A stretch of DNA of 54,539 nucleotides, from NCBI GenBank assembly GCA_964515785.1, contig CAZEWH010000006.1:4182-58720 (forward strand). The letters run 5' to 3'. Positions 1 through 54,539 of this stretch are shown here, one piece after another; position 1 is the first letter of the stretch, and every line of letters begins with the position of its first letter. Under the pieces are notes generated by a model. That model ran no database searches. It was not told where the DNA came from and saw nothing but the letters and a program-made list of their open reading frames with translations. This DNA comes from an uncultured Gammaproteobacteria bacterium. Its GTDB lineage: Bacteria; Patescibacteriota; Patescibacteriia; UBA1558; GWA2-36-10. Position numbers and translations under genes: made by a program.

Positions 1-28
1 GTTTTTTTTTTATATTAATTCTTAGGTT

Positions 29-58
29 GTAGTGCCGGGGCCTCCGGCCGCGGGCACA
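29..58. repeat. GTAG-type REP-like palindrome
   Basis: GTAG at 29-32 followed by an imperfect GC-rich hairpin GTGCC-GGGGCC-TCC-GGCCGCG-GGCAC in AT-rich DNA. Confidence 0.5.
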
Positions 59-85
59 GAACATTTTGTTATAATAAATAACTAT

Positions 86-188
86 GTTGATCCCGCACTT
101 GATGCGGAAACCAGGAAGCTTAATTAAATTAATATACTAGACCCCGCATCAAGCCCGTGTCGAGCACGGTCGAGACATGCGAGGTGAC
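86..188. repeat. Inverted REP-like doublet with a nested hairpin upstream of prfA
   Basis: Left arm GTTGATCCCGCACTTGATGCGGAAACCAG is an imperfect inverse of right arm CTAGACCCCGCATCAAG[..]TGCGAGGTGAC; right arm interrupted by CCCGTGTCGAGCACGGTCGAGACA. Confidence 0.6.
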
Positions 189-199
189 TAGAAAAAATT

Positions 200-1258
200 A
201 TGGAAATAGACATCAAAAAAATCAAACAACAAGTAGAAGAACTAGAGACAAAGATGCAAGATAAAAAAGTAGTCTCTGATTCCAAACAAATGTCCAAACT
301 TGGTAAAGAATACAACAACATCAAGCAAGCTTTGGAATTGGCAGAAAATCTAGAAGCCAACAAACATACTCTAGCTAATCTACAAGAAACTATCAAAACA
401 GAAACAGATGAAGAAATGATTTTATTGACTGAAGAAGAAGTCTTGGTTTTGAAACAAAAAATATCTGAAGATGAAGAAAAATTGGAAGAAATCGTCCACC
501 CTCAAGATCCCAATGACACTAAAGATATTATTTTGGAAATCCGAGCCGGTACTGGTGGTGAAGAATCAGCCTTGTTTGCAGCTGAACTATTTCGTATGTA
601 TTCTCGCTTTGCAGAAAATAAAAACTGGAAAATCAATATTTTATCAACCAACAAAACAGAAATCGGCGGCTTCAAAGAAATAATTGCCGAAGTGACTGGT
701 GAAAATGTTTATAAATTTTTCAAATTTGAAAGTGGTGTCCATCGCGTCCAACGTGTACCAGAAACTGAAAAAGCTGGTCGAGTACATACTAGTGCAGCTT
801 CCGTAGCTGTTATGCCTGAAGCTGAAGAAGTAGATCTAGAAATAAAAAATGAAGATTTGAGAATAGATACTTTTTGTTCCTCTGGAAAAGGTGGCCAATC
901 TGTCAACACTACTTATTCTGCTGTACGTATTACTCATCTACCAACCAATACCGTAGTTTCTTGTCAGGATGAAAAAAAACAGCAGCAAAATAAAATTAAA
1001 GCAATGCGGGTCTTACGCTCTAGAATTTTAGCAAAACTCGAAGAAGAAGAGCATGCTAAAAATGCAGCTGAAAGAAAAAATCAAATTGGTTCTGGAGATC
1101 GCTCTGAAAAAATCCGCACTTATAATTTTCCTCAAGATAGACTGACAGATCATCGCATTAAACTATCTTTACATAATTTACCAGATATTATGAATGGTGA
1201 TTTGATGCCTTTGCTTGAAAAATTACAACAAGCATCTAAACAACAGCATGCAAATTAA
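200..1258 (+). CDS. prfA: Peptide chain release factor 1
   Basis: GGQ motif (GKGGQSVN), PET stop-recognition motif (RVPETE), EIRAGTGGEE, RTYNFPQ; upstream of prmC. Confidence 0.97.
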   Translation: MEIDIKKIKQQVEELETKMQDKKVVSDSKQMSKLGKEYNNIKQALELAENLEANKHTLANLQETIKTETDEEMILLTEEEVLVLKQKISEDEEKLEEIVHPQDPNDTKDIILEIRAGTGGEESALFAAELFRMYSRFAENKNWKINILSTNKTEIGGFKEIIAEVTGENVYKFFKFESGVHRVQRVPETEKAGRVHTSAASVAVMPEAEEVDLEIKNEDLRIDTFCSSGKGGQSVNTTYSAVRITHLPTNTVVSCQDEKKQQQNKIKAMRVLRSRILAKLEEEEHAKNAAERKNQIGSGDRSEKIRTYNFPQDRLTDHRIKLSLHNLPDIMNGDLMPLLEKLQQASKQQHAN

Positions 1259-2090
1259 AGAGTTACTCTTAAAAAATAAAGATAAACTAGACAATAGCGA
1301 ATTAGATGATTTGCTAGCTTTAGCTTTGCATAAATCTAAAAATTATATCTATAAAAACCTAGATAAGCAAATATCTCGCTCTAGTATTCAAGCTTTTAAT
1401 AAATTACTAAACAAACGTATAAATAATTGGCCTTTAGCTTATTTAGAAAAATCTAAAAATTTTTATGGCCTAAATTTTATTATTAATAAAAATGTCCTAG
1501 TCCCCCGCCCTGATAGTGAAGTGTTAATAGAACAAGCTTTGGAATATTTAAAAAATAAAAAAAGCCTTAATATTTTAGATATAGGCACTGGTAGTGGATG
1601 TTTGATAATTTCTGTAGCTAAAAATGCTGAAAATAATAATTTTTATGCTAGTGACATTTCTACTAAAGCTCTACAAATAGCCAAGACAAATTCTAGAAAA
1701 AATAAAACTAAAATTAATTTTATAAAATCTAATCTATTTAGTGTATTTGAGTCCCCGCCCCCGCGGAGCGGGGGCGGGGTTTTACCCCACTCTTTTGATG
1801 TAATAATTGCTAATCTGCCATATCTTACTCCAGAGCAACTCAAAGAACCAAGTATTAGCCAAGAACCAAAGCTAGCTTTGCTAGCAGGCAAAGATGGCTT
1901 GGATTATTATCAAAAATTATTATCTAATATATCAAAATATTTAGCTAAAAAATATTTAGTATTATTAGAAATAGATCCAGATCAACAAGCTAAAATAGAA
2001 AAAATAATTAAAAAAAATCTGCCAAAAGGCAGACTAGAGTTTATCAAAGATTTAGCAAATAATATTCGTGTAGCTAAAATTACTGACTAA
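1248..2090 (+). CDS. prmC: Release factor glutamine methyltransferase (HemK); start moved to ATG 1248
   Basis: VLVPRPDSE, SAM motif LDIGTGSGC, NLPY (NPPY variant), GKDGLDYY; overlaps prfA stop. Confidence 0.93.
   Translation: MQIKELLLKNKDKLDNSELDDLLALALHKSKNYIYKNLDKQISRSSIQAFNKLLNKRINNWPLAYLEKSKNFYGLNFIINKNVLVPRPDSEVLIEQALEYLKNKKSLNILDIGTGSGCLIISVAKNAENNNFYASDISTKALQIAKTNSRKNKTKINFIKSNLFSVFESPPPRSGGGVLPHSFDVIIANLPYLTPEQLKEPSISQEPKLALLAGKDGLDYYQKLLSNISKYLAKKYLVLLEIDPDQQAKIEKIIKKNLPKGRLEFIKDLANNIRVAKITD
1753..1779. repeat. Perfect GC palindrome inside prmC
   Basis: CCCCGCCCCCGC-GGA-GCGGGGGCGGGG, 12-bp stem; 25-nt core recurs in opposite orientation at 14431-14455. Confidence 0.85.
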
Positions 2091-3117
2091 TATCTAATAT
2101 ATTTAGTCTCTCTTCAGTATTAATTACCTCAATCCAGGTTTGGCCTGGATTTAATTTTAAGGCATTACCGTCTTTGTCAAAAAACAAAGTCCGACCATCT
2201 TCTACAAGCCAGACGCCATCTTGCTGACCATATTTATTAAAAATAAAAGCCAAACCGCCGTCCTCTGTATTCATATTACGACGTTCTGCATCTATCAACC
2301 AATCATCAGCCACTAAAACTACTACATTGCTAGCTGCAATTTGCTCACCAGTAGCATAGCTATGTTTGACATCACCTTGCCAACGTTGATACTGCTCTTT
2401 GAGTGTATTGTATTTCCAATCTACTTGAAAAGAATTACTTGAAAAATCAAGGGAAATATTTTTTATATCTTCACTAACATCTTCATCAACAAAATTCCAA
2501 GTTACAAATTTATCTCTATCCAAAGTAGGGACTTCTTTGATTTCTCCTACTCTAAGCCAATTAGAATTAGAAGTAAAGACATTGGCTGGCATTGGCATAT
2601 CATTGTCTCGCCAAAAATAAACTTCACCAGCTCCAATTTGATCAATATTTACAAAATCATAATCATCTATAGAGTCAAGAGCTTGAGGACTGCCGCCTAC
2701 ATGCATATAAACTCCATTATATTCCTCTACCCAATCAAGAAAATACGGACGAGCAGATCTGACTGGACCAATTTTGTCTAGACGCTGATTACTATCAAAA
2801 ATAGCCAATAATCTAGTAATTGGACCCTCTACCAAAGCTTCATAAACTATATCAGCTCGCTCCAAGCCAGGCTGTTCATTGATATTATAAGCATTGTCTA
2901 GCATCACACCAATAGCAAAAAATTCACGATGATTATCAGTCCAAACTTGGCCGTTTAATGGATGACGAATAATATCAACCTTCTCTTCAACTACTACATC
3001 TTCTACAACTTGTTGAGCATTTGGCTTTGGTAAATTGGCTAATCCCACAAATACCAAAATAACTGCCACGACAATGACAGTTACGGAACTATATATTTTA
3101 GCTTTGGAGCTTGGCAT
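2080..3117 (-). CDS. DUF3048-family (YerB-like) membrane-anchored protein
   Basis: N-terminal TM; QPGLERADIVYEALVEGPITRLLAIF, IGPVRSARPYF, HVGGS, LNPGQTWIEV. Confidence 0.85.
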   Translation of the reverse strand: MPSSKAKIYSSVTVIVVAVILVFVGLANLPKPNAQQVVEDVVVEEKVDIIRHPLNGQVWTDNHREFFAIGVMLDNAYNINEQPGLERADIVYEALVEGPITRLLAIFDSNQRLDKIGPVRSARPYFLDWVEEYNGVYMHVGGSPQALDSIDDYDFVNIDQIGAGEVYFWRDNDMPMPANVFTSNSNWLRVGEIKEVPTLDRDKFVTWNFVDEDVSEDIKNISLDFSSNSFQVDWKYNTLKEQYQRWQGDVKHSYATGEQIAASNVVVLVADDWLIDAERRNMNTEDGGLAFIFNKYGQQDGVWLVEDGRTLFFDKDGNALKLNPGQTWIEVINTEERLNILDISQ

Positions 3118-3119
3118 TA

Positions 3120-3812
3120 TTATTTTTTGTCTTCGCTTTTTTCTTCAGCTTTAGCTTCGCCTTCAGCTGGAGCAGCACCCTCAGCTGGAGTTTCACCTTC
3201 AGCACCTTCTTCACCTTCTGGAGTTTCGCCTTCTTCAACAGTTTCTTCAATTTTCATCTTCTTTGGAACTGCTACAGAAACTACTGGGTCATTAGGGTCA
3301 TTAGAAATAATTACTTTATCACTAACAACCAGATCTTTAATAGATAAAATTTGACCCATTTCTTTTAATAAAGAAACATCAACTTCAATTGTAGCTGGTA
3401 AATCATCTGGCAAACATTGAACATTGACTTGCTGATTTTTGATTTCTAATTTACCACCTTGCTCACGAACAACTTTGGAAGTACCAACAAATTCAAGTGG
3501 TACTACAGTAGTAAGAGTGCGTTTGGCATCAACAGCCATAAAATCAATATGAGTCAATTTGTCTGTAACTGGATCTTGTTGATATTCACGAACAATAGCC
3601 GGAATACTTTTACCATCAACTTGGATATCAATAACATTACTGGTACCAGCTTCTTTCAAAACTTTGAGTAAAGTATTGTAATCCATATCTATATTGACTG
3701 GATCTTTCTTAAAACCATAAACCACACCAGGAACACGAGATGATGTTCTGATTTCGGTCAACATACTTTGTTTACCGGTCTTTCTAATCTTTGTTTCTAG
3801 CTTAAAATTCAT
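3120..3812 (-). CDS. rplY: 50S ribosomal protein L25/Ctc
   Basis: VPGVVYG, QQDPVTDKLTHIDF, VPLEFVG, acidic tail. Confidence 0.93.
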   Translation of the reverse strand: MNFKLETKIRKTGKQSMLTEIRTSSRVPGVVYGFKKDPVNIDMDYNTLLKVLKEAGTSNVIDIQVDGKSIPAIVREYQQDPVTDKLTHIDFMAVDAKRTLTTVVPLEFVGTSKVVREQGGKLEIKNQQVNVQCLPDDLPATIEVDVSLLKEMGQILSIKDLVVSDKVIISNDPNDPVVSVAVPKKMKIEETVEEGETPEGEEGAEGETPAEGAAPAEGEAKAEEKSEDKK

Positions 3813-3886
3813 ATAATTTTTACTTAGATAAAATTAAGATACAGTGCATATTTAATCACAATCTCAGATAAAAGTCAAGGATATAT

Positions 3887-4981
3887 CTATCTATTCCTCA
3901 TATAAACACTCTGAGTAATACCAATAGCTATCATTGTAGCCCACATTGAACTACCACCAGCCGAAACAAGCGGCAAAGGAATACCAGTTACTGGCGAAAT
4001 ACCCATATTCATACCTATATTTATAAAAGTCTGAACTAGCAACATCGAGGCAATACCTAGCACTAAATAGGCTCCAAAATCATCCTTACTACGCCGCATA
4101 ATAATAAATAGTCTATAAAAAATATAAGCAAACATAAATATCAAGACAGTCACTCCCACTAGCCCTAAATCTTCGGCAATTACTGCAAAAATAAAATCAG
4201 TGCCTGGCTCTGGTAAAAAATGCAAAGCAGACTGTGAACCAAGTGATAATCCTCTACCAAACCACTGCCCAGATCCTACTGAGATCATCGATTGAATGAC
4301 ATTGTAGCCTTGGCCTTGTGGATCAGAACTCGGATTTATAAAAGTTGTGATTCTAGCTTTTTGATAATCTTGTAAGACAAAAAACCAAGAAGCTACAATT
4401 ACCAATAAAAATGTAACTGCCAACCACAGTAAATGTTTTTTACGTATACCAGTAAATAATAAAATCACCATCCAAGTACCAAAAAGCACCATGGCTGATC
4501 CTAAATCAGGCTGCATAGCTACTAACACTACAAAAATAACAGTTCCAAGACCTGACAATAAAATATGACGCCAAAATTTGAAATCATGAGCATGATCAGA
4601 AAAATACCGTGCTAGCCAAATAATCAAAGCTACCTTGGCAAATTCAACTGGTTGTATCGATGCTGGACCAATTTTTATCCAACCAGTCGTACCTTTTACT
4701 TGAGTACCAAACAGCAATACAATCAATAAAACAATAATAAATAAAACATAAGCAAGCTTGCTATAAGTAGACCAAGCCGTATAATTGATATTAGCAAACA
4801 AAAACATCAATATTATGCCGGATAAAGCGAAAAATATTTGTTTTTTAAAGATTAAAAAATCAGAACCTTCAATATTGAGGTTCAAACTATACAATATGCT
4901 GGCACTAAAAATAAACAATATCAGAATGGCCAAAAATAATAACCAATCTACTTTGCGCCATCTAGCTAAAAATTCTCTCAT
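3887..4981 (-). CDS. rodA: SEDS-family peptidoglycan polymerase RodA
   Basis: Multi-TM; QPVEFAK, QPDLG, GYNVIQSMISVGSG, PEPGTDFIF, TGIPLPLVSAGGSS. Confidence 0.92.
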   Translation of the reverse strand: MREFLARWRKVDWLLFLAILILFIFSASILYSLNLNIEGSDFLIFKKQIFFALSGIILMFLFANINYTAWSTYSKLAYVLFIIVLLIVLLFGTQVKGTTGWIKIGPASIQPVEFAKVALIIWLARYFSDHAHDFKFWRHILLSGLGTVIFVVLVAMQPDLGSAMVLFGTWMVILLFTGIRKKHLLWLAVTFLLVIVASWFFVLQDYQKARITTFINPSSDPQGQGYNVIQSMISVGSGQWFGRGLSLGSQSALHFLPEPGTDFIFAVIAEDLGLVGVTVLIFMFAYIFYRLFIIMRRSKDDFGAYLVLGIASMLLVQTFINIGMNMGISPVTGIPLPLVSAGGSSMWATMIAIGITQSVYMRNR

Positions 4982-5853
4982 AAATCTGTCCTATTTCCAC
5001 CCTCCCTATCTGGTGTTATCTCTTTAAAACTATCTAAATCCAACCAATTTAGCAAGGGCCAGACTTCAGTCCTGGTTACTCGTGGCAAATCATTGAGCCA
5101 GATGGCCTCTAACTGTCTACTTTCCAAAGAATCAAAATCTTTAGACTTGACCTCAGATACTGCTACTACTCTATCCCCATTATACAATATTACTTGCCAA
5201 TCAACTTCCCAAAAAGCAAATAATGACATATTTATTGCTTCCCAAGTAGCATGTGGCTGTACAACTATAGTATCATTACCAACTACTTCACGAGACAATG
5301 GTTTAAAATTGATGTCTTTGACTTGCCATTGTATGACTGGTGTGTCATTTTCCCAACGACGCCATTTGATATTATCTAAAACAACTTTAAGGCTAGAAAT
5401 TGCTTTGGTAGATTCATAACCAATATCTAATAAGAAATATTCCTCACCTGGATTCAAAAATAAAGTTTTTGCTTCTAAAGCTTTACCATTTACTACAAAA
5501 GTATATTCAAATTCTGATACTGCCCAATCATCATTTGGGTTGGAAACTTTGGCCAATAAATTGTAACGGCCAGCTCCAATAGCCAAAAATTGTGTAGCTG
5601 ATACATTTATATCTTGTGGCATACGATTTTGATGATAAGTAGCCCAGTCAGTATTATTAGCCATCTGTAAAGCAGCAGTATTAAAACTAGTACCTGTTAC
5701 ATATTTTATAATATTGGAAATAACAAATAAATAAGCCAAAGCTAAAATAGCTATAGCTACCCCATACAAAGCTTTTTTGATCATCGGGCGATGTGTCAAG
5801 AAATAATAACCCCGATCTAGTTCTTTTTGTTTTAATGGTTTATAATCATCCAT
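4978..5853 (-). CDS. Membrane-anchored hypothetical protein, translationally coupled to rodA
   Basis: Single N-terminal TM plus beta-rich extracellular region; ATGA overlap with rodA start. Confidence 0.8.
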   Translation of the reverse strand: MDDYKPLKQKELDRGYYFLTHRPMIKKALYGVAIAILALAYLFVISNIIKYVTGTSFNTAALQMANNTDWATYHQNRMPQDINVSATQFLAIGAGRYNLLAKVSNPNDDWAVSEFEYTFVVNGKALEAKTLFLNPGEEYFLLDIGYESTKAISSLKVVLDNIKWRRWENDTPVIQWQVKDINFKPLSREVVGNDTIVVQPHATWEAINMSLFAFWEVDWQVILYNGDRVVAVSEVKSKDFDSLESRQLEAIWLNDLPRVTRTEVWPLLNWLDLDSFKEITPDREGGNRTDL

Positions 5854-5954
5854 GTTTTATACTCTATATAAACAATTATACAATAATTTGAGATGATTGG
5901 CTACTTATGTTATAATTATGACAGTTTATACATAACTAAGTAAACAAAAATAAA

Positions 5955-6278
5955 ATGTTTGACACTTCAAGAGATGTTTTAAATTTAATAATTGCTTTTT
6001 CAGTCTTTTGGTTAGCAATTTGGCTTTCTTGGATTTTTTATCAAGTAGGCAAGGGTTTAAAGAATATGAATAACACCCTAGATAGTGCTAAAAAAGTCCT
6101 AGAAGGTATTGGTAAGGGCGTTGATCAATTTAGAAACAAAGCCGGTTCTACTATGGCTAGCTTGGCAGTTTTGCTCAAAGGTGGTAAAGAAATCTATGAT
6201 AAAGTCCAATCCAAAAAAACTACCAGCAAACCCCGCAAAAAAACCCGCAAAAAGAGCACACAAAAAAAACAAAAATAA
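5955..6278 (+). CDS. Small membrane protein (TM + coiled coil + Lys-rich tail)
   Basis: Hydrophobic N-terminal helix; TGTTATAAT upstream; divergent from rodA unit. Confidence 0.75.
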   Translation: MFDTSRDVLNLIIAFSVFWLAIWLSWIFYQVGKGLKNMNNTLDSAKKVLEGIGKGVDQFRNKAGSTMASLAVLLKGGKEIYDKVQSKKTTSKPRKKTRKKSTQKKQK

Positions 6279-6343
6279 AAATACCCCGATACATCTAAAT
6301 ATCTGTTAATTTGGTTATCGGGTTTTATTATCCAAAAAAAATA

Positions 6344-9300
6344 ATGTTTGTCCATCTTCATAACCATTCTCATTTTAGTCTATTGGATGGCTTGGGTACT
6401 ATCGACGATCTGATTGCTAAAGCCAAACAAGACGGAGCCACTGCTCTAGCTCTGACCGATCATGGTGTCATGTACGGTGTTATTGAATTTTATCAAAAAT
6501 GTAAAGCTGCTGACCTCAAACCAATCATTGGTGTTGAGGCTTATGTGACAACTGGCTCGCTTCACGACAAAACTGCTAGAACCAAACCATATCATCTTAT
6601 ATTATTGGCCAAAAATAATACTGGCTACAAAAACCTTCTAAAATTGGTGAGCATTGCTCATCTAGAAGGTTTTTATTATAAACCAAGACTTGATTGGACT
6701 ACTATCAAAGAACATAGTGAAGGTCTGATAGCTACTACAGCTTGTCTCAACGGCCCCCTAGCTCGACACCTCAAAGCCAATCAAGAAAAAACTGCAGTCA
6801 AAAATCTCAAAAAATTAATAAATATTTTTGGTGAAGACAATCTTTATCTAGAACTCCAGCACCAAAACATGACTGAACAAACAATAGTCAATAATGGTTT
6901 GAAAAAACTAGCTAAAGAATATAATTTACCACTTATTGCTACCAACGATGTTCATTATATAAACACTAAAGATGATCAAGCCCATGATGTCTTACTCTGT
7001 ATCCAGACCAAACACAAACAATCCGACAAAGATCGCATGACTTATCTAGGTGAAAATTATTCTATGTATTCACCAGAGGAAATGCAAAAATTGTTTGCTG
7101 ATACCCCTGAAGCTATCACTAATACTCAAAAACTAGCTGATCGCTGTGATGTTGAGATCGAGCTAGGTGAGATCCAATTACCTGATTATGATTTACCTCA
7201 AGGTATTACAGCTGATGATGAATTACGTCGCCTGAGTATTGAAGGCGTTGCCAAACGTTTTGATTTTAAAGAAAACGCTATTCCTGACAATATCAAAGAA
7301 CGAGTTGAATATGAGTTAGACATTATCAAAAAAACTGGTTTTGCCGCTTATTTTTTAATTGTTCAAGACTTTGTCAATTGGGCCAAAGAAAAACAAATCG
7401 TAGTTGGTCCAGGTCGTGGCTCTGCCGCTGGTAGTCTTGTTTCTTATTTGATTGGTATTACCAATATAGATCCTCTTAAATATGAATTATTATTTGAAAG
7501 ATTCTTGAATCCAGAACGTGTTTCTATGCCTGATATTGATCTGGATTTTGCTGATGTCAGGCGTGATGAAGTTATTCATTATGTAGAAAACAAATACGGA
7601 AAAGATCGTGTAGCTCAAATCATTACTTTTGGAACTATGGCAGCACGTGCTGCAGTCAGAGATGTTGGCCGAGCTATGGGATTTAGCTATTCCTATTGTG
7701 ATCAAATTGCAAAATTGATTCCAATGTTTACTTCGCTTGATGATGCTCTCCAAAATGTCGATGAGCTCAAAAAAATATACGAAGAAGATGTGGAAGCAGA
7801 AAATTTACTAAACATGGCAAAAAAAGTAGAAGGCTTGGCTCGTCATAGTTCAACTCATGCCTGTGGTGTCTTGATTACCAAAGATCCTTTAGTAAACTGT
7901 GTACCTCTGCAATACGCTAGTTCTGATGATCAAACTATTGTCTCTCAATATTCACTCTACCCTATTGAAGATTTGGGTTTATTAAAAATGGATTTCCTAG
8001 GACTCAAAAACCTTACTATTTTAGAACAAGCTATCAAAATCATTGAAGCTACAAAAGGCGTCCAAATAGATCTAGATAATATCCCACTTGATGATAAAAA
8101 AACTTTTAAGACTTTTCAAGATGGCCATACTACTGGAGTATTTCAATTTGAATCTGGTGGCATGAAACGCTATCTAAAACAACTAAAATCAACAGAACTA
8201 GAAGACATTATTGCTATGGTCTCACTCTATCGCCCAGGTCCGATAGAATTTATCCCTGATTTTATTGCTGGCAAACATGGACACAAAAAAGTCAATTATC
8301 TCCATCCTAAGCTAGAACCAATTTTAAAAAATACCTACGGCATTGCTATTTATCAAGAACAAATCATGCGTATTGCTCGCGATCTAGCTGGTTTTACTTA
8401 TGGTCAAGCTGATGTACTTCGCAAAGCAATGGGTAAAAAAATCAAAAAACTACTAGACGAGCAAGAAGAAACCCTAATAGATGGCATGGTCAAAAATGGT
8501 ATAGATAAAAAAACTGCCAACAAAATTTGGGAATTTATTGTACCTTTTGCAAAATATGGATTCAATCGCTCCCATGCTGCTTGCTATGCTATGATTGCTT
8601 ATCAAACTGCTTATCTCAAGAGTAATTATCCTGAAGCTTTTATGGCAGCTTTACTTACTTCTGATCAAGGTAATATTGATCGAGTAACTATTGATATAAA
8701 TGAATGCCGTCAGATGGGCATTGAAGTCTTGCAACCAGATATAAATGAAAGTTTTGCTACTTTTACAGTCGTAGAATCTGATACTGAAAATACCAAAATT
8801 CGCTTTGGACTCAATGCTATCAAAAACGTAGGGCACCATATTGCTGAAGTTATTATCAAAGAAAGAAAAACTAATGGCCATTATAAAGACATAGAAGACC
8901 TATTAAACAGAATCAAAGATAAAGATCTAAACAAAAAATCTCTCGACAGTTTGATAAAAAGTGGAGCTTTTGACTCTCTAATCACTCGCGGTAAAGCTTT
9001 GGGAAATTTTGATGCTATTATGGATTTTCACAAAAAAATACAAAGTGAACACAAAAGTGGTCAAAACAATCTTTTTGCTGATTTACCATTAGCTGCCTCT
9101 ACTCTAGCTCTAAAATTGGATGATTTTCCTGACATCTCTGACGACAAAAAATTGTCCTGGGAAAAAGAACTACTTGGTTTGTATCTGAGTAATCATCCTT
9201 TCAAAGAATATATCCAACAAATCGGTAAACATGTCACAACTTTAGATCAATTAAAAAACAAAGAAAATCAAACTGTCCGTGTAGCTGGAATTGTCTCCAA

Positions 9301-9778
9301 TGTCCACAAAATTATTACTCACAAAGGTCAAGCCATGTTGTTTGTAACGATTGAAGATTCAATTAGTAGTGTTGAATTATTAATATTTCCAAAATTACTA
9401 GAAACTACCTATGGACTTTGGCATGATGAACAAAAAATATTAGCCACCGGTAAAGTATCTGATAAAGATGGTCATCCAAAAATACTAGTTGAAAAAGCAG
9501 AAATTATTTCTGATGATTGGCTCAATAAAATAAACGCTCGAAAAATGTCACAGAAAAGACTTTGGATCAAAATCCCAAGTGATTTTACCAAAGAAAAAAT
9601 GATGAAACTCAAAAATATTTTAGAAAAAAATCAAGGCACCACACCTGTTTATTTAGAGATAAACAATGGAAAAATGCGCAAAGTAAAAACTGATATCAAA
9701 ATATTACTCAATGATAGTCTAAAAACCACTATCAATGAATTTTTAGGTGAACAATCTTGGTTATTAGAAGACAATTAA
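6344..9778 (+). CDS. dnaE: DNA polymerase III alpha subunit; probable start ATG 6344
   Basis: PHP motifs HLHNHSHFSLLDG, TDHG, TNDVHY; GPGRGSAAGS, SMPDIDLDF, KMDFLGL; C-terminal OB fold. Confidence 0.97.
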   Translation: MFVHLHNHSHFSLLDGLGTIDDLIAKAKQDGATALALTDHGVMYGVIEFYQKCKAADLKPIIGVEAYVTTGSLHDKTARTKPYHLILLAKNNTGYKNLLKLVSIAHLEGFYYKPRLDWTTIKEHSEGLIATTACLNGPLARHLKANQEKTAVKNLKKLINIFGEDNLYLELQHQNMTEQTIVNNGLKKLAKEYNLPLIATNDVHYINTKDDQAHDVLLCIQTKHKQSDKDRMTYLGENYSMYSPEEMQKLFADTPEAITNTQKLADRCDVEIELGEIQLPDYDLPQGITADDELRRLSIEGVAKRFDFKENAIPDNIKERVEYELDIIKKTGFAAYFLIVQDFVNWAKEKQIVVGPGRGSAAGSLVSYLIGITNIDPLKYELLFERFLNPERVSMPDIDLDFADVRRDEVIHYVENKYGKDRVAQIITFGTMAARAAVRDVGRAMGFSYSYCDQIAKLIPMFTSLDDALQNVDELKKIYEEDVEAENLLNMAKKVEGLARHSSTHACGVLITKDPLVNCVPLQYASSDDQTIVSQYSLYPIEDLGLLKMDFLGLKNLTILEQAIKIIEATKGVQIDLDNIPLDDKKTFKTFQDGHTTGVFQFESGGMKRYLKQLKSTELEDIIAMVSLYRPGPIEFIPDFIAGKHGHKKVNYLHPKLEPILKNTYGIAIYQEQIMRIARDLAGFTYGQADVLRKAMGKKIKKLLDEQEETLIDGMVKNGIDKKTANKIWEFIVPFAKYGFNRSHAACYAMIAYQTAYLKSNYPEAFMAALLTSDQGNIDRVTIDINECRQMGIEVLQPDINESFATFTVVESDTENTKIRFGLNAIKNVGHHIAEVIIKERKTNGHYKDIEDLLNRIKDKDLNKKSLDSLIKSGAFDSLITRGKALGNFDAIMDFHKKIQSEHKSGQNNLFADLPLAASTLALKLDDFPDISDDKKLSWEKELLGLYLSNHPFKEYIQQIGKHVTTLDQLKNKENQTVRVAGIVSNVHKIITHKGQAMLFVTIEDSISSVELLIFPKLLETTYGLWHDEQKILATGKVSDKDGHPKILVEKAEIISDDWLNKINARKMSQKRLWIKIPSDFTKEKMMKLKNILEKNQGTTPVYLEINNGKMRKVKTDIKILLNDSLKTTINEFLGEQSWLLEDN

Positions 9779-9817
9779 ATTTTCTGCTATAATAACTACA
9801 TAAAATAAGATAAATAT

Positions 9818-10942
9818 ATGACAAAAGGAAAATCTAAACAAAACAAAGTATATATCAAAATTGTTAGCATTTTTTTGGTATTGACTATTCTAGCTATTTT
9901 TATTGTTATTAATTTTGCAGTTTCCAAAGTAACTATAAAAATCTATGCAAATTTAGCCAACAAAACTGACTCAGTACTAATAGAAATGTTACCTGAAACC
10001 AGTCCTGATATCACAGCCCAATCATTTTTGGGAAAAATAATGACTGTAGAATTTGAAACTGAAATATCTTCTCCTAGTACTATAAAAAATGTTACTAGTG
10101 ATAGAGCTGGTGGTTATGTAACTATTTATAATAATTATTCAAAAAGCCAAGCTCTAGTAAAAACAACCAGACTACTTACCCCAGACAACAAACTTTATCG
10201 TATTCAAGAAGATGTCACTGTCCCAGCTGGCTCTAGTGTCGAAGTTTGGGCTGAAGCCGATGAAATTGGTGTTGAATTTGTAACTGAAGCTACAAGTTTT
10301 ATCATTCCTGGATTATGGTCTGGCTTACATGAATTGATCTATGCTGAAACCAAAGAAGGTATGTCACTAACTAGTGCTCCAAAATATGTAGTTACTCAAC
10401 AAGACATAGATACTGCCCAGCAAAAATTGACTTTACAGGCTGAAACTGAAGCACTAAATCTTATCAATGCCTCTTTGCCAGAAAAATTAGTTATCAATAA
10501 ATCAAGACTATTTTTAAAATTTACTAATCTAGATAGTACTGCTCTAGATAGTACCAGTGAAGAGACCTACTTAAAACAAGCTGTAACTGCTTATGGTCTG
10601 GTATTTTCTGAAGAAGATCTTAATAGTCGTGCCCAAGAAAAATTTGTCAATGAAATGACTAGCCAAGAAAAAATTGTAAAATTTTTGCCTAGTGATTTTT
10701 CTTATGATATCTTAGAAATCAATACTGAAACAGAAAAAGCTGTCCTAGATGTAAACTTGACTGCTGTCATTAGTACCAATGAAAAAATAGACCAAGTAGA
10801 TAAAGATCAGCTTATTGGCAAAAAACAATCTGAAGTTGAGGCTTATCTGCAGACTATCGGTGTTGAGCAAAGTGAAATAAAATTTTTCCCAGTTTGGCTA
10901 AGGACAGTCCCAAAAATCAAAGATCATATTATAATAGAATAA
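9818..10942 (+). CDS. Single-TM protein with baseplate-J-like extracellular region
   Basis: TM then GYVTIYNNYSKSQALVKTTRLLTPDNKLYRIQEDVTVPAG pattern; family assignment from recall. Confidence 0.6.
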   Translation: MTKGKSKQNKVYIKIVSIFLVLTILAIFIVINFAVSKVTIKIYANLANKTDSVLIEMLPETSPDITAQSFLGKIMTVEFETEISSPSTIKNVTSDRAGGYVTIYNNYSKSQALVKTTRLLTPDNKLYRIQEDVTVPAGSSVEVWAEADEIGVEFVTEATSFIIPGLWSGLHELIYAETKEGMSLTSAPKYVVTQQDIDTAQQKLTLQAETEALNLINASLPEKLVINKSRLFLKFTNLDSTALDSTSEETYLKQAVTAYGLVFSEEDLNSRAQEKFVNEMTSQEKIVKFLPSDFSYDILEINTETEKAVLDVNLTAVISTNEKIDQVDKDQLIGKKQSEVEAYLQTIGVEQSEIKFFPVWLRTVPKIKDHIIIE

Positions 10943-10952
10943 AATTATTACC

Positions 10953-10988
10953 CAGCCCCAGGCATACGCCTGGGACTGTTTTTATTTT
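10953..10988 (+). terminator. Rho-independent terminator-like hairpin
   Basis: CAGCCCCAGGC-ATAC-GCCTGGGACTG followed by T-rich tract. Confidence 0.6.
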
Positions 10989-11014
10989 GACTTTTTGAGA
11001 ATTTAAGCTATAAT
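10987..11014 (+). promoter_or_regulatory. sigma70 promoter for thrS leader
   Basis: TTGACT (10987-10992), 16 nt, TATAAT (11009-11014). Confidence 0.6.
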
Positions 11015-11020
11015 TATATA

Positions 11021-11208
11021 TGCTTTAAATGATTGGAATAACTACCAATTATTCTCCTACTCTAAATGGGATCTAAATCAAATTTGGGCTAAGTTTAAAG
11101 TCAATTGAATAAATGAAGTAGATAAATTTTTGTAGTATTTATCAACTTGGGTGGAACCGTCCAGAAAACCTGGGCCCCAAGACTTATATTTTTAGTCTTG
11201 GTTTTTTT
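11021..11208 (+). promoter_or_regulatory. T-box riboswitch (Thr) upstream of thrS
   Basis: T-box AACTTGGGTGGAACCG, antiterminator partner ..GGCCCCAAG, competing terminator CCAAGACT..AGTCTTGG-T7, stem III GATAAAT..ATTTATC. Confidence 0.85.
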
Positions 11209-11228
11209 ATTAATAATTATTTAAAAAT

Positions 11229-12980
11229 ATGGATAAACAAGAACAAATGCATAATATTAGACATTCACTAGCTCACATCATGGCTATGGCTGTGATGAAA
11301 AAATTCCCTGATGCCAAACTTGGTATTGGCCCAGTAATAGACAATGGTTTTTATTATGACTTTTTGCTACCAGAAAAATTATCTGATACTGATATACCAA
11401 AAATACAAAAAGACATGAAAAAAATTATCCAACAGAAAATAGAATTTACTAAAGAAGTAGTAGATCGTAAAAAAGCTATATCTACTGTCAAGGGCAATAA
11501 ATATAAAGAAGAATTGGTCAATGAATTGCCAGATAACGAAGAAATTAGTTTTTATGCTTGTGGTGATTTTAAAGATCTTTGTGCTGGACCGCATGTCTCA
11601 GACAGCTCTGAGATCAACCCCAACGCTTTTGCTTTGACTTCTATAGCTGGAGCTTATTGGCGAGGTGATGAAAAAAACGATATGTTGACTCGTATCTATG
11701 GTGTGGCTTTTGCTGACAAAAAAGAACTAGATGAATATCTAGCTATGCTTGAAGAAGCCAAAAAACGAGACCATCGCAAACTTGGTAAAGAACTTGATTT
11801 ATTTTCTTTTTCAGAATTGGTTGGACCTGGTTTGCCACTTTGGTCCCCTAAAGGTACTGTCTTACGTAATGAATTAGACAACTATGTCTGGGAATTACGT
11901 AATCAATATGAATATCAAGCAGTAACTATTCCTCATATTACCAAAAAGGCTCTTTACGAAACTAGTGGTCATTGGGACAAATTTTCTGATGAATTATTTA
12001 AAATAACTACTCGGGAAGGTCATGAATTTGCTATGAAACCAATGAATTGTCCTCATCATACTCAAATTTATGCTCATCTACCACGCAGCTATCGTGATCT
12101 GCCACAACGCTATGCTGAAACTACTATGGTTTACAGAGATGAACAATCTGGTGAACTATTTGGACTATCTCGTGTCCGCTGTATTAGCCAAGATGATGCT
12201 CATGTTTTTTGTCGTGATAATCAAGTCAAAGAAGAAATTCTAAAAATTGTTGATATTGTCAAAAATTTTTATAAACCATTTGGTTTTGATCTAAAAATCA
12301 GACTATCGCTGCATGATCCAGATAATTTTGATAAATATATTGGTACTCCAGATAATTGGAAAAAAATGGAAACTCAATTGCGTGAATTACTCAAGGAACA
12401 AAAAATAGAACACTATGAAGCCATCGGCGAAGCTGCTATGTATAGTCCCAAAATTGACTTTATAACACATGATTCACTTAAGCGTGAATGGCAAGTAGCT
12501 ACTATTCAACTAGATCGTAATATGCCTGAACGTTTCAAATTGACTTGCACTAATGAAGACAATAAAGAAGAGTCTATAGTCATGTTGCACGCTGCTATTA
12601 CTGGCTCTATTGAAAGATTTGTCGCTATATTGATAGAGCATCTAGGTGGCAACTTTCCCCTCTGGTGTAGCCCAGTACAAATAAAAATCATGAGTGTTGG
12701 AGCTTCACATATAGAATTTTGTCAAAACTTAAAAAAAGAATTTAATGAACAAAACTTGCGAATAGAATTGGACGATAGTTCTGAAACTATTGGCAACAAA
12801 ATTAGAAAAAATGCTAGCCAACGTATCCCCTATACTCTAGTAATTGGAGACAAAGAAATGAACTCCAAAAAACTATCTGTCCGAGTACGCGGCCAAAAAG
12901 ATTTATTGGAGATAGACAAATCTGAATTTATTGCTAAAATAAAAGAAGATATCAAAAATCGTACATTAGAGCTTTTATAA
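11229..12980 (+). CDS. thrS: Threonine--tRNA ligase (no N-terminal TGS domain)
   Basis: RHSLAH, DLCAGPHV, GAYWRGD, RDHRKLGKEL, KPMNCP, QDDAH, GSIERF. Confidence 0.97.
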   Translation: MDKQEQMHNIRHSLAHIMAMAVMKKFPDAKLGIGPVIDNGFYYDFLLPEKLSDTDIPKIQKDMKKIIQQKIEFTKEVVDRKKAISTVKGNKYKEELVNELPDNEEISFYACGDFKDLCAGPHVSDSSEINPNAFALTSIAGAYWRGDEKNDMLTRIYGVAFADKKELDEYLAMLEEAKKRDHRKLGKELDLFSFSELVGPGLPLWSPKGTVLRNELDNYVWELRNQYEYQAVTIPHITKKALYETSGHWDKFSDELFKITTREGHEFAMKPMNCPHHTQIYAHLPRSYRDLPQRYAETTMVYRDEQSGELFGLSRVRCISQDDAHVFCRDNQVKEEILKIVDIVKNFYKPFGFDLKIRLSLHDPDNFDKYIGTPDNWKKMETQLRELLKEQKIEHYEAIGEAAMYSPKIDFITHDSLKREWQVATIQLDRNMPERFKLTCTNEDNKEESIVMLHAAITGSIERFVAILIEHLGGNFPLWCSPVQIKIMSVGASHIEFCQNLKKEFNEQNLRIELDDSSETIGNKIRKNASQRIPYTLVIGDKEMNSKKLSVRVRGQKDLLEIDKSEFIAKIKEDIKNRTLELL

Positions 12981-12996
12981 TTATAATAAAACAAGC

Positions 12997-14415
12997 ATGA
13001 CTATAAAAACCGCCTTAGCATACGACGATGTTTTGTTGGTGCCCCAAAAATCTAGTATTCGTTCTCGACAGGATGTAGATACTAGTGCAAAGCTGTCAAA
13101 AAACATCACCCTAAAAATACCTATAGTAAGTTCAAATATGGATACAGTTACCGAAAGCCACATGGCCATTGCCATGGCCTTGGCTGGTGGTATTGGCTTT
13201 ATCCATCGTTTTTGTGATATTGATAAACAAGTCAAAGAAGTCACCAAAGTAAAACGCAAACAAAATATTGTTATTGATAAGCCTTTTACTGTAAAGCCAT
13301 ATGATACTCTAGCTGATGTTAAAGAAAAAATAAAAGAACATAACTGTCATAGTTTTTTGGTTTCAGAAAATGGTCACAAACTACAAGGTATTATCACTAG
13401 TCGAGATATTGTATTGATCAAAGATGATACAAAACTAGTCTCTGACATGATGACAACAAAAGATAATCTTATTACTGCTGCCAGAGATATTTCTACTGAA
13501 AAAGCCAGGGAATTACTCAATAACAATAAAATTGAAAAATTACCTTTAGTTGATCAAGACTTTAATATCCAAGGATTGATCACCTCTACTGATATTGCCA
13601 AAAATTATGACAACGAAGAAGCTGCTAAAGATAGTAAAGGACGTTTATTGGTAGCAGCCGCAGTTGGAGTCAGAGGTGATTTTATGGAGCGAGTCGATGC
13701 TTTGGTCAGGGCTGAAGTAGATGCCATTGTTTTAGATATTGCTCATGGACATTCTGATAATGAATTGGAAGCTATATCTAAAATAAAAACCAAATACCCA
13801 AATGTAGAATTGATTGGAGGTAATATAGCTACTGCCAAAGCAGCCCTAGATCTTATCAAAGCTGGCGTAGATGGCATCAAAGTCGGCGTTGGTCCTGGAT
13901 CAACTTGTACTACTAGGACAACTACTGGCTTTGGTGTACCACAGCTGACTGCTATCATGAATATTGCATCTGTTTGTCGCCAACACAATATTCCTTTTAA
14001 TGCTGATGGTGGAATCCGTAAACCAGCTGATTTTGTCAAAGCTATAGCAGCTGGTGCCAATACTATCATGATTGGTGGACAATTTTCTGGTACTGAAGAA
14101 ACTCCAGGCCCATTGATAACCTATCAAGGAAGACAATACAAAATTTCTCGCGGTATGGCTTCATTGACTGCTGCTCTGTCTCGACCTGATGCTAAAGAAA
14201 ATATAAATCAAATAACTCCAGAAGGAGTAGAAGCTCGTGTACCTTATCGCGGCCCAGTCCAAAATATTATCAATCAGTTTATGGGAGGTTTGAGATCTGG
14301 AATGAGTTATGGCAATGCTCGCAATTTAGATGAATTAATCAAAAATGCTGAATTTATACGTATTACCAATGCTGGTTTTAGAGAATCAGATTCACACGAC
14401 AACGAGGTTTTATAA
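12997..14415 (+). CDS. guaB: GuaB-family IMP dehydrogenase/GMP reductase with CBS pair; motifs favour GMP reductase
   Basis: YDDVLLVP, SNMDTVTE, two CBS domains, GVGPGSTCTTR, ADGG, RGMAS, PEGVE. Confidence 0.85.
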   Translation: MTIKTALAYDDVLLVPQKSSIRSRQDVDTSAKLSKNITLKIPIVSSNMDTVTESHMAIAMALAGGIGFIHRFCDIDKQVKEVTKVKRKQNIVIDKPFTVKPYDTLADVKEKIKEHNCHSFLVSENGHKLQGIITSRDIVLIKDDTKLVSDMMTTKDNLITAARDISTEKARELLNNNKIEKLPLVDQDFNIQGLITSTDIAKNYDNEEAAKDSKGRLLVAAAVGVRGDFMERVDALVRAEVDAIVLDIAHGHSDNELEAISKIKTKYPNVELIGGNIATAKAALDLIKAGVDGIKVGVGPGSTCTTRTTTGFGVPQLTAIMNIASVCRQHNIPFNADGGIRKPADFVKAIAAGANTIMIGGQFSGTEETPGPLITYQGRQYKISRGMASLTAALSRPDAKENINQITPEGVEARVPYRGPVQNIINQFMGGLRSGMSYGNARNLDELIKNAEFIRITNAGFRESDSHDNEVL

Positions 14416-14427
14416 AATAATTTATTC

Positions 14428-14460
14428 AAGCCCGCCCCCGCTCCGCGGGGGCGGGCTTTT
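14428..14460. repeat. GC palindrome/terminator between guaB-like gene and miaB
   Basis: AAGCCCGCCCCCGC-TCC-GCGGGGGCGGGCTT then T-rich; reverse complement of the prmC insert core. Confidence 0.85.
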
Positions 14461-14468
14461 ATTTAGCC

Positions 14469-14497
14469 TTGATTTTTCAAGCCAAAAGCTATATAAT
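14469..14497 (+). promoter_or_regulatory. sigma70 promoter of miaB (likely leaderless transcript)
   Basis: TTGATT (14469-74), 17 nt, TATAAT (14492-97); ATG 14505 follows after 7 nt. Confidence 0.6.
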
Positions 14498-14504
14498 GCC
14501 CTTT

Positions 14505-15818
14505 ATGGCAAATAAGAAATTCCACCTTATTATATTTGGTTGTCAGATGAATTATTCTGATGCAGAAAGACTATCCTCTGTTTTGAAGGATCTTGGCTAT
14601 CAAGAAACAAAGTCAGAAGACGAAGCTGACTTGATTTGTATTTTGGCCTGCTCTGTCAGACAGACAGCTGTGGATCGTATTCATGGCAAAATACGCAATT
14701 GGCAACTTGCCAAAACAAAACGACCTTTGATTACTATTTTGGCTGGTTGTGTCCTGCCAGAAGATCAAAAAAAACTTGAACATAAATTTGATATTTTTAT
14801 AGATATCAAAAATCTTGATAATTTAGCCAAAAGCATACAAAAAATTAATCCCGCCGAAGGTCCCGAGCGTAGCCGAGGGAAAGAAAAATTAGCTTTACCA
14901 CAATTTTTTGATATTGCGCCAAGTTATTATTCAAACTATCGAGCTTATGTACCGATCATGACTGGCTGTAATAAATTTTGTACTTATTGTGCTGTACCGC
15001 ATACTCGCGGCCGCGAAGTATCTCGTCCATCTCAAGACATTATCAAAGAAGTACAAGAATTATTAAAACAAAATTATAAAGAAATAATTTTGCTTGGCCA
15101 AAATGTAAATAGTTATGGTCTGGACAAAGAAAACGAAATTAAATTTCCTGAATTGCTAGAAAAAATTGCTAAGCTTGATAATAATTTCTGGCTAAAATTT
15201 TTGACTTCTCACCCATATGATATGTCAGATGATTTGATAACAGTCATGGCAGATAATAAAAATATAAATAATTATTTGCATCTACCTGTACAATCTGGAT
15301 CAGATAGCATGCTTAAACGCATGAACCGGCATTATAGTATAAAAAAATATAAAAATTTAATTAAAAAAATAAAAACTAAAATACCAGATATTGCTATCTC
15401 TACAGATCTGATAGTCGGATTTTCTGGTGAAACAGAACAAGAATTTACAGACACTATCAAATTGTTTGACGAACTCAAATTTAATATGGCTTATGTATCT
15501 CAATATTCTGAGCGCTCTGGTACTACAGCTGCCAAATTATATTCTGACGACATAGATAAGCAAACAAAAAAACAACGTTGGCAGATAATAAATAAATTAC
15601 TTACTAAATATTCTTTAGAGTTTAATAAAAAATTAATTAATACTCAGCAAGAAGTCTTGATAGACGTTGTAAAACCAGACAAAGCCATCGGTAAATTATC
15701 TAATTATGTGGCTGTACATGTTATGGATAATAAAAAATTAGAAGTAGGTAAATTTTATAAAATAAAAATTACTAAGGCTCTTGACTGGGGCTTGGAGGGA
15801 GAAATAAACAATGACTAA
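14505..15818 (+). CDS. miaB: tRNA-2-methylthio-N6-dimethylallyladenosine synthase; probable start 14505
   Basis: FGCQMN..DAE, CSVR, radical SAM CNKFCTYC, LLGQNVN, HLPVQSGS, TRAM; adjacent to miaA. Confidence 0.95.
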   Translation: MANKKFHLIIFGCQMNYSDAERLSSVLKDLGYQETKSEDEADLICILACSVRQTAVDRIHGKIRNWQLAKTKRPLITILAGCVLPEDQKKLEHKFDIFIDIKNLDNLAKSIQKINPAEGPERSRGKEKLALPQFFDIAPSYYSNYRAYVPIMTGCNKFCTYCAVPHTRGREVSRPSQDIIKEVQELLKQNYKEIILLGQNVNSYGLDKENEIKFPELLEKIAKLDNNFWLKFLTSHPYDMSDDLITVMADNKNINNYLHLPVQSGSDSMLKRMNRHYSIKKYKNLIKKIKTKIPDIAISTDLIVGFSGETEQEFTDTIKLFDELKFNMAYVSQYSERSGTTAAKLYSDDIDKQTKKQRWQIINKLLTKYSLEFNKKLINTQQEVLIDVVKPDKAIGKLSNYVAVHVMDNKKLEVGKFYKIKITKALDWGLEGEINND

Positions 15819-16713
15819 ACAAGGAAAAATCATAGTAATCTTAGGCCCAACTGCTTCTGGCAAGTCAGATTTGGCAGTGCAAATAGCCAAACAAACAAAT
15901 GGCGAAGTTATCTCAGCTGATTCTAGACAAATATATAAACAGTTAGATATCGGCTCTGGTAAAATAACGACCCAAGAAATGCAAGGCATTCCTCATTATA
16001 TGCTAGATATTGTGGAGCCAGATCAAAATTACTCTTTGCATGATTGGCAACAAGCTGCTTTTGATATTATAAATAAAATTATCAAAAATAATAAACTACC
16101 AATTATAGCTGGTGGCACTGGGCTTTATCTCTCCTCTATCCTGCAAAATTATAGAATACCAGCTACTGATAAAAATATCAGATCTAAATTAAAAGACTGT
16201 AGTTTGCCAGAATTAGTAAAACAACTAAAAACTAATGACCCCGAATCAGCCTCTAATATTAATCTTAAAAACAAAATCCATGTAGTCAGAGCTTTGGAAT
16301 ATTCTTTAGCTTTTAGACAAAGTTTGTCCACTAGTCAAGGAACTGGCGAATGCCCTTATGACTTTTTAGTTTTTGGCATTGATCCTGGTCGCGAAAAATT
16401 ATACGAAAAAATTAATAATAGAGTTATCAAAATGATAGATCTTGGATTGATAGATGAAGTCAAAAATATTTATAAAAAATTTCCTGACAAATCTCTAGTA
16501 GCTCTCAGTGGTATTGGCTATAAAGAAATTTTGGAATATTTAGATAATAATATCTCAAAACAAGAGTCTATAGATCAGATCCAACAAAACACTCGTCGCT
16601 ATGCCAAGCGGCAGATGACTTGGTTTAGACGTATGGAAAAGCAGGGAATCAAAATACACTGGAACGAATCTCTGTCCAGTGCAGTTGAAAAAATTAAAAA
16701 GTTTGTTGATTAA
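15811..16713 (+). CDS. miaA: tRNA dimethylallyltransferase
   Basis: GPTASGKS, ISADSRQIY, GGTGLY, IGYKE, YAKRQMTWF. Confidence 0.96.
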   Translation: MTKQGKIIVILGPTASGKSDLAVQIAKQTNGEVISADSRQIYKQLDIGSGKITTQEMQGIPHYMLDIVEPDQNYSLHDWQQAAFDIINKIIKNNKLPIIAGGTGLYLSSILQNYRIPATDKNIRSKLKDCSLPELVKQLKTNDPESASNINLKNKIHVVRALEYSLAFRQSLSTSQGTGECPYDFLVFGIDPGREKLYEKINNRVIKMIDLGLIDEVKNIYKKFPDKSLVALSGIGYKEILEYLDNNISKQESIDQIQQNTRRYAKRQMTWFRRMEKQGIKIHWNESLSSAVEKIKKFVD

Positions 16714-16714
16714 A

Positions 16715-18220
16715 TTACTTTAATTTTTCTTGTAAAATATTTTCTATTTTTTGAGGATTGGCTTTGCCCTTAGAAGCAGCCATGACTTTACCTACAAAAA
16801 ACTTAAGTAAAACAATTTTACCAGCCTTATAATCCTCTACTTGTTGAGGATTATTTTTTATTACTTCTTCTACAAAAATTTGCAAAGCTTTATCATCATC
16901 TACCTGACCCAGATCTTGCTCTTCCATGATATGTGAAGGATCATCACCAGTATCAAACATAGCTTTCAAAACAGTCTGACCAGCAGAACTATTTAATTTA
17001 GCTCTATAAATAAGCTTGAGCAATTCAGCCATATTTTCTGCAGTAATTTTTAGATTTTTTATATCAAAACTAGTATCTACTAAGCCAAATAATTCACTTG
17101 ATAACCAGTTAAAAGCTAGTTTGGACAAAGCTTGTTTATTGTCTTGCCATAAAATATCTGCCTCTTTAGTGCCTGGATCAATATTTTCGTCACGAAACAA
17201 CCAAGCTCTAAGATCAGACATTATTGCTTCAAAATAGTCAGCCCAATGTTTCAGATTTATCAACACATAAGCATCTTGGATTTTGAGTCCATACTCTTCT
17301 ACAAAACGATCTCGTCTGTTATTAGGTAACTCTGGCATTAAAGATTTAATCTCCTGTAAAAGTGTTGCTTTAATTATTAAAGGCGGTAAATCTGGCTCAG
17401 GAAAATAACGATAATCAGCCGAACCTTCTTTGGTCCTTTGTTCTACTGTAATTTGTTTGGCTTCATCCCAACCACGAGTAGCAGTAATTTGTGGCGCCTG
17501 ACCTTGTTCCCACAAAGCTGTTTGACGCTCTTGCTCAAATTGCAAAGCTTTGACTACAGCTTTAAATGAATTAAGATTTTTAACTTCTGTTTTATGATAC
17601 AATTCTTTATCACCTATAGGCCTAAGTGAAATATTGGCATCACAACGCATTTGACCTTTTTCCATATCAGCATCAGATACGTCTAAATAGCGAGCTATCA
17701 AACGCACATCCTGCAAAAATATTTTAGTCTGATCCGGTGTCCGAAAATCTGGCTTAGTAACAATCTCAGCTAGCGGTGTACCACCACGATTAAAATCTAC
17801 CAAAGTTTTATTGTCTTTGTGAATATTTTTAGCAGCGTCTTCTTCCATATGTAAACGCTCAATGCCTATTTTATGATGTTGATTATCTAGATCAATTATT
17901 AAATGTCCCTCTTCAGCGAGTGGTTCATCAAATTGAGAAATCTGATAACCTTTTGGTAAATCAGGATAAAAATAATTTTTACGATCAAATTTGGAATGAC
18001 TTTTTATTTTACAATTCAAAGCCAAAGCCATTATAATACCCTGCTTGATAGCTTCTTTATTCACAGTCGGCAAAATACCAGGATGTCCTAGACATACTGG
18101 ACAAACAACTGTATTGACTGGCTGATTGCTTCCATCATTAGAACAATTACAAAACATCTTGCTCTTTGTTTTGAGTTGCAAGTGAATTTCTAAACCAATG
18201 ATAGTCTCGTACTTACTCAT
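16715..18220 (-). CDS. gatB: Asp/Glu-tRNA amidotransferase subunit B
   Basis: IGLEIH, RKNYFYPDLPKGYQISQ, HMEEDA, RCDANIS, DYRYFPEPDL. Confidence 0.97.
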   Translation of the reverse strand: MSKYETIIGLEIHLQLKTKSKMFCNCSNDGSNQPVNTVVCPVCLGHPGILPTVNKEAIKQGIIMALALNCKIKSHSKFDRKNYFYPDLPKGYQISQFDEPLAEEGHLIIDLDNQHHKIGIERLHMEEDAAKNIHKDNKTLVDFNRGGTPLAEIVTKPDFRTPDQTKIFLQDVRLIARYLDVSDADMEKGQMRCDANISLRPIGDKELYHKTEVKNLNSFKAVVKALQFEQERQTALWEQGQAPQITATRGWDEAKQITVEQRTKEGSADYRYFPEPDLPPLIIKATLLQEIKSLMPELPNNRRDRFVEEYGLKIQDAYVLINLKHWADYFEAIMSDLRAWLFRDENIDPGTKEADILWQDNKQALSKLAFNWLSSELFGLVDTSFDIKNLKITAENMAELLKLIYRAKLNSSAGQTVLKAMFDTGDDPSHIMEEQDLGQVDDDKALQIFVEEVIKNNPQQVEDYKAGKIVLLKFFVGKVMAASKGKANPQKIENILQEKLK

Positions 18221-18293
18221 CCCGTATAAAATTAAAATTATTTATTGCCCCGTTATTTATACACAACAAATTTTTACGGGACAAGTATATTAA

Positions 18294-18971
18294 CTATATA
18301 TATTTTTCTACTTTTTTACAAACCTCTTGATGAATATCTTCAATGCTACGCAATTGATTATTAGCATCTATACACTCAATAGTTTCCCAATTATATTTTT
18401 TGGATACATAGATGCCAGCATTTTCAGCATCTTTGAGATGCTCTAAGTCGTTTTCGTGTATATCGTTTTTGGATTTAAGATTACCGTGGCGTTGTTCTTT
18501 TTTTAGAGACAATTGTTGAGAAATATCAGCTGGTATATGCAAGAAAAAAACAACATCGGGCTTGGGGATAGCAAAAATATTATATTCCAAATCTTCTAGC
18601 CATTCCAAAAACTTGTCTCGCTCTACCTGATCCTGAATTTTACCAGCTTGATGGAGCATATTGGAAGTAGTATAGCGGTTAGCTAAAACAATCTTACCCT
18701 CTGCCAACCATTTTTTCATATCAAAAGAAGCATCATAACGATCAGCAGCATAAAAAATAGAGGCTCGATAAGGTCCGACTTCTTTGGCTGTACCATAATT
18801 TCCGTTTAGATATTCTTCCACCAAAGCAGCAGATGGCTTGCCATACTGTGGAAAATCAGCCAACTCGAGTTGATGTCCGTCTTTAGTCAATTTTTCTTTA
18901 AGTAAATTAAACTGCGTGGTTTTTCCAGAACCATCTCCACCTTCTATTACAATAAATTTGCCTTTAGGCAT
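18294..18971 (-). CDS. tmk: Thymidylate kinase
   Basis: FIVIEGGDGSGKTTQ, YAADR, ANRYTTSN..HQ, PKPDVVFFL. Confidence 0.88.
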   Translation of the reverse strand: MPKGKFIVIEGGDGSGKTTQFNLLKEKLTKDGHQLELADFPQYGKPSAALVEEYLNGNYGTAKEVGPYRASIFYAADRYDASFDMKKWLAEGKIVLANRYTTSNMLHQAGKIQDQVERDKFLEWLEDLEYNIFAIPKPDVVFFLHIPADISQQLSLKKEQRHGNLKSKNDIHENDLEHLKDAENAGIYVSKKYNWETIECIDANNQLRSIEDIHQEVCKKVEKYI

Positions 18972-18983
18972 ATATTTTTATAT

Positions 18984-19409
18984 TTAATAGCCTGAACTGC
19001 CAAAACTGCCAGCTCCTCGTTTAGTTTTATCTAACTCCTCTACTTCTTGCCATTCTATATCTTCTACTTTTTGAATAAGTAGTTGCGCAATACGATCACC
19101 TATTTTAATTTTATAATCCTCTTGCCCAAAATTAATAAGTACTATTTTATAGTCTCCCCTGTAATGCGAATCGACTACACCAGCCATAGTATGAATACCA
19201 TGCTTGATAGCTAGTCCAGAACGATCACGAATATTAGCAAAATAACCAGCTGGCACAGCAATTTGTAAACCAGTATTTACTAAAGCTCGTTCACCTGGCT
19301 TTATCACAACCTCTTCACAAGCGTGTAGATCTACGGCTGCATCACCTTCGCCATAAGCAGTGGCTGGAATAGTTGCTTGCGGATGATTTTTTTTAATCTT
19401 GAGTTTCAT
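18984..19409 (-). CDS. dut: Trimeric dUTPase
   Basis: Motifs AAVDL, RSGLA, GVVDSHYRG, GDRIAQL, RGAGSFGSSG. Confidence 0.93.
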   Translation of the reverse strand: MKLKIKKNHPQATIPATAYGEGDAAVDLHACEEVVIKPGERALVNTGLQIAVPAGYFANIRDRSGLAIKHGIHTMAGVVDSHYRGDYKIVLINFGQEDYKIKIGDRIAQLLIQKVEDIEWQEVEELDKTKRGAGSFGSSGY

Positions 19410-19893
19410 TAGGTTTTACTAATTCTAGGTATTTAAATTTAAGATCATTATACTCATGCTCTTCTTCAGATAAAATTTTGGAAAACTCTGTATATTCTGG
19501 AAAAAAAGTATCAGCTTCAAAAGTTTTGTCTATCAAAGTCAAATATAATTTATCTGCATATTTTATACTCTGCGCATAGATAGAGGCTCCACCAATAAAA
19601 AATATTTCATCGTCGTCAGAAGCTTTGGCATATTCTAAAGCTTCTTCTATAGAGTATTTGATCACGCAGCCTTCAGCTTTAAAATTTTTATCTTGAGTCA
19701 GCACAACATTTATTCTATTGGGAAGTGGTCTACCGATGGATTCAAAAGTAGTCTGACCCATGATAACCATATGGCCAGAAGTAATATTTTTGAAATGCTG
19801 CAAATCAGGCGGCAAATGGACTAGCAATTTATTTTTATATCCAATCCCGCGGTCGCGAGCTATAGCACAAATTATACTAATAGTTTTTTTCAT
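19393..19893 (-). CDS. folA: Dihydrofolate reductase
   Basis: IG..NKL...LPPDLQHFK, IMGQTTFESIGRPLPNR, IGGASIY, ADTFFP. Confidence 0.95.
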   Translation of the reverse strand: MKKTISIICAIARDRGIGYKNKLLVHLPPDLQHFKNITSGHMVIMGQTTFESIGRPLPNRINVVLTQDKNFKAEGCVIKYSIEEALEYAKASDDDEIFFIGGASIYAQSIKYADKLYLTLIDKTFEADTFFPEYTEFSKILSEEEHEYNDLKFKYLELVKPNETQD

Positions 19894-19895
19894 AT

Positions 19896-20807
19896 CTAAA
19901 CAGCTATCGGAGCTTTGATGCCCGGATGCGGATCATAATTTTCTAAAATAAAATCTTCAAACTTAAAATCATTGATATCTTTGATATCTGGATTAATCTT
20001 CATAGTTGGTAAAGCTCGAGGTGTACGAGCTAATTGTCTGTCTACTTGTTCTAGATGATTTTTATAAATATGGACATTACCAAAGGAAACAATAAATTCT
20101 CCTGACTTCAAACCAGTCACTTGAGCCAACATCATGGTCAATAATGAATAAGAAGCAATATCAAAGGGTACCCCCAAAAATACATCAGCACTACGCTGAT
20201 AAAGATGACAAGATAATTTGCCATCATGGATATAAAACTGAAAAAATGATGGACAAGGTGGCGGAGCTGTACGCTTGCCTTTGATCAAAGTCTGTAGTTC
20301 ACCGGTATTCCAAGCAGACACAATAATGCGGCGAGAAGTTGGATTATTCTTTATCTGATCAATTACAATCGCAATTTGATCAATCTCTCCTCCACCTGGA
20401 CCAAGCCAACGACGCCATTGTTTGCCATAGACTGGACCAAGTTCACCCCAATTTCTAGCAAAATCTGCATTGTCTTTTATTTTGTCTATAAACTCATCTT
20501 GGGATAAAAATTTCTTTTCGCCACGAGATTCCATGACTTCTTTATAAACAGCATAAGGCCAATCATCCCAAATATGAACATTATTTTGAACCAACCAGCG
20601 AATATTTGTCTCACCTCTTAGCATCCATAATAAATCATAAATAGCTCCTTTTAAGAAAACTTTCTTAGTGGTCACTAAAGGAAATTTTTCAGAAATATCA
20701 AAACGGAGCTGGCCACCAAAATAACTACGTGTACCTACTCCAGTACGGTCATCGCCATCATTACCTTCGTCTCTAATTTTTTTTAGTAAATCAAGATATT
20801 GTTTCAT
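19896..20807 (-). CDS. thyA: Thymidylate synthase (ThyA) homologue with altered pyrimidine pocket; candidate dCMP methyltransferase
   Basis: [22 protein letters not shown](185), QRSAD, HIY, C-terminal IAV; but D58, P186, D216 replace E58, H147, N177 (E. coli numbering). Confidence 0.9.
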
Positions 20808-20808
20808 C

Positions 20809-21354
20809 TTATTCTACTAGTTTATCTAATTGTTTATACAAATCTTCTAGACTGCCGTTGTTATCTATAGTCACATCAGCTTGCTTTAATAATTCTGGAA
20901 TATAAACCTCAGTTTCCAATTTATGATCAGCTTGAAACTGCTCCCATGTTTTACTAATATCATCAGCATTTTCTCCTCGTTTTTTTAAACGTTCAAAACG
21001 TATTTTACTATCTACTTCAACGCCAATCAACTGAAAACCTTCAATTTTTTTCAAAGCTTCTAAATCATAACTTCTCCTAACACCGTCAATAACTACTAAT
21101 TCACTTTCAGACTTGGCTGCATCATTGGCAATGACTTTAGAAAAAAGATTTTGCCCAAAAGCTTCTCGTAAAACTAAAGATATCTCTGCCATATTTTTTC
21201 GAGACTGTTCCAAATACAGCCTATCTAAAACATCCCTCATGGAAGTAGAAAAACGAAAAGATACAGCCTTGTGTTTCTCTATAAAATATTTGGCAGCTGT
21301 ACCCTTACCACTAGCAATCAAACCAGTAAAAGCTAAAATCTTTTTATTTGGCAT
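20809..21354 (-). CDS. P-loop nucleoside monophosphate kinase-like protein (dephospho-CoA kinase/dNMP kinase-like)
   Basis: [37 protein letters not shown]. Confidence 0.75.
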
Positions 21355-21838
21355 CGTTGTCTGTAATCACAAATTTTTTGGTAGGAGTGTACTTTTTGTA
21401 TTTGACTTGAGCCAAATCAAAAAGTTTTTTGGCAGCTACAGAATATTCTTCATTGATATACTTGTCATCAAAATAATAGACTTCTTTGATACCAGCTTGA
21501 ATAATAGTCTTGGCACATTCGTTGCAAGGGAATAAAGTACAATAAACTTTACCGCCTTTGACTGATTTGTTGGAGTTGTAGATAGCATTACGCTCAGCGT
21601 GGACTGTATAAGGATATTTGGTATAAGTCCAATCATCGGTTTCTTTGCCCCAAGGCAAATCATCAGTTTCTATTCCTCGTGGAAAACCATTGTAGCCCAA
21701 TCCCAAAATAACGTTGTTTTCATCGACTACCACTGCTCCAGTGCGGGTAGAAGGCTCTTTTGATCTTTCGGATATCAAAAAGGCCATCAGCATAAAGGTA
21801 TCGTTCCATGATAAAAAATCTTTTCTTGGTCCTGACAT
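21344..21838 (-). CDS. dCMP deaminase; probable start ATG 21838
   Basis: Zn motifs HAERNA and PCNECAK, GYNG, RSKEP..TGAVVV; ORF extension to 21919 overlaps the promoter. Confidence 0.92.
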   Translation of the reverse strand: MSGPRKDFLSWNDTFMLMAFLISERSKEPSTRTGAVVVDENNVILGLGYNGFPRGIETDDLPWGKETDDWTYTKYPYTVHAERNAIYNSNKSVKGGKVYCTLFPCNECAKTIIQAGIKEVYYFDDKYINEEYSVAAKKLFDLAQVKYKKYTPTKKFVITDNDAK

Positions 21839-21863
21839 ATTTTTATAGGTTAAAAGTATGTAT

Positions 21864-21892
21864 ATTTTATCATAAGCTAAGTGCAAAGGCAA
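21864..21892 (-). promoter_or_regulatory. Promoter of the deoxypyrimidine operon
   Basis: TTGCCT (21892-87), 17 nt, TAAAAT (21869-64) with extended TG. Confidence 0.55.
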
Positions 21893-21895
21893 ACC

Positions 21896-21924
21896 AAAAA
21901 AATCAACCCGACGGGTCAATTTTT
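21896..21924 (-). terminator. Terminator after YgjP-like gene
   Basis: Minus strand AATTGACCC-GTC-GGGTTGATT followed by U tract. Confidence 0.55.
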
Positions 21925-21937
21925 AGGCTAATATTAG

Positions 21938-22495
21938 CTAAATTTTCTTAAGTTCTCTTTCTATTTCTTTATAATTTGGAATAGCCTGAGACACTAGTTG
22001 CCAAAAGCTTAGCGAATGATTGAGTTCAGCTAAATGACACATTTCGTGGACAATAATATAATCAGCAATAAAAGGCGGCAATAAGCACAATCGATAGTTA
22101 AAATTGAGATTTTTGTCTGAAGAACAAGAGCCCCAGCGAGTTTTTTGATTACGGATGGCTATGCGATTGTATTTAAAATTATATATTTGATTAAAAAATT
22201 CTAATCTAGCATATACTAAATTTCTGGTAATTTTTTTATATTTTTTTATTAAAGCTTCGGAATGCTGTTGATGCAATAAACTAGGTGTAGATTTTTGTTT
22301 ATCTACATTTTGCAAAACCCAAGACCAACGCTTGAGCATAAATTTTTGAATCAAATAAATCGGATAGGTCTTGGCAGCTGTTACAACGACCGTGCCATCA
22401 TAATCTATCGACAAACGCAAATACTTCGCGCGTGCTCGCCGGCGCAATTTATAATCGTATTGCTGTCCATCTACTTTTAAAATTCTATTTTCCAT
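21938..22495 (-). CDS. YgjP/DUF45-family (M48-like) metal-dependent hydrolase
   Basis: IRNQKTRWGSCS, LNFN, DYIIVHEMCHL..NHS..FW. Confidence 0.9.
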   Translation of the reverse strand: MENRILKVDGQQYDYKLRRRARAKYLRLSIDYDGTVVVTAAKTYPIYLIQKFMLKRWSWVLQNVDKQKSTPSLLHQQHSEALIKKYKKITRNLVYARLEFFNQIYNFKYNRIAIRNQKTRWGSCSSDKNLNFNYRLCLLPPFIADYIIVHEMCHLAELNHSLSFWQLVSQAIPNYKEIERELKKI

Positions 22496-22877
22496 GCTCT
22501 ATTAAATTATCTTGCAAAACTTCTTGACCAGCTTTGGTATATGCTCGCACCAAACCCCCTACTCCAAGTTTGGTACCACCAAAATATCTTATTACTACTA
22601 ACAGACAATTTATTACTTCTTTTTTCTGTAATAAATATAATAAGGGCTTACCAGCAGAATTGACTGGCTCTTTATTATTATCAAACTTTTCTTTCAAAAC
22701 ATTATTATCTAATAATCTATAAGCATAGACAAGATGATTGGCATTTTTATGTTGTTTATTTAGATCTAATAATATTTTTTTAATATCAGCTTCTTCCTCT
22801 ATTAAAAAAGTAAAGCCCAGAAATCTGGACTTTTTTACTTTTATTTCTGATTTAAGACTTTGCTTGATTGTCAGCAT
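22485..22877 (-). CDS. YigZ/IMPACT family protein (UPF0029 domain only)
   Basis: VKKSRF, ANH..YAY, EP..SAGKP, VIRYFGGTKLGVGGLVRAY. Confidence 0.9.
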   Translation of the reverse strand: MLTIKQSLKSEIKVKKSRFLGFTFLIEEEADIKKILLDLNKQHKNANHLVYAYRLLDNNVLKEKFDNNKEPVNSAGKPLLYLLQKKEVINCLLVVIRYFGGTKLGVGGLVRAYTKAGQEVLQDNLIEHGK

Positions 22878-23056
22878 TATTTCTTGGCTTTTTGCAATTT
22901 AAAACTATAAGAACCTTCACTTCTCTTATCTATCATACTAAGACCAATCAAGATAACAATTACTGGCCAGACAAAACTCCAAAAATCACCTACAATAAAA
23001 CCCATGGTCTGTAATAGCCATAAAACACCAACTACTACAAAAATGATTCCAATCAT
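22877..23056 (-). CDS. 59-aa two-TM membrane protein (DUF5668/LiaF-TM-like), absent from ORF track
   Basis: Hand translation MIGIIFVVVGVLWLLQTMGFIVGDFWSFVWPVIVILIGLSMIDKRSEGSYSFKLQKAKK; SD GGAGG; TAATG overlap with next start. Confidence 0.8.
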   Translation of the reverse strand: MIGIIFVVVGVLWLLQTMGFIVGDFWSFVWPVIVILIGLSMIDKRSEGSYSFKLQKAKK

Positions 23057-23115
23057 GATAATTTACCTCCTAAAATAATTAATTTTTAATATATTAATTA
23101 TACACTATTTCATAC

Positions 23116-23150
23116 AAAAATAAAAACCCTATTCTAAATAGAACAGGGTT
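23116..23150 (-). terminator. Terminator after lipoprotein gene
   Basis: AACCCTGTTCT-ATTT-AGAATAGGGTT then U-rich. Confidence 0.7.
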
Positions 23151-23616
23151 ATTGAAGTTCGATGTCGATGAAATGTTGCTCATAGAGCCACTCTTCACCA
23201 AAATTGTCATCCAGCCACTCACGCCAATCACCAGGCAGATAAGAAATAGCCCATTCGATAACTCCCGCAAACTGGGAATTATAGACCATGACTTCGCCCC
23301 AAATGCGCATGCCTTGATGCAAGTGAAAACTATTGTCAGCACTGACATCACCAGATGAAATCCAGTAGTCTTTAAAAAGCACTACTTCTTCGTGACTATA
23401 ATCCTCTAAGCGAACGCCGATAATCCGGTCGTTGTGATTGGATACGGTGATCAGTTTGCCAGAATCTTCAGTCAGATCAAAAGTAATCTGAACCTGGGCA
23501 TCTTCCACATAAATACTGTAGATATCAGTCTCAGACTCAATGGTCACTGGATCTGAGCAGCCAGCAATAAAAAACAGCAGCACTGCTGCTATTAGCCAAG
23601 TCAATGCTTTTTTCAT
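23149..23616 (-). CDS. Hypothetical lipoprotein
   Basis: Signal peptide with lipobox IAGC; strong SD AGGAGGAGGTG; own terminator. Confidence 0.8.
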   Translation of the reverse strand: MKKALTWLIAAVLLFFIAGCSDPVTIESETDIYSIYVEDAQVQITFDLTEDSGKLITVSNHNDRIIGVRLEDYSHEEVVLFKDYWISSGDVSADNSFHLHQGMRIWGEVMVYNSQFAGVIEWAISYLPGDWREWLDDNFGEEWLYEQHFIDIELQ

Positions 23617-23640
23617 GACTCACCTCCTCCTATGAAAGAA

Positions 23641-23756
23641 CATTTTGCAATTGATAGTCTCTAAGCTACTTGTCAGCATAAAGGTTGTGGCAAGGAGGGA
23701 TGCTACAAAACCAAGAACTGACAAATAGCTTATAAACCACCAATCTTGGCAAAATA
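23641..23756 (-). promoter_or_regulatory. Long hairpin in 5' leader of lipoprotein gene
   Basis: 23662-23676 pairs with 23718-23732, with inner and outer extensions; G-U pattern favours minus strand; loop UCCCUCCU. Confidence 0.55.
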
Positions 23757-23834
23757 CTGGTTTATTGCTACAATCTCTAAGTATTAAGATTCCAGATATT
23801 ATTTTTTACCAAAAGAAATGAGTTTTGTCAAGTC

Positions 23835-26768
23835 ATGAAACAAACAAAAATAACTTGTACTGACAAAGCCGCAGTACAGACTATCAGTATATGGCAGACC
23901 CCCCTATTACAAGGATCTGGGGCGATTTTGTGGTGCCTAGAAAATAATCAACAAATCAAAATTTATTCTGACTTATTAAATACTTGGCAAAAATATTTTG
24001 GTAAAAAGAAAAAAGAAATTATAGCTTGGCCAGACAAAGAAGAAATAAATCTAGAATTATTAATTAAATTACAAAATAATAAAAATATTATTATTTTAAC
24101 TAGTTTTAATAACCTAGAACAAAATATTCCTGCTTGGGAATATTTAAATAAAAATAAAATAACTCTAAAACTTAGGCAAAATTATTCTTTGATTCAGCTA
24201 GCTAAAGATCTAGTAGCTCTTGGTTTTGAACAAGAAGCAGAAGTTTATCAAAACAATCAATTTAATATCCATGGCAATGTCATCGATATTCAACAACAAG
24301 ATAAAATTTTTAGGTTAAATTTTGATATTAATAATCTAGAATATATTTCTCAAGATAATAAAAAAATATCTGAAATAAATATATATTCTAACAAAAATAT
24401 TCATAAACAAACATTTATAAATTCTTTGCCAATAAAATGCTCATTAATTTATAAAGAACATCAAGCTGAATATTTCCAAGATCTAAAAAATAATAAATTA
24501 ATTTTTGATAGTTTATCTAAAGCAGATTTTGAATTCAAAACTCAAGCTATTTCTCCACTAATAAAAAACAAAGCAGATATATTTAAAAATAAAACAAATT
24601 ATAATATCTTTTGGTTTAGTAAAAACAAAGTTCAGGCTAATAAAATATTAAAGCAATATAAACTCAAAGCCAATATTATAGATTATTCCCAGTCTCTCAA
24701 GTGGCCTGACATGTTTGTAGTTGATGATCAAAAAATATTGGTAATTAACGACACTCTATTTTTTCTAGAAGACAGATTAACTAAACAAACAAAACAACAA
24801 CGGGAATTTTTACCAGATTTTAAAGTTGGTGACCTTGTTGTTCATCGTGATCATGGCATAGCTTATTTAGATAAAATAACTACTATGAAAGTTGACGATC
24901 ATGACAAAGAATACATGGTCTTGGCTTATGCTGACAACGATACTTTGTTTGTACCACTAGAATTAGCTGACAAAATAGAAAAATATATTGGCCCCCAAAA
25001 CCCAAAAATCCAACGACTATCTATTGGTAATACTTGGCCGCAAACTCTCAAAAAAATAAAAGATCATACTTTGCAATTAGCCAATGAATTATTACATATA
25101 GAAGCTACTCGTAAATTACATCAGACTCCTGTTTTAAAAAAACAAGATCTAATAAAACAAGTATCCAGAGACTTTCCTTATCAAGTCACACCATCGCAAG
25201 ATGCTGCTATCCAGGATGTGATGACTGATTTGGCATCAAGCAATCCAGCTGATCGTCTGATTTGTGGTGATGTTGGTTTTGGTAAAACTGAAGTAGCTCT
25301 CAGGGCTGCAGCTCAAGCAGTAGCCAACGGCTACCAAGTAGCTATCCTCTGCCCTACTACAATCCTAGCTCAACAGCATTATGACAATTTTATAAATAGA
25401 CTAGAGAAATACGGAGTAAATATTGCCTTACTTACTCGCTGGCAAGATAAATCAAAAATAAAACAAAATATTTCTAAAATCAAAAATAATCAAATAGATA
25501 TTATAATAGGAACTCATAGATTATTGTCTCGTGATATTGTCATTCCTAAATTGCAGTTGTTAATAATAGATGAAGAACAAAATTTTGGTGTCGAAGCCAA
25601 AGAAAAACTCAAAAAACACAAAGCTAATATAAATTTATTGACTCTAACTGCTACACCTATACCCCGCACGCTTAACTTGGCATTATCAGCCATCAAAGAC
25701 ATTTCGCTGATTACTCATCCTATTAGTGATCGTAAAAGCATAGAAACTTCAGTCCACAAAACTAGTGATGAAGTTATCAGTCATGCTATCCAGCAAGAGT
25801 TAGATAGAAAAGGTCAAGTATATTTTCTGCATAATAGAGTAGAGACTATAAATCTTGCCTACAAAAAAATAGCCAAATTATTCCCTAAAGCCAAAATAGC
25901 TATTGCTCACGGACAACTTGAAGACAAGCAACTGGCTCAAGTCATGCATGACTTTGATACTAGTCAAGTAGATATTTTGGTTTGTTCAACGATCATTGCC
26001 AATGGCTTGGATATCCCTAATGCCAATACTCTGATAATCACCGAAGCTGATCGTTTTGGTCTAGCTCAGTTGCATCAATTACGTGGCAGGATTGGTCGAG
26101 CTAATAAACAAGCTTATGCTTATTTTCTTTATAGTGTTTCTAAACTCAAAAAAAATGCTAGTTTGAGATTATCTCATCTCAAATTAGCTAGTGACTTGGG
26201 AGCGGGTTTTAAAATAGCTCATCGTGATCTAGAGCTACGTGGCGTAGGTAATATTTTGGGCAAAGCTCAATCTGGCAAAGTAAAATCTATTGGCTTGGGA
26301 TTTTATCAACAACTAATAGCTGAAACTATTGCAGATCTAAAAGGTCAAGTTTACCAAACTTGGCGAGATATTGAGATCAAATTAAAACTCGACACTACAG
26401 TGCCAGATAAAATGTTTAATAACATTGCCGAAAAACTTAGCTGGTATCAAAAAATTAGTCGCATTAGAAATTTAGAAGAAATCAAAAAATTATACAAAAA
26501 ATATAAAAACCCAAATATTCACAATATTTTGTGGCTGCAAGAAATTAGAATCCTAGCACAAGACACTGATATTTTTAATATTAATACTTATAAAACCAAA
26601 GACAAAGAATTTATTGCTTTTGATTTGTTAAGGGATCTAGATAATAATAAATTATTAAAAATTTTAAAAATAAATCAGAATTATAATTATAATAATCATA
26701 GATTAAAAATAGATGTTAATTTATTATCAGATATAAAAGAAATAAAAAAAGCGGTCAAGTATTTATGA
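23835..26768 (+). CDS. mfd: Transcription-repair coupling factor (divergent N-terminus)
   Basis: RID GDLVVHRDHGI, GDVGFGKT, DEEQ, TATPIPRTL, QLRGRIGR, TRG motif DLELRGVG. Confidence 0.92.
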   Translation: MKQTKITCTDKAAVQTISIWQTPLLQGSGAILWCLENNQQIKIYSDLLNTWQKYFGKKKKEIIAWPDKEEINLELLIKLQNNKNIIILTSFNNLEQNIPAWEYLNKNKITLKLRQNYSLIQLAKDLVALGFEQEAEVYQNNQFNIHGNVIDIQQQDKIFRLNFDINNLEYISQDNKKISEINIYSNKNIHKQTFINSLPIKCSLIYKEHQAEYFQDLKNNKLIFDSLSKADFEFKTQAISPLIKNKADIFKNKTNYNIFWFSKNKVQANKILKQYKLKANIIDYSQSLKWPDMFVVDDQKILVINDTLFFLEDRLTKQTKQQREFLPDFKVGDLVVHRDHGIAYLDKITTMKVDDHDKEYMVLAYADNDTLFVPLELADKIEKYIGPQNPKIQRLSIGNTWPQTLKKIKDHTLQLANELLHIEATRKLHQTPVLKKQDLIKQVSRDFPYQVTPSQDAAIQDVMTDLASSNPADRLICGDVGFGKTEVALRAAAQAVANGYQVAILCPTTILAQQHYDNFINRLEKYGVNIALLTRWQDKSKIKQNISKIKNNQIDIIIGTHRLLSRDIVIPKLQLLIIDEEQNFGVEAKEKLKKHKANINLLTLTATPIPRTLNLALSAIKDISLITHPISDRKSIETSVHKTSDEVISHAIQQELDRKGQVYFLHNRVETINLAYKKIAKLFPKAKIAIAHGQLEDKQLAQVMHDFDTSQVDILVCSTIIANGLDIPNANTLIITEADRFGLAQLHQLRGRIGRANKQAYAYFLYSVSKLKKNASLRLSHLKLASDLGAGFKIAHRDLELRGVGNILGKAQSGKVKSIGLGFYQQLIAETIADLKGQVYQTWRDIEIKLKLDTTVPDKMFNNIAEKLSWYQKISRIRNLEEIKKLYKKYKNPNIHNILWLQEIRILAQDTDIFNINTYKTKDKEFIAFDLLRDLDNNKLLKILKINQNYNYNNHRLKIDVNLLSDIKEIKKAVKYL

Positions 26769-26774
26769 CCGCTT
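26744..26774 (-). terminator. Terminator of the 88-aa gene, overlapping mfd 3' end
   Basis: Minus strand AAGCGGTCA-8nt-TGACCGC followed by U7. Confidence 0.65.
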
Positions 26775-26788
26775 CTTGTGTCAGCGTG

Positions 26789-27055
26789 TTACTTGATCGC
26801 CTGATGTACTCTGACGACTTCATCCCGATAACAATTGTTATCAAGAACAATCTGACAAGCAGCTTGCACCAGAGCTTTATCGCTCTCAAAGAGGGCTTCC
26901 AATCTGCCCTCATCTACTGGAAATTGTTTGCGAGCAAAAAACTCCAGTAAAGTGGTAATAACATCTTTACCACCCATGGTTGTAGCCGAATCCGCAGGCC
27001 TTGGCTCTTTGCTAGGCTCTGACTGACTCGAGGCAGCTGATCCACTATGAGGCAT
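26789..27055 (-). CDS. Orphan 88-aa protein
   Basis: SD AAGGGGGTG before ATG, downstream terminator, fills the mfd-smpB gap. Confidence 0.6.
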   Translation of the reverse strand: MPHSGSAASSQSEPSKEPRPADSATTMGGKDVITTLLEFFARKQFPVDEGRLEALFESDKALVQAACQIVLDNNCYRDEVVRVHQAIK

Positions 27056-27152
27056 GATTCACCCCCTTTCTTTAAAACGAACAGATTTTGTGATATAGTC
27101 AAGTCAGATGACTAATCACCAGTCATCGTCTTAATATCATATTTGAGAAAAA

Positions 27153-27608
27153 ATGTCAACTCTTTACTACAATAAAACGGCTACCTATAACTTCAAAATT
27201 GAAGAAGAATTTGAAGCTGGTTTGGTGTTGACTGGCCAAGAAGTCAAATCTGTCAAAGCTAAACATTTATCGTTAAAAGGTGCTTTTGTCTCTATAAAAG
27301 ACGGACAAGCTTGGCTCAAAAAAATGCATATTAGCCCTTATAGTAAGGCTGGGATTGGCCTCAAAAACTACAATCCAGAGCAAGATCGTAGATTATTACT
27401 AAAAAAGAAAGAAATCATATATTTATCCAATAAAACTAATGAAAAGGGCTTGACAATTGTCCCTATTTCAGTGTATACTAGTCGAAGATTAATTAAGGTA
27501 AAAATTGCCTTAGTTAAAGGAAAAAAGAAATTTGACAAGCGAGAAACCATAAAAAAACGGGAAGTAGGTCGAACTATTGCCCGTAAATTGAAAAGTTTCC
27601 GCAGATAA
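27153..27608 (+). CDS. smpB: SsrA-binding protein
   Basis: EAGLVLTGQEVKS, HISPY, RLLLKKKEI, GLTIVP, GKKKFDKRE. Confidence 0.97.
   Translation: MSTLYYNKTATYNFKIEEEFEAGLVLTGQEVKSVKAKHLSLKGAFVSIKDGQAWLKKMHISPYSKAGIGLKNYNPEQDRRLLLKKKEIIYLSNKTNEKGLTIVPISVYTSRRLIKVKIALVKGKKKFDKRETIKKREVGRTIARKLKSFRR
27450..27479 (+). promoter_or_regulatory. Candidate tmRNA promoter inside smpB
   Basis: TTGACA (27450-55), 18 nt, TATACT (27474-79). Confidence 0.45.
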
Positions 27609-27611
27609 TGC

Positions 27612-28029
27612 GGGGATGTTTACTATTCGATGACAAATCGAATAATATATGGCAAGCAGCCTTGATCTCTTAAAGATCATAAATAAGTGCAAAAAACACT
27701 TTAGCCAAAGTTAGAGAGCTCTTCCGAGTACCTCAACTGGCACCAGTTTTAGCATAAATATGCTACGACCGTTCCTAGTTTAGTGAGCCTGAAGCTAGTT
27801 AGGGACGCCATTTTATCAGGCTAGAAATATGTAGTGTTGGTATGCATATTTTAAAATTTTATCAAATCGGTTATTAGTTTTTTGTCAATCCACGCCTTTG
27901 GCGGGATTGATCCCGCAATATGCGGCGATCAATTTTTAAGCTAATAACTTAAACATAAAACTGACTAAGCTTGTAGGCATATATTAAGACATTTGCCAGA
28001 CAGGGGTGTAATCCCCCTCATCTCCACCA
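27612..28029 (+). ncRNA. ssrA: tmRNA
   Basis: 5' GGGGATG pairs with CATCTCC-ACCA (G3-U wobble); T-arm AGGGG-TGTAATC-CCCCT; ATAAGT-GCA resume site; tag ORF 27689-27757 AKNTLAKVRELFRVPQLAPVLA*; 3 nt after smpB. Confidence 0.93.
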
Positions 28030-28176
28030 CCCTTCGTTCCGCAAAGCGGAACTTCGGATGGCGGGCCATTACAACGCCTGATCATTCGTGATAAACTCTA
28101 AAGGTTTTATAAGGGACCCGTCCTCCGTAGCTTTTTTATCATTCGAAGCCTTGGCGAAGAATGAAGCGCAGGAGGA
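28030..28176. repeat. REP-like palindrome cluster between ssrA and infC
   Basis: CCTTC-GTTCCGC-AAA-GCGGAAC-TTCGGATGG and TCCTCCGTAGCT..[TCATTCGAAGCCTTGGCGAAGAATGA]AGCGCAGGAGGA. Confidence 0.6.
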
Positions 28177-28202
28177 ACCAATTAAATAATTAAAATAAAT
28201 AT

Positions 28203-28730
28203 ATCAGAGGTAGAAGACGTTATAAACCAAAAGACACCACAAAAAAATTCCGTTTCAACGATCATATTCGTGTACCTGAAGTAATGGTTATTGATGATCA
28301 GGGAAACAGTTTGGGTGTCTTGGCTACAGATCAAGCTTTGGCTTTGGCCCAAGAAAAAGGTATGGATCTCATAGAGGTCTCTCCCCTAGCCAAGCCGCCT
28401 GTCTGTAAAATTTTGGACTACGGCAAATTTCAGTATCAACAAGGTCGTAGCCAACAAAAAACCAAAAAAACTGAAACCAAAGGTGTTCGCCTATCTTTCA
28501 AAATTGGTGAACATGATATGGAAGTCAAAGAAAAACAAGTACATAAATTTTTAGAACAAGGTCACAAAGTCAAAGTTGAATTACGCTTGCGTGGCCGAGA
28601 AAGAGCTTTTCGTAATAAAGCCAAAGAAGTTGTTCAAACATTTTTGGATAAATTGACTGTTGAATATAAACAAGAAAAGCCAATTGAAATCCAGGGTCCA
28701 ACCCTATCAGTTATTATTAGCAAACGATAA
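28203..28730 (+). CDS. infC: Translation initiation factor IF-3 with non-AUG (ATC) start
   Basis: Frame open from 28194; ATC 28203 restores N-terminal ..FNDHIRVPEV; AKPPVCKILDYGKF, RLRGRE. Confidence 0.92.
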   Translation: MRGRRRYKPKDTTKKFRFNDHIRVPEVMVIDDQGNSLGVLATDQALALAQEKGMDLIEVSPLAKPPVCKILDYGKFQYQQGRSQQKTKKTETKGVRLSFKIGEHDMEVKEKQVHKFLEQGHKVKVELRLRGRERAFRNKAKEVVQTFLDKLTVEYKQEKPIEIQGPTLSVIISKR

Positions 28731-28740
28731 AAAAACTGTT

Positions 28741-28941
28741 ATGAAAATGAAAACCAAGAAAGTGCTACAGAAGAGAGTAAAAATCACTGGTGGCAAAAAG
28801 AAAAAAATTATGATCAGGGCTGGTGGCCAAGATCATTTTAATAGTAGAGAATCTGGCAAAGTGATGCGTAATAAAAGACGTGATAAAGCTATCTCAAAAG
28901 CCAATGTTAAAAATGTTAAAAAACTATTACCTTATTTATAA
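28741..28941 (+). CDS. rpmI: 50S ribosomal protein L35
   Basis: MKMKTKK...KRVKITG, ends KKLLPY; between infC and rplT. Confidence 0.9.
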   Translation: MKMKTKKVLQKRVKITGGKKKKIMIRAGGQDHFNSRESGKVMRNKRRDKAISKANVKNVKKLLPYL

Positions 28942-28947
28942 AAAACT

Positions 28948-29292
28948 ATGCCTAGAGTAAAACGTGGCGTTACACATGTAAAAAGACGCAAAAATATCCT
29001 CAAAAAAACCAAAGGTTATAAATGGGGACGAAAAAAGAAAACTAAGCAAGCTCAAGAAGCTATTCTTCATGCTGGTACTCATGCTTTGCGTGATCGCAAA
29101 AAGAAAAAAAGAGTAAATCGCCGTTTGTGGCAAACTAAGCTAAATGCAGCTTTACGAACTTTAGATACCAAATATTCTGTATTTATTGACTTATTGAAAA
29201 AAAATAACTGTGAACTAGACCGTAAAGTCCTATCACAGTTGGCTGAAGAAAATCCCAAGGCCTTTGCTAAAATAGTAAAAAGCTTTAAATAA
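28948..29292 (+). CDS. rplT: 50S ribosomal protein L20
   Basis: MPRVKRG, KGY, RDRKKKKR..RRLW, LDRKVLSQLA. Confidence 0.97.
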   Translation: MPRVKRGVTHVKRRKNILKKTKGYKWGRKKKTKQAQEAILHAGTHALRDRKKKKRVNRRLWQTKLNAALRTLDTKYSVFIDLLKKNNCELDRKVLSQLAEENPKAFAKIVKSFK

Positions 29293-29298
29293 TATTAT

Positions 29299-29384
29299 CT
29301 AACCCCCAAACCCCCTTAACAGGGGGCTTTTTGTTTTTGCAAAAAATATTCCTCCCCTGTCAAGGGGAGGTCGGGAGGGGTTAG
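29299..29384. repeat. Inverted REP-like doublet; left copy doubles as rplT terminator
   Basis: CTAACCCCCAAACCCCCTTAACAGGGGGC (then T tract) is a degenerate inverse of TTCCTCCCCTGTCAAGGGGAGGTCGGGAGGGGTTAG. Confidence 0.6.
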
Positions 29385-29397
29385 GGCAAGATTTTTT

Positions 29398-29811
29398 TTA
29401 TTTTCTCTCGCCTCGCTTTGCTTTGGCGAAGCGGGTCAAAAATTTATTGGGTGGCCACGAGCTATACAAAGCTGTACCAAATAATACCCCAATAGAGTCT
29501 ATAAGTATATCTTTGGCTGAGCCATAACGAAATGGCACAAAGGCTTGATGATATTCATCTATAAAAGCATAAGCAATCACAGCAACTATTACAAAATAAA
29601 TATAAGCGCGTTTATATTTGCTAAAACTTGAAATCAAGAAATAACTCAAGATAAAAAATACAAAAATATGAGCTAGTTTACGCAAAATAAAATCTTGCCA
29701 ACTTGGCAAAGCGCTTTGTAGATTAGGAATAGATGATAAATAAAAAATAAGCAAGCCCCAAACAGCAGCTGCTATAAAAAATAAAATCTGTGTTTTTTCT
29801 TGTTTGGTCAT
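29398..29811 (-). CDS. VanZ-family membrane protein
   Basis: LIFYLSSIP, LRKLAH, YAFIDEYHQAFVPFR.GS.KDILID. Confidence 0.88.
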   Translation of the reverse strand: MTKQEKTQILFFIAAAVWGLLIFYLSSIPNLQSALPSWQDFILRKLAHIFVFFILSYFLISSFSKYKRAYIYFVIVAVIAYAFIDEYHQAFVPFRYGSAKDILIDSIGVLFGTALYSSWPPNKFLTRFAKAKRGERK

Positions 29812-29814
29812 TTA

Positions 29815-30429
29815 TTAATATTCTATTATTTCCACTTCAGTTTCACCAGTTTCAGAATTATATAATCTAGATACTGTTTGTATTTTTGTTATATCCCCAG
29901 ATTCTAAAGATAAATGCCAAGTAGTAGCTGAGGAAATGGGGCCATCACCAAAAGTTGAATCAAAAGAAACAGTTGTATCATCAAGAAATATAAATTTAGT
30001 CATCTCACTTAAAAACCCTTCAAAATATGTCAAAAAACGAGGTGCAGGATTAACTCCATATTTACTTTGAGTTTCAACAAAAAAATAACAATCAGCTGGA
30101 GAATATAAACCTCCACACGAATCATGATTGGCCTTGCCGGTCCGTTCAGTAGCTAATACTAATATATAATCTGAGCTGGTAGAAAAAGCTAAATTTAAAA
30201 CCTTAAAAGATGAATTTAAATAATCATTTACATCAAATGAAGATTCACTATCAGTCTCAGTTGCATTTTCCTCATTTACCTCATTATTAGCTAAAGGTAA
30301 TGATAATACATGAGCTATTTCAATTTCTTTCCAAGAAAAAATTCCAACAATAAAAATAGCTCCAAGTATTCCAGTAATTATGATAACTTGAATGATATCT
30401 ATACTGCCTTTTGTATTTAATATTTTCAT
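29815..30429 (-). CDS. Hypothetical membrane-anchored protein
   Basis: N-terminal TM, extracellular domain with two Cys. Confidence 0.7.
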   Translation of the reverse strand: MKILNTKGSIDIIQVIIITGILGAIFIVGIFSWKEIEIAHVLSLPLANNEVNEENATETDSESSFDVNDYLNSSFKVLNLAFSTSSDYILVLATERTGKANHDSCGGLYSPADCYFFVETQSKYGVNPAPRFLTYFEGFLSEMTKFIFLDDTTVSFDSTFGDGPISSATTWHLSLESGDITKIQTVSRLYNSETGETEVEIIEY

Positions 30430-30458
30430 ATTTTTATATTTATATTATAATAGATTAA

Positions 30459-30971
30459 TTAAAATTCTGCATTAGGAAAATAAAACCACATAACCATTAA
30501 TGATAAAACAATAAAAATAGATGATATTAATAAGTCTCTCTTATTAATTTTCTTATTTTTAGTCCATCTAACTAAATTATAAAAACCAATAAAAGCATTA
30601 CTAGATAATGCTATATACACTAAAAAAGGCCCAAAAGATTGATCTTTTAAAAATGGACTACCAAAAATTATAAGAATTGAAATAATAAATATTTTATTAG
30701 GATTTTTTACTTTTTCCTCCAACCTTTCATATCCTTTATCAGGCACACTTTGTTTTTCTTTAGAAATTTTTTGTACATCTTTCAATTTCTGTCTTTGATT
30801 AATTTGTTTTTTTTCCTGAAAAAAAGTAATAATTAACAAAAGAATCCCAATAAACATCAATGTACCTATGACAAGCATTATGGCAGAATCTTCATTTATT
30901 GCTCCAACTACCATCATCAAAACCCATAAAATCCCAACAAAGATAGCTACATTTTTCATTGTTAATTTCAT
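30459..30971 (-). CDS. Hypothetical multi-TM protein; probable start ATG 30971
   Basis: Several hydrophobic segments; TGGTATAAT 6 nt upstream of ATG. Confidence 0.7.
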   Translation of the reverse strand: MKLTMKNVAIFVGILWVLMMVVGAINEDSAIMLVIGTLMFIGILLLIITFFQEKKQINQRQKLKDVQKISKEKQSVPDKGYERLEEKVKNPNKIFIISILIIFGSPFLKDQSFGPFLVYIALSSNAFIGFYNLVRWTKNKKINKRDLLISSIFIVLSLMVMWFYFPNAEF

Positions 30972-31045
30972 AAACAAATTATACCAAAAAATCGCCTAAA
31001 TGGCGATAAATGGCGTGCCACGTGATAAGCGACAGCGAATATACG

Positions 31046-31122
31046 TGGCGGGATGGAAGGGACTCGAACCCTCGACCTCCTGCGTGACAGGCAGGCGTTC
31101 TAACCAACTGAACTACCACCCC
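31046..31122 (-). tRNA. tRNA-Asp(GTC)
   Basis: GGGGTGGTAGTTCAGTTGGTTAGAACGCCTGCCTGTCACGCAGGAGGTCGAGGGTTCGAGTCCCTTCCATCCCGCCA; 77 nt, encoded CCA. Confidence 0.97.
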
Positions 31123-31147
31123 GCGTATAAAACAAAAGTATAATACA

Positions 31148-31954
31148 CTATTTTTTAGACTTTGGCAAGGGCTTAAAAGCTAGCATAAAAATCAAGGCAA
31201 TAGCTGCTATTATAATGACTAAACTAATCAACTGAGGTAGTCTAAAACCCCAAAGTATAAAAGTCTCATCTATACGCACAAATTCCATAAAAAATCGAAT
31301 AATAGAGTAGCTAATGAAATAGCTAAGTGTAATAATACCTGCTTTTAACTTAGATATTTTTAAAGCAAAATGCAAAATAATAAACAAAATCAAATTCAAT
31401 ATAGATTCAAAGAAAAAAGCTGGTTGAAAATGAGAAAAATATTGATAGCCCTCTATTCTATTGATTTCAGCAATAGGAATCCCCCACCACTTATCAGTCG
31501 GTGTACCATAAAGCTCTTGATTAAAATAATTTCCCCAACGGCCAATAAATTGTCCTAGAGCTACAGCTGGAACTAATCTATCAAACAATTTCCAAAAATT
31601 TATTTTATTATAACGAGACCAAATAATAATAGTAATCAAACCACCAAGTAATGCTCCTTGAATAGAAATACCACCGTGCCATATTTTAAAAATATCCACA
31701 GGGTTGGCCATATAATAAGCCCATTCAAAAAAGAAAACATGCCCCAGACGAGCTCCTAATAAACCAAAAATTATAATATAAAAAAACAAGTCATCTACTT
31801 GTTTGGATAATAAAACTTTTTTCTTTATCAAAGAATGACCAGCATAAAAACTAGCTAAAACAATAGCTATGACCAAAATCAATCCATACCATCTAATTGG
31901 TAATGGACCAAAGCTAAACAAAATCGGATCTGGTATCCAAGTTTGCCACCACAT
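31148..31954 (-). CDS. lgt: Prolipoprotein diacylglyceryl transferase
   Basis: IRWYG, GARLGHV, IWHGGISIQG, GRWGNYFNQELYG, RFFMEFVR. Confidence 0.95.
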   Translation of the reverse strand: MWWQTWIPDPILFSFGPLPIRWYGLILVIAIVLASFYAGHSLIKKKVLLSKQVDDLFFYIIIFGLLGARLGHVFFFEWAYYMANPVDIFKIWHGGISIQGALLGGLITIIIWSRYNKINFWKLFDRLVPAVALGQFIGRWGNYFNQELYGTPTDKWWGIPIAEINRIEGYQYFSHFQPAFFFESILNLILFIILHFALKISKLKAGIITLSYFISYSIIRFFMEFVRIDETFILWGFRLPQLISLVIIIAAIALIFMLAFKPLPKSKK

Positions 31955-32725
31955 TTAATAAGTTTCTTTAAGAATAAAACCAATAATTTCTTCCCACACA
32001 TTATAAGGTATGGCACCTGGTATCAAATTCCCATTTACCAAATAACTAGGTGTACCTACCACACCAGCTTGAACACCATCAGCATAATCTTGCCTAATTT
32101 CTTGAGAAAACTTTTCACTATCAAAGCAACTATCAAATTGTTGTTCATTGAGTCCAAATTGATTAGCTAATTTTTTGATATTAGTTTTGCTAAAATCACC
32201 TTGATTGTCAAACAAAATATCACGAAACTCCCAATAACGACCTTGTTCATTGGCACAATCTGCAGCTAGATGAGCATTAAAAACATCAGGATGTAAACCT
32301 TCAGTAGGAAAATCTTTGCTAATAAAACGCACAATAGAGCTAAACTTTGTCATCATCTGCCTAATATTTTCTTGATCTTCTTTACAAAATGGACAGGCAA
32401 AAGATTCAAAACCAACTATATAAATCAAAGGCTCCTCTGCTCCCAACCAAGGATCATCTCCAGTAAATAAATCAGCAGTAGCTATCTGTCTTTCCTGAAA
32501 TTGCTCAGCTGTAATCCAAAGATTATTTTCTGCAATATAAATATCGCCATTATTGATATGCCTAATATTACTGATAGTCATAAAAACAAAATACAATAAA
32601 TATAAGATAAAAAATATAGCAATCAAAATCAATAATATGCCCCACCAACGTTTTGACCATTTTTTATAATAGCTACCAGCCACTGCATCAGCTAATCGCT
32701 CTTTTATTTTACTTTGAACTCCCAT
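31955..32725 (-). CDS. Membrane-anchored DsbA/BdbD-family thiol-disulfide oxidoreductase
   Basis: CPFC active site, KDFP, AHLAADCA, cis-Pro GVVGTPS. Confidence 0.88.
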   Translation of the reverse strand: MGVQSKIKERLADAVAGSYYKKWSKRWWGILLILIAIFFILYLLYFVFMTISNIRHINNGDIYIAENNLWITAEQFQERQIATADLFTGDDPWLGAEEPLIYIVGFESFACPFCKEDQENIRQMMTKFSSIVRFISKDFPTEGLHPDVFNAHLAADCANEQGRYWEFRDILFDNQGDFSKTNIKKLANQFGLNEQQFDSCFDSEKFSQEIRQDYADGVQAGVVGTPSYLVNGNLIPGAIPYNVWEEIIGFILKETY

Positions 32726-32742
32726 ATGATTGATTATAAATA

Positions 32743-34161
32743 TTATAAATTTTCAATATAATTTCCTAACATAAATAATTTTGACTCTTGATAAACATCA
32801 GCTAGCAATTGCATGCCAATTGGCAAATTATTTTTGTCTTTAGCAGTTGGCAATACCAAACCACAAATGCCAGCTACATTGGCAGAAACTGTAAAAACAT
32901 CAGATAAATACATCTGAACTGGATCATTGACTTTATCTCCTAGTTTAAAAGCGGTTGTTGGAGTAGCTGGTGTCAATAAAACATCAACCTCTCTAAAAAC
33001 CTTGGCAAAATCTGCTTTGATCAAAGTCCTGACCTTTTGTGCTTGTTTGTAATAAGCATCATAATATCCAGCTGATAAAATATAAGTACCCAACATAATA
33101 CGACGTTTGCTCTCTGCACCAAAACCAGTTGATCGGACTGTCTTATACCATTCATCCAAAGTCAAATTTTTATTAGCCTCTAGGCCATAGAGTAAGCCAT
33201 CATAACGAGCTAAATTTGAACTGACCTCAGCTGGCATCAATAAATAATAAGCAGCTAAAGCATAATCTGTATAAGGTAGACTAACTTCTTTGATTTGAAA
33301 ACCCTGATTTTTTAATTGTTCTATTTTGTTTTCTAAAGCTGATTTTGTTTCATCTTGAATATCATCACTAAAATATTCTTTAGGGATGCCTATGATTAAT
33401 TTTTTGGGATCTTGATTGATAGCCTCTAGATAATCATCTGCTTTAGTTTTACTACTAGTTGCGTCTTTGGGATCAAAACCAGCCATGGTCTGCAAAATAT
33501 AAGCTGTATCTTTGACGCTATTGGTCATTGGTCCTATCTGATCCAATGAAGAAGCCATAGCCATAGAACCATAACGGGATACTCGCCCATAACTTGGCTT
33601 TATTCCATATATTCCACAAAAACTAGCTGGCTGACGAATAGAGCCTCCTGTGTCTGTACCCAAGGCTATTGGCGCAATATTGGCAGCTATCGCGGCTGCT
33701 GAGCCCCCAGATGAGCCTCCAGGCACTCGTGACATGTCATGAGGGTTTAGCACAGGACCAAAATGAGAATTTTCATTGGAAGAGCCCATAGCAAATTCAT
33801 CACAATTGGTCTTGCCCAATATCACCATACCAGCATCTTTTAGTCTTTGGACAGCTGTAGCTGTATAGCTAGCTACATAATTTGCTAAAATTTTGGAAGC
33901 ACCAGTGCTTTTCAAATCTTTTACCAAAATAATATCTTTAACAGCCAAAGGTACACCAGTCAATGGCGTAGCTTTGTCTGTACCTAATAATTCATCAGCT
34001 TGCTTAGCCTCATCTAAGGCATTATCATTTATATTAATAAAAGAATTGGTTTTATCATTGTGAATTGCTTTGAGATATTCTTTGGTCAGTTCCAAACAAG
34101 AATAATCGCCAGCTTTGTAAGCTGCTTGAATTTTGCTAATTGTAAGATTTTTGATATCCAT
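32743..34161 (-). CDS. gatA: Asp/Glu-tRNA amidotransferase subunit A
   Basis: GKTNCDEFAMGSS, PGGSSGGS, GTDTGGSIRQP, RRIMLGT. Confidence 0.97.
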   Translation of the reverse strand: MDIKNLTISKIQAAYKAGDYSCLELTKEYLKAIHNDKTNSFININDNALDEAKQADELLGTDKATPLTGVPLAVKDIILVKDLKSTGASKILANYVASYTATAVQRLKDAGMVILGKTNCDEFAMGSSNENSHFGPVLNPHDMSRVPGGSSGGSAAAIAANIAPIALGTDTGGSIRQPASFCGIYGIKPSYGRVSRYGSMAMASSLDQIGPMTNSVKDTAYILQTMAGFDPKDATSSKTKADDYLEAINQDPKKLIIGIPKEYFSDDIQDETKSALENKIEQLKNQGFQIKEVSLPYTDYALAAYYLLMPAEVSSNLARYDGLLYGLEANKNLTLDEWYKTVRSTGFGAESKRRIMLGTYILSAGYYDAYYKQAQKVRTLIKADFAKVFREVDVLLTPATPTTAFKLGDKVNDPVQMYLSDVFTVSANVAGICGLVLPTAKDKNNLPIGMQLLADVYQESKLFMLGNYIENL

Positions 34162-34162
34162 A

Positions 34163-37310
<3,148 letters not shown>

Positions 37311-37311
37311 T

Positions 37312-37941
37312 TTATCTTTTATAAACACGGGAAGCTATAGTTGTTTGTAATAAATGTGAAACTTGTTCTCTGGAACTAGTAGAACGATAAGTAGAACGCA
37401 ATCTTATAGTAACCACCGGATGAAGGTTGGTTGTAATACTATCAAATGGATTTTCGCTTGGGTTTACATAAAAATATAAATCTTCTACGTTTATATTATT
37501 GACATCTCGTGACAACAATTCTGTATATGAATCATAATCATCCAAGGCCCAAGCACAGGTAGAATAATCACTATTACAAGTAGGCGTAATATACAATAAT
37601 TTTTGATCAGTAGTGGTAGTAAAGGCTACCATCTGCCCACCTTCTCTAACCATTAATAAACAATTGACATAACCCGCACCCAAAACATCTACACAAGTAC
37701 TGCTATTATAAGGATCATATTCATAAATCTCGCTATTTCTAATCTCACGAGTCATGGTTTCTAGTGTAAATTGACTATCATTGAGTACTTGTTGAGAAAT
37801 TTGAGTACGAGTCTGCATCTTTGTAAAAGCCACATAAATAACCGATAATAAAATAGCCAAGATGGCAAAAACAGAAACAGCTACCAAGACTTCTACCAAG
37901 GTAAAACCAGTTTTATTTTGTTTTATATTTTTTATAATCAT
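37312..37941 (-). CDS. PilW-like minor pilin
   Basis: Class III signal G/FTLVEVLV; LETMTREIR. Confidence 0.82.
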   Translation of the reverse strand: MIIKNIKQNKTGFTLVEVLVAVSVFAILAILLSVIYVAFTKMQTRTQISQQVLNDSQFTLETMTREIRNSEIYEYDPYNSSTCVDVLGAGYVNCLLMVREGGQMVAFTTTTDQKLLYITPTCNSDYSTCAWALDDYDSYTELLSRDVNNINVEDLYFYVNPSENPFDSITTNLHPVVTIRLRSTYRSTSSREQVSHLLQTTIASRVYKR

Positions 37942-38645
37942 CGACGCCAATTATATAAATATTCTACAGCTTTTACGTTGTGTTCTTCACCAAAAGCATA
38001 CCAGCCTACTATAGAAGTCACCCTCAGGCCAATCTTTTCATGCCCAGGATAATTGACACAATTGATTTCATCAAGATCTATTTCTTCTGTAATCCCATCA
38101 TAACATATAGCTTGCAAGCTAATCATTCTTTTGAAATGTGACAAATAATCACTACTACTATTGTCATGGAAAAAGAACCTATCCTCAGTGTCTGCGTCTG
38201 GATTATATTGCAAGCGACAAAATTCACTACCAGCTGTATCGCAAGCAGTAATACAATCTTCAACAGAATCTCCATTATCACAAGTGCCAAACAAAGTTTT
38301 GATAGGAGAGGTTAAATAAAATGATTCATAGTCAACCAAAAAACGACGATCATTTTGATTTTTCATATAATAATCCCAAGTACAAAAATCAACTGCTGGA
38401 TCACCACATAGTTCATTGTTGTCAATCCTCAACCAATTACTGTCCCGAACATATCTAACTAGCTCTATGCCCTCGCGAGCCAAGTCAGCGGCCATGACTC
38501 TATTATAATTTTCTTTGTCTACCCGCCAATTGCCCAGCGCCAAAGTAAAGGCAGCCATAATACCAATACTAAAAACAGCAATAGCTATTAGTAATTCTAT
38601 TAGAGTAAAACCTGATTGATTATTTTTGCTTTTTCTATATTTCAT
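37938..38645 (-). CDS. PilV-like minor pilin, Cys-containing head
   Basis: G/FTLIELLI; LAREGIELVR. Confidence 0.82.
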   Translation of the reverse strand: MKYRKSKNNQSGFTLIELLIAIAVFSIGIMAAFTLALGNWRVDKENYNRVMAADLAREGIELVRYVRDSNWLRIDNNELCGDPAVDFCTWDYYMKNQNDRRFLVDYESFYLTSPIKTLFGTCDNGDSVEDCITACDTAGSEFCRLQYNPDADTEDRFFFHDNSSSDYLSHFKRMISLQAICYDGITEEIDLDEINCVNYPGHEKIGLRVTSIVGWYAFGEEHNVKAVEYLYNWRR

Positions 38646-38657
38646 TTAGAAAATAAA

Positions 38658-39332
38658 TTATTTAGGAATCGGATCTTCATTTTGACCAACTGGTTTATCC
38701 CAATCTATTTCTTGATAGTTTGGTGTCCCCAAACTAGCTTTGATCATACCGTCACTCATACCTTCAGCTACCTGTATCACTCCTGCATAGCCATTATTGG
38801 GATAACCGCCTTTGGGATTGACGATTTGAATAGCGTATTCTTGATCAGCACTAGCTGACAAGGTTGTATCTATTTCATCTTCAATTACAAAATTGAAACG
38901 AAAAGATTGAGTAGACAGCCAAGGTTCATTATTAACATCATTGAATTGCCAATCAGTATCTTCTAGATAAATTCTTTTGATATCTTGATCACCTTCTGGG
39001 GTATTGTAGCCAAAAGTTGGACCTTTGTCTGCATAAATAAAATAAAAGGCCGCCAAACCACCACTAGCCGGCCTAAAATCCACACCATAACCATTGGCTG
39101 GATAAACCGGACCATTGCCATCTTCAAAATCATGAGCTGTCCGTGATAAGGCCAAATTCCTAGCAAAACGAATATCAGAAGCTAATTGATCAGTAGCTTG
39201 CGCAACTCTTTTGTCGTCATTGTCACGAATATTAATGACAAAAATTGTAGTAATAATAGACATGATAACAACCACAAGCATCAATTCTATAAATGTAAAT
39301 CCTTGTTTATTTGTTATAATTTTTTTTATCAT
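38658..39332 (-). CDS. FimU/GspH-like minor pilin
   Basis: G/FTFIELML; LASDIRFARNLAL. Confidence 0.82.
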   Translation of the reverse strand: MIKKIITNKQGFTFIELMLVVVIMSIITTIFVINIRDNDDKRVAQATDQLASDIRFARNLALSRTAHDFEDGNGPVYPANGYGVDFRPASGGLAAFYFIYADKGPTFGYNTPEGDQDIKRIYLEDTDWQFNDVNNEPWLSTQSFRFNFVIEDEIDTTLSASADQEYAIQIVNPKGGYPNNGYAGVIQVAEGMSDGMIKASLGTPNYQEIDWDKPVGQNEDPIPK

Positions 39333-39341
39333 ATTATTATT

Positions 39342-40124
39342 TTAAATAGTCAAAATAGACCAATACCAAGCTACCAGCCAATCTCCATACAACATTGTAA
39401 CAAAAGTAGCTACAGACAAAAAAGTACCAAAAGGAATCTTGTCTGTCAGATGCTTTTTGTTGCCAAACAATAAAACAATGCTAATCAAGCTACCCAGAAT
39501 ATAAGCTACAAACAACGCAGTCAAAATATGTGGCCAACCCAATAAAATACCCATCAGGAATCCTAGACGAATATCTCCGCCACCAATCCACTTGCCTTTG
39601 GATACCAGAAATTGAGCTAAGAAAAATCCACCACCTACCAGTCCAGCTAATAATAGATTTAAAACTTCAAATCCTAAAACATAATTGAAAATAAAAGCCA
39701 AAATTATAGCTGGGATAACTACAATATCCAAAATCAAATAATATTTTAGATCATAAACAAAAATAATAACCAACCAAGCAGTCAAAACAAACCAGCCAAC
39801 CATTTGCCAAATATCCAGCCAATCTCCAGCCAAAATATCCAAACTAGGAAATATCTTGATATATATCAAAACAAAACAAATAGCTGTAATTAATTCTACC
39901 AAAAAATACTGAATTGAAAACTTTTGTTTGCAATAACGACAGCGTCCTTTGAGAAACAAAAAACTAAGTAAAGGCACTAAATCTTTGATTTTTAATCTGT
40001 GTTTGCAAAACAAACACTTGGAATGGCCACGAATAAAAGTCTCGCCCCTATGTAGTCTAAAAATTACTACATTGAGGAAACTACCAACCAAAAGCCCCAA
40101 AATAAAGACAAAAACTACTAACAT
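39342..40124 (-). CDS. pilD: Prepilin peptidase
   Basis: GSFLNVVIFR, CLFC..CRYC Zn motif, YDL, GGGD, IPFGTFL. Confidence 0.95.
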   Translation of the reverse strand: MLVVFVFILGLLVGSFLNVVIFRLHRGETFIRGHSKCLFCKHRLKIKDLVPLLSFLFLKGRCRYCKQKFSIQYFLVELITAICFVLIYIKIFPSLDILAGDWLDIWQMVGWFVLTAWLVIIFVYDLKYYLILDIVVIPAIILAFIFNYVLGFEVLNLLLAGLVGGGFFLAQFLVSKGKWIGGGDIRLGFLMGILLGWPHILTALFVAYILGSLISIVLLFGNKKHLTDKIPFGTFLSVATFVTMLYGDWLVAWYWSILTI

Positions 40125-40167
40125 AGTAGTTTTATTATAACATAATTAAAATGAATTTGGTAGGAAA

Positions 40168-40602
40168 TCAAATACCTGGTACACAGCTAATATTAAGATT
40201 GCTAGAAATTGTACAAATACCACCTTTTTGGGTATTTATGCCCCACATTGGCCATTTATTATTTATGCCAAAACGAAGAGTATAATTGTCACCATTACTA
40301 GTATAGCTAGCTATTCTAGCCCAATCACCGCTTCTCTGCCAATAAATAACCTTGCCGTCTTGATTAAAACCATTGTCTGTCAATTTAAACAAAACATCAG
40401 TATTTACTTTTTCTAATTCCGGATATCTATTGACCTTGTCATAATATTTTTCCAAGGCAGTAGCTAAATCTTTGACTTGAGTAAAAACTACAATATCATT
40501 GGAACGACTATTATTGAAAAAAACCATAAAAATAATCAAAGCAATTAATACAACTAAGATTGCCGACATGATAATCTTGGTTTGTTTCCTATAATCAAAC
40601 AT
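40168..40602 (-). CDS. Pilin/GspG-like membrane-anchored protein lacking a GFTLxE motif
   Basis: TM helix then LATALEKYYDK..RYP, C-terminal Cys pair; in pil locus. Confidence 0.65.
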   Translation of the reverse strand: MFDYRKQTKIIMSAILVVLIALIIFMVFFNNSRSNDIVVFTQVKDLATALEKYYDKVNRYPELEKVNTDVLFKLTDNGFNQDGKVIYWQRSGDWARIASYTSNGDNYTLRFGINNKWPMWGINTQKGGICTISSNLNISCVPGI

Positions 40603-40695
40603 ATTTATATTATAGCATATTTCTTATAAAAATTTAACAAATAAAAAAACTCCCCGAAATAATCAAAGAGTTTTTTAATTTTCATATTATTTAGA

Positions 40696-41091
40696 CTATA
40701 AACAAACAGTTGTGGCTCCTCCCTTAGTAACACCATGTTCTTTGGATTGACCAGTAGAATCAACGCAGAAGAATCCACCTTCTTCTAGATCAACTTCAGC
40801 AGCCCAAGCAGTAGCTTCGTCATCACAATTTAAAACACCGCCACTAGCAAGAATAGATGCTTCAACACCATCTAGACTAGGGTCTGCACAAAAGCCAAGG
40901 TAACTAAGACTAGTGTCATCATAGTAAATTTCACCAGCAGCTGGAAAAGATGCTAGATTTGCCTGTCTAGACGCGTCAACGCCTTTGTTACGAGCACTGT
41001 TTAGATTGACCACTGCTACTGCTGATAACACAGCAATGATAGCAATAACAACTAATAGCTCGACTAATGTAAAACCTTTTTGATTTTTCAT
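40696..41091 (-). CDS. Type IV pilin (probable major pilin)
   Basis: KG/FTLVELLVVIAII; FCVDSTG; strong SD GGAGGTGA and own TGCTATAAT promoter. Confidence 0.9.
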   Translation of the reverse strand: MKNQKGFTLVELLVVIAIIAVLSAVAVVNLNSARNKGVDASRQANLASFPAAGEIYYDDTSLSYLGFCADPSLDGVEASILASGGVLNCDDEATAWAAEVDLEEGGFFCVDSTGQSKEHGVTKGGATTVCL

Positions 41092-41228
41092 TTTCTCACC
41101 TCCATTCGTACAAGCATATTAGTGCTAAAACTTGAGATCCCCAAAGCTCTAACAAATATAACTTGATGAATTTAAAAATTAATTAATAAATATATTATAG
41201 CATTTTTTGAAAAAACGGGCAATTGTTT

Positions 41229-42437
41229 TTATCCCATAGTTTGTGCCAATTGAAAAATTGGCAACATGATAGCTGCTACCATGACACCAACACCCACACC
41301 CATAATCACCAAAATCAATGGTTCTATCAAAGAAGTCAAAGCATTGACCATGTTGTCTATCTCACGGGTATAAAATCCACTTAATTTTTCTAGCACCAAA
41401 TCAAGCTTACCGGTTCTTTCACCAATAATCATCATCTGTGGTAACATAGTAGGCATCAAATCTGATTTTACAAAAACTGTAGCCAAAGAATTACCACCCT
41501 CTACTTCCAAAACTGTTTGCATAATCAATTCTTCATAAGCTTCATTGTCCACAACCTCAGCAGTAATCCGTAAGGCAGTAGCAATCGGTACTCCACCCTT
41601 GATCAAGGTAGATAAACTTCTGGTAAATCGGACTATGTATATTTTTTTAAATAAAGGACCAAAAATCGGAAATTTAATTTTCATAGTATCCCAAGCAATC
41701 TTACCTGCTCTAGATCTAGTCCAAACACGTATAAAAACTATAGCCACAACAACAGCTATGATAATCAAAATAAAATTATTAGCAATAAATTCAGAAACAG
41801 CTATCAATACTTTTGTCAAAAATGGCAACTCAGCACCAGCTTCTGTCAATAACTTTGTCATCTTGGGAATAACAAAAGCCATCATAATAAAACCAACCAC
41901 TATCATACCACTAATGACAAAAATCGGATAAATCATAGCTCCTTTGATACGTGATACTAGATCATAATCTTTTTCCATTTGATCAGCTAGATATTCTAGT
42001 ACTTCATCCAAACGACCAGAAGTTTCACCAGATTTGACCATAGAAACATAAAAGTTACTAAAAGTCTTTTTGCTCCTAGCCATAGATGCAGATAGCTTCA
42101 TACCACCTTCAACATCATTGGCTATGTCTATTATTTTTTCTACAAAAAGTGGATTAGTTGTTTGCTTGGCCAAAATACGTAAAGCCTGTACAATCGGTAC
42201 AGTAGCTGAAATCATCACAGCCAATTGCCTGGAAAAAACTACTACATCTTTGTGTTTTACTTTACCAAGATTGACATTCCATGACTTTCCACCGCCTGCT
42301 CTAGTTTGATTCAAAGATAGGACATACATGCCCTTTTCTCTCAACAATTCAGCGGCCTCTGATTCAGTAATAGCCTCAACTGCTCCGTTGATTATTTTAC
42401 CATCTCTATTTCTAGCTCTATATTTATAAACTGACAT
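41229..42437 (-). CDS. pilC: Type IV pilus platform protein (PilC/GspF)
   Basis: FSRQLAVM, GETSGRLD, GAMIYP, GERTGKLD, LIEP. Confidence 0.93.
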   Translation of the reverse strand: MSVYKYRARNRDGKIINGAVEAITESEAAELLREKGMYVLSLNQTRAGGGKSWNVNLGKVKHKDVVVFSRQLAVMISATVPIVQALRILAKQTTNPLFVEKIIDIANDVEGGMKLSASMARSKKTFSNFYVSMVKSGETSGRLDEVLEYLADQMEKDYDLVSRIKGAMIYPIFVISGMIVVGFIMMAFVIPKMTKLLTEAGAELPFLTKVLIAVSEFIANNFILIIIAVVVAIVFIRVWTRSRAGKIAWDTMKIKFPIFGPLFKKIYIVRFTRSLSTLIKGGVPIATALRITAEVVDNEAYEELIMQTVLEVEGGNSLATVFVKSDLMPTMLPQMMIIGERTGKLDLVLEKLSGFYTREIDNMVNALTSLIEPLILVIMGVGVGVMVAAIMLPIFQLAQTMG

Positions 42438-42440
42438 ATT

Positions 42441-43505
42441 TTATCTAAAATTTAACCTAAATGTTTGAGGATCATTGGCTTGTGATATAGCATCTTTGAC
42501 ATCTATTTCGCCAACTTTGACTAATTCAAACAAAGCTCTATCCATACTAATCATACCCTCTTGTTTGGAGCTTTGCATAATATTGGTTAATTGTTGAAAC
42601 TTTTCATCTTTGATACTACTTCTAACAGCTGGAATACTAGTCAAAACCTCACAAACCAAGCTAAATCCCTCACCAACTCGCGGTATTAAACGTTGAGCAA
42701 CTACACCAAGTAAATTATCAGCCAATAAATCTTTGGCCCATTTTCTCTTGTCACTTGAAAATTTGATAATAAATCTTTCTAGAGCTGACTCAACAGAATC
42801 AGCATCCATAATAATAATAACTAATTTTCCACTTTCAGACAATTCTAAAATTAATTCTTCCATACCTGGTTCATAAACAGCACCAACCATAGCTACATCT
42901 ACATCTTCATCCATCATATCTTGGAGTCCTTTGACAAAACTAGGTGTATCACGTCCGATTTGTCTTTGTTCTATGATAGATTGATTATTAATAAATAAAT
43001 ATTCAATCGGATCTTCCAAGGTTTGGATATGAACACCTTTGTTTTGATTTATGGTTTCCAATAAAGAAGCAGCTGTAGTAGTCCTACCACTAGAAAAAGG
43101 TCCAGTAATAATCAATAAACCGCGATCTTTATTTAATAACTGTGTAATAGCTGTTGGAATATTGAGTTCTTTTGGTGAATGAATGACAGGTGGTATCAAA
43201 CGTAAAGAAATAGCCAAAAAACCCTTTTGATAAAAAAGTTTTGCTTTAAACCTAGATTTATCTGCCCAAGTATAAACAGCTACCACCTCTCTTTCTTTAT
43301 TTAGTTGTTCCAATTCTTCATTACTCAAAAAAATCTCCGCCATGCTATTGATATTGTCTGGAGTCAGAACTGGCTGTTCGGTCATAGTCATCAAACGCCC
43401 TCTCACTCTGATAACTGGATTACTACCAGCTACCATATGAATATCAGTAGCTTTACGCTCTGAAGTAGCATTGAGAATATTATTTATTAATAAAGTATCT
43501 GGCAT
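42441..43505 (-). CDS. PilT/PilU-family protein with degenerate ATPase motifs
   Basis: ATDIHM, EDPIEY, QRQIGRDT, AQRLIP, GMISMD; Walker A GPFSSGRT, Walker B Glu and His box lost. Confidence 0.85.
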   Translation of the reverse strand: MPDTLLINNILNATSERKATDIHMVAGSNPVIRVRGRLMTMTEQPVLTPDNINSMAEIFLSNEELEQLNKEREVVAVYTWADKSRFKAKLFYQKGFLAISLRLIPPVIHSPKELNIPTAITQLLNKDRGLLIITGPFSSGRTTTAASLLETINQNKGVHIQTLEDPIEYLFINNQSIIEQRQIGRDTPSFVKGLQDMMDEDVDVAMVGAVYEPGMEELILELSESGKLVIIIMDADSVESALERFIIKFSSDKRKWAKDLLADNLLGVVAQRLIPRVGEGFSLVCEVLTSIPAVRSSIKDEKFQQLTNIMQSSKQEGMISMDRALFELVKVGEIDVKDAISQANDPQTFRLNFR

Positions 43506-43506
43506 T

Positions 43507-43887
43507 TTATTTATCTTCTTGTAAAATATTTTTTATTTTAGAAATCACTTCTGAAGGTACAAAATGAGCTTTGATCAAATAATCACTAGCTCCCAAATTC
43601 AGACATCTTTCAATATCTTCTTTTTGAGAAAAATTGGTCAAGATTAAAACAGGAATTTGTTTAGTTTCATTGTTTTGCTTTAGATCTTCCAAGACCTCAA
43701 AACCGCTCATGGACGGCAATTGCAAATCAAGTAAAACTAAATCTGGTTTATCTTTTTTGGCTAATTTTAGCCCTTTTATGCCATCAATTGCAGAAATAAC
43801 TTGAAATCCTTCAAGCTCTAGCTTGGTGACATACATTTGTAAAAGAAAGTCATCATCTTCTACAATAAGGATTTTTTTATTCTCCAT
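43507..43887 (-). CDS. Single-domain response regulator
   Basis: ILIVEDD, LLDLQLP..SG, LTN, YLIK. Confidence 0.92.
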   Translation of the reverse strand: MENKKILIVEDDDFLLQMYVTKLELEGFQVISAIDGIKGLKLAKKDKPDLVLLDLQLPSMSGFEVLEDLKQNNETKQIPVLILTNFSQKEDIERCLNLGASDYLIKAHFVPSEVISKIKNILQEDK

Positions 43888-43900
43888 ATTATTTTATTAT

Positions 43901-45646
43901 TTAATCTAATTCACTAACACGTAAAACTTCTTCTATAGTTGTCATACCCAATAAAGATTTGACAATACCATCTTGTTCCATACTCATAAAATTTTGCTTG
44001 GCTAATTCAGCATCAACATCATCATGATGAAAACCTTTGGCAATCACATTTTGCAAATTTCTAGTGACACTAATAGCCTCAACAATAGCTATTCGTCCTT
44101 TGTATCCAGATTTACCACAATTAGAACAACCTTTGCCTTTAAAAAATTTGAGATTATTCATATCAACTTTAGTATAAAAAGCCTTTTTAGGAATTTTTTC
44201 CAAATTTTCTTTTACTTTGATCAAAATTTCAGGTGGAACCTTGTCTTCAATTTTACATTTATTACAAACTTTTCTTACCAAGCGCTGAGCTACAACTGCA
44301 TTTAGAGTTGAAGCCAACAAAAATGGCTCAATATGCATGTCAAATAAACGCGGAATAGCTCCAATCGAATCATTGGTATGTAAAGTAGTCAACACTGAAT
44401 GACCAGTCAGTCCAGCATGAATAGCTAGTTCAGCTGTTTCATTGTCACGAACCTCACCTACCATGATAATATCAGGATCTTGACGAAGTAGGGCTCTAAG
44501 ACCAGAAGCAAAAGTAAAATTTACCTCTGTCCTAATCTGAGATTGATTGACACCTGGAATATAATACTCTACTGGATCTTCCAGCGTTGCAATATTGATA
44601 TCTTCTTTGTTTAAATAACTCAAAGCAGCAAACAGAGTTGTTGATTTACCAGAACCAGTCGGACCAGTCAATAAAAATAAACCATTTGGCCTTACAATAT
44701 TGGTTTCAATCACTTTGAGTTGATTTCCCATAAAACCAAGATCACTAAAAGTCGGCGCTTTGTCTGGAGTTTCCAAAATACGCATTACAACTTTTTCTTG
44801 CCCCATCAAAGGGATAGTAGAAACACGAAAATCAATATCTTTGTTATGAACCTGGAGACGGATACGACCATCTTGAGGAATACGAGTCTCATCAATCTTG
44901 AGATTTGCCATTACTTTGACACGAGATACCAGAGCTGAATGCACATAAAGTGGTAAAACAATCGTAGTGTGCAATACACCATCTATCCTATAGCGCACTT
45001 TAGACTGATTATTGACTGGTTCAATATGAATATCAGAGGCTCTACCTTCGATAGCATGTCGCAAAACAACTGAAATAATCTTGGAAACCGGAGCGCTTTT
45101 GACCAGATCCTCTGGTGATTCATCAGCTGAAGCACCAATCATCAAATCATCTGGAGCAAATATGGCTTCAGCCGTATCCAAAGCCTCACCCACTTCCTCT
45201 CCTAAGGACTCATATTGCTTGACAGCTGCCCGATAGCTATCTTCTGAAATAATATAATACTTAACCTTGAATCTACGCTTACGAGCCAAAAAATTAAGTG
45301 CTTCAATTGCTTTAAAATTGGTTGGATCAACAAAACCAGCTTCTATTTGACTTCCTTCTTTGTTGAAAACTACCATCTTATAGTTTTCAGACAAATCATG
45401 TGGCAAAATATTCAATATATCAGCACCAATTTTTTCGCCAATTAGAGATTTGTATTCTAAATCATAAAAAACACCCTTAGCCTGAACCCATTCTTCATCA
45501 CTAATTAAAACAACACGACGAATGTGTTTTTCAGCTTCAGCAAAATTTGTAAATTCTTGGTCTGCTAAGCTTTTATACTGTTCGTCGTTTAATAAATTAT
45601 GATCTTTTAGAAAATCTAAAACTTTTTTTAACTCCTGTAACGTCAT
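43901..45646 (-). CDS. pilB: Type IV pilus assembly ATPase (PilB/GspE)
   Basis: ASDIHIEP, PQDGR, GPTGSGKST, EDPVE, LRQDPDIIMVGEVRD, TLHTN, CNKC..CSNC. Confidence 0.95.
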   Translation of the reverse strand: MTLQELKKVLDFLKDHNLLNDEQYKSLADQEFTNFAEAEKHIRRVVLISDEEWVQAKGVFYDLEYKSLIGEKIGADILNILPHDLSENYKMVVFNKEGSQIEAGFVDPTNFKAIEALNFLARKRRFKVKYYIISEDSYRAAVKQYESLGEEVGEALDTAEAIFAPDDLMIGASADESPEDLVKSAPVSKIISVVLRHAIEGRASDIHIEPVNNQSKVRYRIDGVLHTTIVLPLYVHSALVSRVKVMANLKIDETRIPQDGRIRLQVHNKDIDFRVSTIPLMGQEKVVMRILETPDKAPTFSDLGFMGNQLKVIETNIVRPNGLFLLTGPTGSGKSTTLFAALSYLNKEDINIATLEDPVEYYIPGVNQSQIRTEVNFTFASGLRALLRQDPDIIMVGEVRDNETAELAIHAGLTGHSVLTTLHTNDSIGAIPRLFDMHIEPFLLASTLNAVVAQRLVRKVCNKCKIEDKVPPEILIKVKENLEKIPKKAFYTKVDMNNLKFFKGKGCSNCGKSGYKGRIAIVEAISVTRNLQNVIAKGFHHDDVDAELAKQNFMSMEQDGIVKSLLGMTTIEEVLRVSELD

Positions 45647-45673
45647 AATTATTGTCTACCGTAATTAAATAAA

Positions 45674-45991
45674 TTAATGTGAAAAAGGTTTTGGATTCCC
45701 AATATTGTCTTGACTAATACTAACAGGTGTTTCTTCTAAATTACTAAATTGATCATTGTTTATTAAATTATCAAAAATTGACCCTTCTGAAGAACGAGTA
45801 TCCATAAAATCATTGATATTATCAATGGCCATATTTCTAACTTTGGAAAAACTTTGTCTTTGTGTTTCTTGTTCAAGATCTATTACAAGAGATTCTTTAT
45901 TAAATATACTAAAAGTCCACCAACCACCTATTATCAAAATAAGAGCCAAAATTATCAATAAGACTACTAAATTTTTATTATCACTCTTCAT
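45674..45991 (-). CDS. Small membrane protein at the PilP position
   Basis: TM helix; C-terminal GNPKPF; between pilO-like and pilB. Confidence 0.65.
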   Translation of the reverse strand: MKSDNKNLVVLLIILALILIIGGWWTFSIFNKESLVIDLEQETQRQSFSKVRNMAIDNINDFMDTRSSEGSIFDNLINNDQFSNLEETPVSISQDNIGNPKPFSH

Positions 45992-45996
45992 AAATA

Positions 45997-46716
45997 TTAT
46001 CTATAATAAGTAATCAAAGAAAAGTCAAAATTGATAGGAGATGGAATATTCGCTCCCTCTCCTTCCTCTGTCTCTTCTATTATCTCTTCTTCTGCAAATT
46101 CTGCAAAAATAATTGTCTGAATATCCATCAAACGTAGATCATTTTCTAATCTATCTAAATAACTTTTGAAAGATTGATACGGCTCATGCATTTCCCAAGA
46201 TCCATCTGGATTTTGAGTTGGTAATTTTGCAACTGTCATATGAATAACCAATGATCTCAAATCTTCCAAATTATCAATTGGCATGCCAGCCTCTTCGTTT
46301 TTGTCAGCTACGCTAATAGGGTCTTCGCTAATCTCAATACTCAACAAAGCAAATCCATTGTCTGAAGCCAAACTATCAGCTGCTGCAAAAAATTCAGCAA
46401 TCTGAGGACTATCTGGAATCATAATCTTTAGTCTGTCCAAATCTCTTTTACGCTCACTTTCAATATGTTCAAATTCTTCTTTGAGGCTATTGACCATATT
46501 TAATAATTGTTGATTTTCTTCTTCTTTGTCTTGAGATTGAAATTTTTCATCTTTGACTATCTTAATGTCAGATATTTTTGGCTGCAAAACAAAGAAATAA
46601 CCCAAAGCAAATACTAAGATAATAATAACAGCAAATATAATCACAGAATAACGATTGATAAAAATCAATATTTCAGATGGTTGTTCAAATTCAATTTTGT
46701 CTTTTTTTTGTGCCAT
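45997..46716 (-). CDS. PilO-like protein
   Basis: TM, coiled coil, YQSFKSYLDRLENDLRLMDI; position after pilN-like. Confidence 0.75.
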   Translation of the reverse strand: MAQKKDKIEFEQPSEILIFINRYSVIIFAVIIILVFALGYFFVLQPKISDIKIVKDEKFQSQDKEEENQQLLNMVNSLKEEFEHIESERKRDLDRLKIMIPDSPQIAEFFAAADSLASDNGFALLSIEISEDPISVADKNEEAGMPIDNLEDLRSLVIHMTVAKLPTQNPDGSWEMHEPYQSFKSYLDRLENDLRLMDIQTIIFAEFAEEEIIEETEEGEGANIPSPINFDFSLITYYR

Positions 46717-46717
46717 A

Positions 46718-47977
46718 TTATTGACTGTCTTCGTAATAAAATAATGTAGGATTCAAAACAAAATTAATATCAAAACTAACAGAAGGTTCGTCAGCATTGA
46801 TTTCTGCCAAAGAAGCTGAAGTGACACTGACACTTATTGCTAATTCACGAGCTTCTACACTTTGCAAAGCTTTGAGCTGTCTAGCTACTGCATCAAAATT
46901 TGGGCCAATAGCATGTAGTGTCAAGGCGCCATTGTTGCCAGCTGTCAAACCTTGATAATAAACTTCTTGAGCAGTATATTTTTCTAATAATTCAAAGAAA
47001 TTTGACCAATAAATATGCTGTTTTAGAATTGCATGAATAGTCTTGATATCTTTTGCCAAAGCACTAATTTTTTCATTTTGAGCTTGGAAGGCCAAAATCT
47101 CTTCTTCTAAGTCTGAAATGCCTTGAATAGCTGCTTGTTTTTCATTGATTATTTTTCTTTCTTGCCACATCAAGCCTACATAAAAAAGAGCTACAACAAC
47201 AATAGATAATACAAAAGACACTATTAATAAATTTCTAATTTGTTTCCAACTTTTGATCTTGACAGCAGTTGGAATTAAATCTACCCCCTCTTCTACAAAT
47301 CTAGCTCTAATATTTGAGGTTGGTTGATGCCAGTCTGCTAAATTGAGACCATCATCATCCTTGCCTGGACCAGAAGCTGGAGGCATAACTTCTTTTTTCT
47401 CGTCTGGTTTTTGTTTGTCTTTCTTGTGTTTCTTCTTCTTTTTTTTCTTTTTCTTGGCTTGTTTATGAGTTTCAAATTTATGATCTTCTATTTTTGGTAA
47501 ATCAAACTTTGGTTCAGGTTCTTCTGTTTTGACTGGCGCTGGACTAGAAAAATTTGCCTCAACCTTGTCCTGAGGAACAGCCGGCGGTGTAAACTTGATT
47601 TCTTCATGTTTAACTGGCTCGTGTTTATTTTTGTCTTTTTTCTTTTTCTTGTGTTTCTTCTTCTTTTGTTTTGGAACTTTATCACTATGTGATGGCAAAA
47701 CAGATTCTACTTTATCAACTGGAGTAAAAACCTTATCAGTTTTGATTGGTTTTTTGTCCTGATCAACTTTAGATTCTTTTACTTTTTTAGGTTTTTTGGA
47801 TTTAAACAATTTGGCCCAAATAGAAACTTTAGAGCCAGATTTCTTGCCCTTTTTTGTTTTTTCTACCTGTCCTGGAATCACCAATTCATGTTCCCACTCT
47901 TTTTTCTGCTTGGCTACCAAATTTTGTTCTTTTGACCTTTGGTCTTCAGGCATTAAATTGATATTGTCTTCTCCCAT
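46718..47977 (-). CDS. PilN-like protein with long Lys/Pro-rich cytoplasmic N-terminus
   Basis: INLMP at N-terminus, VDLIP before TM, coiled coil, HIYWSNFFELLE, VARQL. Confidence 0.75.
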   Translation of the reverse strand: MGEDNINLMPEDQRSKEQNLVAKQKKEWEHELVIPGQVEKTKKGKKSGSKVSIWAKLFKSKKPKKVKESKVDQDKKPIKTDKVFTPVDKVESVLPSHSDKVPKQKKKKHKKKKKDKNKHEPVKHEEIKFTPPAVPQDKVEANFSSPAPVKTEEPEPKFDLPKIEDHKFETHKQAKKKKKKKKKHKKDKQKPDEKKEVMPPASGPGKDDDGLNLADWHQPTSNIRARFVEEGVDLIPTAVKIKSWKQIRNLLIVSFVLSIVVVALFYVGLMWQERKIINEKQAAIQGISDLEEEILAFQAQNEKISALAKDIKTIHAILKQHIYWSNFFELLEKYTAQEVYYQGLTAGNNGALTLHAIGPNFDAVARQLKALQSVEARELAISVSVTSASLAEINADEPSVSFDINFVLNPTLFYYEDSQ

Positions 47978-47978
47978 T

Positions 47979-49229
47979 TTAGATATCTCTAGAAGCTAAT
48001 CCAATACTAACTGCCATACGAGGACCGATTTCTTGCAAAACCGGTTTAAGGTCCAAAGGATAAATGACTCTATCCCATGGATCACCAATAACTACTGGCA
48101 GACTTAATAATTCTGATAAATAACTGGTCAAAGAAGGTAAAAAAGCACTACCGCCAGTTATAATAATTTTGTCTATTTGGGCATTACCTTGTCTACGATA
48201 AAGCTCAAATACATATTTTATTTCATTTATAATAGAATTCAACGAACGTTGTATAACATCTGGTACATTTTTGTTGCTAATACTAGACAAGCCAAAATCT
48301 CTCTTAAATTGCTCTGCTCTGTCTTTATTGACATTCATACTATTCATAATGGTCTTGGTGATAAAATCACCACCAGTATCAATGCCTCTATTTAGAATTG
48401 GTACTGAGTCTTCAATTACACAAATATCAGCAGTAGTTGCTCCAATATCTACAATCATAACTGTAGAAGTATCATTACCCATCAAAGCTCTAGCCAAAGC
48501 AAAAGCTTCTGTTTCTAGGCTTAATAAATTGAGCTTGGCTCTCTTGAAAATATCAATATATCTAGCTACCAAATTTTTGGGTGCAGCTGTCAATAAAATA
48601 CGATAATTTTTGCCATCATCTTTGTTTTGTCCCAAAAGTTGAGCTGGATTTTTTACGCCAGATGTCTGACTTTGTTTGTCTTCAAGTTTGGCTGAAGTAC
48701 TAGCTTGATTGCTCTCCAATTCTTGAATTAAATCTTTATTTTTATCAGCTGGATTATCACTTTTTGTTTCTTCTTTTTTGTCTTCTTTTTCATCTATAAT
48801 GTTTTGAACTTCAGCTCCTTTTGTTTTGGGAACTTTTACTTTCTTTTTGTTCAAAATCTTCCAATCCAAAATCATTTCATCAATCGGCACAGGAATAAAT
48901 TTTTTGGCTTCCCATTTTATGGCCGCATCCAAATCTTTTTTAGGCATGGGCGGCAAATTGATAATAAAATTAAAAACAGAAAAAGTAGGCAAGGCTGCAA
49001 TTATCTGTTTGCTCTGAATATTAGCTTTATCTATTATAAAATTAATATATTTGGCTATTTGTTCGTTATTTTTTTCAATATTAGTACTCAAAACATTAGT
49101 TTTTACATCAGCATAACCATAAGTCTTGAGACGGGCTTGATTTTTAAAATTCTCAAGCTCAACTAACTTAATACTAGAAGTGCCTATATCCACCCCCAAA
49201 TAACTAGTAACACTAGAAAATAATCCCAT
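47979..49229 (-). CDS. pilM: Type IV pilus assembly protein PilM
   Basis: GVDIGTSSIKLVEL, WEAKKFIP, E.FALAR, VDIGATT, TGGSA, IGLA. Confidence 0.92.
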   Translation of the reverse strand: MGLFSSVTSYLGVDIGTSSIKLVELENFKNQARLKTYGYADVKTNVLSTNIEKNNEQIAKYINFIIDKANIQSKQIIAALPTFSVFNFIINLPPMPKKDLDAAIKWEAKKFIPVPIDEMILDWKILNKKKVKVPKTKGAEVQNIIDEKEDKKEETKSDNPADKNKDLIQELESNQASTSAKLEDKQSQTSGVKNPAQLLGQNKDDGKNYRILLTAAPKNLVARYIDIFKRAKLNLLSLETEAFALARALMGNDTSTVMIVDIGATTADICVIEDSVPILNRGIDTGGDFITKTIMNSMNVNKDRAEQFKRDFGLSSISNKNVPDVIQRSLNSIINEIKYVFELYRRQGNAQIDKIIITGGSAFLPSLTSYLSELLSLPVVIGDPWDRVIYPLDLKPVLQEIGPRMAVSIGLASRDI

Positions 49230-49318
49230 ATCTTATAATAATTTTATATTTTTATATTGAATAACACTTAGCATTATTATAGCATATTTTACTAATTTGA
49301 GCCAAATATTATACACAA

Positions 49319-51538
49319 TTAATAAGGATTGTCTGTAAATCTAGGAATAACTTTGGAAAAATCTGTCAAACCAAGCGGTGGATTGGCTTGTAAACGTCCA
49401 TCATTTTGAAAAAGTTCACTTGGTTCTTTATCTGTATTACGAAAATCCCTACCCATATCAAATTGTTTGGCCAAAACATTACCTGTGACTTTTAATTGAT
49501 TATTGCAGCCTACATCTTGATCACAAGTATCAAATCTACCACAACCATTTCTAGCAGAAATAGTAATACCATCTTCATCAACTATGTAAGGACTGCAAGA
49601 AATATCATCGTCTCCTAGAGCTATAAAAGTTCCGACTATTTTATCAACACCACCCCCAACAACAATATCCCCTCTTACTATCCAAACAATTGAAGGAATT
49701 TCTACAAGATTACTGACACTATTAGTATCATATACAATATCATTATTAATTATCAAATCACCATCAATAACTACAATACCAGAGGCATTTTCTCCACCAT
49801 TACCACGATTAATAGTTGTATTGACTGGTGGTGTATAACTAGGAGCAGCAACATAAAAAACTTTAGCAAGTAAAGGACCAGAATTAAAAAATGAACTTTC
49901 ATTGATAGTTACCTCGGAGCCAAATTTGTTGTGTCCAGCACCATCATAATTTGCAATAAGGGCTTCGACATCCAAATTACCCAAAACATTATCATATTTC
50001 TCATTTTCATCTGGCCCAGTATTTTTATTCAAAAAATCAATGCCTGGACGATAATCAAGCTCACCTTGATAATGGCCAGATATAGTACTAGAACTAACAA
50101 AATTTGTAATAGCTCCGCCTGATTCAATCAAATATGTAGCATTTGACCTACCAAAAGGTGGTTCATAACGACCAAAAATATTATCTAATGCATAAATACT
50201 ACCTCTTTCTACAGAAAAATAAGGTTTGGAACTAGTAGTAATCCTAGGTGAAAACTGAAACCAACCCAAACCATGAGTTTCTCCTAATTCATCCCAAGCA
50301 TTCCAACCCCAACCACCTAAAGCCACTCGTTCACAAAAATCTTCAGCTTGCATATCATCTTGAGATAAATCACAATTAGGCGTTATATCTACACAACCAG
50401 GTATTTGATCACCTAATTGTTCACAACTACCAATATAACCGTTTTGGTTATCAAACATCACACCCGGCGTATTATGAGCTATATCACAAGAACTACATTT
50501 ATTGATATTGGTGTCATAAGAGCTCATTTCTACTGTATTATCAAAATTTGCAATCTCACATTGATGACAATCATAACCACCAATCACACTCTTGAGCTCA
50601 CCTATATCCCGCTCTATACAATCATCTTCGTCACCAGTACAAATCAAAGCATTGTCTGTACAATCCTCGTCTCCATTATCAATACAAGTGCTTATCTGTT
50701 CACAGGTCTCTATTCCAGTACAATCATCTTGGTTTTGACAGACATCGTGACTGCCACCGCCACCACCATCTTCACAACGACCGCTATAATAATCATAATC
50801 AAGACAATTATCACAATGATCTTCTGTTGCTCTAATCACACAAAGATCTGCTACTGGTGGATCATCCCCCACTGGTGGACAATTTATTAAGTCTTCACAA
50901 GAATCAGCTCCTCCTGCACAAGGGTCACAATAAGCTCCAGTAATCTGACAACCATATGTTCTAGTAGTAAAACAATTAAAACAGCCATTAATTTTATTAT
51001 TTTCATCAATAGTACCACTAACATCTGGACCTAAAATAGGAAAACCAATTTTGGTTGCATCTGCACTAACACCTGCAAAAGCCAAAATACTAGCATAACT
51101 ATTAGATATATCATTTTCCAATAAGGCATTGGTATAAACAGTAGATGTCGGAACACCGTTGGCTAATGGACCTCCTGTACCCCCAACATCAGAAAAACAT
51201 ATCCAACCCAAAGGTTTGCCACCACCACCGGCATTATTTCCAGACCAAGCACAACCAGTAATATTGGGTTCATCAGCATCATCTATTCTATCAAGCGCCA
51301 AATTATAAGGAACAATACATCTATCTTCCAAAAACTGATCACCATCCCAATCATCAAGACAATTGAGACTCACCCAGCCAGTCACTTGTGACCAAGCCCA
51401 GCCAGCAATAGGTGTAGCTCCAATAGGTGTATCTTCGGCTACAGTATCAACTGAACGTTGCATCGCAAAAACAACCACCACTAAAATAGCCAAAACTACA
51501 ATGCGACTGATAAGTTTAAAATGAAAATCAGTTTTCAT
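49319..51538 (-). CDS. Large Cys/Asp-rich membrane-anchored surface protein
   Basis: TM; GWAWS..GWVSL and GWGWN..LGW repeats; Cys-rich middle; C-terminal VIDGDLIIN/IVRGDIVV repeats. Confidence 0.85.
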   Translation of the reverse strand: MKTDFHFKLISRIVVLAILVVVVFAMQRSVDTVAEDTPIGATPIAGWAWSQVTGWVSLNCLDDWDGDQFLEDRCIVPYNLALDRIDDADEPNITGCAWSGNNAGGGGKPLGWICFSDVGGTGGPLANGVPTSTVYTNALLENDISNSYASILAFAGVSADATKIGFPILGPDVSGTIDENNKINGCFNCFTTRTYGCQITGAYCDPCAGGADSCEDLINCPPVGDDPPVADLCVIRATEDHCDNCLDYDYYSGRCEDGGGGGSHDVCQNQDDCTGIETCEQISTCIDNGDEDCTDNALICTGDEDDCIERDIGELKSVIGGYDCHQCEIANFDNTVEMSSYDTNINKCSSCDIAHNTPGVMFDNQNGYIGSCEQLGDQIPGCVDITPNCDLSQDDMQAEDFCERVALGGWGWNAWDELGETHGLGWFQFSPRITTSSKPYFSVERGSIYALDNIFGRYEPPFGRSNATYLIESGGAITNFVSSSTISGHYQGELDYRPGIDFLNKNTGPDENEKYDNVLGNLDVEALIANYDGAGHNKFGSEVTINESSFFNSGPLLAKVFYVAAPSYTPPVNTTINRGNGGENASGIVVIDGDLIINNDIVYDTNSVSNLVEIPSIVWIVRGDIVVGGGVDKIVGTFIALGDDDISCSPYIVDEDGITISARNGCGRFDTCDQDVGCNNQLKVTGNVLAKQFDMGRDFRNTDKEPSELFQNDGRLQANPPLGLTDFSKVIPRFTDNPY

Positions 51539-51561
51539 GAAAAAATTTTATTTTTTATTTT

Positions 51562-52329
51562 TTAAAATCCTGCACCAGACAAAGCTGTGTATTTCCAATT
51601 GATACCACCCAAGACAGTACCAGAACAAATATAAAGACGATTGATACCGGTATGGAGAATCATGCGACCAATAGTACTAGCTGTACAATCACCAGCTGGT
51701 GGTACTGCAGTAGTAGTATCAATCTGCAGGTAGCCATTGTTGATTTCTACATTACCAGTATTATCGAGAATCAAAGCATTGGAATCTCCTGATACATTGG
51801 TGTTCCAAATTCTAAATTCATTACTAGATTCATCATCATAAATACCCCAATATGCATTAGCGCCACTGTTGATATTTATTTCCGCATTATTAACAGCACC
51901 AACTCGAGAAGAAATTTCTAGCGCATGAGTAGGATTGCTGGATTCACCAATACCAACTGTACCGTTGAAATATCCAGCTGGTCCACCCTGAGTATTAACC
52001 GACCAAACGCCATAGTTGGCACTATTGGTACTCTCAGCATAAACAGCAGCCCTATCTAGCCCTCCCCGACAACAAGTGGCTGTAGCGTGCACAGTTCCCT
52101 TTTTGGTAGCACCATCATCAGGCAAAGTAGAATCTATAACCAAGCTACCTTGTAGATCGATATCTTCTGTAACTGGATTCAAGACAATGCTACCTGCAAC
52201 AAAATCTCCAGGATTACCAGTGGGACTTTGCCAAGCAGCAATGACGACTTGCTGAATGACTAATAAACTAAGAAAAGAAACAACCGCTATCATGATAGAC
52301 AATTGCCAATTTTTTACTTTTTTGAACAT
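51562..52329 (-). CDS. Secreted fiber/adhesin-like protein
   Basis: Signal/TM, AWQSPTGNP, GTVGIG..NP.HALEI motif, C-terminal C...GRM...RLYIC module. Confidence 0.8.
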   Translation of the reverse strand: MFKKVKNWQLSIMIAVVSFLSLLVIQQVVIAAWQSPTGNPGDFVAGSIVLNPVTEDIDLQGSLVIDSTLPDDGATKKGTVHATATCCRGGLDRAAVYAESTNSANYGVWSVNTQGGPAGYFNGTVGIGESSNPTHALEISSRVGAVNNAEININSGANAYWGIYDDESSNEFRIWNTNVSGDSNALILDNTGNVEINNGYLQIDTTTAVPPAGDCTASTIGRMILHTGINRLYICSGTVLGGINWKYTALSGAGF

Positions 52330-52365
52330 AGTTTTATAAAATTATTGTTTATTAATTATATTATA

Positions 52366-54318
52366 TCACAAACCATTTTCAACTATATAATTTTTTATAT
52401 ACAAATATCCATTATCTCTCAAGACACCCAATAGATTACCATTATCCTGCCAAACCATTAATCTATCATTTATCGGCACATTAACAGGATCTTCTAGAAG
52501 AATTCCTCCAGTTGTAGGTAGGTGCAAGTTACCTACTTGATCAACATACATAATAACAGTCCCATTATCTCTCTGAATCACGTATTTTTCTGTATCAGTA
52601 CCTATATCATCCAAATTATTGCCAGGCCAAATATCAGCCATGACTGTTCCTTTTATTAAAAATATACCTGTATCATCCATTTTTAATAAAATATTATTAT
52701 CATCAGTCACATCACCATTGGTAATAATAAATAAATCACCATCTTCATTGAATACTGTGCCACTACATGTACATTCATTAGCATCACCAGGTGGTAAACA
52801 ATAATTACCTTCTCCAATACAGCCATCTCCTAAATACAGATGGTTTTGATAAAGATGATACTCACCAGTATCCAAATTAAGGGTTTCATAATCATCATAA
52901 TAAGCATCGCATTCTTCAGTGCCTTCTTTGATAAAATTACCACATTCATTGTACTGAATACAATAATCTCCATCAGTCTGTACATAGTCATCAGCCACTG
53001 GATCTGGTAAAGCTATAATTTGATCAGTAGGATCATCACAACAATAAATACCAAGATTTATTTCATCTTGATCATCACCACAAGCCTCATAGCGCCAACT
53101 ATCTCTATCAGTATAAATATTATAGGTATCGCCTTCTGCAGTAAGAATAAAACCAGATACACGATTATTATATTCTCCATAAGCGCCAAAAGTAGCTCCT
53201 TGCTTCCATTGAATATCACCGGTCCATCCACCAGCTGGTGGATTAGCAGTACAATAAGCATTATAGTCATTTATACCAGATTGATCAGAATCATCTAAAT
53301 TTTCACCATGAGAACTAGGTGCAAAACAATCAGCACTAGAACCATCTCCAAGACATCGTCCGTCATAAAGGCCACCATCTATACAAGTATCATTAGCACT
53401 ATTGTCTACTGTTCCACATATATTATCACAAATTGGTGTTGGACCTGGAACATAACAATCGCTTGTATTTGTTATATGATTATAAGTACCACAAGTGTAT
53501 GTATATAAAGTATCACCAATACTGTCACCATTCTGATCAACGCCACCACAGTGGTTTGTATATGTATCATTAGGACAAAAACCTGCATCCCAACCAGGTA
53601 CTGTTTCTTCATTTACAGTACATTTTCCATAATCAATAACGTATCCATTATTTTGATCGCACCAATCACGACAATAACCGCCCTCATCATGAGCACCATC
53701 ATTTCCCGGCATCTGCCAACTCCAAGTAGCACTTCCCACAGGCCAATTTACTAATTGCTTAAAATCAAACAAATTGTTTACATCATCAACACACTGTTGT
53801 TGAGGATGAGAATTTAATAATGGTTTTATTTCAGCTCCAGGATAATAATTACAAAAAGCACGTTTAACCATATAACTACCAACTGCCCATTCACAAGAAT
53901 CGTGAGCCTCCCAAGGATCATAACAAACAGATTCGTGCCAAGTATAAGAAGTAGTAAAATTAACATTACCACCATTATAAGTTACGAATTTATCACCAGC
54001 AGAAAATATATTTTGACAATCACCATTATCCCATTGACACCAATGCAAATCATCACCAATACCATCTGGTGGACCATTGTGACTAGCACTATCATTACCA
54101 GCACATTCTATTGCTTCTGATGAACACATTGTTTCATTACCGTTGTGATCATTACAATTATAACCACAATTAACACCGCTAGCCGGAGTACCATCTATCC
54201 ATTCTCCATCACAAGTATCAGCCTTGACTTCTACTTGCTGTAAAAAAATACCAAAACCAGCCAGTATAATAATTACTGGCAAAATAAATTTATAATATTG
54301 TCTAATAAATAAACTCAT
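52366..54318 (-). CDS. Large Cys/Asp-rich secreted protein
   Basis: Signal peptide; many Cys; CGNFIKEGTEECD (myxococcal cysteine-rich repeat-like); three C-terminal D..G...I.G repeats. Confidence 0.85.
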   Translation of the reverse strand: MSLFIRQYYKFILPVIIILAGFGIFLQQVEVKADTCDGEWIDGTPASGVNCGYNCNDHNGNETMCSSEAIECAGNDSASHNGPPDGIGDDLHWCQWDNGDCQNIFSAGDKFVTYNGGNVNFTTSYTWHESVCYDPWEAHDSCEWAVGSYMVKRAFCNYYPGAEIKPLLNSHPQQQCVDDVNNLFDFKQLVNWPVGSATWSWQMPGNDGAHDEGGYCRDWCDQNNGYVIDYGKCTVNEETVPGWDAGFCPNDTYTNHCGGVDQNGDSIGDTLYTYTCGTYNHITNTSDCYVPGPTPICDNICGTVDNSANDTCIDGGLYDGRCLGDGSSADCFAPSSHGENLDDSDQSGINDYNAYCTANPPAGGWTGDIQWKQGATFGAYGEYNNRVSGFILTAEGDTYNIYTDRDSWRYEACGDDQDEINLGIYCCDDPTDQIIALPDPVADDYVQTDGDYCIQYNECGNFIKEGTEECDAYYDDYETLNLDTGEYHLYQNHLYLGDGCIGEGNYCLPPGDANECTCSGTVFNEDGDLFIITNGDVTDDNNILLKMDDTGIFLIKGTVMADIWPGNNLDDIGTDTEKYVIQRDNGTVIMYVDQVGNLHLPTTGGILLEDPVNVPINDRLMVWQDNGNLLGVLRDNGYLYIKNYIVENGL

Positions 54319-54324
54319 TTATAT

Positions 54325-54539
54325 TTAATTTGTGTTTATATCTATAACCAAAGCATTGTTATAACGGTAAATCTGTGGTCCTTGTCCAAAAACAGCTGAA
54401 CCCTGGATTTGAATTTCGTCATTGGCATTTCCAATCCATAAATTTTGCCCAGAACCACTTGGACCAGTAGTACCATACCAAGCATCAGATAAAAGATGAG
54501 TATTTGTAAAAACATCTCCTTCAACATCTAATTTATAAC
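54325..54539 (-). CDS. 3' end of a fiber/adhesin-like gene truncated by the window edge
   Basis: Hand translation ..YKLDVEGDVFTNTHLLSDAWYG..LVIDINTN*; YKLDVxG motif; stop 6 nt before next ATG. Confidence 0.75.
   Translation of the reverse strand, partial: YKLDVEGDVFTNTHLLSDAWYGTTGPSGSGQNLWIGNANDEIQIQGSAVFGQGPQIYRYNNALVIDINTN

What the first reader, a model, noticed from the sequence alone, without database searches (positions are those of the whole stretch)
18294..21892. Six-gene operon suggesting a methylate-first dTMP route (dCMP -> 5mdCMP -> dTMP) or a 5mC-nucleotide pathway
Seen: a promoter at 21864-21892, insulated by an upstream terminator, precedes tightly coupled dCMP deaminase, NMP-kinase-like gene, ThyA(N->D,H->P), DHFR, dUTPase and Tmk; gaps are 1-12 nt or overlaps. 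Established: dCMP deaminases can accept 5-methyl-dCMP to give dTMP; DHFR is needed for reductive methylation but not hydroxymethylation. Model A (inference): the canonical order is reversed, so dTMP is made without a dUMP intermediate. Model B (inference): the extra kinase channels 5mdCMP to 5mdCTP for incorporation into DNA, as in 5mC-substituted phages, which would be remarkable in a cell. dUTPase-derived dUMP would be a dead end unless another ThyA/ThyX exists or the dUTPase also hydrolyses dCTP.
Basis: partly seen in the sequence, partly recalled or inferred. Interest (0 to 1): 0.88.

Follow-up and report, generated by a model that had tools for sequence, protein, structure and literature searches.

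The report
Sole thymidylate synthase retuned for dCMP
A tiny marine bacterium's only thymidylate synthase carries the active-site changes of a phage enzyme that methylates dCMP, so it probably makes thymidine nucleotides by methylating first and deaminating second, a route so far proposed only for phages.

Summary
Six tightly packed genes on the minus strand (dCMP deaminase, P-loop kinase, ThyA-like, DHFR, dUTPase, Tmk) follow a hairpin and a promoter-like site. The ThyA-like protein has N177D and H147P (E. coli numbering).

The operon itself is ordinary. The same gene order, kinase and deaminase included, occurs across the family with canonical ThyA, so its make-up is no evidence for a reversed route and the kinase is not an 'extra'.

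The enzyme is the unusual part:
- H147P, Q162H and N177D occur together in two separate shallow clades nested among canonical Patescibacteria ThyAs. An AU test rejects a single origin (p 0.0005).
- The catalytic residues are kept.
- Xp12's dCMP methyltransferase, only 26% identical, also has Pro147 and Asp177.
- No second ThyA, ThyX or thymidine kinase was found in this 98.4%-complete genome.
- The adjacent deaminase resembles human DCTD, which a paper reports to be active on 5-methyl-dCMP.

Best reading (about 0.55): dCMP -> 5-methyl-dCMP -> dTMP as a cell's housekeeping route. Residual dUMP activity or 5mC-substituted DNA are not excluded. There is no biochemistry. I found no paper describing such a route in cells.

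The parts
21898..21924 (-). Terminator-like hairpin directly after the stop of the upstream YgjP-like gene
   Evidence: 12-pair stem with a 3-nt loop, followed by a T-rich tail. Sequence read.
21864..21892 (-). Promoter-like site: TTGCCT, 17-nt spacer, TAAAAT with TG before it (extended -10)
   Evidence: 9 of 12 matches with TG present. Such hits as a class are not above shuffles; a TGnTAAAAT-like element is aligned upstream of the deaminase gene in 6 of 6 genomes compared.
21344..21838 (-). dCMP deaminase of the DCTD (eukaryote-like) type, 165 aa, with HAE and PCxxC zinc motifs and the GYNG allosteric motif
   Evidence: Pfam PF00383, E 1.6e-22. Human DCTD chain 2w4l, E 4.6e-48 over residues 5-163. 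The start at ATG 21838 comes from the alignment with homologues. The deaminases linked to the variant ThyA carry unique E28, T78, R83, Y132 and S133 compared with 19 others.
20809..21354 (-). P-loop kinase like a dNMP kinase, specificity unknown; it overlaps the deaminase gene by 11 nt
   Evidence: PHROG_139 'deoxynucleoside monophosphate kinase', E 7.4e-22. Pfam AAA_18/AAA_17/DNMK. PDB 3lw7/3h0k (UPF0200, AdkA-like), E 4e-12. It lies beside canonical ThyA in the loci of 8 of 9 canonical relatives mapped.
19896..20807 (-). ThyA-family enzyme, 303 aa, with P147/H162/D177 (E. coli numbering) plus E58D and D205N; predicted dCMP C5-methyltransferase
   Evidence: PF00303, E 3.5e-110. Alignment to E. 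coli ThyA. Codons checked. Clade analysis. Xp12 comparison.
19393..19893 (-). Dihydrofolate reductase (FolA type), starting 2 nt after the ThyA-like stop
   Evidence: PF00186, E 2.9e-52. Junction.
18984..19409 (-). Trimeric-type dUTPase; overlaps folA by 17 nt
   Evidence: PF00692, E 3.2e-32. TIGR00576, 157 bits against a cut-off of 102.55.
18294..18971 (-). dTMP kinase (Tmk)
   Evidence: PF02223, E 3.4e-23. TIGR00041, 80.3 bits, just under its 83.25 cut-off.

Best explanation
This is the family's ordinary 'dCMP to dTDP' operon: deaminase, dNMP-kinase-like protein, ThyA, DHFR, dUTPase and Tmk, transcribed from a conserved extended -10 promoter. In this lineage the ThyA has been retuned from dUMP to dCMP by H147P, Q162H and N177D. 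The inferred flow is as follows. dCMP is reductively methylated with methylene-tetrahydrofolate to 5-methyl-dCMP. DHFR recycles the dihydrofolate. The DCTD-like deaminase converts 5-methyl-dCMP to dTMP. Tmk makes dTDP. The dUTPase keeps its sanitising role. Shown here: gene content, the substitutions, their double origin, that no other thymidylate synthase was found, and the likeness to Xp12's enzyme at positions 147 and 177. Inferred: the substrate switch, the methyl (not hydroxymethyl) product, and deamination at the monophosphate level.
For: 1. Active site. N177D and H147P are seen against E. coli ThyA. Passages of PMC8670742 say that N177D switches ThyA from dUMP to dCMP and that 177 and 147 are the two top positions separating cytosine-modifying from ordinary phage enzymes. 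Xp12's thymidylate-synthase homologue, used as the 5mdCMP-forming control in preprint 10.1101/2024.12.05.627091, reads 'PCP' and 'PYD' at these places at only 26% identity.
2. Methyl rather than another product. PMC13326640 links an acidic residue at L143 to hydroxymethylation and D169N to 5-hydroxylation. Here the L143 equivalent is Pro, as in canonical kin, and D169 is kept in 19 of 19 variant rows. DHFR stays 2 nt downstream.
3. Selection. The triad marks two clades (10 and 9 rows of 74; SH-aLRT 96 and 97), each nested among canonical sequences, on a tree built without the trait columns. The fewest changes are 2. An AU test rejects one clade, p 0.0005. Under strict criteria only positions 147, 162 and 177 shift in both clades. 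R21, W80, W83, Y94, R126, R127, C146, R166, S167, D169, H207 and Y209 are kept in 19 of 19.
4. Necessity. The own genome (98.4% complete) has one ThyA and no match to ThyX or TK. None of the 4 variant genomes of the family has a ThyX match, nor does G086.
5. Deaminase. It is closest to human DCTD, which the opening text (section labelled Abstract) of PMC12088426 states is active on 5-methyl-dCMP. A deaminase lies beside the variant ThyA in all 6 variant genomes seen: G000, G017, G039, G045 (partial), G086, and G130 (split over two contig ends).
6. Not a phage gene or an error. Synteny with kin, best viral match 45%, and identical contigs in other runs.
Against: No activity was measured for any of these proteins. 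Whether natural Asp177 enzymes of this clade keep useful dUMP activity is unknown. The N177D data come from E. coli and L. casei mutants as cited in papers, and I could not read the originals. In the preprint only 5 of 7 Asp177 phage enzymes tested made 5mdCMP. The one deaminase characterised in detail there acted on triphosphates, not on 5mdCMP, so the level at which deamination occurs here is open. This query protein also has E58D and D205N at otherwise invariant catalytic-site positions (2 of 19 variant rows), which could lower or alter activity. The deaminase could also make dUMP from dCMP, with no obvious use. A second uncharacterised dNK/Tmk-like P-loop ORF exists, so thymidine salvage is not strictly excluded. 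G039, another variant genome, has a TK. Uptake of dTMP from a host cannot be excluded for an organism of this kind. The clade-specific deaminase changes rest on two lineages only.
Confidence: 0.55

Rival explanations
1. The enzyme is still, or also, a dUMP-methylating thymidylate synthase. The canonical order (dCMP -> dUMP -> dTMP) persists, and the triad only broadens or shifts specificity, giving a dual dUMP/dCMP enzyme.
For: The operon is unchanged from canonical kin and keeps the dUTPase, a source of dUMP. All residues for folate-dependent methyl transfer are kept. The enzyme is 71% identical to canonical relatives. 2 of 7 Asp177 phage enzymes did not give 5mdCMP in the preprint's assay.
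Against: The same three residues, including the two (147 and 177) reported to mark pyrimidine specificity, changed together twice and are then fixed (10 of 10 and 9 of 9 rows for 147 and 177). That is hard to explain without a change of substrate. Xp12's dCMP methylase shares Pro147 and Asp177. Among the canonical rows compared, 45 of 45 keep His147 and Asn177 and 44 of 45 keep Gln162.
Confidence: 0.22
2. An Xp12-like scheme in a cell. 5-methyl-dCMP is phosphorylated, perhaps by the operon's dNMP-kinase-like protein, and 5mC replaces much or all C in the chromosome. Part of the pool is deaminated, possibly as 5mdCTP, to supply thymidine nucleotides.
For: The gene set (Asp177 ThyA homologue, deaminase, DHFR) matches Xp12's cluster. 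The kinase matches the phage dNMP-kinase family. The phage deaminase mSCD-B5 works on 5mdCTP. In the second lineage the linked deaminases lose an otherwise invariant Tyr (19 of 19 others keep it), which could mean a changed substrate form.
Against: The kinase is ancestral and sits beside canonical ThyA. The deaminase here is about half identical to human DCTD, a monophosphate enzyme. The genome encodes an ordinary C5 DNA methyltransferase, which would be redundant if all C were 5mC. There is no direct modification data. No run that the tools could use for this was found.
Confidence: 0.1
3. The enzyme makes another product or uses another substrate (5-hydroxymethyl-dCMP, or CMP for an RNA or small-molecule pathway), or it is nearly inactive and thymidylate comes from a host.
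For: E58D and D205N in this protein. Organisms of this group are widely held to depend on hosts (recalled background). The ThyA family includes hydroxymethylases and a CMP enzyme, MilA (passages of PMC5175136, and PMC13326640).
Against: No acidic residue at the L143 equivalent and D169 is kept. DHFR stays translationally coupled. H207 and Y209, which I recall bind the 3'-OH, are kept. The 19 variant rows, from 57% identity to the query (L163) upward, show long-term purifying selection. No TK was found to use salvaged thymidine.
Confidence: 0.08

Closest known systems
Deoxycytidylate C5-methyltransferase of Xanthomonas phage Xp12, with its neighbouring dCMP deaminase and DHFR
   Same: ThyA fold. 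Pro at 147 and Asp at 177. Neighbouring deaminase and DHFR genes. The preprint proposes that thymidine nucleotides come from deamination of methylated cytosine nucleotides (discussion passage).
   Different: Only 26% identity, so this is an independent origin from a cellular ThyA. It is chromosomal, syntenic with canonical kin, and the only thymidylate synthase found in a cell's genome. In the phage the main purpose is 5mC DNA, and the one deaminase characterised in the preprint works on the triphosphate.
Canonical bacterial ThyA (E. coli, L. casei) within the dCMP deaminase / ThyA / DHFR / Tmk pathway
   Same: 55-70% identical to canonical enzymes. Same operon. All folate and nucleotide-phosphate binding residues are kept.
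   Different: His147, Gln162 and Asn177 are replaced by Pro, His and Asp. The predicted substrate is dCMP, so the deaminase would act after, not before, methylation.
N177D (E. coli) and N229D (L. casei) laboratory mutants of thymidylate synthase
   Same: The same Asn-to-Asp change, reported to convert the enzyme into a dCMP methylase (as cited in PMC8670742, and PMC13326640).
   Different: These are natural enzymes, with two further co-varying changes (147, 162), fixed under selection in two lineages. I did not see the mutant papers themselves (for one of them).
T4 gp42 dCMP hydroxymethylase
   Same: Asp at the 177 equivalent and dCMP as substrate (passage of PMC13326640).
   Different: T4-like enzymes have an acidic residue at the L143 equivalent and do not reduce the methylene. 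Here that position is Pro, and DHFR is coupled.

Membership tests
Thymidylate synthase ThyA (dUMP-specific, EC 2.1.1.45) | ThyA fold and family profile | tested here: met
   PF00303, E 3.5e-110; TIGR03284, 411.7 bits
Thymidylate synthase ThyA (dUMP-specific, EC 2.1.1.45) | Catalytic Cys146 with the phosphate-binding arginines, Tyr94 and Asp169 | tested here: met
   Kept in 19 of 19 variant rows
Thymidylate synthase ThyA (dUMP-specific, EC 2.1.1.45) | Asn177, which selects uracil | tested here: not met
   Asp (GAT, 20160-20162)
Thymidylate synthase ThyA (dUMP-specific, EC 2.1.1.45) | His147 next to the catalytic Cys | tested here: not met
   Pro (CCA, 20250-20252)
dCMP C5-methyltransferase (Xp12 type) | Asp at 177 and Pro at 147, as in the Xp12 enzyme | tested here: met
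   Pairwise alignment
dCMP C5-methyltransferase (Xp12 type) | Close kinship with the phage enzymes | tested here: not met
   26% identity to Xp12. Best viral-contig match 45%. The tree nests it among cellular ThyAs.
dCMP C5-methyltransferase (Xp12 type) | Formation of 5-methyl-dCMP from dCMP with release of dihydrofolate | not testable with these tools
   Needs an enzyme assay
dCMP hydroxymethylase (T4 gp42 type) | Acidic residue at the L143 equivalent | tested here: not met
   Pro at that place. Criterion from a passage of PMC13326640.
dCMP deaminase, DCTD type | HAE and PCxxC zinc motifs, the G(Y/W)N(A/G) allosteric motif, and full-length likeness to DCTD | tested here: met
   HAERNAI, PCNEC and GYNG are seen. 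Human DCTD 2w4l, E 4.6e-48. Allosteric motif definition from PMC12088426.
dCMP deaminase, DCTD type | Acceptance of 5-methyl-dCMP | not testable with these tools
   Reported for DCTD in PMC12088426. Not measured for this protein.
dUTPase (trimeric) | Family profile above the curated cut-off | tested here: met
   TIGR00576, 157 bits against 102.55
dTMP kinase | Family profile above the curated cut-off | tested here: inconclusive
   PF02223, 82.7 bits against a cut-off of 27. TIGR00041, 80.3 bits against 83.25.
Phage-type dNMP kinase | Profile match over the full length; substrate range | tested here: inconclusive
   PHROG_139, E 7.4e-22 over residues 1-180. Pfam DNMK covers only residues 5-63. 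Specificity unknown.

The most novel reading that the evidence does not exclude
These bacteria not only make dTMP through 5-methyl-dCMP but also phosphorylate part of it, so their chromosomes carry 5-methylcytosine in place of cytosine independent of sequence motif. That state is so far known only from phages such as Xp12.
Probability: 0.08. Interest if true: 0.95.

Novelty: new variant of a known kind. Interest (0 to 1): 0.78.

Why it matters
Textbook de novo dTMP synthesis in cells always passes through dUMP, by ThyA or ThyX. If this reading is right, some free-living or host-attached ultrasmall bacteria have moved the methylation step ahead of deamination, using nothing but three substitutions in an existing enzyme of an unchanged operon. 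They did so at least twice.

That would give:
- a third way for cells to make thymidylate;
- a natural, replicated example of substrate switching in one of the best-studied enzymes;
- a route that builds no dUMP pool from dCMP, in a family where a uracil-DNA glycosylase match was found in only 1 of 39 genomes;
- a caution for automatic annotation, because these proteins are all labelled 'thymidylate synthase'.

It is directly testable with two recombinant proteins.

Tried and rejected
Rejected readings:
- Operon make-up as evidence for the route. The same order occurs with canonical ThyA.
- Phage or prophage origin. Flanks are syntenic with kin, and the best of 10 viral-contig relatives is 45% identical (that search uses peptide patterns taken from the query and can miss relatives).
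- Assembly or sequencing error. Contigs of runs X3, X6 and X7 agree.
- Second deaminase or dUTPase as a bypass. The other CDA-fold gene (contig C22) is a TadA-like domain fused to a methyltransferase-like part. The weak second dUTPase hit lies in an RNase-Y-like frame (this label is from my reading of the sequence).
- UDG loss as a specific correlate. A UDG match was found in only 1 of 39 genomes of the family, whatever the ThyA type.
- Cmk absence as proof that the operon kinase is the dCMP kinase. Divergent Cmk-like matches occur in 26 of 39 family genomes beside the operon kinase, though none in G000.

Searches that added little:
- The Q214/N229 literature search gave nothing usable. The role of Gln162 is therefore left open. 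My memory that an active-site Gln orients Asn177 is unverified.
- The tblastn spread against phages did not surface Xp12. I reached it by a recalled accession number.
- Expression: no RNA holder was listed.
- A 423-nt 'skip' joint with a side of only 22 letters, in one contig each of X3 and X7, was not pursued.
- The first regex classification mis-typed some rows ('?'). It was replaced by alignment columns.
- Supplementary files of the two NEB papers (residue alignments, the list of enzymes tested) were not seen and may bear on which residue occupies position 147 in verified methylases.


Full report
**What is there.** Window 18294-21940 holds six minus-strand genes. In order of transcription they are:
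- a dCMP deaminase (21344-21838);
- a P-loop kinase (20809-21354);
- a ThyA-family gene (19896-20807);
- folA (19393-19893);
- dut (18984-19409);
- tmk (18294-18971).

The family assignments come from Pfam and NCBIfam. The junctions are -11, +1, +2, -17 and +12 nt. After tmk, gatB follows on the same strand after 73 nt.

The ORF list starts the deaminase at a TTG inside the upstream hairpin. Alignment with homologues puts the start at ATG 21838. In the 99 nt between the upstream YgjP-like gene and this ATG, the scan finds a hairpin with a T-rich tail (21924-21898). It also finds TTGCCT-17-TAAAAT preceded by TG (21892-21864). Promoter-like hits as a class are no more frequent than in shuffles (30 against 23.3 +/- 5.1). 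However, a TGnTAAAAT-like element is aligned upstream of the deaminase gene in all six genomes compared. So the promoter call is reasonable.

**The unusual enzyme.** Against E. coli ThyA chains the protein reads PCP for PCH and PFD for PFN, that is H147P and N177D. By my count on that alignment it also has Q162H, E58D and D205N.

The holders are labelled marine or seawater metagenomes.

**The organism.** The genome held has 957,869 bases in 27 contigs and is 98.4% complete. Sources name the closest ThyA relatives Parcubacteria or Patescibacteria.
- ThyA: this is the only match.
- ThyX: no match.
- Thymidine kinase: no match.
- Cmk: no match.
- Ribonucleotide reductase: present.
- A second, uncharacterised dNK/Tmk-like P-loop ORF lies on contig C4.

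**The operon is ancestral.** I mapped the surroundings of ThyA in 12 relatives. The arrangement UPF0029, YgjP-like, deaminase, kinase, ThyA, DHFR, dUTPase, Tmk, GatB recurs with small variations, and 9 of those 12 have canonical His147/Asn177. The kinase lies beside ThyA in 8 of those 9 canonical loci, and a deaminase in 7. The exceptions are G019 and the short contig of G032, which show no deaminase, and G085, which shows no kinase.

The deaminase and Tmk slots are each filled by one of two unrelated-looking types in different genomes.

Hence neither the deaminase nor the kinase is special to this genome. In canonical kin the operon reads naturally as dCMP -> dUMP -> dTMP -> dTDP, with folate recycling and dUTP sanitation.

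The kinase matches the phage dNMP-kinase family (PHROG_139, E 7.4e-22). It also matches archaeal UPF0200 structures. The Atlas clusters nearest to it carry automatic dephospho-CoA-kinase-family names. Its substrate is unknown.

**The switch happened twice.** How often the variant form was seen:

| Set examined | Pro147/Asp177 |
|---|---|
| 120 listed homologues of the query ThyA | 9 (P0001-P0009, 71-90% identical) |
| 30 ThyA loci returned for the order | 4 (G000, G017, G039, G045) |
| 171 ThyA ORFs from all loci then held | 5 rows, 4 distinct sequences |
| 120 listed homologues of L163's ThyA | 8 |
| 30 loci of L163's (G086's) family | 2 (G086, G130) |

- From P0010 (71% identical) onward, the query's homologues are canonical.
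- Two genera each hold one variant and one canonical species: g2 with G017 and G016, and g18 with G045 and G044.
- One of the variant ORFs, L163, is only 57% identical to the query and lacks the ~35-residue insert.
- L163's operon (deaminase, ThyA, RibD_C-like reductase, kinase, Tmk-dUTPase fusion) is again shared with canonical kin (28 of the 30 loci).

I built a tree of 74 rows with the four trait columns removed.
- The variant rows form two clades of 10 and 9 rows (SH-aLRT 96 and 97).
- Each clade is nested among canonical rows.
- The fewest state changes are 2.
- Forcing the variant rows together costs 106.9 log-likelihood units, AU p 0.0005.
- Caveat: I defined the group by the trait after an earlier tree had been seen.

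A column scan shows which positions shifted in both clades relative to their own canonical sisters.
- Under strict criteria only E. coli positions 147, 162 and 177 shift.
- Relaxed criteria add positions 62, 132 and, less cleanly, 149.
- The residues needed for ThyA chemistry are kept in 19 of 19 variant rows.
- The exceptions are E58D and D205N in the query and P0001, and Q165E in two other rows.

This is the pattern of an adaptive change of specificity, not of decay.

**What the residues mean.**
- Passages of PMC8670742 state that N177D switches ThyA from dUMP to dCMP, giving 5mdCMP. They also state that positions 177 and 147 best separate phage enzymes on cytosine-modified contigs from the rest.
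- Xp12's homologue served as the positive control for 5mdCMP formation in preprint 10.1101/2024.12.05.627091. It aligns with Pro at 147 and Asp at 177 at 26% identity, and sits beside a dCMP deaminase and a DHFR.
- A passage of PMC13326640 ties an acidic residue at L143 to hydroxymethylation and D169N to 5-hydroxylation. Here the L143 equivalent is Pro, as in the canonical relatives, and D169 is kept. DHFR remains 2 nt downstream.

I therefore predict a reductive dCMP methyltransferase.

**The second step.** The deaminase is closest to human DCTD (E 4.6e-48). [quoted passage not shown] A deaminase lies next to the variant ThyA in all six variant genomes seen. It is partial at a contig end in G045 and split over two contig ends in G130.

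There are hints that the deaminase co-adapted.
- The three to four deaminases linked to the variant ThyA in this family share residues absent from 19 other DCTD-type deaminases of the order. These include T78 and R83, which flank the catalytic HAE.
- In the second lineage both linked deaminases replace a Tyr that is invariant in 19 of 19 others.

These are two lineages only and each is a clade, so this is a lead, not evidence.

**Mechanism proposed.** dCMP could come from dCDP or dCTP made by the reductase, or from salvaged DNA; this step is inferred. The ThyA-like enzyme methylates dCMP. DHFR regenerates tetrahydrofolate. The deaminase gives dTMP, and Tmk gives dTDP. The preprint proposes a like logic for Xp12-type phages, there at the triphosphate level. 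Here it would be a cell's sole de novo route. I put this at about 0.55.

**Rivals.**
- A dual or still dUMP-using enzyme: 0.22.
- An Xp12-like state with 5mC entering the DNA: 0.10. This is not exclusive of the main reading.
- Another product, or an inactive enzyme with host-derived thymidylate: 0.08.

**Novelty.** Six full-text searches turned up the phage work and mutant-enzyme citations, but no report of a cellular methylate-first thymidylate route. Subscription journals are largely outside that library. Sources label these proteins simply 'thymidylate synthase'.

I rate it a new variant of a known kind, with interest 0.78. The operon is ordinary. A housekeeping ThyA that has twice switched to the phage-like dCMP signature, in genomes where no other thymidylate synthase was found, is surprising and easy to test.

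Noticed in passing
Whole genome G000 and its family (39 genomes): A uracil-DNA glycosylase family (PF03167) match was found in only 1 of 39 genomes of the family, and none in G000, while 13 of 14 control genomes ring.
   Followed up: partly
Family f1 genomes: ThyA and ThyX are nearly complementary within one family: a ThyA match in 24 of 39 and a ThyX match in 14 of 39. Both occur only in G043 (a weak, 38%-identical ThyA match). Neither was found in G025 or G027.
   Followed up: partly
L037-L048 and L250-L279 (relatives' operons): The deaminase slot holds either a DCTD-like or a ComEB-like dCMP deaminase (about 30% identical to each other). The Tmk slot holds one of two Tmk types (about 28-30% against 48-71% identity to the query). 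The rest of the operon stays in place. This looks like in-place replacement by distant homologues.
   Followed up: partly
window 20634-20636 and 20076-20078: The query ThyA and its closest relative P0001 alone (2 of 19 variant rows) also have E58D and D205N, at positions invariant in 45 of 45 canonical rows. The meaning is unknown.
   Followed up: partly
Protein P0134 (one search list): One sequence near the second variant clade is His147/His162/Asn177. It is a possible intermediate, or an independent Q162H.
   Followed up: no
L038 8913-12206 (genome G039): Six tandem paralogous ORFs of 169-195 aa with a recurring 'LPDDLIV.G' motif are inserted between the variant ThyA and folA. A thymidine kinase match lies between dut and tmk in the same operon.
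   Followed up: no
L163 7902-9146 and 6806-7330 (genome G086): Tmk and dUTPase are fused in one 414-aa ORF. A 174-aa ORF only faintly like FolA (35% identity over 52 residues) stands in FolA's place; I labelled it RibD_C-like by eye and ran no family search on it.
   Followed up: no
G000 contig C22 85-1353 (locus L002): A 422-aa ORF joins a TadA/CDA-like deaminase domain to a C-terminal part that looks like a methyltransferase. It sits on a 1.4-kb contig. The methyltransferase label is from my reading only.
   Followed up: no
window 20363-20787: One contig each in runs X3 and X7 skips 423 nt inside the ThyA-like gene, but with only 22 letters on the shorter side. It is probably another organism or an assembly artefact.
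   Followed up: no

Follow-up and report, generated by a model that had tools for sequence, protein, structure and literature searches.

A ThyA-family gene in the tiny genome of a marine Parcubacteria carries Asp and Pro in place of the Asn177 and His147 (E. coli numbering) of canonical dUMP-methylating ThyA, and its sequence suggests, with about even chances in our judgement, a CH2-THF-dependent dCMP methylase that would feed a route from dCMP through 5-methyl-dCMP to dTMP. The gene lies in the window, the whole stretch of 54,539 nucleotides of DNA analysed here. In cells, methylation of dUMP is the textbook final step of de novo thymidylate synthesis; Asn177 pairs with O4/N3-H of uracil and shuts out dCMP, and to our knowledge this Asn is regarded as invariant in cellular ThyA. 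Agarwalla et al. reportedly found in 1997 that replacement of H199 in the L. casei enzyme improves engineered dCMP methylases. Among the papers listed in literature searches, none describes a dCMP-type TS route in cells.

Mutagenesis work cited in both PMC8670742 and PMC13326640 reports that N177D switches the preference of the enzyme from dUMP to dCMP, and Asp at 177 together with loss of His147 is described as the best two separators of cytosine-modifying TS homologues in metaviromes (PMC8670742). Asp is conserved at the 177-equivalent of T4 CH, MilA, and BcmA (PMC5175136). Two background points of the initial annotation, that Asn-to-Asp turns TS toward dCMP and that T4 dCMP hydroxymethylase has Asp at this position, agree with these sources. 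The nature of the product is linked in PMC13326640 to residue 143, a hydrophobic residue going with methyl and an acidic one with hydroxymethyl transfer, while D169N is associated there with a 5-hydroxy product. Phage Asp177 homologues are reported in cis with dCMP-deaminase-family genes, and 5mdC was made in five of the seven tested (bioRxiv 10.1101/2024.12.05.627091). The same preprint already proposes that dT nucleotides of Xp12-type phages derive from deaminated 5mdC nucleotides, and it describes a phage deaminase of the same family, mSCD-B5, that uses 5mdCTP but not 5mdCMP as a substrate, as well as phosphorylation of non-canonical pyrimidine dNMPs by T4 gp1. DCTD is reported to be active on 5-methyl-dCMP (PMC12088426).

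Identity and active site of the ThyA-like protein

The protein matches TIGR03284 over its full length (1.5e-123, 411.7 bits with the cut-off at 108.35) and PF00303 with 367 bits, with no second PF00303 match anywhere in the genome, and its best solved relative in a PDB search is 6auj (3.9e-109). Residue numbering was set by a HMMER alignment to the E. coli TS chain 1aob. This alignment places the four substitutions that had been read from the letters, N177D, H147P, E58D, and D205N, at the expected minus-strand codons and E. coli positions (Table 1), and it bears out the accompanying claim that the remaining catalytic and binding residues are intact. C185 (C146 in E. coli), R21, SRR, YQRS, and the C-terminal PIAV are kept, as are the folate Asp of RSAD (D208, equivalent to D169) and H246-I-Y248 (His207/Tyr209). 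In the reported change of HELLW to YDLLW, H57Y is an ordinary polymorphism, with Y in 13 of 111 canonical homologues. A 6-residue insertion ahead of the catalytic Cys is common to the canonical sisters too.

Table 1 Features of the ThyA-like gene and its operon (positions in the window)
Feature	Position	Strand	Model, motif, or relative
Predicted dCMP C5-methyltransferase (5-methyl-dCMP synthase), ThyA family, 303 aa	19896..20807	-	TIGR03284
Asp216 = E. coli N177, pyrimidine-specificity residue	20160-20162, GAT	-	PFDIASY
Pro186 = E. coli H147, next after catalytic Cys185	20250-20252, CCA	-	PPCP
Asp58 = E. coli E58, sub-branch change	20634-20636, GAT	-	YDLLW
Asn244 = E. coli D205, sub-branch change	20076-20078, AAT	-	GNVH
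His201 = E. coli Q162, clade-fixed Q-to-H	20205..20207, CAT	-	neighbouring stretch
dCMP deaminase, eukaryote/DCTD type, 164 aa from ATG	21344..21838	-	2w4l, PF00383, phrog_174
T4-gp1-like deoxynucleoside monophosphate kinase, 181 aa	20809..21354	-	PF21448, phrog_139
Dihydrofolate reductase, 166 aa	19393..19893	-	DHFR family models
dUTP diphosphatase, 141 aa	18984..19409	-	TIGR00576, 157 bits vs cut-off 102.55
dTMP kinase-like protein, 225 aa	18294..18971	-	TIGR00041, NF005923

Among the residues within 6 Å of C5, of which we scored 10 of the 12 listed in PMC13326640 (leaving out A142 and W80), positions 147 and 177 are the sole differences from the canonical sisters. Position 143 is occupied by Pro182, as in those sisters; with a non-acidic, water-excluding residue here and D169 kept, the rule given in PMC13326640 predicts a methyl product.

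In Logan contigs of runs from two studies, the substituted codons are found with 0 other letters at a depth of 3-5x, run X5 being without coverage of 20113-20205. These contigs and the relatives described below contradict the possibility, raised at the outset as a refutation, that Asp and Pro are sequencing errors missing from related proteins. General decay had also been argued against, and this stands: dN/dS within the clade is 0.08-0.15, indicating purifying selection, the frame is intact, and the other catalytic residues are kept.

Distribution and origin of the substitutions

D177 and P147 occur together in all 10 members of one Parcubacteria clade, hereafter the P/D clade, and in none of the 111 canonical homologues, every one of which has N at 177 and H at 147. 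Two further changes are fixed in the clade, Q162H (H in 10/10 clade members, Q in 110/111 canonical homologues) and T202S. Both D177 and P147 are carried by the nine database proteins most similar to the window protein (71-90% identity), and three further species genomes encode the pair as well. The four-change signature originally proposed is therefore clade-wide for this pair, while within the clade E58D and D205N are confined to the sub-branch of the window protein and P0001 (90% identity). E58 is kept by all 46 other Asp177 ORFs and by every canonical homologue; at position 205, N is absent from the canonical homologues and occurs in 9 of the 38 viral Asp177 homologues.

Beyond the 111 canonical homologues, Asn177 is invariant in 26 genes of relatives and in 76 metagenome loci. 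The best 80 metagenome loci included no P/D locus, 76 of them being H/N and four unreadable by regular expression. The genome-wide scan covers sequences that match a single degenerate 11-residue motif exactly, and Asp177 enzymes with other flanks escape it. Pro147 is found among the 46 Asp177 ORFs in only three Parcubacteria and one Nonomuraea sequence, and His147 is kept in all 38 viral Asp177 homologues found, so Pro147 is no known mark of dCMP methylases.

The P/D clade is monophyletic (SH-aLRT 99) and lies inside the canonical Patescibacteria ThyA group (SH-aLRT 96). At 71% identity, the nearest canonical relative is far closer to it than any viral Asp177 enzyme (at most 49.5%), which argues that the change arose in place. 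A viral search yielded 10 loci, the best 45% identical, and querying the PDB with one of the viral Asp177 homologues gave nothing further. The Nonomuraea enzyme has the same P147/H162/D177/S202 set and is encoded in a genome with a separate ThyX, as expected if this active site is no dUMP methylase. It falls outside the P/D clade in the free tree, and joining it to the clade is not rejected in an AU test (p = 0.169). The idea of an independent, convergent Nonomuraea enzyme was dropped because this test allows one clade; the P/D pattern as a whole is one evolutionary event.

Operon context and thymidylate supply

The gene belongs to a chromosomal operon encoding a DCTD-like dCMP deaminase, a T4-gp1-like dNMP kinase, ThyA, DHFR, dUTPase, and Tmk, in a locus flanked by gatB, mfd, dnaE, and thrS. 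The deaminase gene, one gene upstream of thyA, shares 11 bases with the kinase gene; its product matches human DCTD (2w4l, 4.7e-48) and contains the zinc motifs HAE (HAERNAI) and PCNEC (PCNECAK) as well as the allosteric motif GYNG, the DCTD motif being defined as G(Y/W)N(A/G) in PMC12088426. The kinase is recognised by PF21448 (DNMK; 31.9 bits vs a cut-off of 27.1) and, over its full length, by phrog_139 (7.4e-22). On the downstream side, 2 bases separate thyA from the DHFR gene, which DHFR family models match with E of about 1e-35, under their equivalog cut-offs. The Tmk-like protein scores 80.3 bits with TIGR00041, slightly below the cut-off of 83.25, and 1.6e-30 with NF005923.

Synteny around ThyA is the same in canonical sisters, where a deaminase, the dNMP kinase, and the dUTPase occupy the same places, so the operon context cannot tell the readings apart. 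At the deaminase position, the nearest canonical sisters (G006, G017, and G048) carry an S. mutans-like enzyme that is 27-34% identical. A deaminase swap was considered as proof of co-evolution and rejected, since deaminases of the DCTD-like type (54-65% identity) also accompany a canonical ThyA or ThyX in numerous relatives and the type is therefore not P/D-specific. The clade deaminases have an Arg following the catalytic Glu, W70, Y72, and other changes of their own. These were set aside as evidence, because the grouping was drawn post hoc at an identity gap (73-92% vs at most 64%) chosen after seeing the data, and because the grouped deaminases are tied to P/D TS only via G010/P0122 and a 47,102-base contig of P0123/P0005.

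The ThyA-like gene is the only TS-family gene of its genome, and its product must therefore still supply dTMP. Neither ThyX nor thymidine kinase has a match in this 98.4%-complete genome, which keeps Tmk and DHFR although TK is unmatched. ThyX also lacks a match in four P/D genomes, an absence that is weak for G025 (69% complete) and G030 (84%). ThyA or ThyX is present in 59 of 61 relatives, and G010 carries a thymidine kinase within the operon. The window's genome also encodes a sequence-specific C5 DNA methyltransferase. Base composition was tried as a footprint of 5mC-containing DNA and proved uninformative, with GC of 34-37% in P/D loci vs 33-40% in canonical loci and overlapping CpG observed/expected ratios.

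A candidate route through 5-methyl-dCMP

On the reading we favour, a dCMP methylase would have arisen through point changes in an ordinary Parcubacteria ThyA, N177D and H147P plus Q162H and T202S. The enzyme would methylate dCMP to 5-methyl-dCMP and release dihydrofolate, which the co-operonic DHFR would recycle; the co-operonic DCTD-type deaminase would then convert 5-methyl-dCMP to dTMP for phosphorylation by Tmk. With methylation before deamination, the two usual steps would run in reversed order. We infer from sequence features that dCMP is the substrate, that the product carries a methyl group, and that deamination takes place on the monophosphate. The initial annotation had arrived at a cellular TS-family enzyme making 5-methyl-dCMP, and residues, clade fixation, selection, and context agree with it, while retained dUMP activity stays as a rival. 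Among the points against the dCMP route, the residue rules come from phage and engineered enzymes, and dUMP arising from the dUTPase and from any dCMP deamination would have no known consumer if the enzyme acted strictly on dCMP.

Comparison with known systems

Full-length TIGR03284, the match to TS structures, the catalytic, binding, and closure residues, and a thyA-dhfr operon are all shared with canonical ThyA (EC 2.1.1.45; E. coli, L. casei), from which the protein departs at Asp177 and Pro147 and, in the window's branch, also by E58D and D205N. Features that recall the Xp12-type phage dCMP methylase are Asp177, a non-acidic 143, the nearby genes for a dCMP-deaminase-family protein and a dNMP kinase, and the flow from methylated dC to dT nucleotides proposed for that system (bioRxiv 10.1101/2024.12.05.627091). 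Unlike the phage system, the present gene has a chromosomal location, keeps the synteny of canonical sisters, and encodes a cell's only TS, none of which indicates a phage origin; its best viral relative is no more than 49.5% identical, it has Pro147 where the viral homologues have His, and its deaminase resembles human DCTD with the allosteric GYNG. Engineered E. coli N177D and L. casei N229D, cited in PMC8670742 and PMC13326640, represent the same Asn-to-Asp change in an ordinary scaffold, whereas here the change is natural, clade-fixed, and accompanied by further fixed changes at 147, 162, and 202. T4 gp42 dCMP hydroxymethylase and MilA CMP hydroxymethylase have the TS fold in common with it and likewise carry Asp at the position equivalent to 177 (PMC5175136), but they have an acidic 143 and do not oxidise folate, in contrast to the Pro143 and adjacent DHFR found here.

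Alternative readings

The main rival, which we regard as possible but doubtful, is that the enzyme still methylates dUMP, or is dual-specific, and that the order dCMP to dUMP to dTMP is kept, with Asp177 tolerated or protonated owing to H147P, Q162H, and T202S. The genome requires dTMP and has no other TS-family gene, and the protein is highly similar overall to true TS (6auj), both of which would fit such a role, and the operon, unchanged relative to canonical sisters, would supply dUMP through dUTPase and a conventional DCTD-type deaminase; the occurrence of Pro147 in 0/38 viral Asp177 homologues further makes the combination uncharacterised. Against retained dUMP activity stand the invariance of Asn177 in all canonical sets surveyed, the cited shift of N177D enzymes to dCMP, and the presence of ThyX in the Nonomuraea genome whose enzyme has these active-site residues too. 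A damaging Asp kept across a clade about 70% identity deep, one transition from reversion, would also be hard to explain. A functionless ThyA, in decay or mis-assembled, is hardly credible: four active-site substitutions in one enzyme from a low-depth metagenome assembly might suggest it, but identical letters in contigs from two studies, the same residues in relatives, the low dN/dS, and an intact frame with the other catalytic residues kept speak against it.

A dCMP hydroxymethylase or other C5-modifying synthase is very improbable. Asp177 is common to T4 dCMP hydroxymethylase and MilA (PMC5175136), but Pro143 replaces the typical Asp/Glu and D169 is kept (rule in PMC13326640), the C-terminus is intact, and DHFR, which only reductive methyl transfer needs, is encoded immediately downstream; a hydroxymethyl product would moreover offer no route to dTMP. 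An Xp12-like scheme in the cell is unlikely, in which the gp1-like kinase would lead to 5-methyl-dCTP, chromosomal C would be partly or fully replaced, and some of the methylated nucleotides would be deaminated, perhaps as triphosphates, to supply thymidine nucleotides. The adjacent and overlapping genes for deaminase, dNMP kinase, and Asp177 TS are consistent with it, as are the reported activities of mSCD-B5 on 5mdCTP and of T4 gp1 on non-canonical dNMPs (bioRxiv 10.1101/2024.12.05.627091). However, the retained Tmk in a genome with no TK match points to a dTMP intermediate, the kinase and operon are older than the residue switch, and the operon contains no nucleotide pyrophosphohydrolase of the kind found beside viral homologues. 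A sequence-specific C5 DNA methyltransferase would also make little sense on fully methylated DNA, and GC and CpG observed/expected do not differ between P/D and canonical loci. A further reading, and a long shot, is that 5-methyl-dCMP is the only C5-methylated pyrimidine nucleotide made by this free-standing cellular lineage, with all thymidylate derived from it and part converted by the gp1-like dNMP kinase to 5-methyl-dCTP, so that chromosomal 5mC would enter during replication as in Xp12 instead of being placed by DNA methyltransferases.

If the favoured reading through 5-methyl-dCMP is true, this would be the first cellular case of a reversed thymidylate route, in which dCMP is methylated and then deaminated. 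The dCMP methylase and the deaminase would form a compact natural enzyme pair with which 5-methyl-dC nucleotides could be made, and the case raises the question of replication-incorporated 5mC in some ultra-small bacteria. One or two point mutations would then have been enough to invert an essential pathway of two steps, since the deaminase that partners the methylase would already accept the methylated intermediate.

Altered active-site residues in a chromosomal ThyA homologue

The ThyA-family protein (the query) matches the thymidylate synthase (TS) equivalog TIGR03284 over its full length (1.5e-123) as well as solved TS structures (6auj, 3.9e-109; E. coli 1aob, 1.1e-97; L. casei entries, full-length). 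Residues were numbered by alignment to the E. coli chain, where query residues 1–84 equal E. coli 1–84 and, from residue 178, the query number minus 39 applies. Four active-site substitutions reported in the initial annotation were recovered on this numbering, with no change at the catalytic Cys, R21, SRR, YQRS, Asp169, His207/Tyr209, or the C-terminal PIAV. The alignment thus bears out the observation, save that His57-to-Tyr is a widespread polymorphism (Tyr in 13 of 111 canonical homologues, i.e., those with His147 and Asn177). The 6-residue insertion ahead of the catalytic Cys is present in canonical sisters too and has no connection with the active-site switch.

Features of the window and of related loci
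Feature	Position	Strand	Basis
ThyA-family gene, 303 residues	19896-20807	-	TIGR03284 end to end
E58D (GAT)	20634-20636	-	Alignment to E. coli TS
H147P (CCA)	20250-20252	-	Alignment to E. coli TS
N177D (GAT)	20160-20162	-	Alignment to E. coli TS
D205N (AAT)	20076-20078	-	Alignment to E. coli TS
T4-gp1-like dNMP kinase	20809-21354	-	PF21448 over cut-off; phrog_139, 7.4e-22
dCMP deaminase	21344-21838	-	Human 2w4l, 4.7e-48
Deaminases compared with it at the same operon position	L035:10979-11506; L037:10982-11482; L038:11437-11955
Six tandem paralogous ORFs, genome G010	L033:10460-13753
ThyA homologue, Nonomuraea sp. G061	L047:4843-5637
C5 DNA cytosine methyltransferase, own genome, short contig	C20:87-1052		PF00145, 2.3e-95
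422-aa protein, own genome, contig C22 (1434 bases)	L039:85-1353		PF00383, 5.5e-23; PF08241, 1.1e-3
Viral contigs with Asn205 clade	L050, L052, L056, L059, L067, L073, L080, L081, L084

A sequencing error absent from relatives was ruled out. Contigs of public runs from two studies cover the gene with 0 differing letters at a depth of only 3-5x; those of runs X3, X6, and X7 span all four codons, and those of X5 lack 20113-20205. Among the best 120 database homologues, the nine closest (71–90% identity) all carry Pro147 and Asp177 (P/D) and the remaining 111 all carry His147 and Asn177. The pair recurs in the genomes of three other species (G030, 77% identity; G010, 75%; G025, 71%), and the 61 related genomes yielded 26 other ThyA genes, all of them canonical. 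Asp58 and Asn244 (E. coli position 205) are common, among the P/D sequences compared, only to the query and P0001, a 90% identical homologue, so these two changes arose later, on the window's own branch. Contigs of ~20x in X3 and X7 match the gene just at two short conserved stretches, 20340-20363 and 20787-20807, with 324 other letters in the region between them; they probably come from the ThyA of a different organism that is more abundant in these samples.

Distribution and origin of Asp177 enzymes

A degenerate motif scan around Asp177 of one genome per species (185,579 species, own genome excluded) returned 8 stretches, from three Parcubacteria, one Nonomuraea, and four MAG contigs whose neighbouring genes match phage families (DNA ligase, nucleotide pyrophosphohydrolases, and PHROGs of unknown function); 38 more were found in viral contigs. 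The co-occurrence of Pro147 and Asp177 for which the initial annotation proposed a search was found in 4 of these 46 ORFs, the three Parcubacteria and Nonomuraea only, while His147 is present in the other 42. Gln162 occurs in 110/111 canonical sequences versus 1/46 Asp177 ORFs, Asn205 in 9/38 viral Asp177 homologues and in none of the canonical sequences examined, and Asp58 is restricted to the window's branch among the sequences compared. The viral Asn205 clade (‘VSNLHLY’), with the same D205N as the query, has ‘ELYC’ replacing ‘ELLW’.

The Nonomuraea enzyme, 48.5% identical to the query, has Pro147/His162/Asp177/Ser202 in common with it and is encoded next to Sulfotransfer_4 and glycosyltransferase genes. 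ThyX is present in that genome, which gave no FolA-type DHFR match; the P/D-type enzyme evidently does not serve as thymidylate synthase there, and it may act on nucleoside natural products or in modification.

In a maximum-likelihood tree of 52 rows, ten Parcubacteria P/D sequences form one clade (SH-aLRT 99) nested among canonical Patescibacteria ThyA in a group that is itself supported (96), with a stem branch (0.13) not longer than neighbouring branches. The closest viral Asp177 enzyme is 48% identical to the query, the closest non-Parcubacteria enzyme 49.5%, and hits in a direct IMG/VR search reached no more than 45%; the active site thus switched within the resident enzyme, without import from phage. 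An AU test did not reject joining the Nonomuraea enzyme to the clade (p = 0.169); the residues they share may stem from convergence or transfer, and the P/D pattern represents a single evolutionary event or at most two. At only a few columns is the clade fixed for a residue that differs from at least 80% of canonical sequences: 62 (F to M/I), 147 (H to P), 162 (Q to H), 177 (N to D), 201 (H to V/I), and 202 (T to S). Pairwise dN/dS within the clade is 0.08–0.15, with dS saturated, the same as between canonical sisters.

Operon and genome context

The minus-strand operon is tightly packed, with genes 1–2 bases apart or overlapping, in the order YigZ-like and YgjP-like genes, dCMP deaminase, dNMP kinase, ThyA, DHFR, dUTPase, Tmk-like, then gatB, and gene order is identical around P/D-type and canonical ThyA in relatives. 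Because the window also carries dnaE, thrS, guaB, miaB, miaA, mfd, smpB, infC, and gatA, the setting is chromosomal. The own genome (957,869 bases, 27 contigs, 98.4% complete) has the query as its single PF00303 match, along with a ribonucleotide reductase, and yielded no match to ThyX or thymidine kinase and no dCTP deaminase over cut-off. It also encodes one C5 DNA cytosine methyltransferase.

Across the 61 related genomes, ThyA (35) and ThyX (25) are almost mutually exclusive (both, 1; neither, 2), thus de novo thymidylate synthesis is the rule in the group; ThyX often adjoins a deaminase. ThyX was found in none of the four P/D genomes, of which G025 is only 69% and G030 only 84% complete. 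In G010 the operon includes a thymidine kinase, and the six paralogous ORFs (169–195 aa), with a common C-terminal ‘LPDDLIV.G’-like motif, are inserted between P/D-type thyA and dhfr.

The deaminase belongs to the DCTD type of eukaryotes and has a GYNG allosteric motif; DCTD is reported to be active on 5-methyl-dCMP (PMC12088426). In different family members the same operon position is filled by two unrelated dCMP deaminase types, human-DCTD-like or S. mutans-like with an extra Cys/His cluster. The sole other deaminase-domain match in the own genome is the C22 protein, with an N-terminal CDA/TadA-like domain and a weak C-terminal methyltransferase-like region.

A putative reversed route to thymidylate

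N177D is reported to turn canonical TS from dUMP to dCMP, yielding 5mdCMP, and positions 177 and 147 are described as the two whose conservation differs most between TS homologues from cytosine-modified contigs and those from unmodified ones (eLife MetaGPA study, PMC8670742); the MilA paper (PMC5175136) gives Asp as conserved in T4 CH, MilA, and BcmA, and Asn in uracil-using enzymes. A further study (NAR 2026, PMC13326640) names 12 residues that lie within 6 A of C5, links bulky hydrophobic residues at 143 to methyl products and acidic ones to hydroxymethyl products, and marks 5-hydroxy-dCMP synthases by D169N. Residue 143 of the query is Pro, as in canonical sisters, D169 is retained, and the near-C5 residues scored differ from those sisters only at 147 and 177. 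Judged by these residues, the query is predicted to be a dCMP methylase releasing dihydrofolate, consistent with a DHFR gene that starts two bases further downstream.

With Tmk and DHFR kept and neither ThyX nor thymidine kinase matched in the own genome, the simplest working scheme would have the query methylate dCMP to 5-methyl-dCMP and the deaminase convert this to dTMP, then phosphorylated to dTDP, an inversion of the normal order of deamination and methylation. For phages, a preprint (bioRxiv 10.1101/2024.12.05.627091) reports Asp177 TS homologues in cis with dCMP-deaminase-family genes on 104/149 modified versus 17/277 unmodified contigs and 5mdC made in vivo by 5/7 such homologues, and proposes deaminated 5mdC nucleotides as the source of dT nucleotides; its deaminase mSCD-B5 works on the triphosphate.

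Against this order of reactions, canonical enzymes are accompanied by the same operon, kinase, and dUTPase, and elsewhere the DCTD-like deaminase is found with canonical ThyA or ThyX too. Nothing would consume dUMP if the enzyme were a strict dCMP methylase, and Pro147 is without characterised precedent. For these reasons, and given so few evolutionary events, we regard methylation before deamination in the P/D clade as an evenly balanced proposition. An enzyme that retains dUMP activity, or acts on both substrates, we hold possible but less probable. An Xp12-like scheme in which 5mC enters the chromosome is improbable. There is only a slight chance of a hydroxymethylase, which would share Asp177 with T4 CH and lack an acidic residue 143, or of a dead gene, with altered active-site positions alongside intact catalytic residues and low dN/dS.

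In the literature searched, with supplements and most subscription papers outside its scope, we found no description of a cellular ThyA with Asp177 or of a cellular methylate-then-deaminate route. Since swapping the order would require only that the resident deaminase accept the methylated nucleotide, we infer that a one-step evolutionary transition is plausible.
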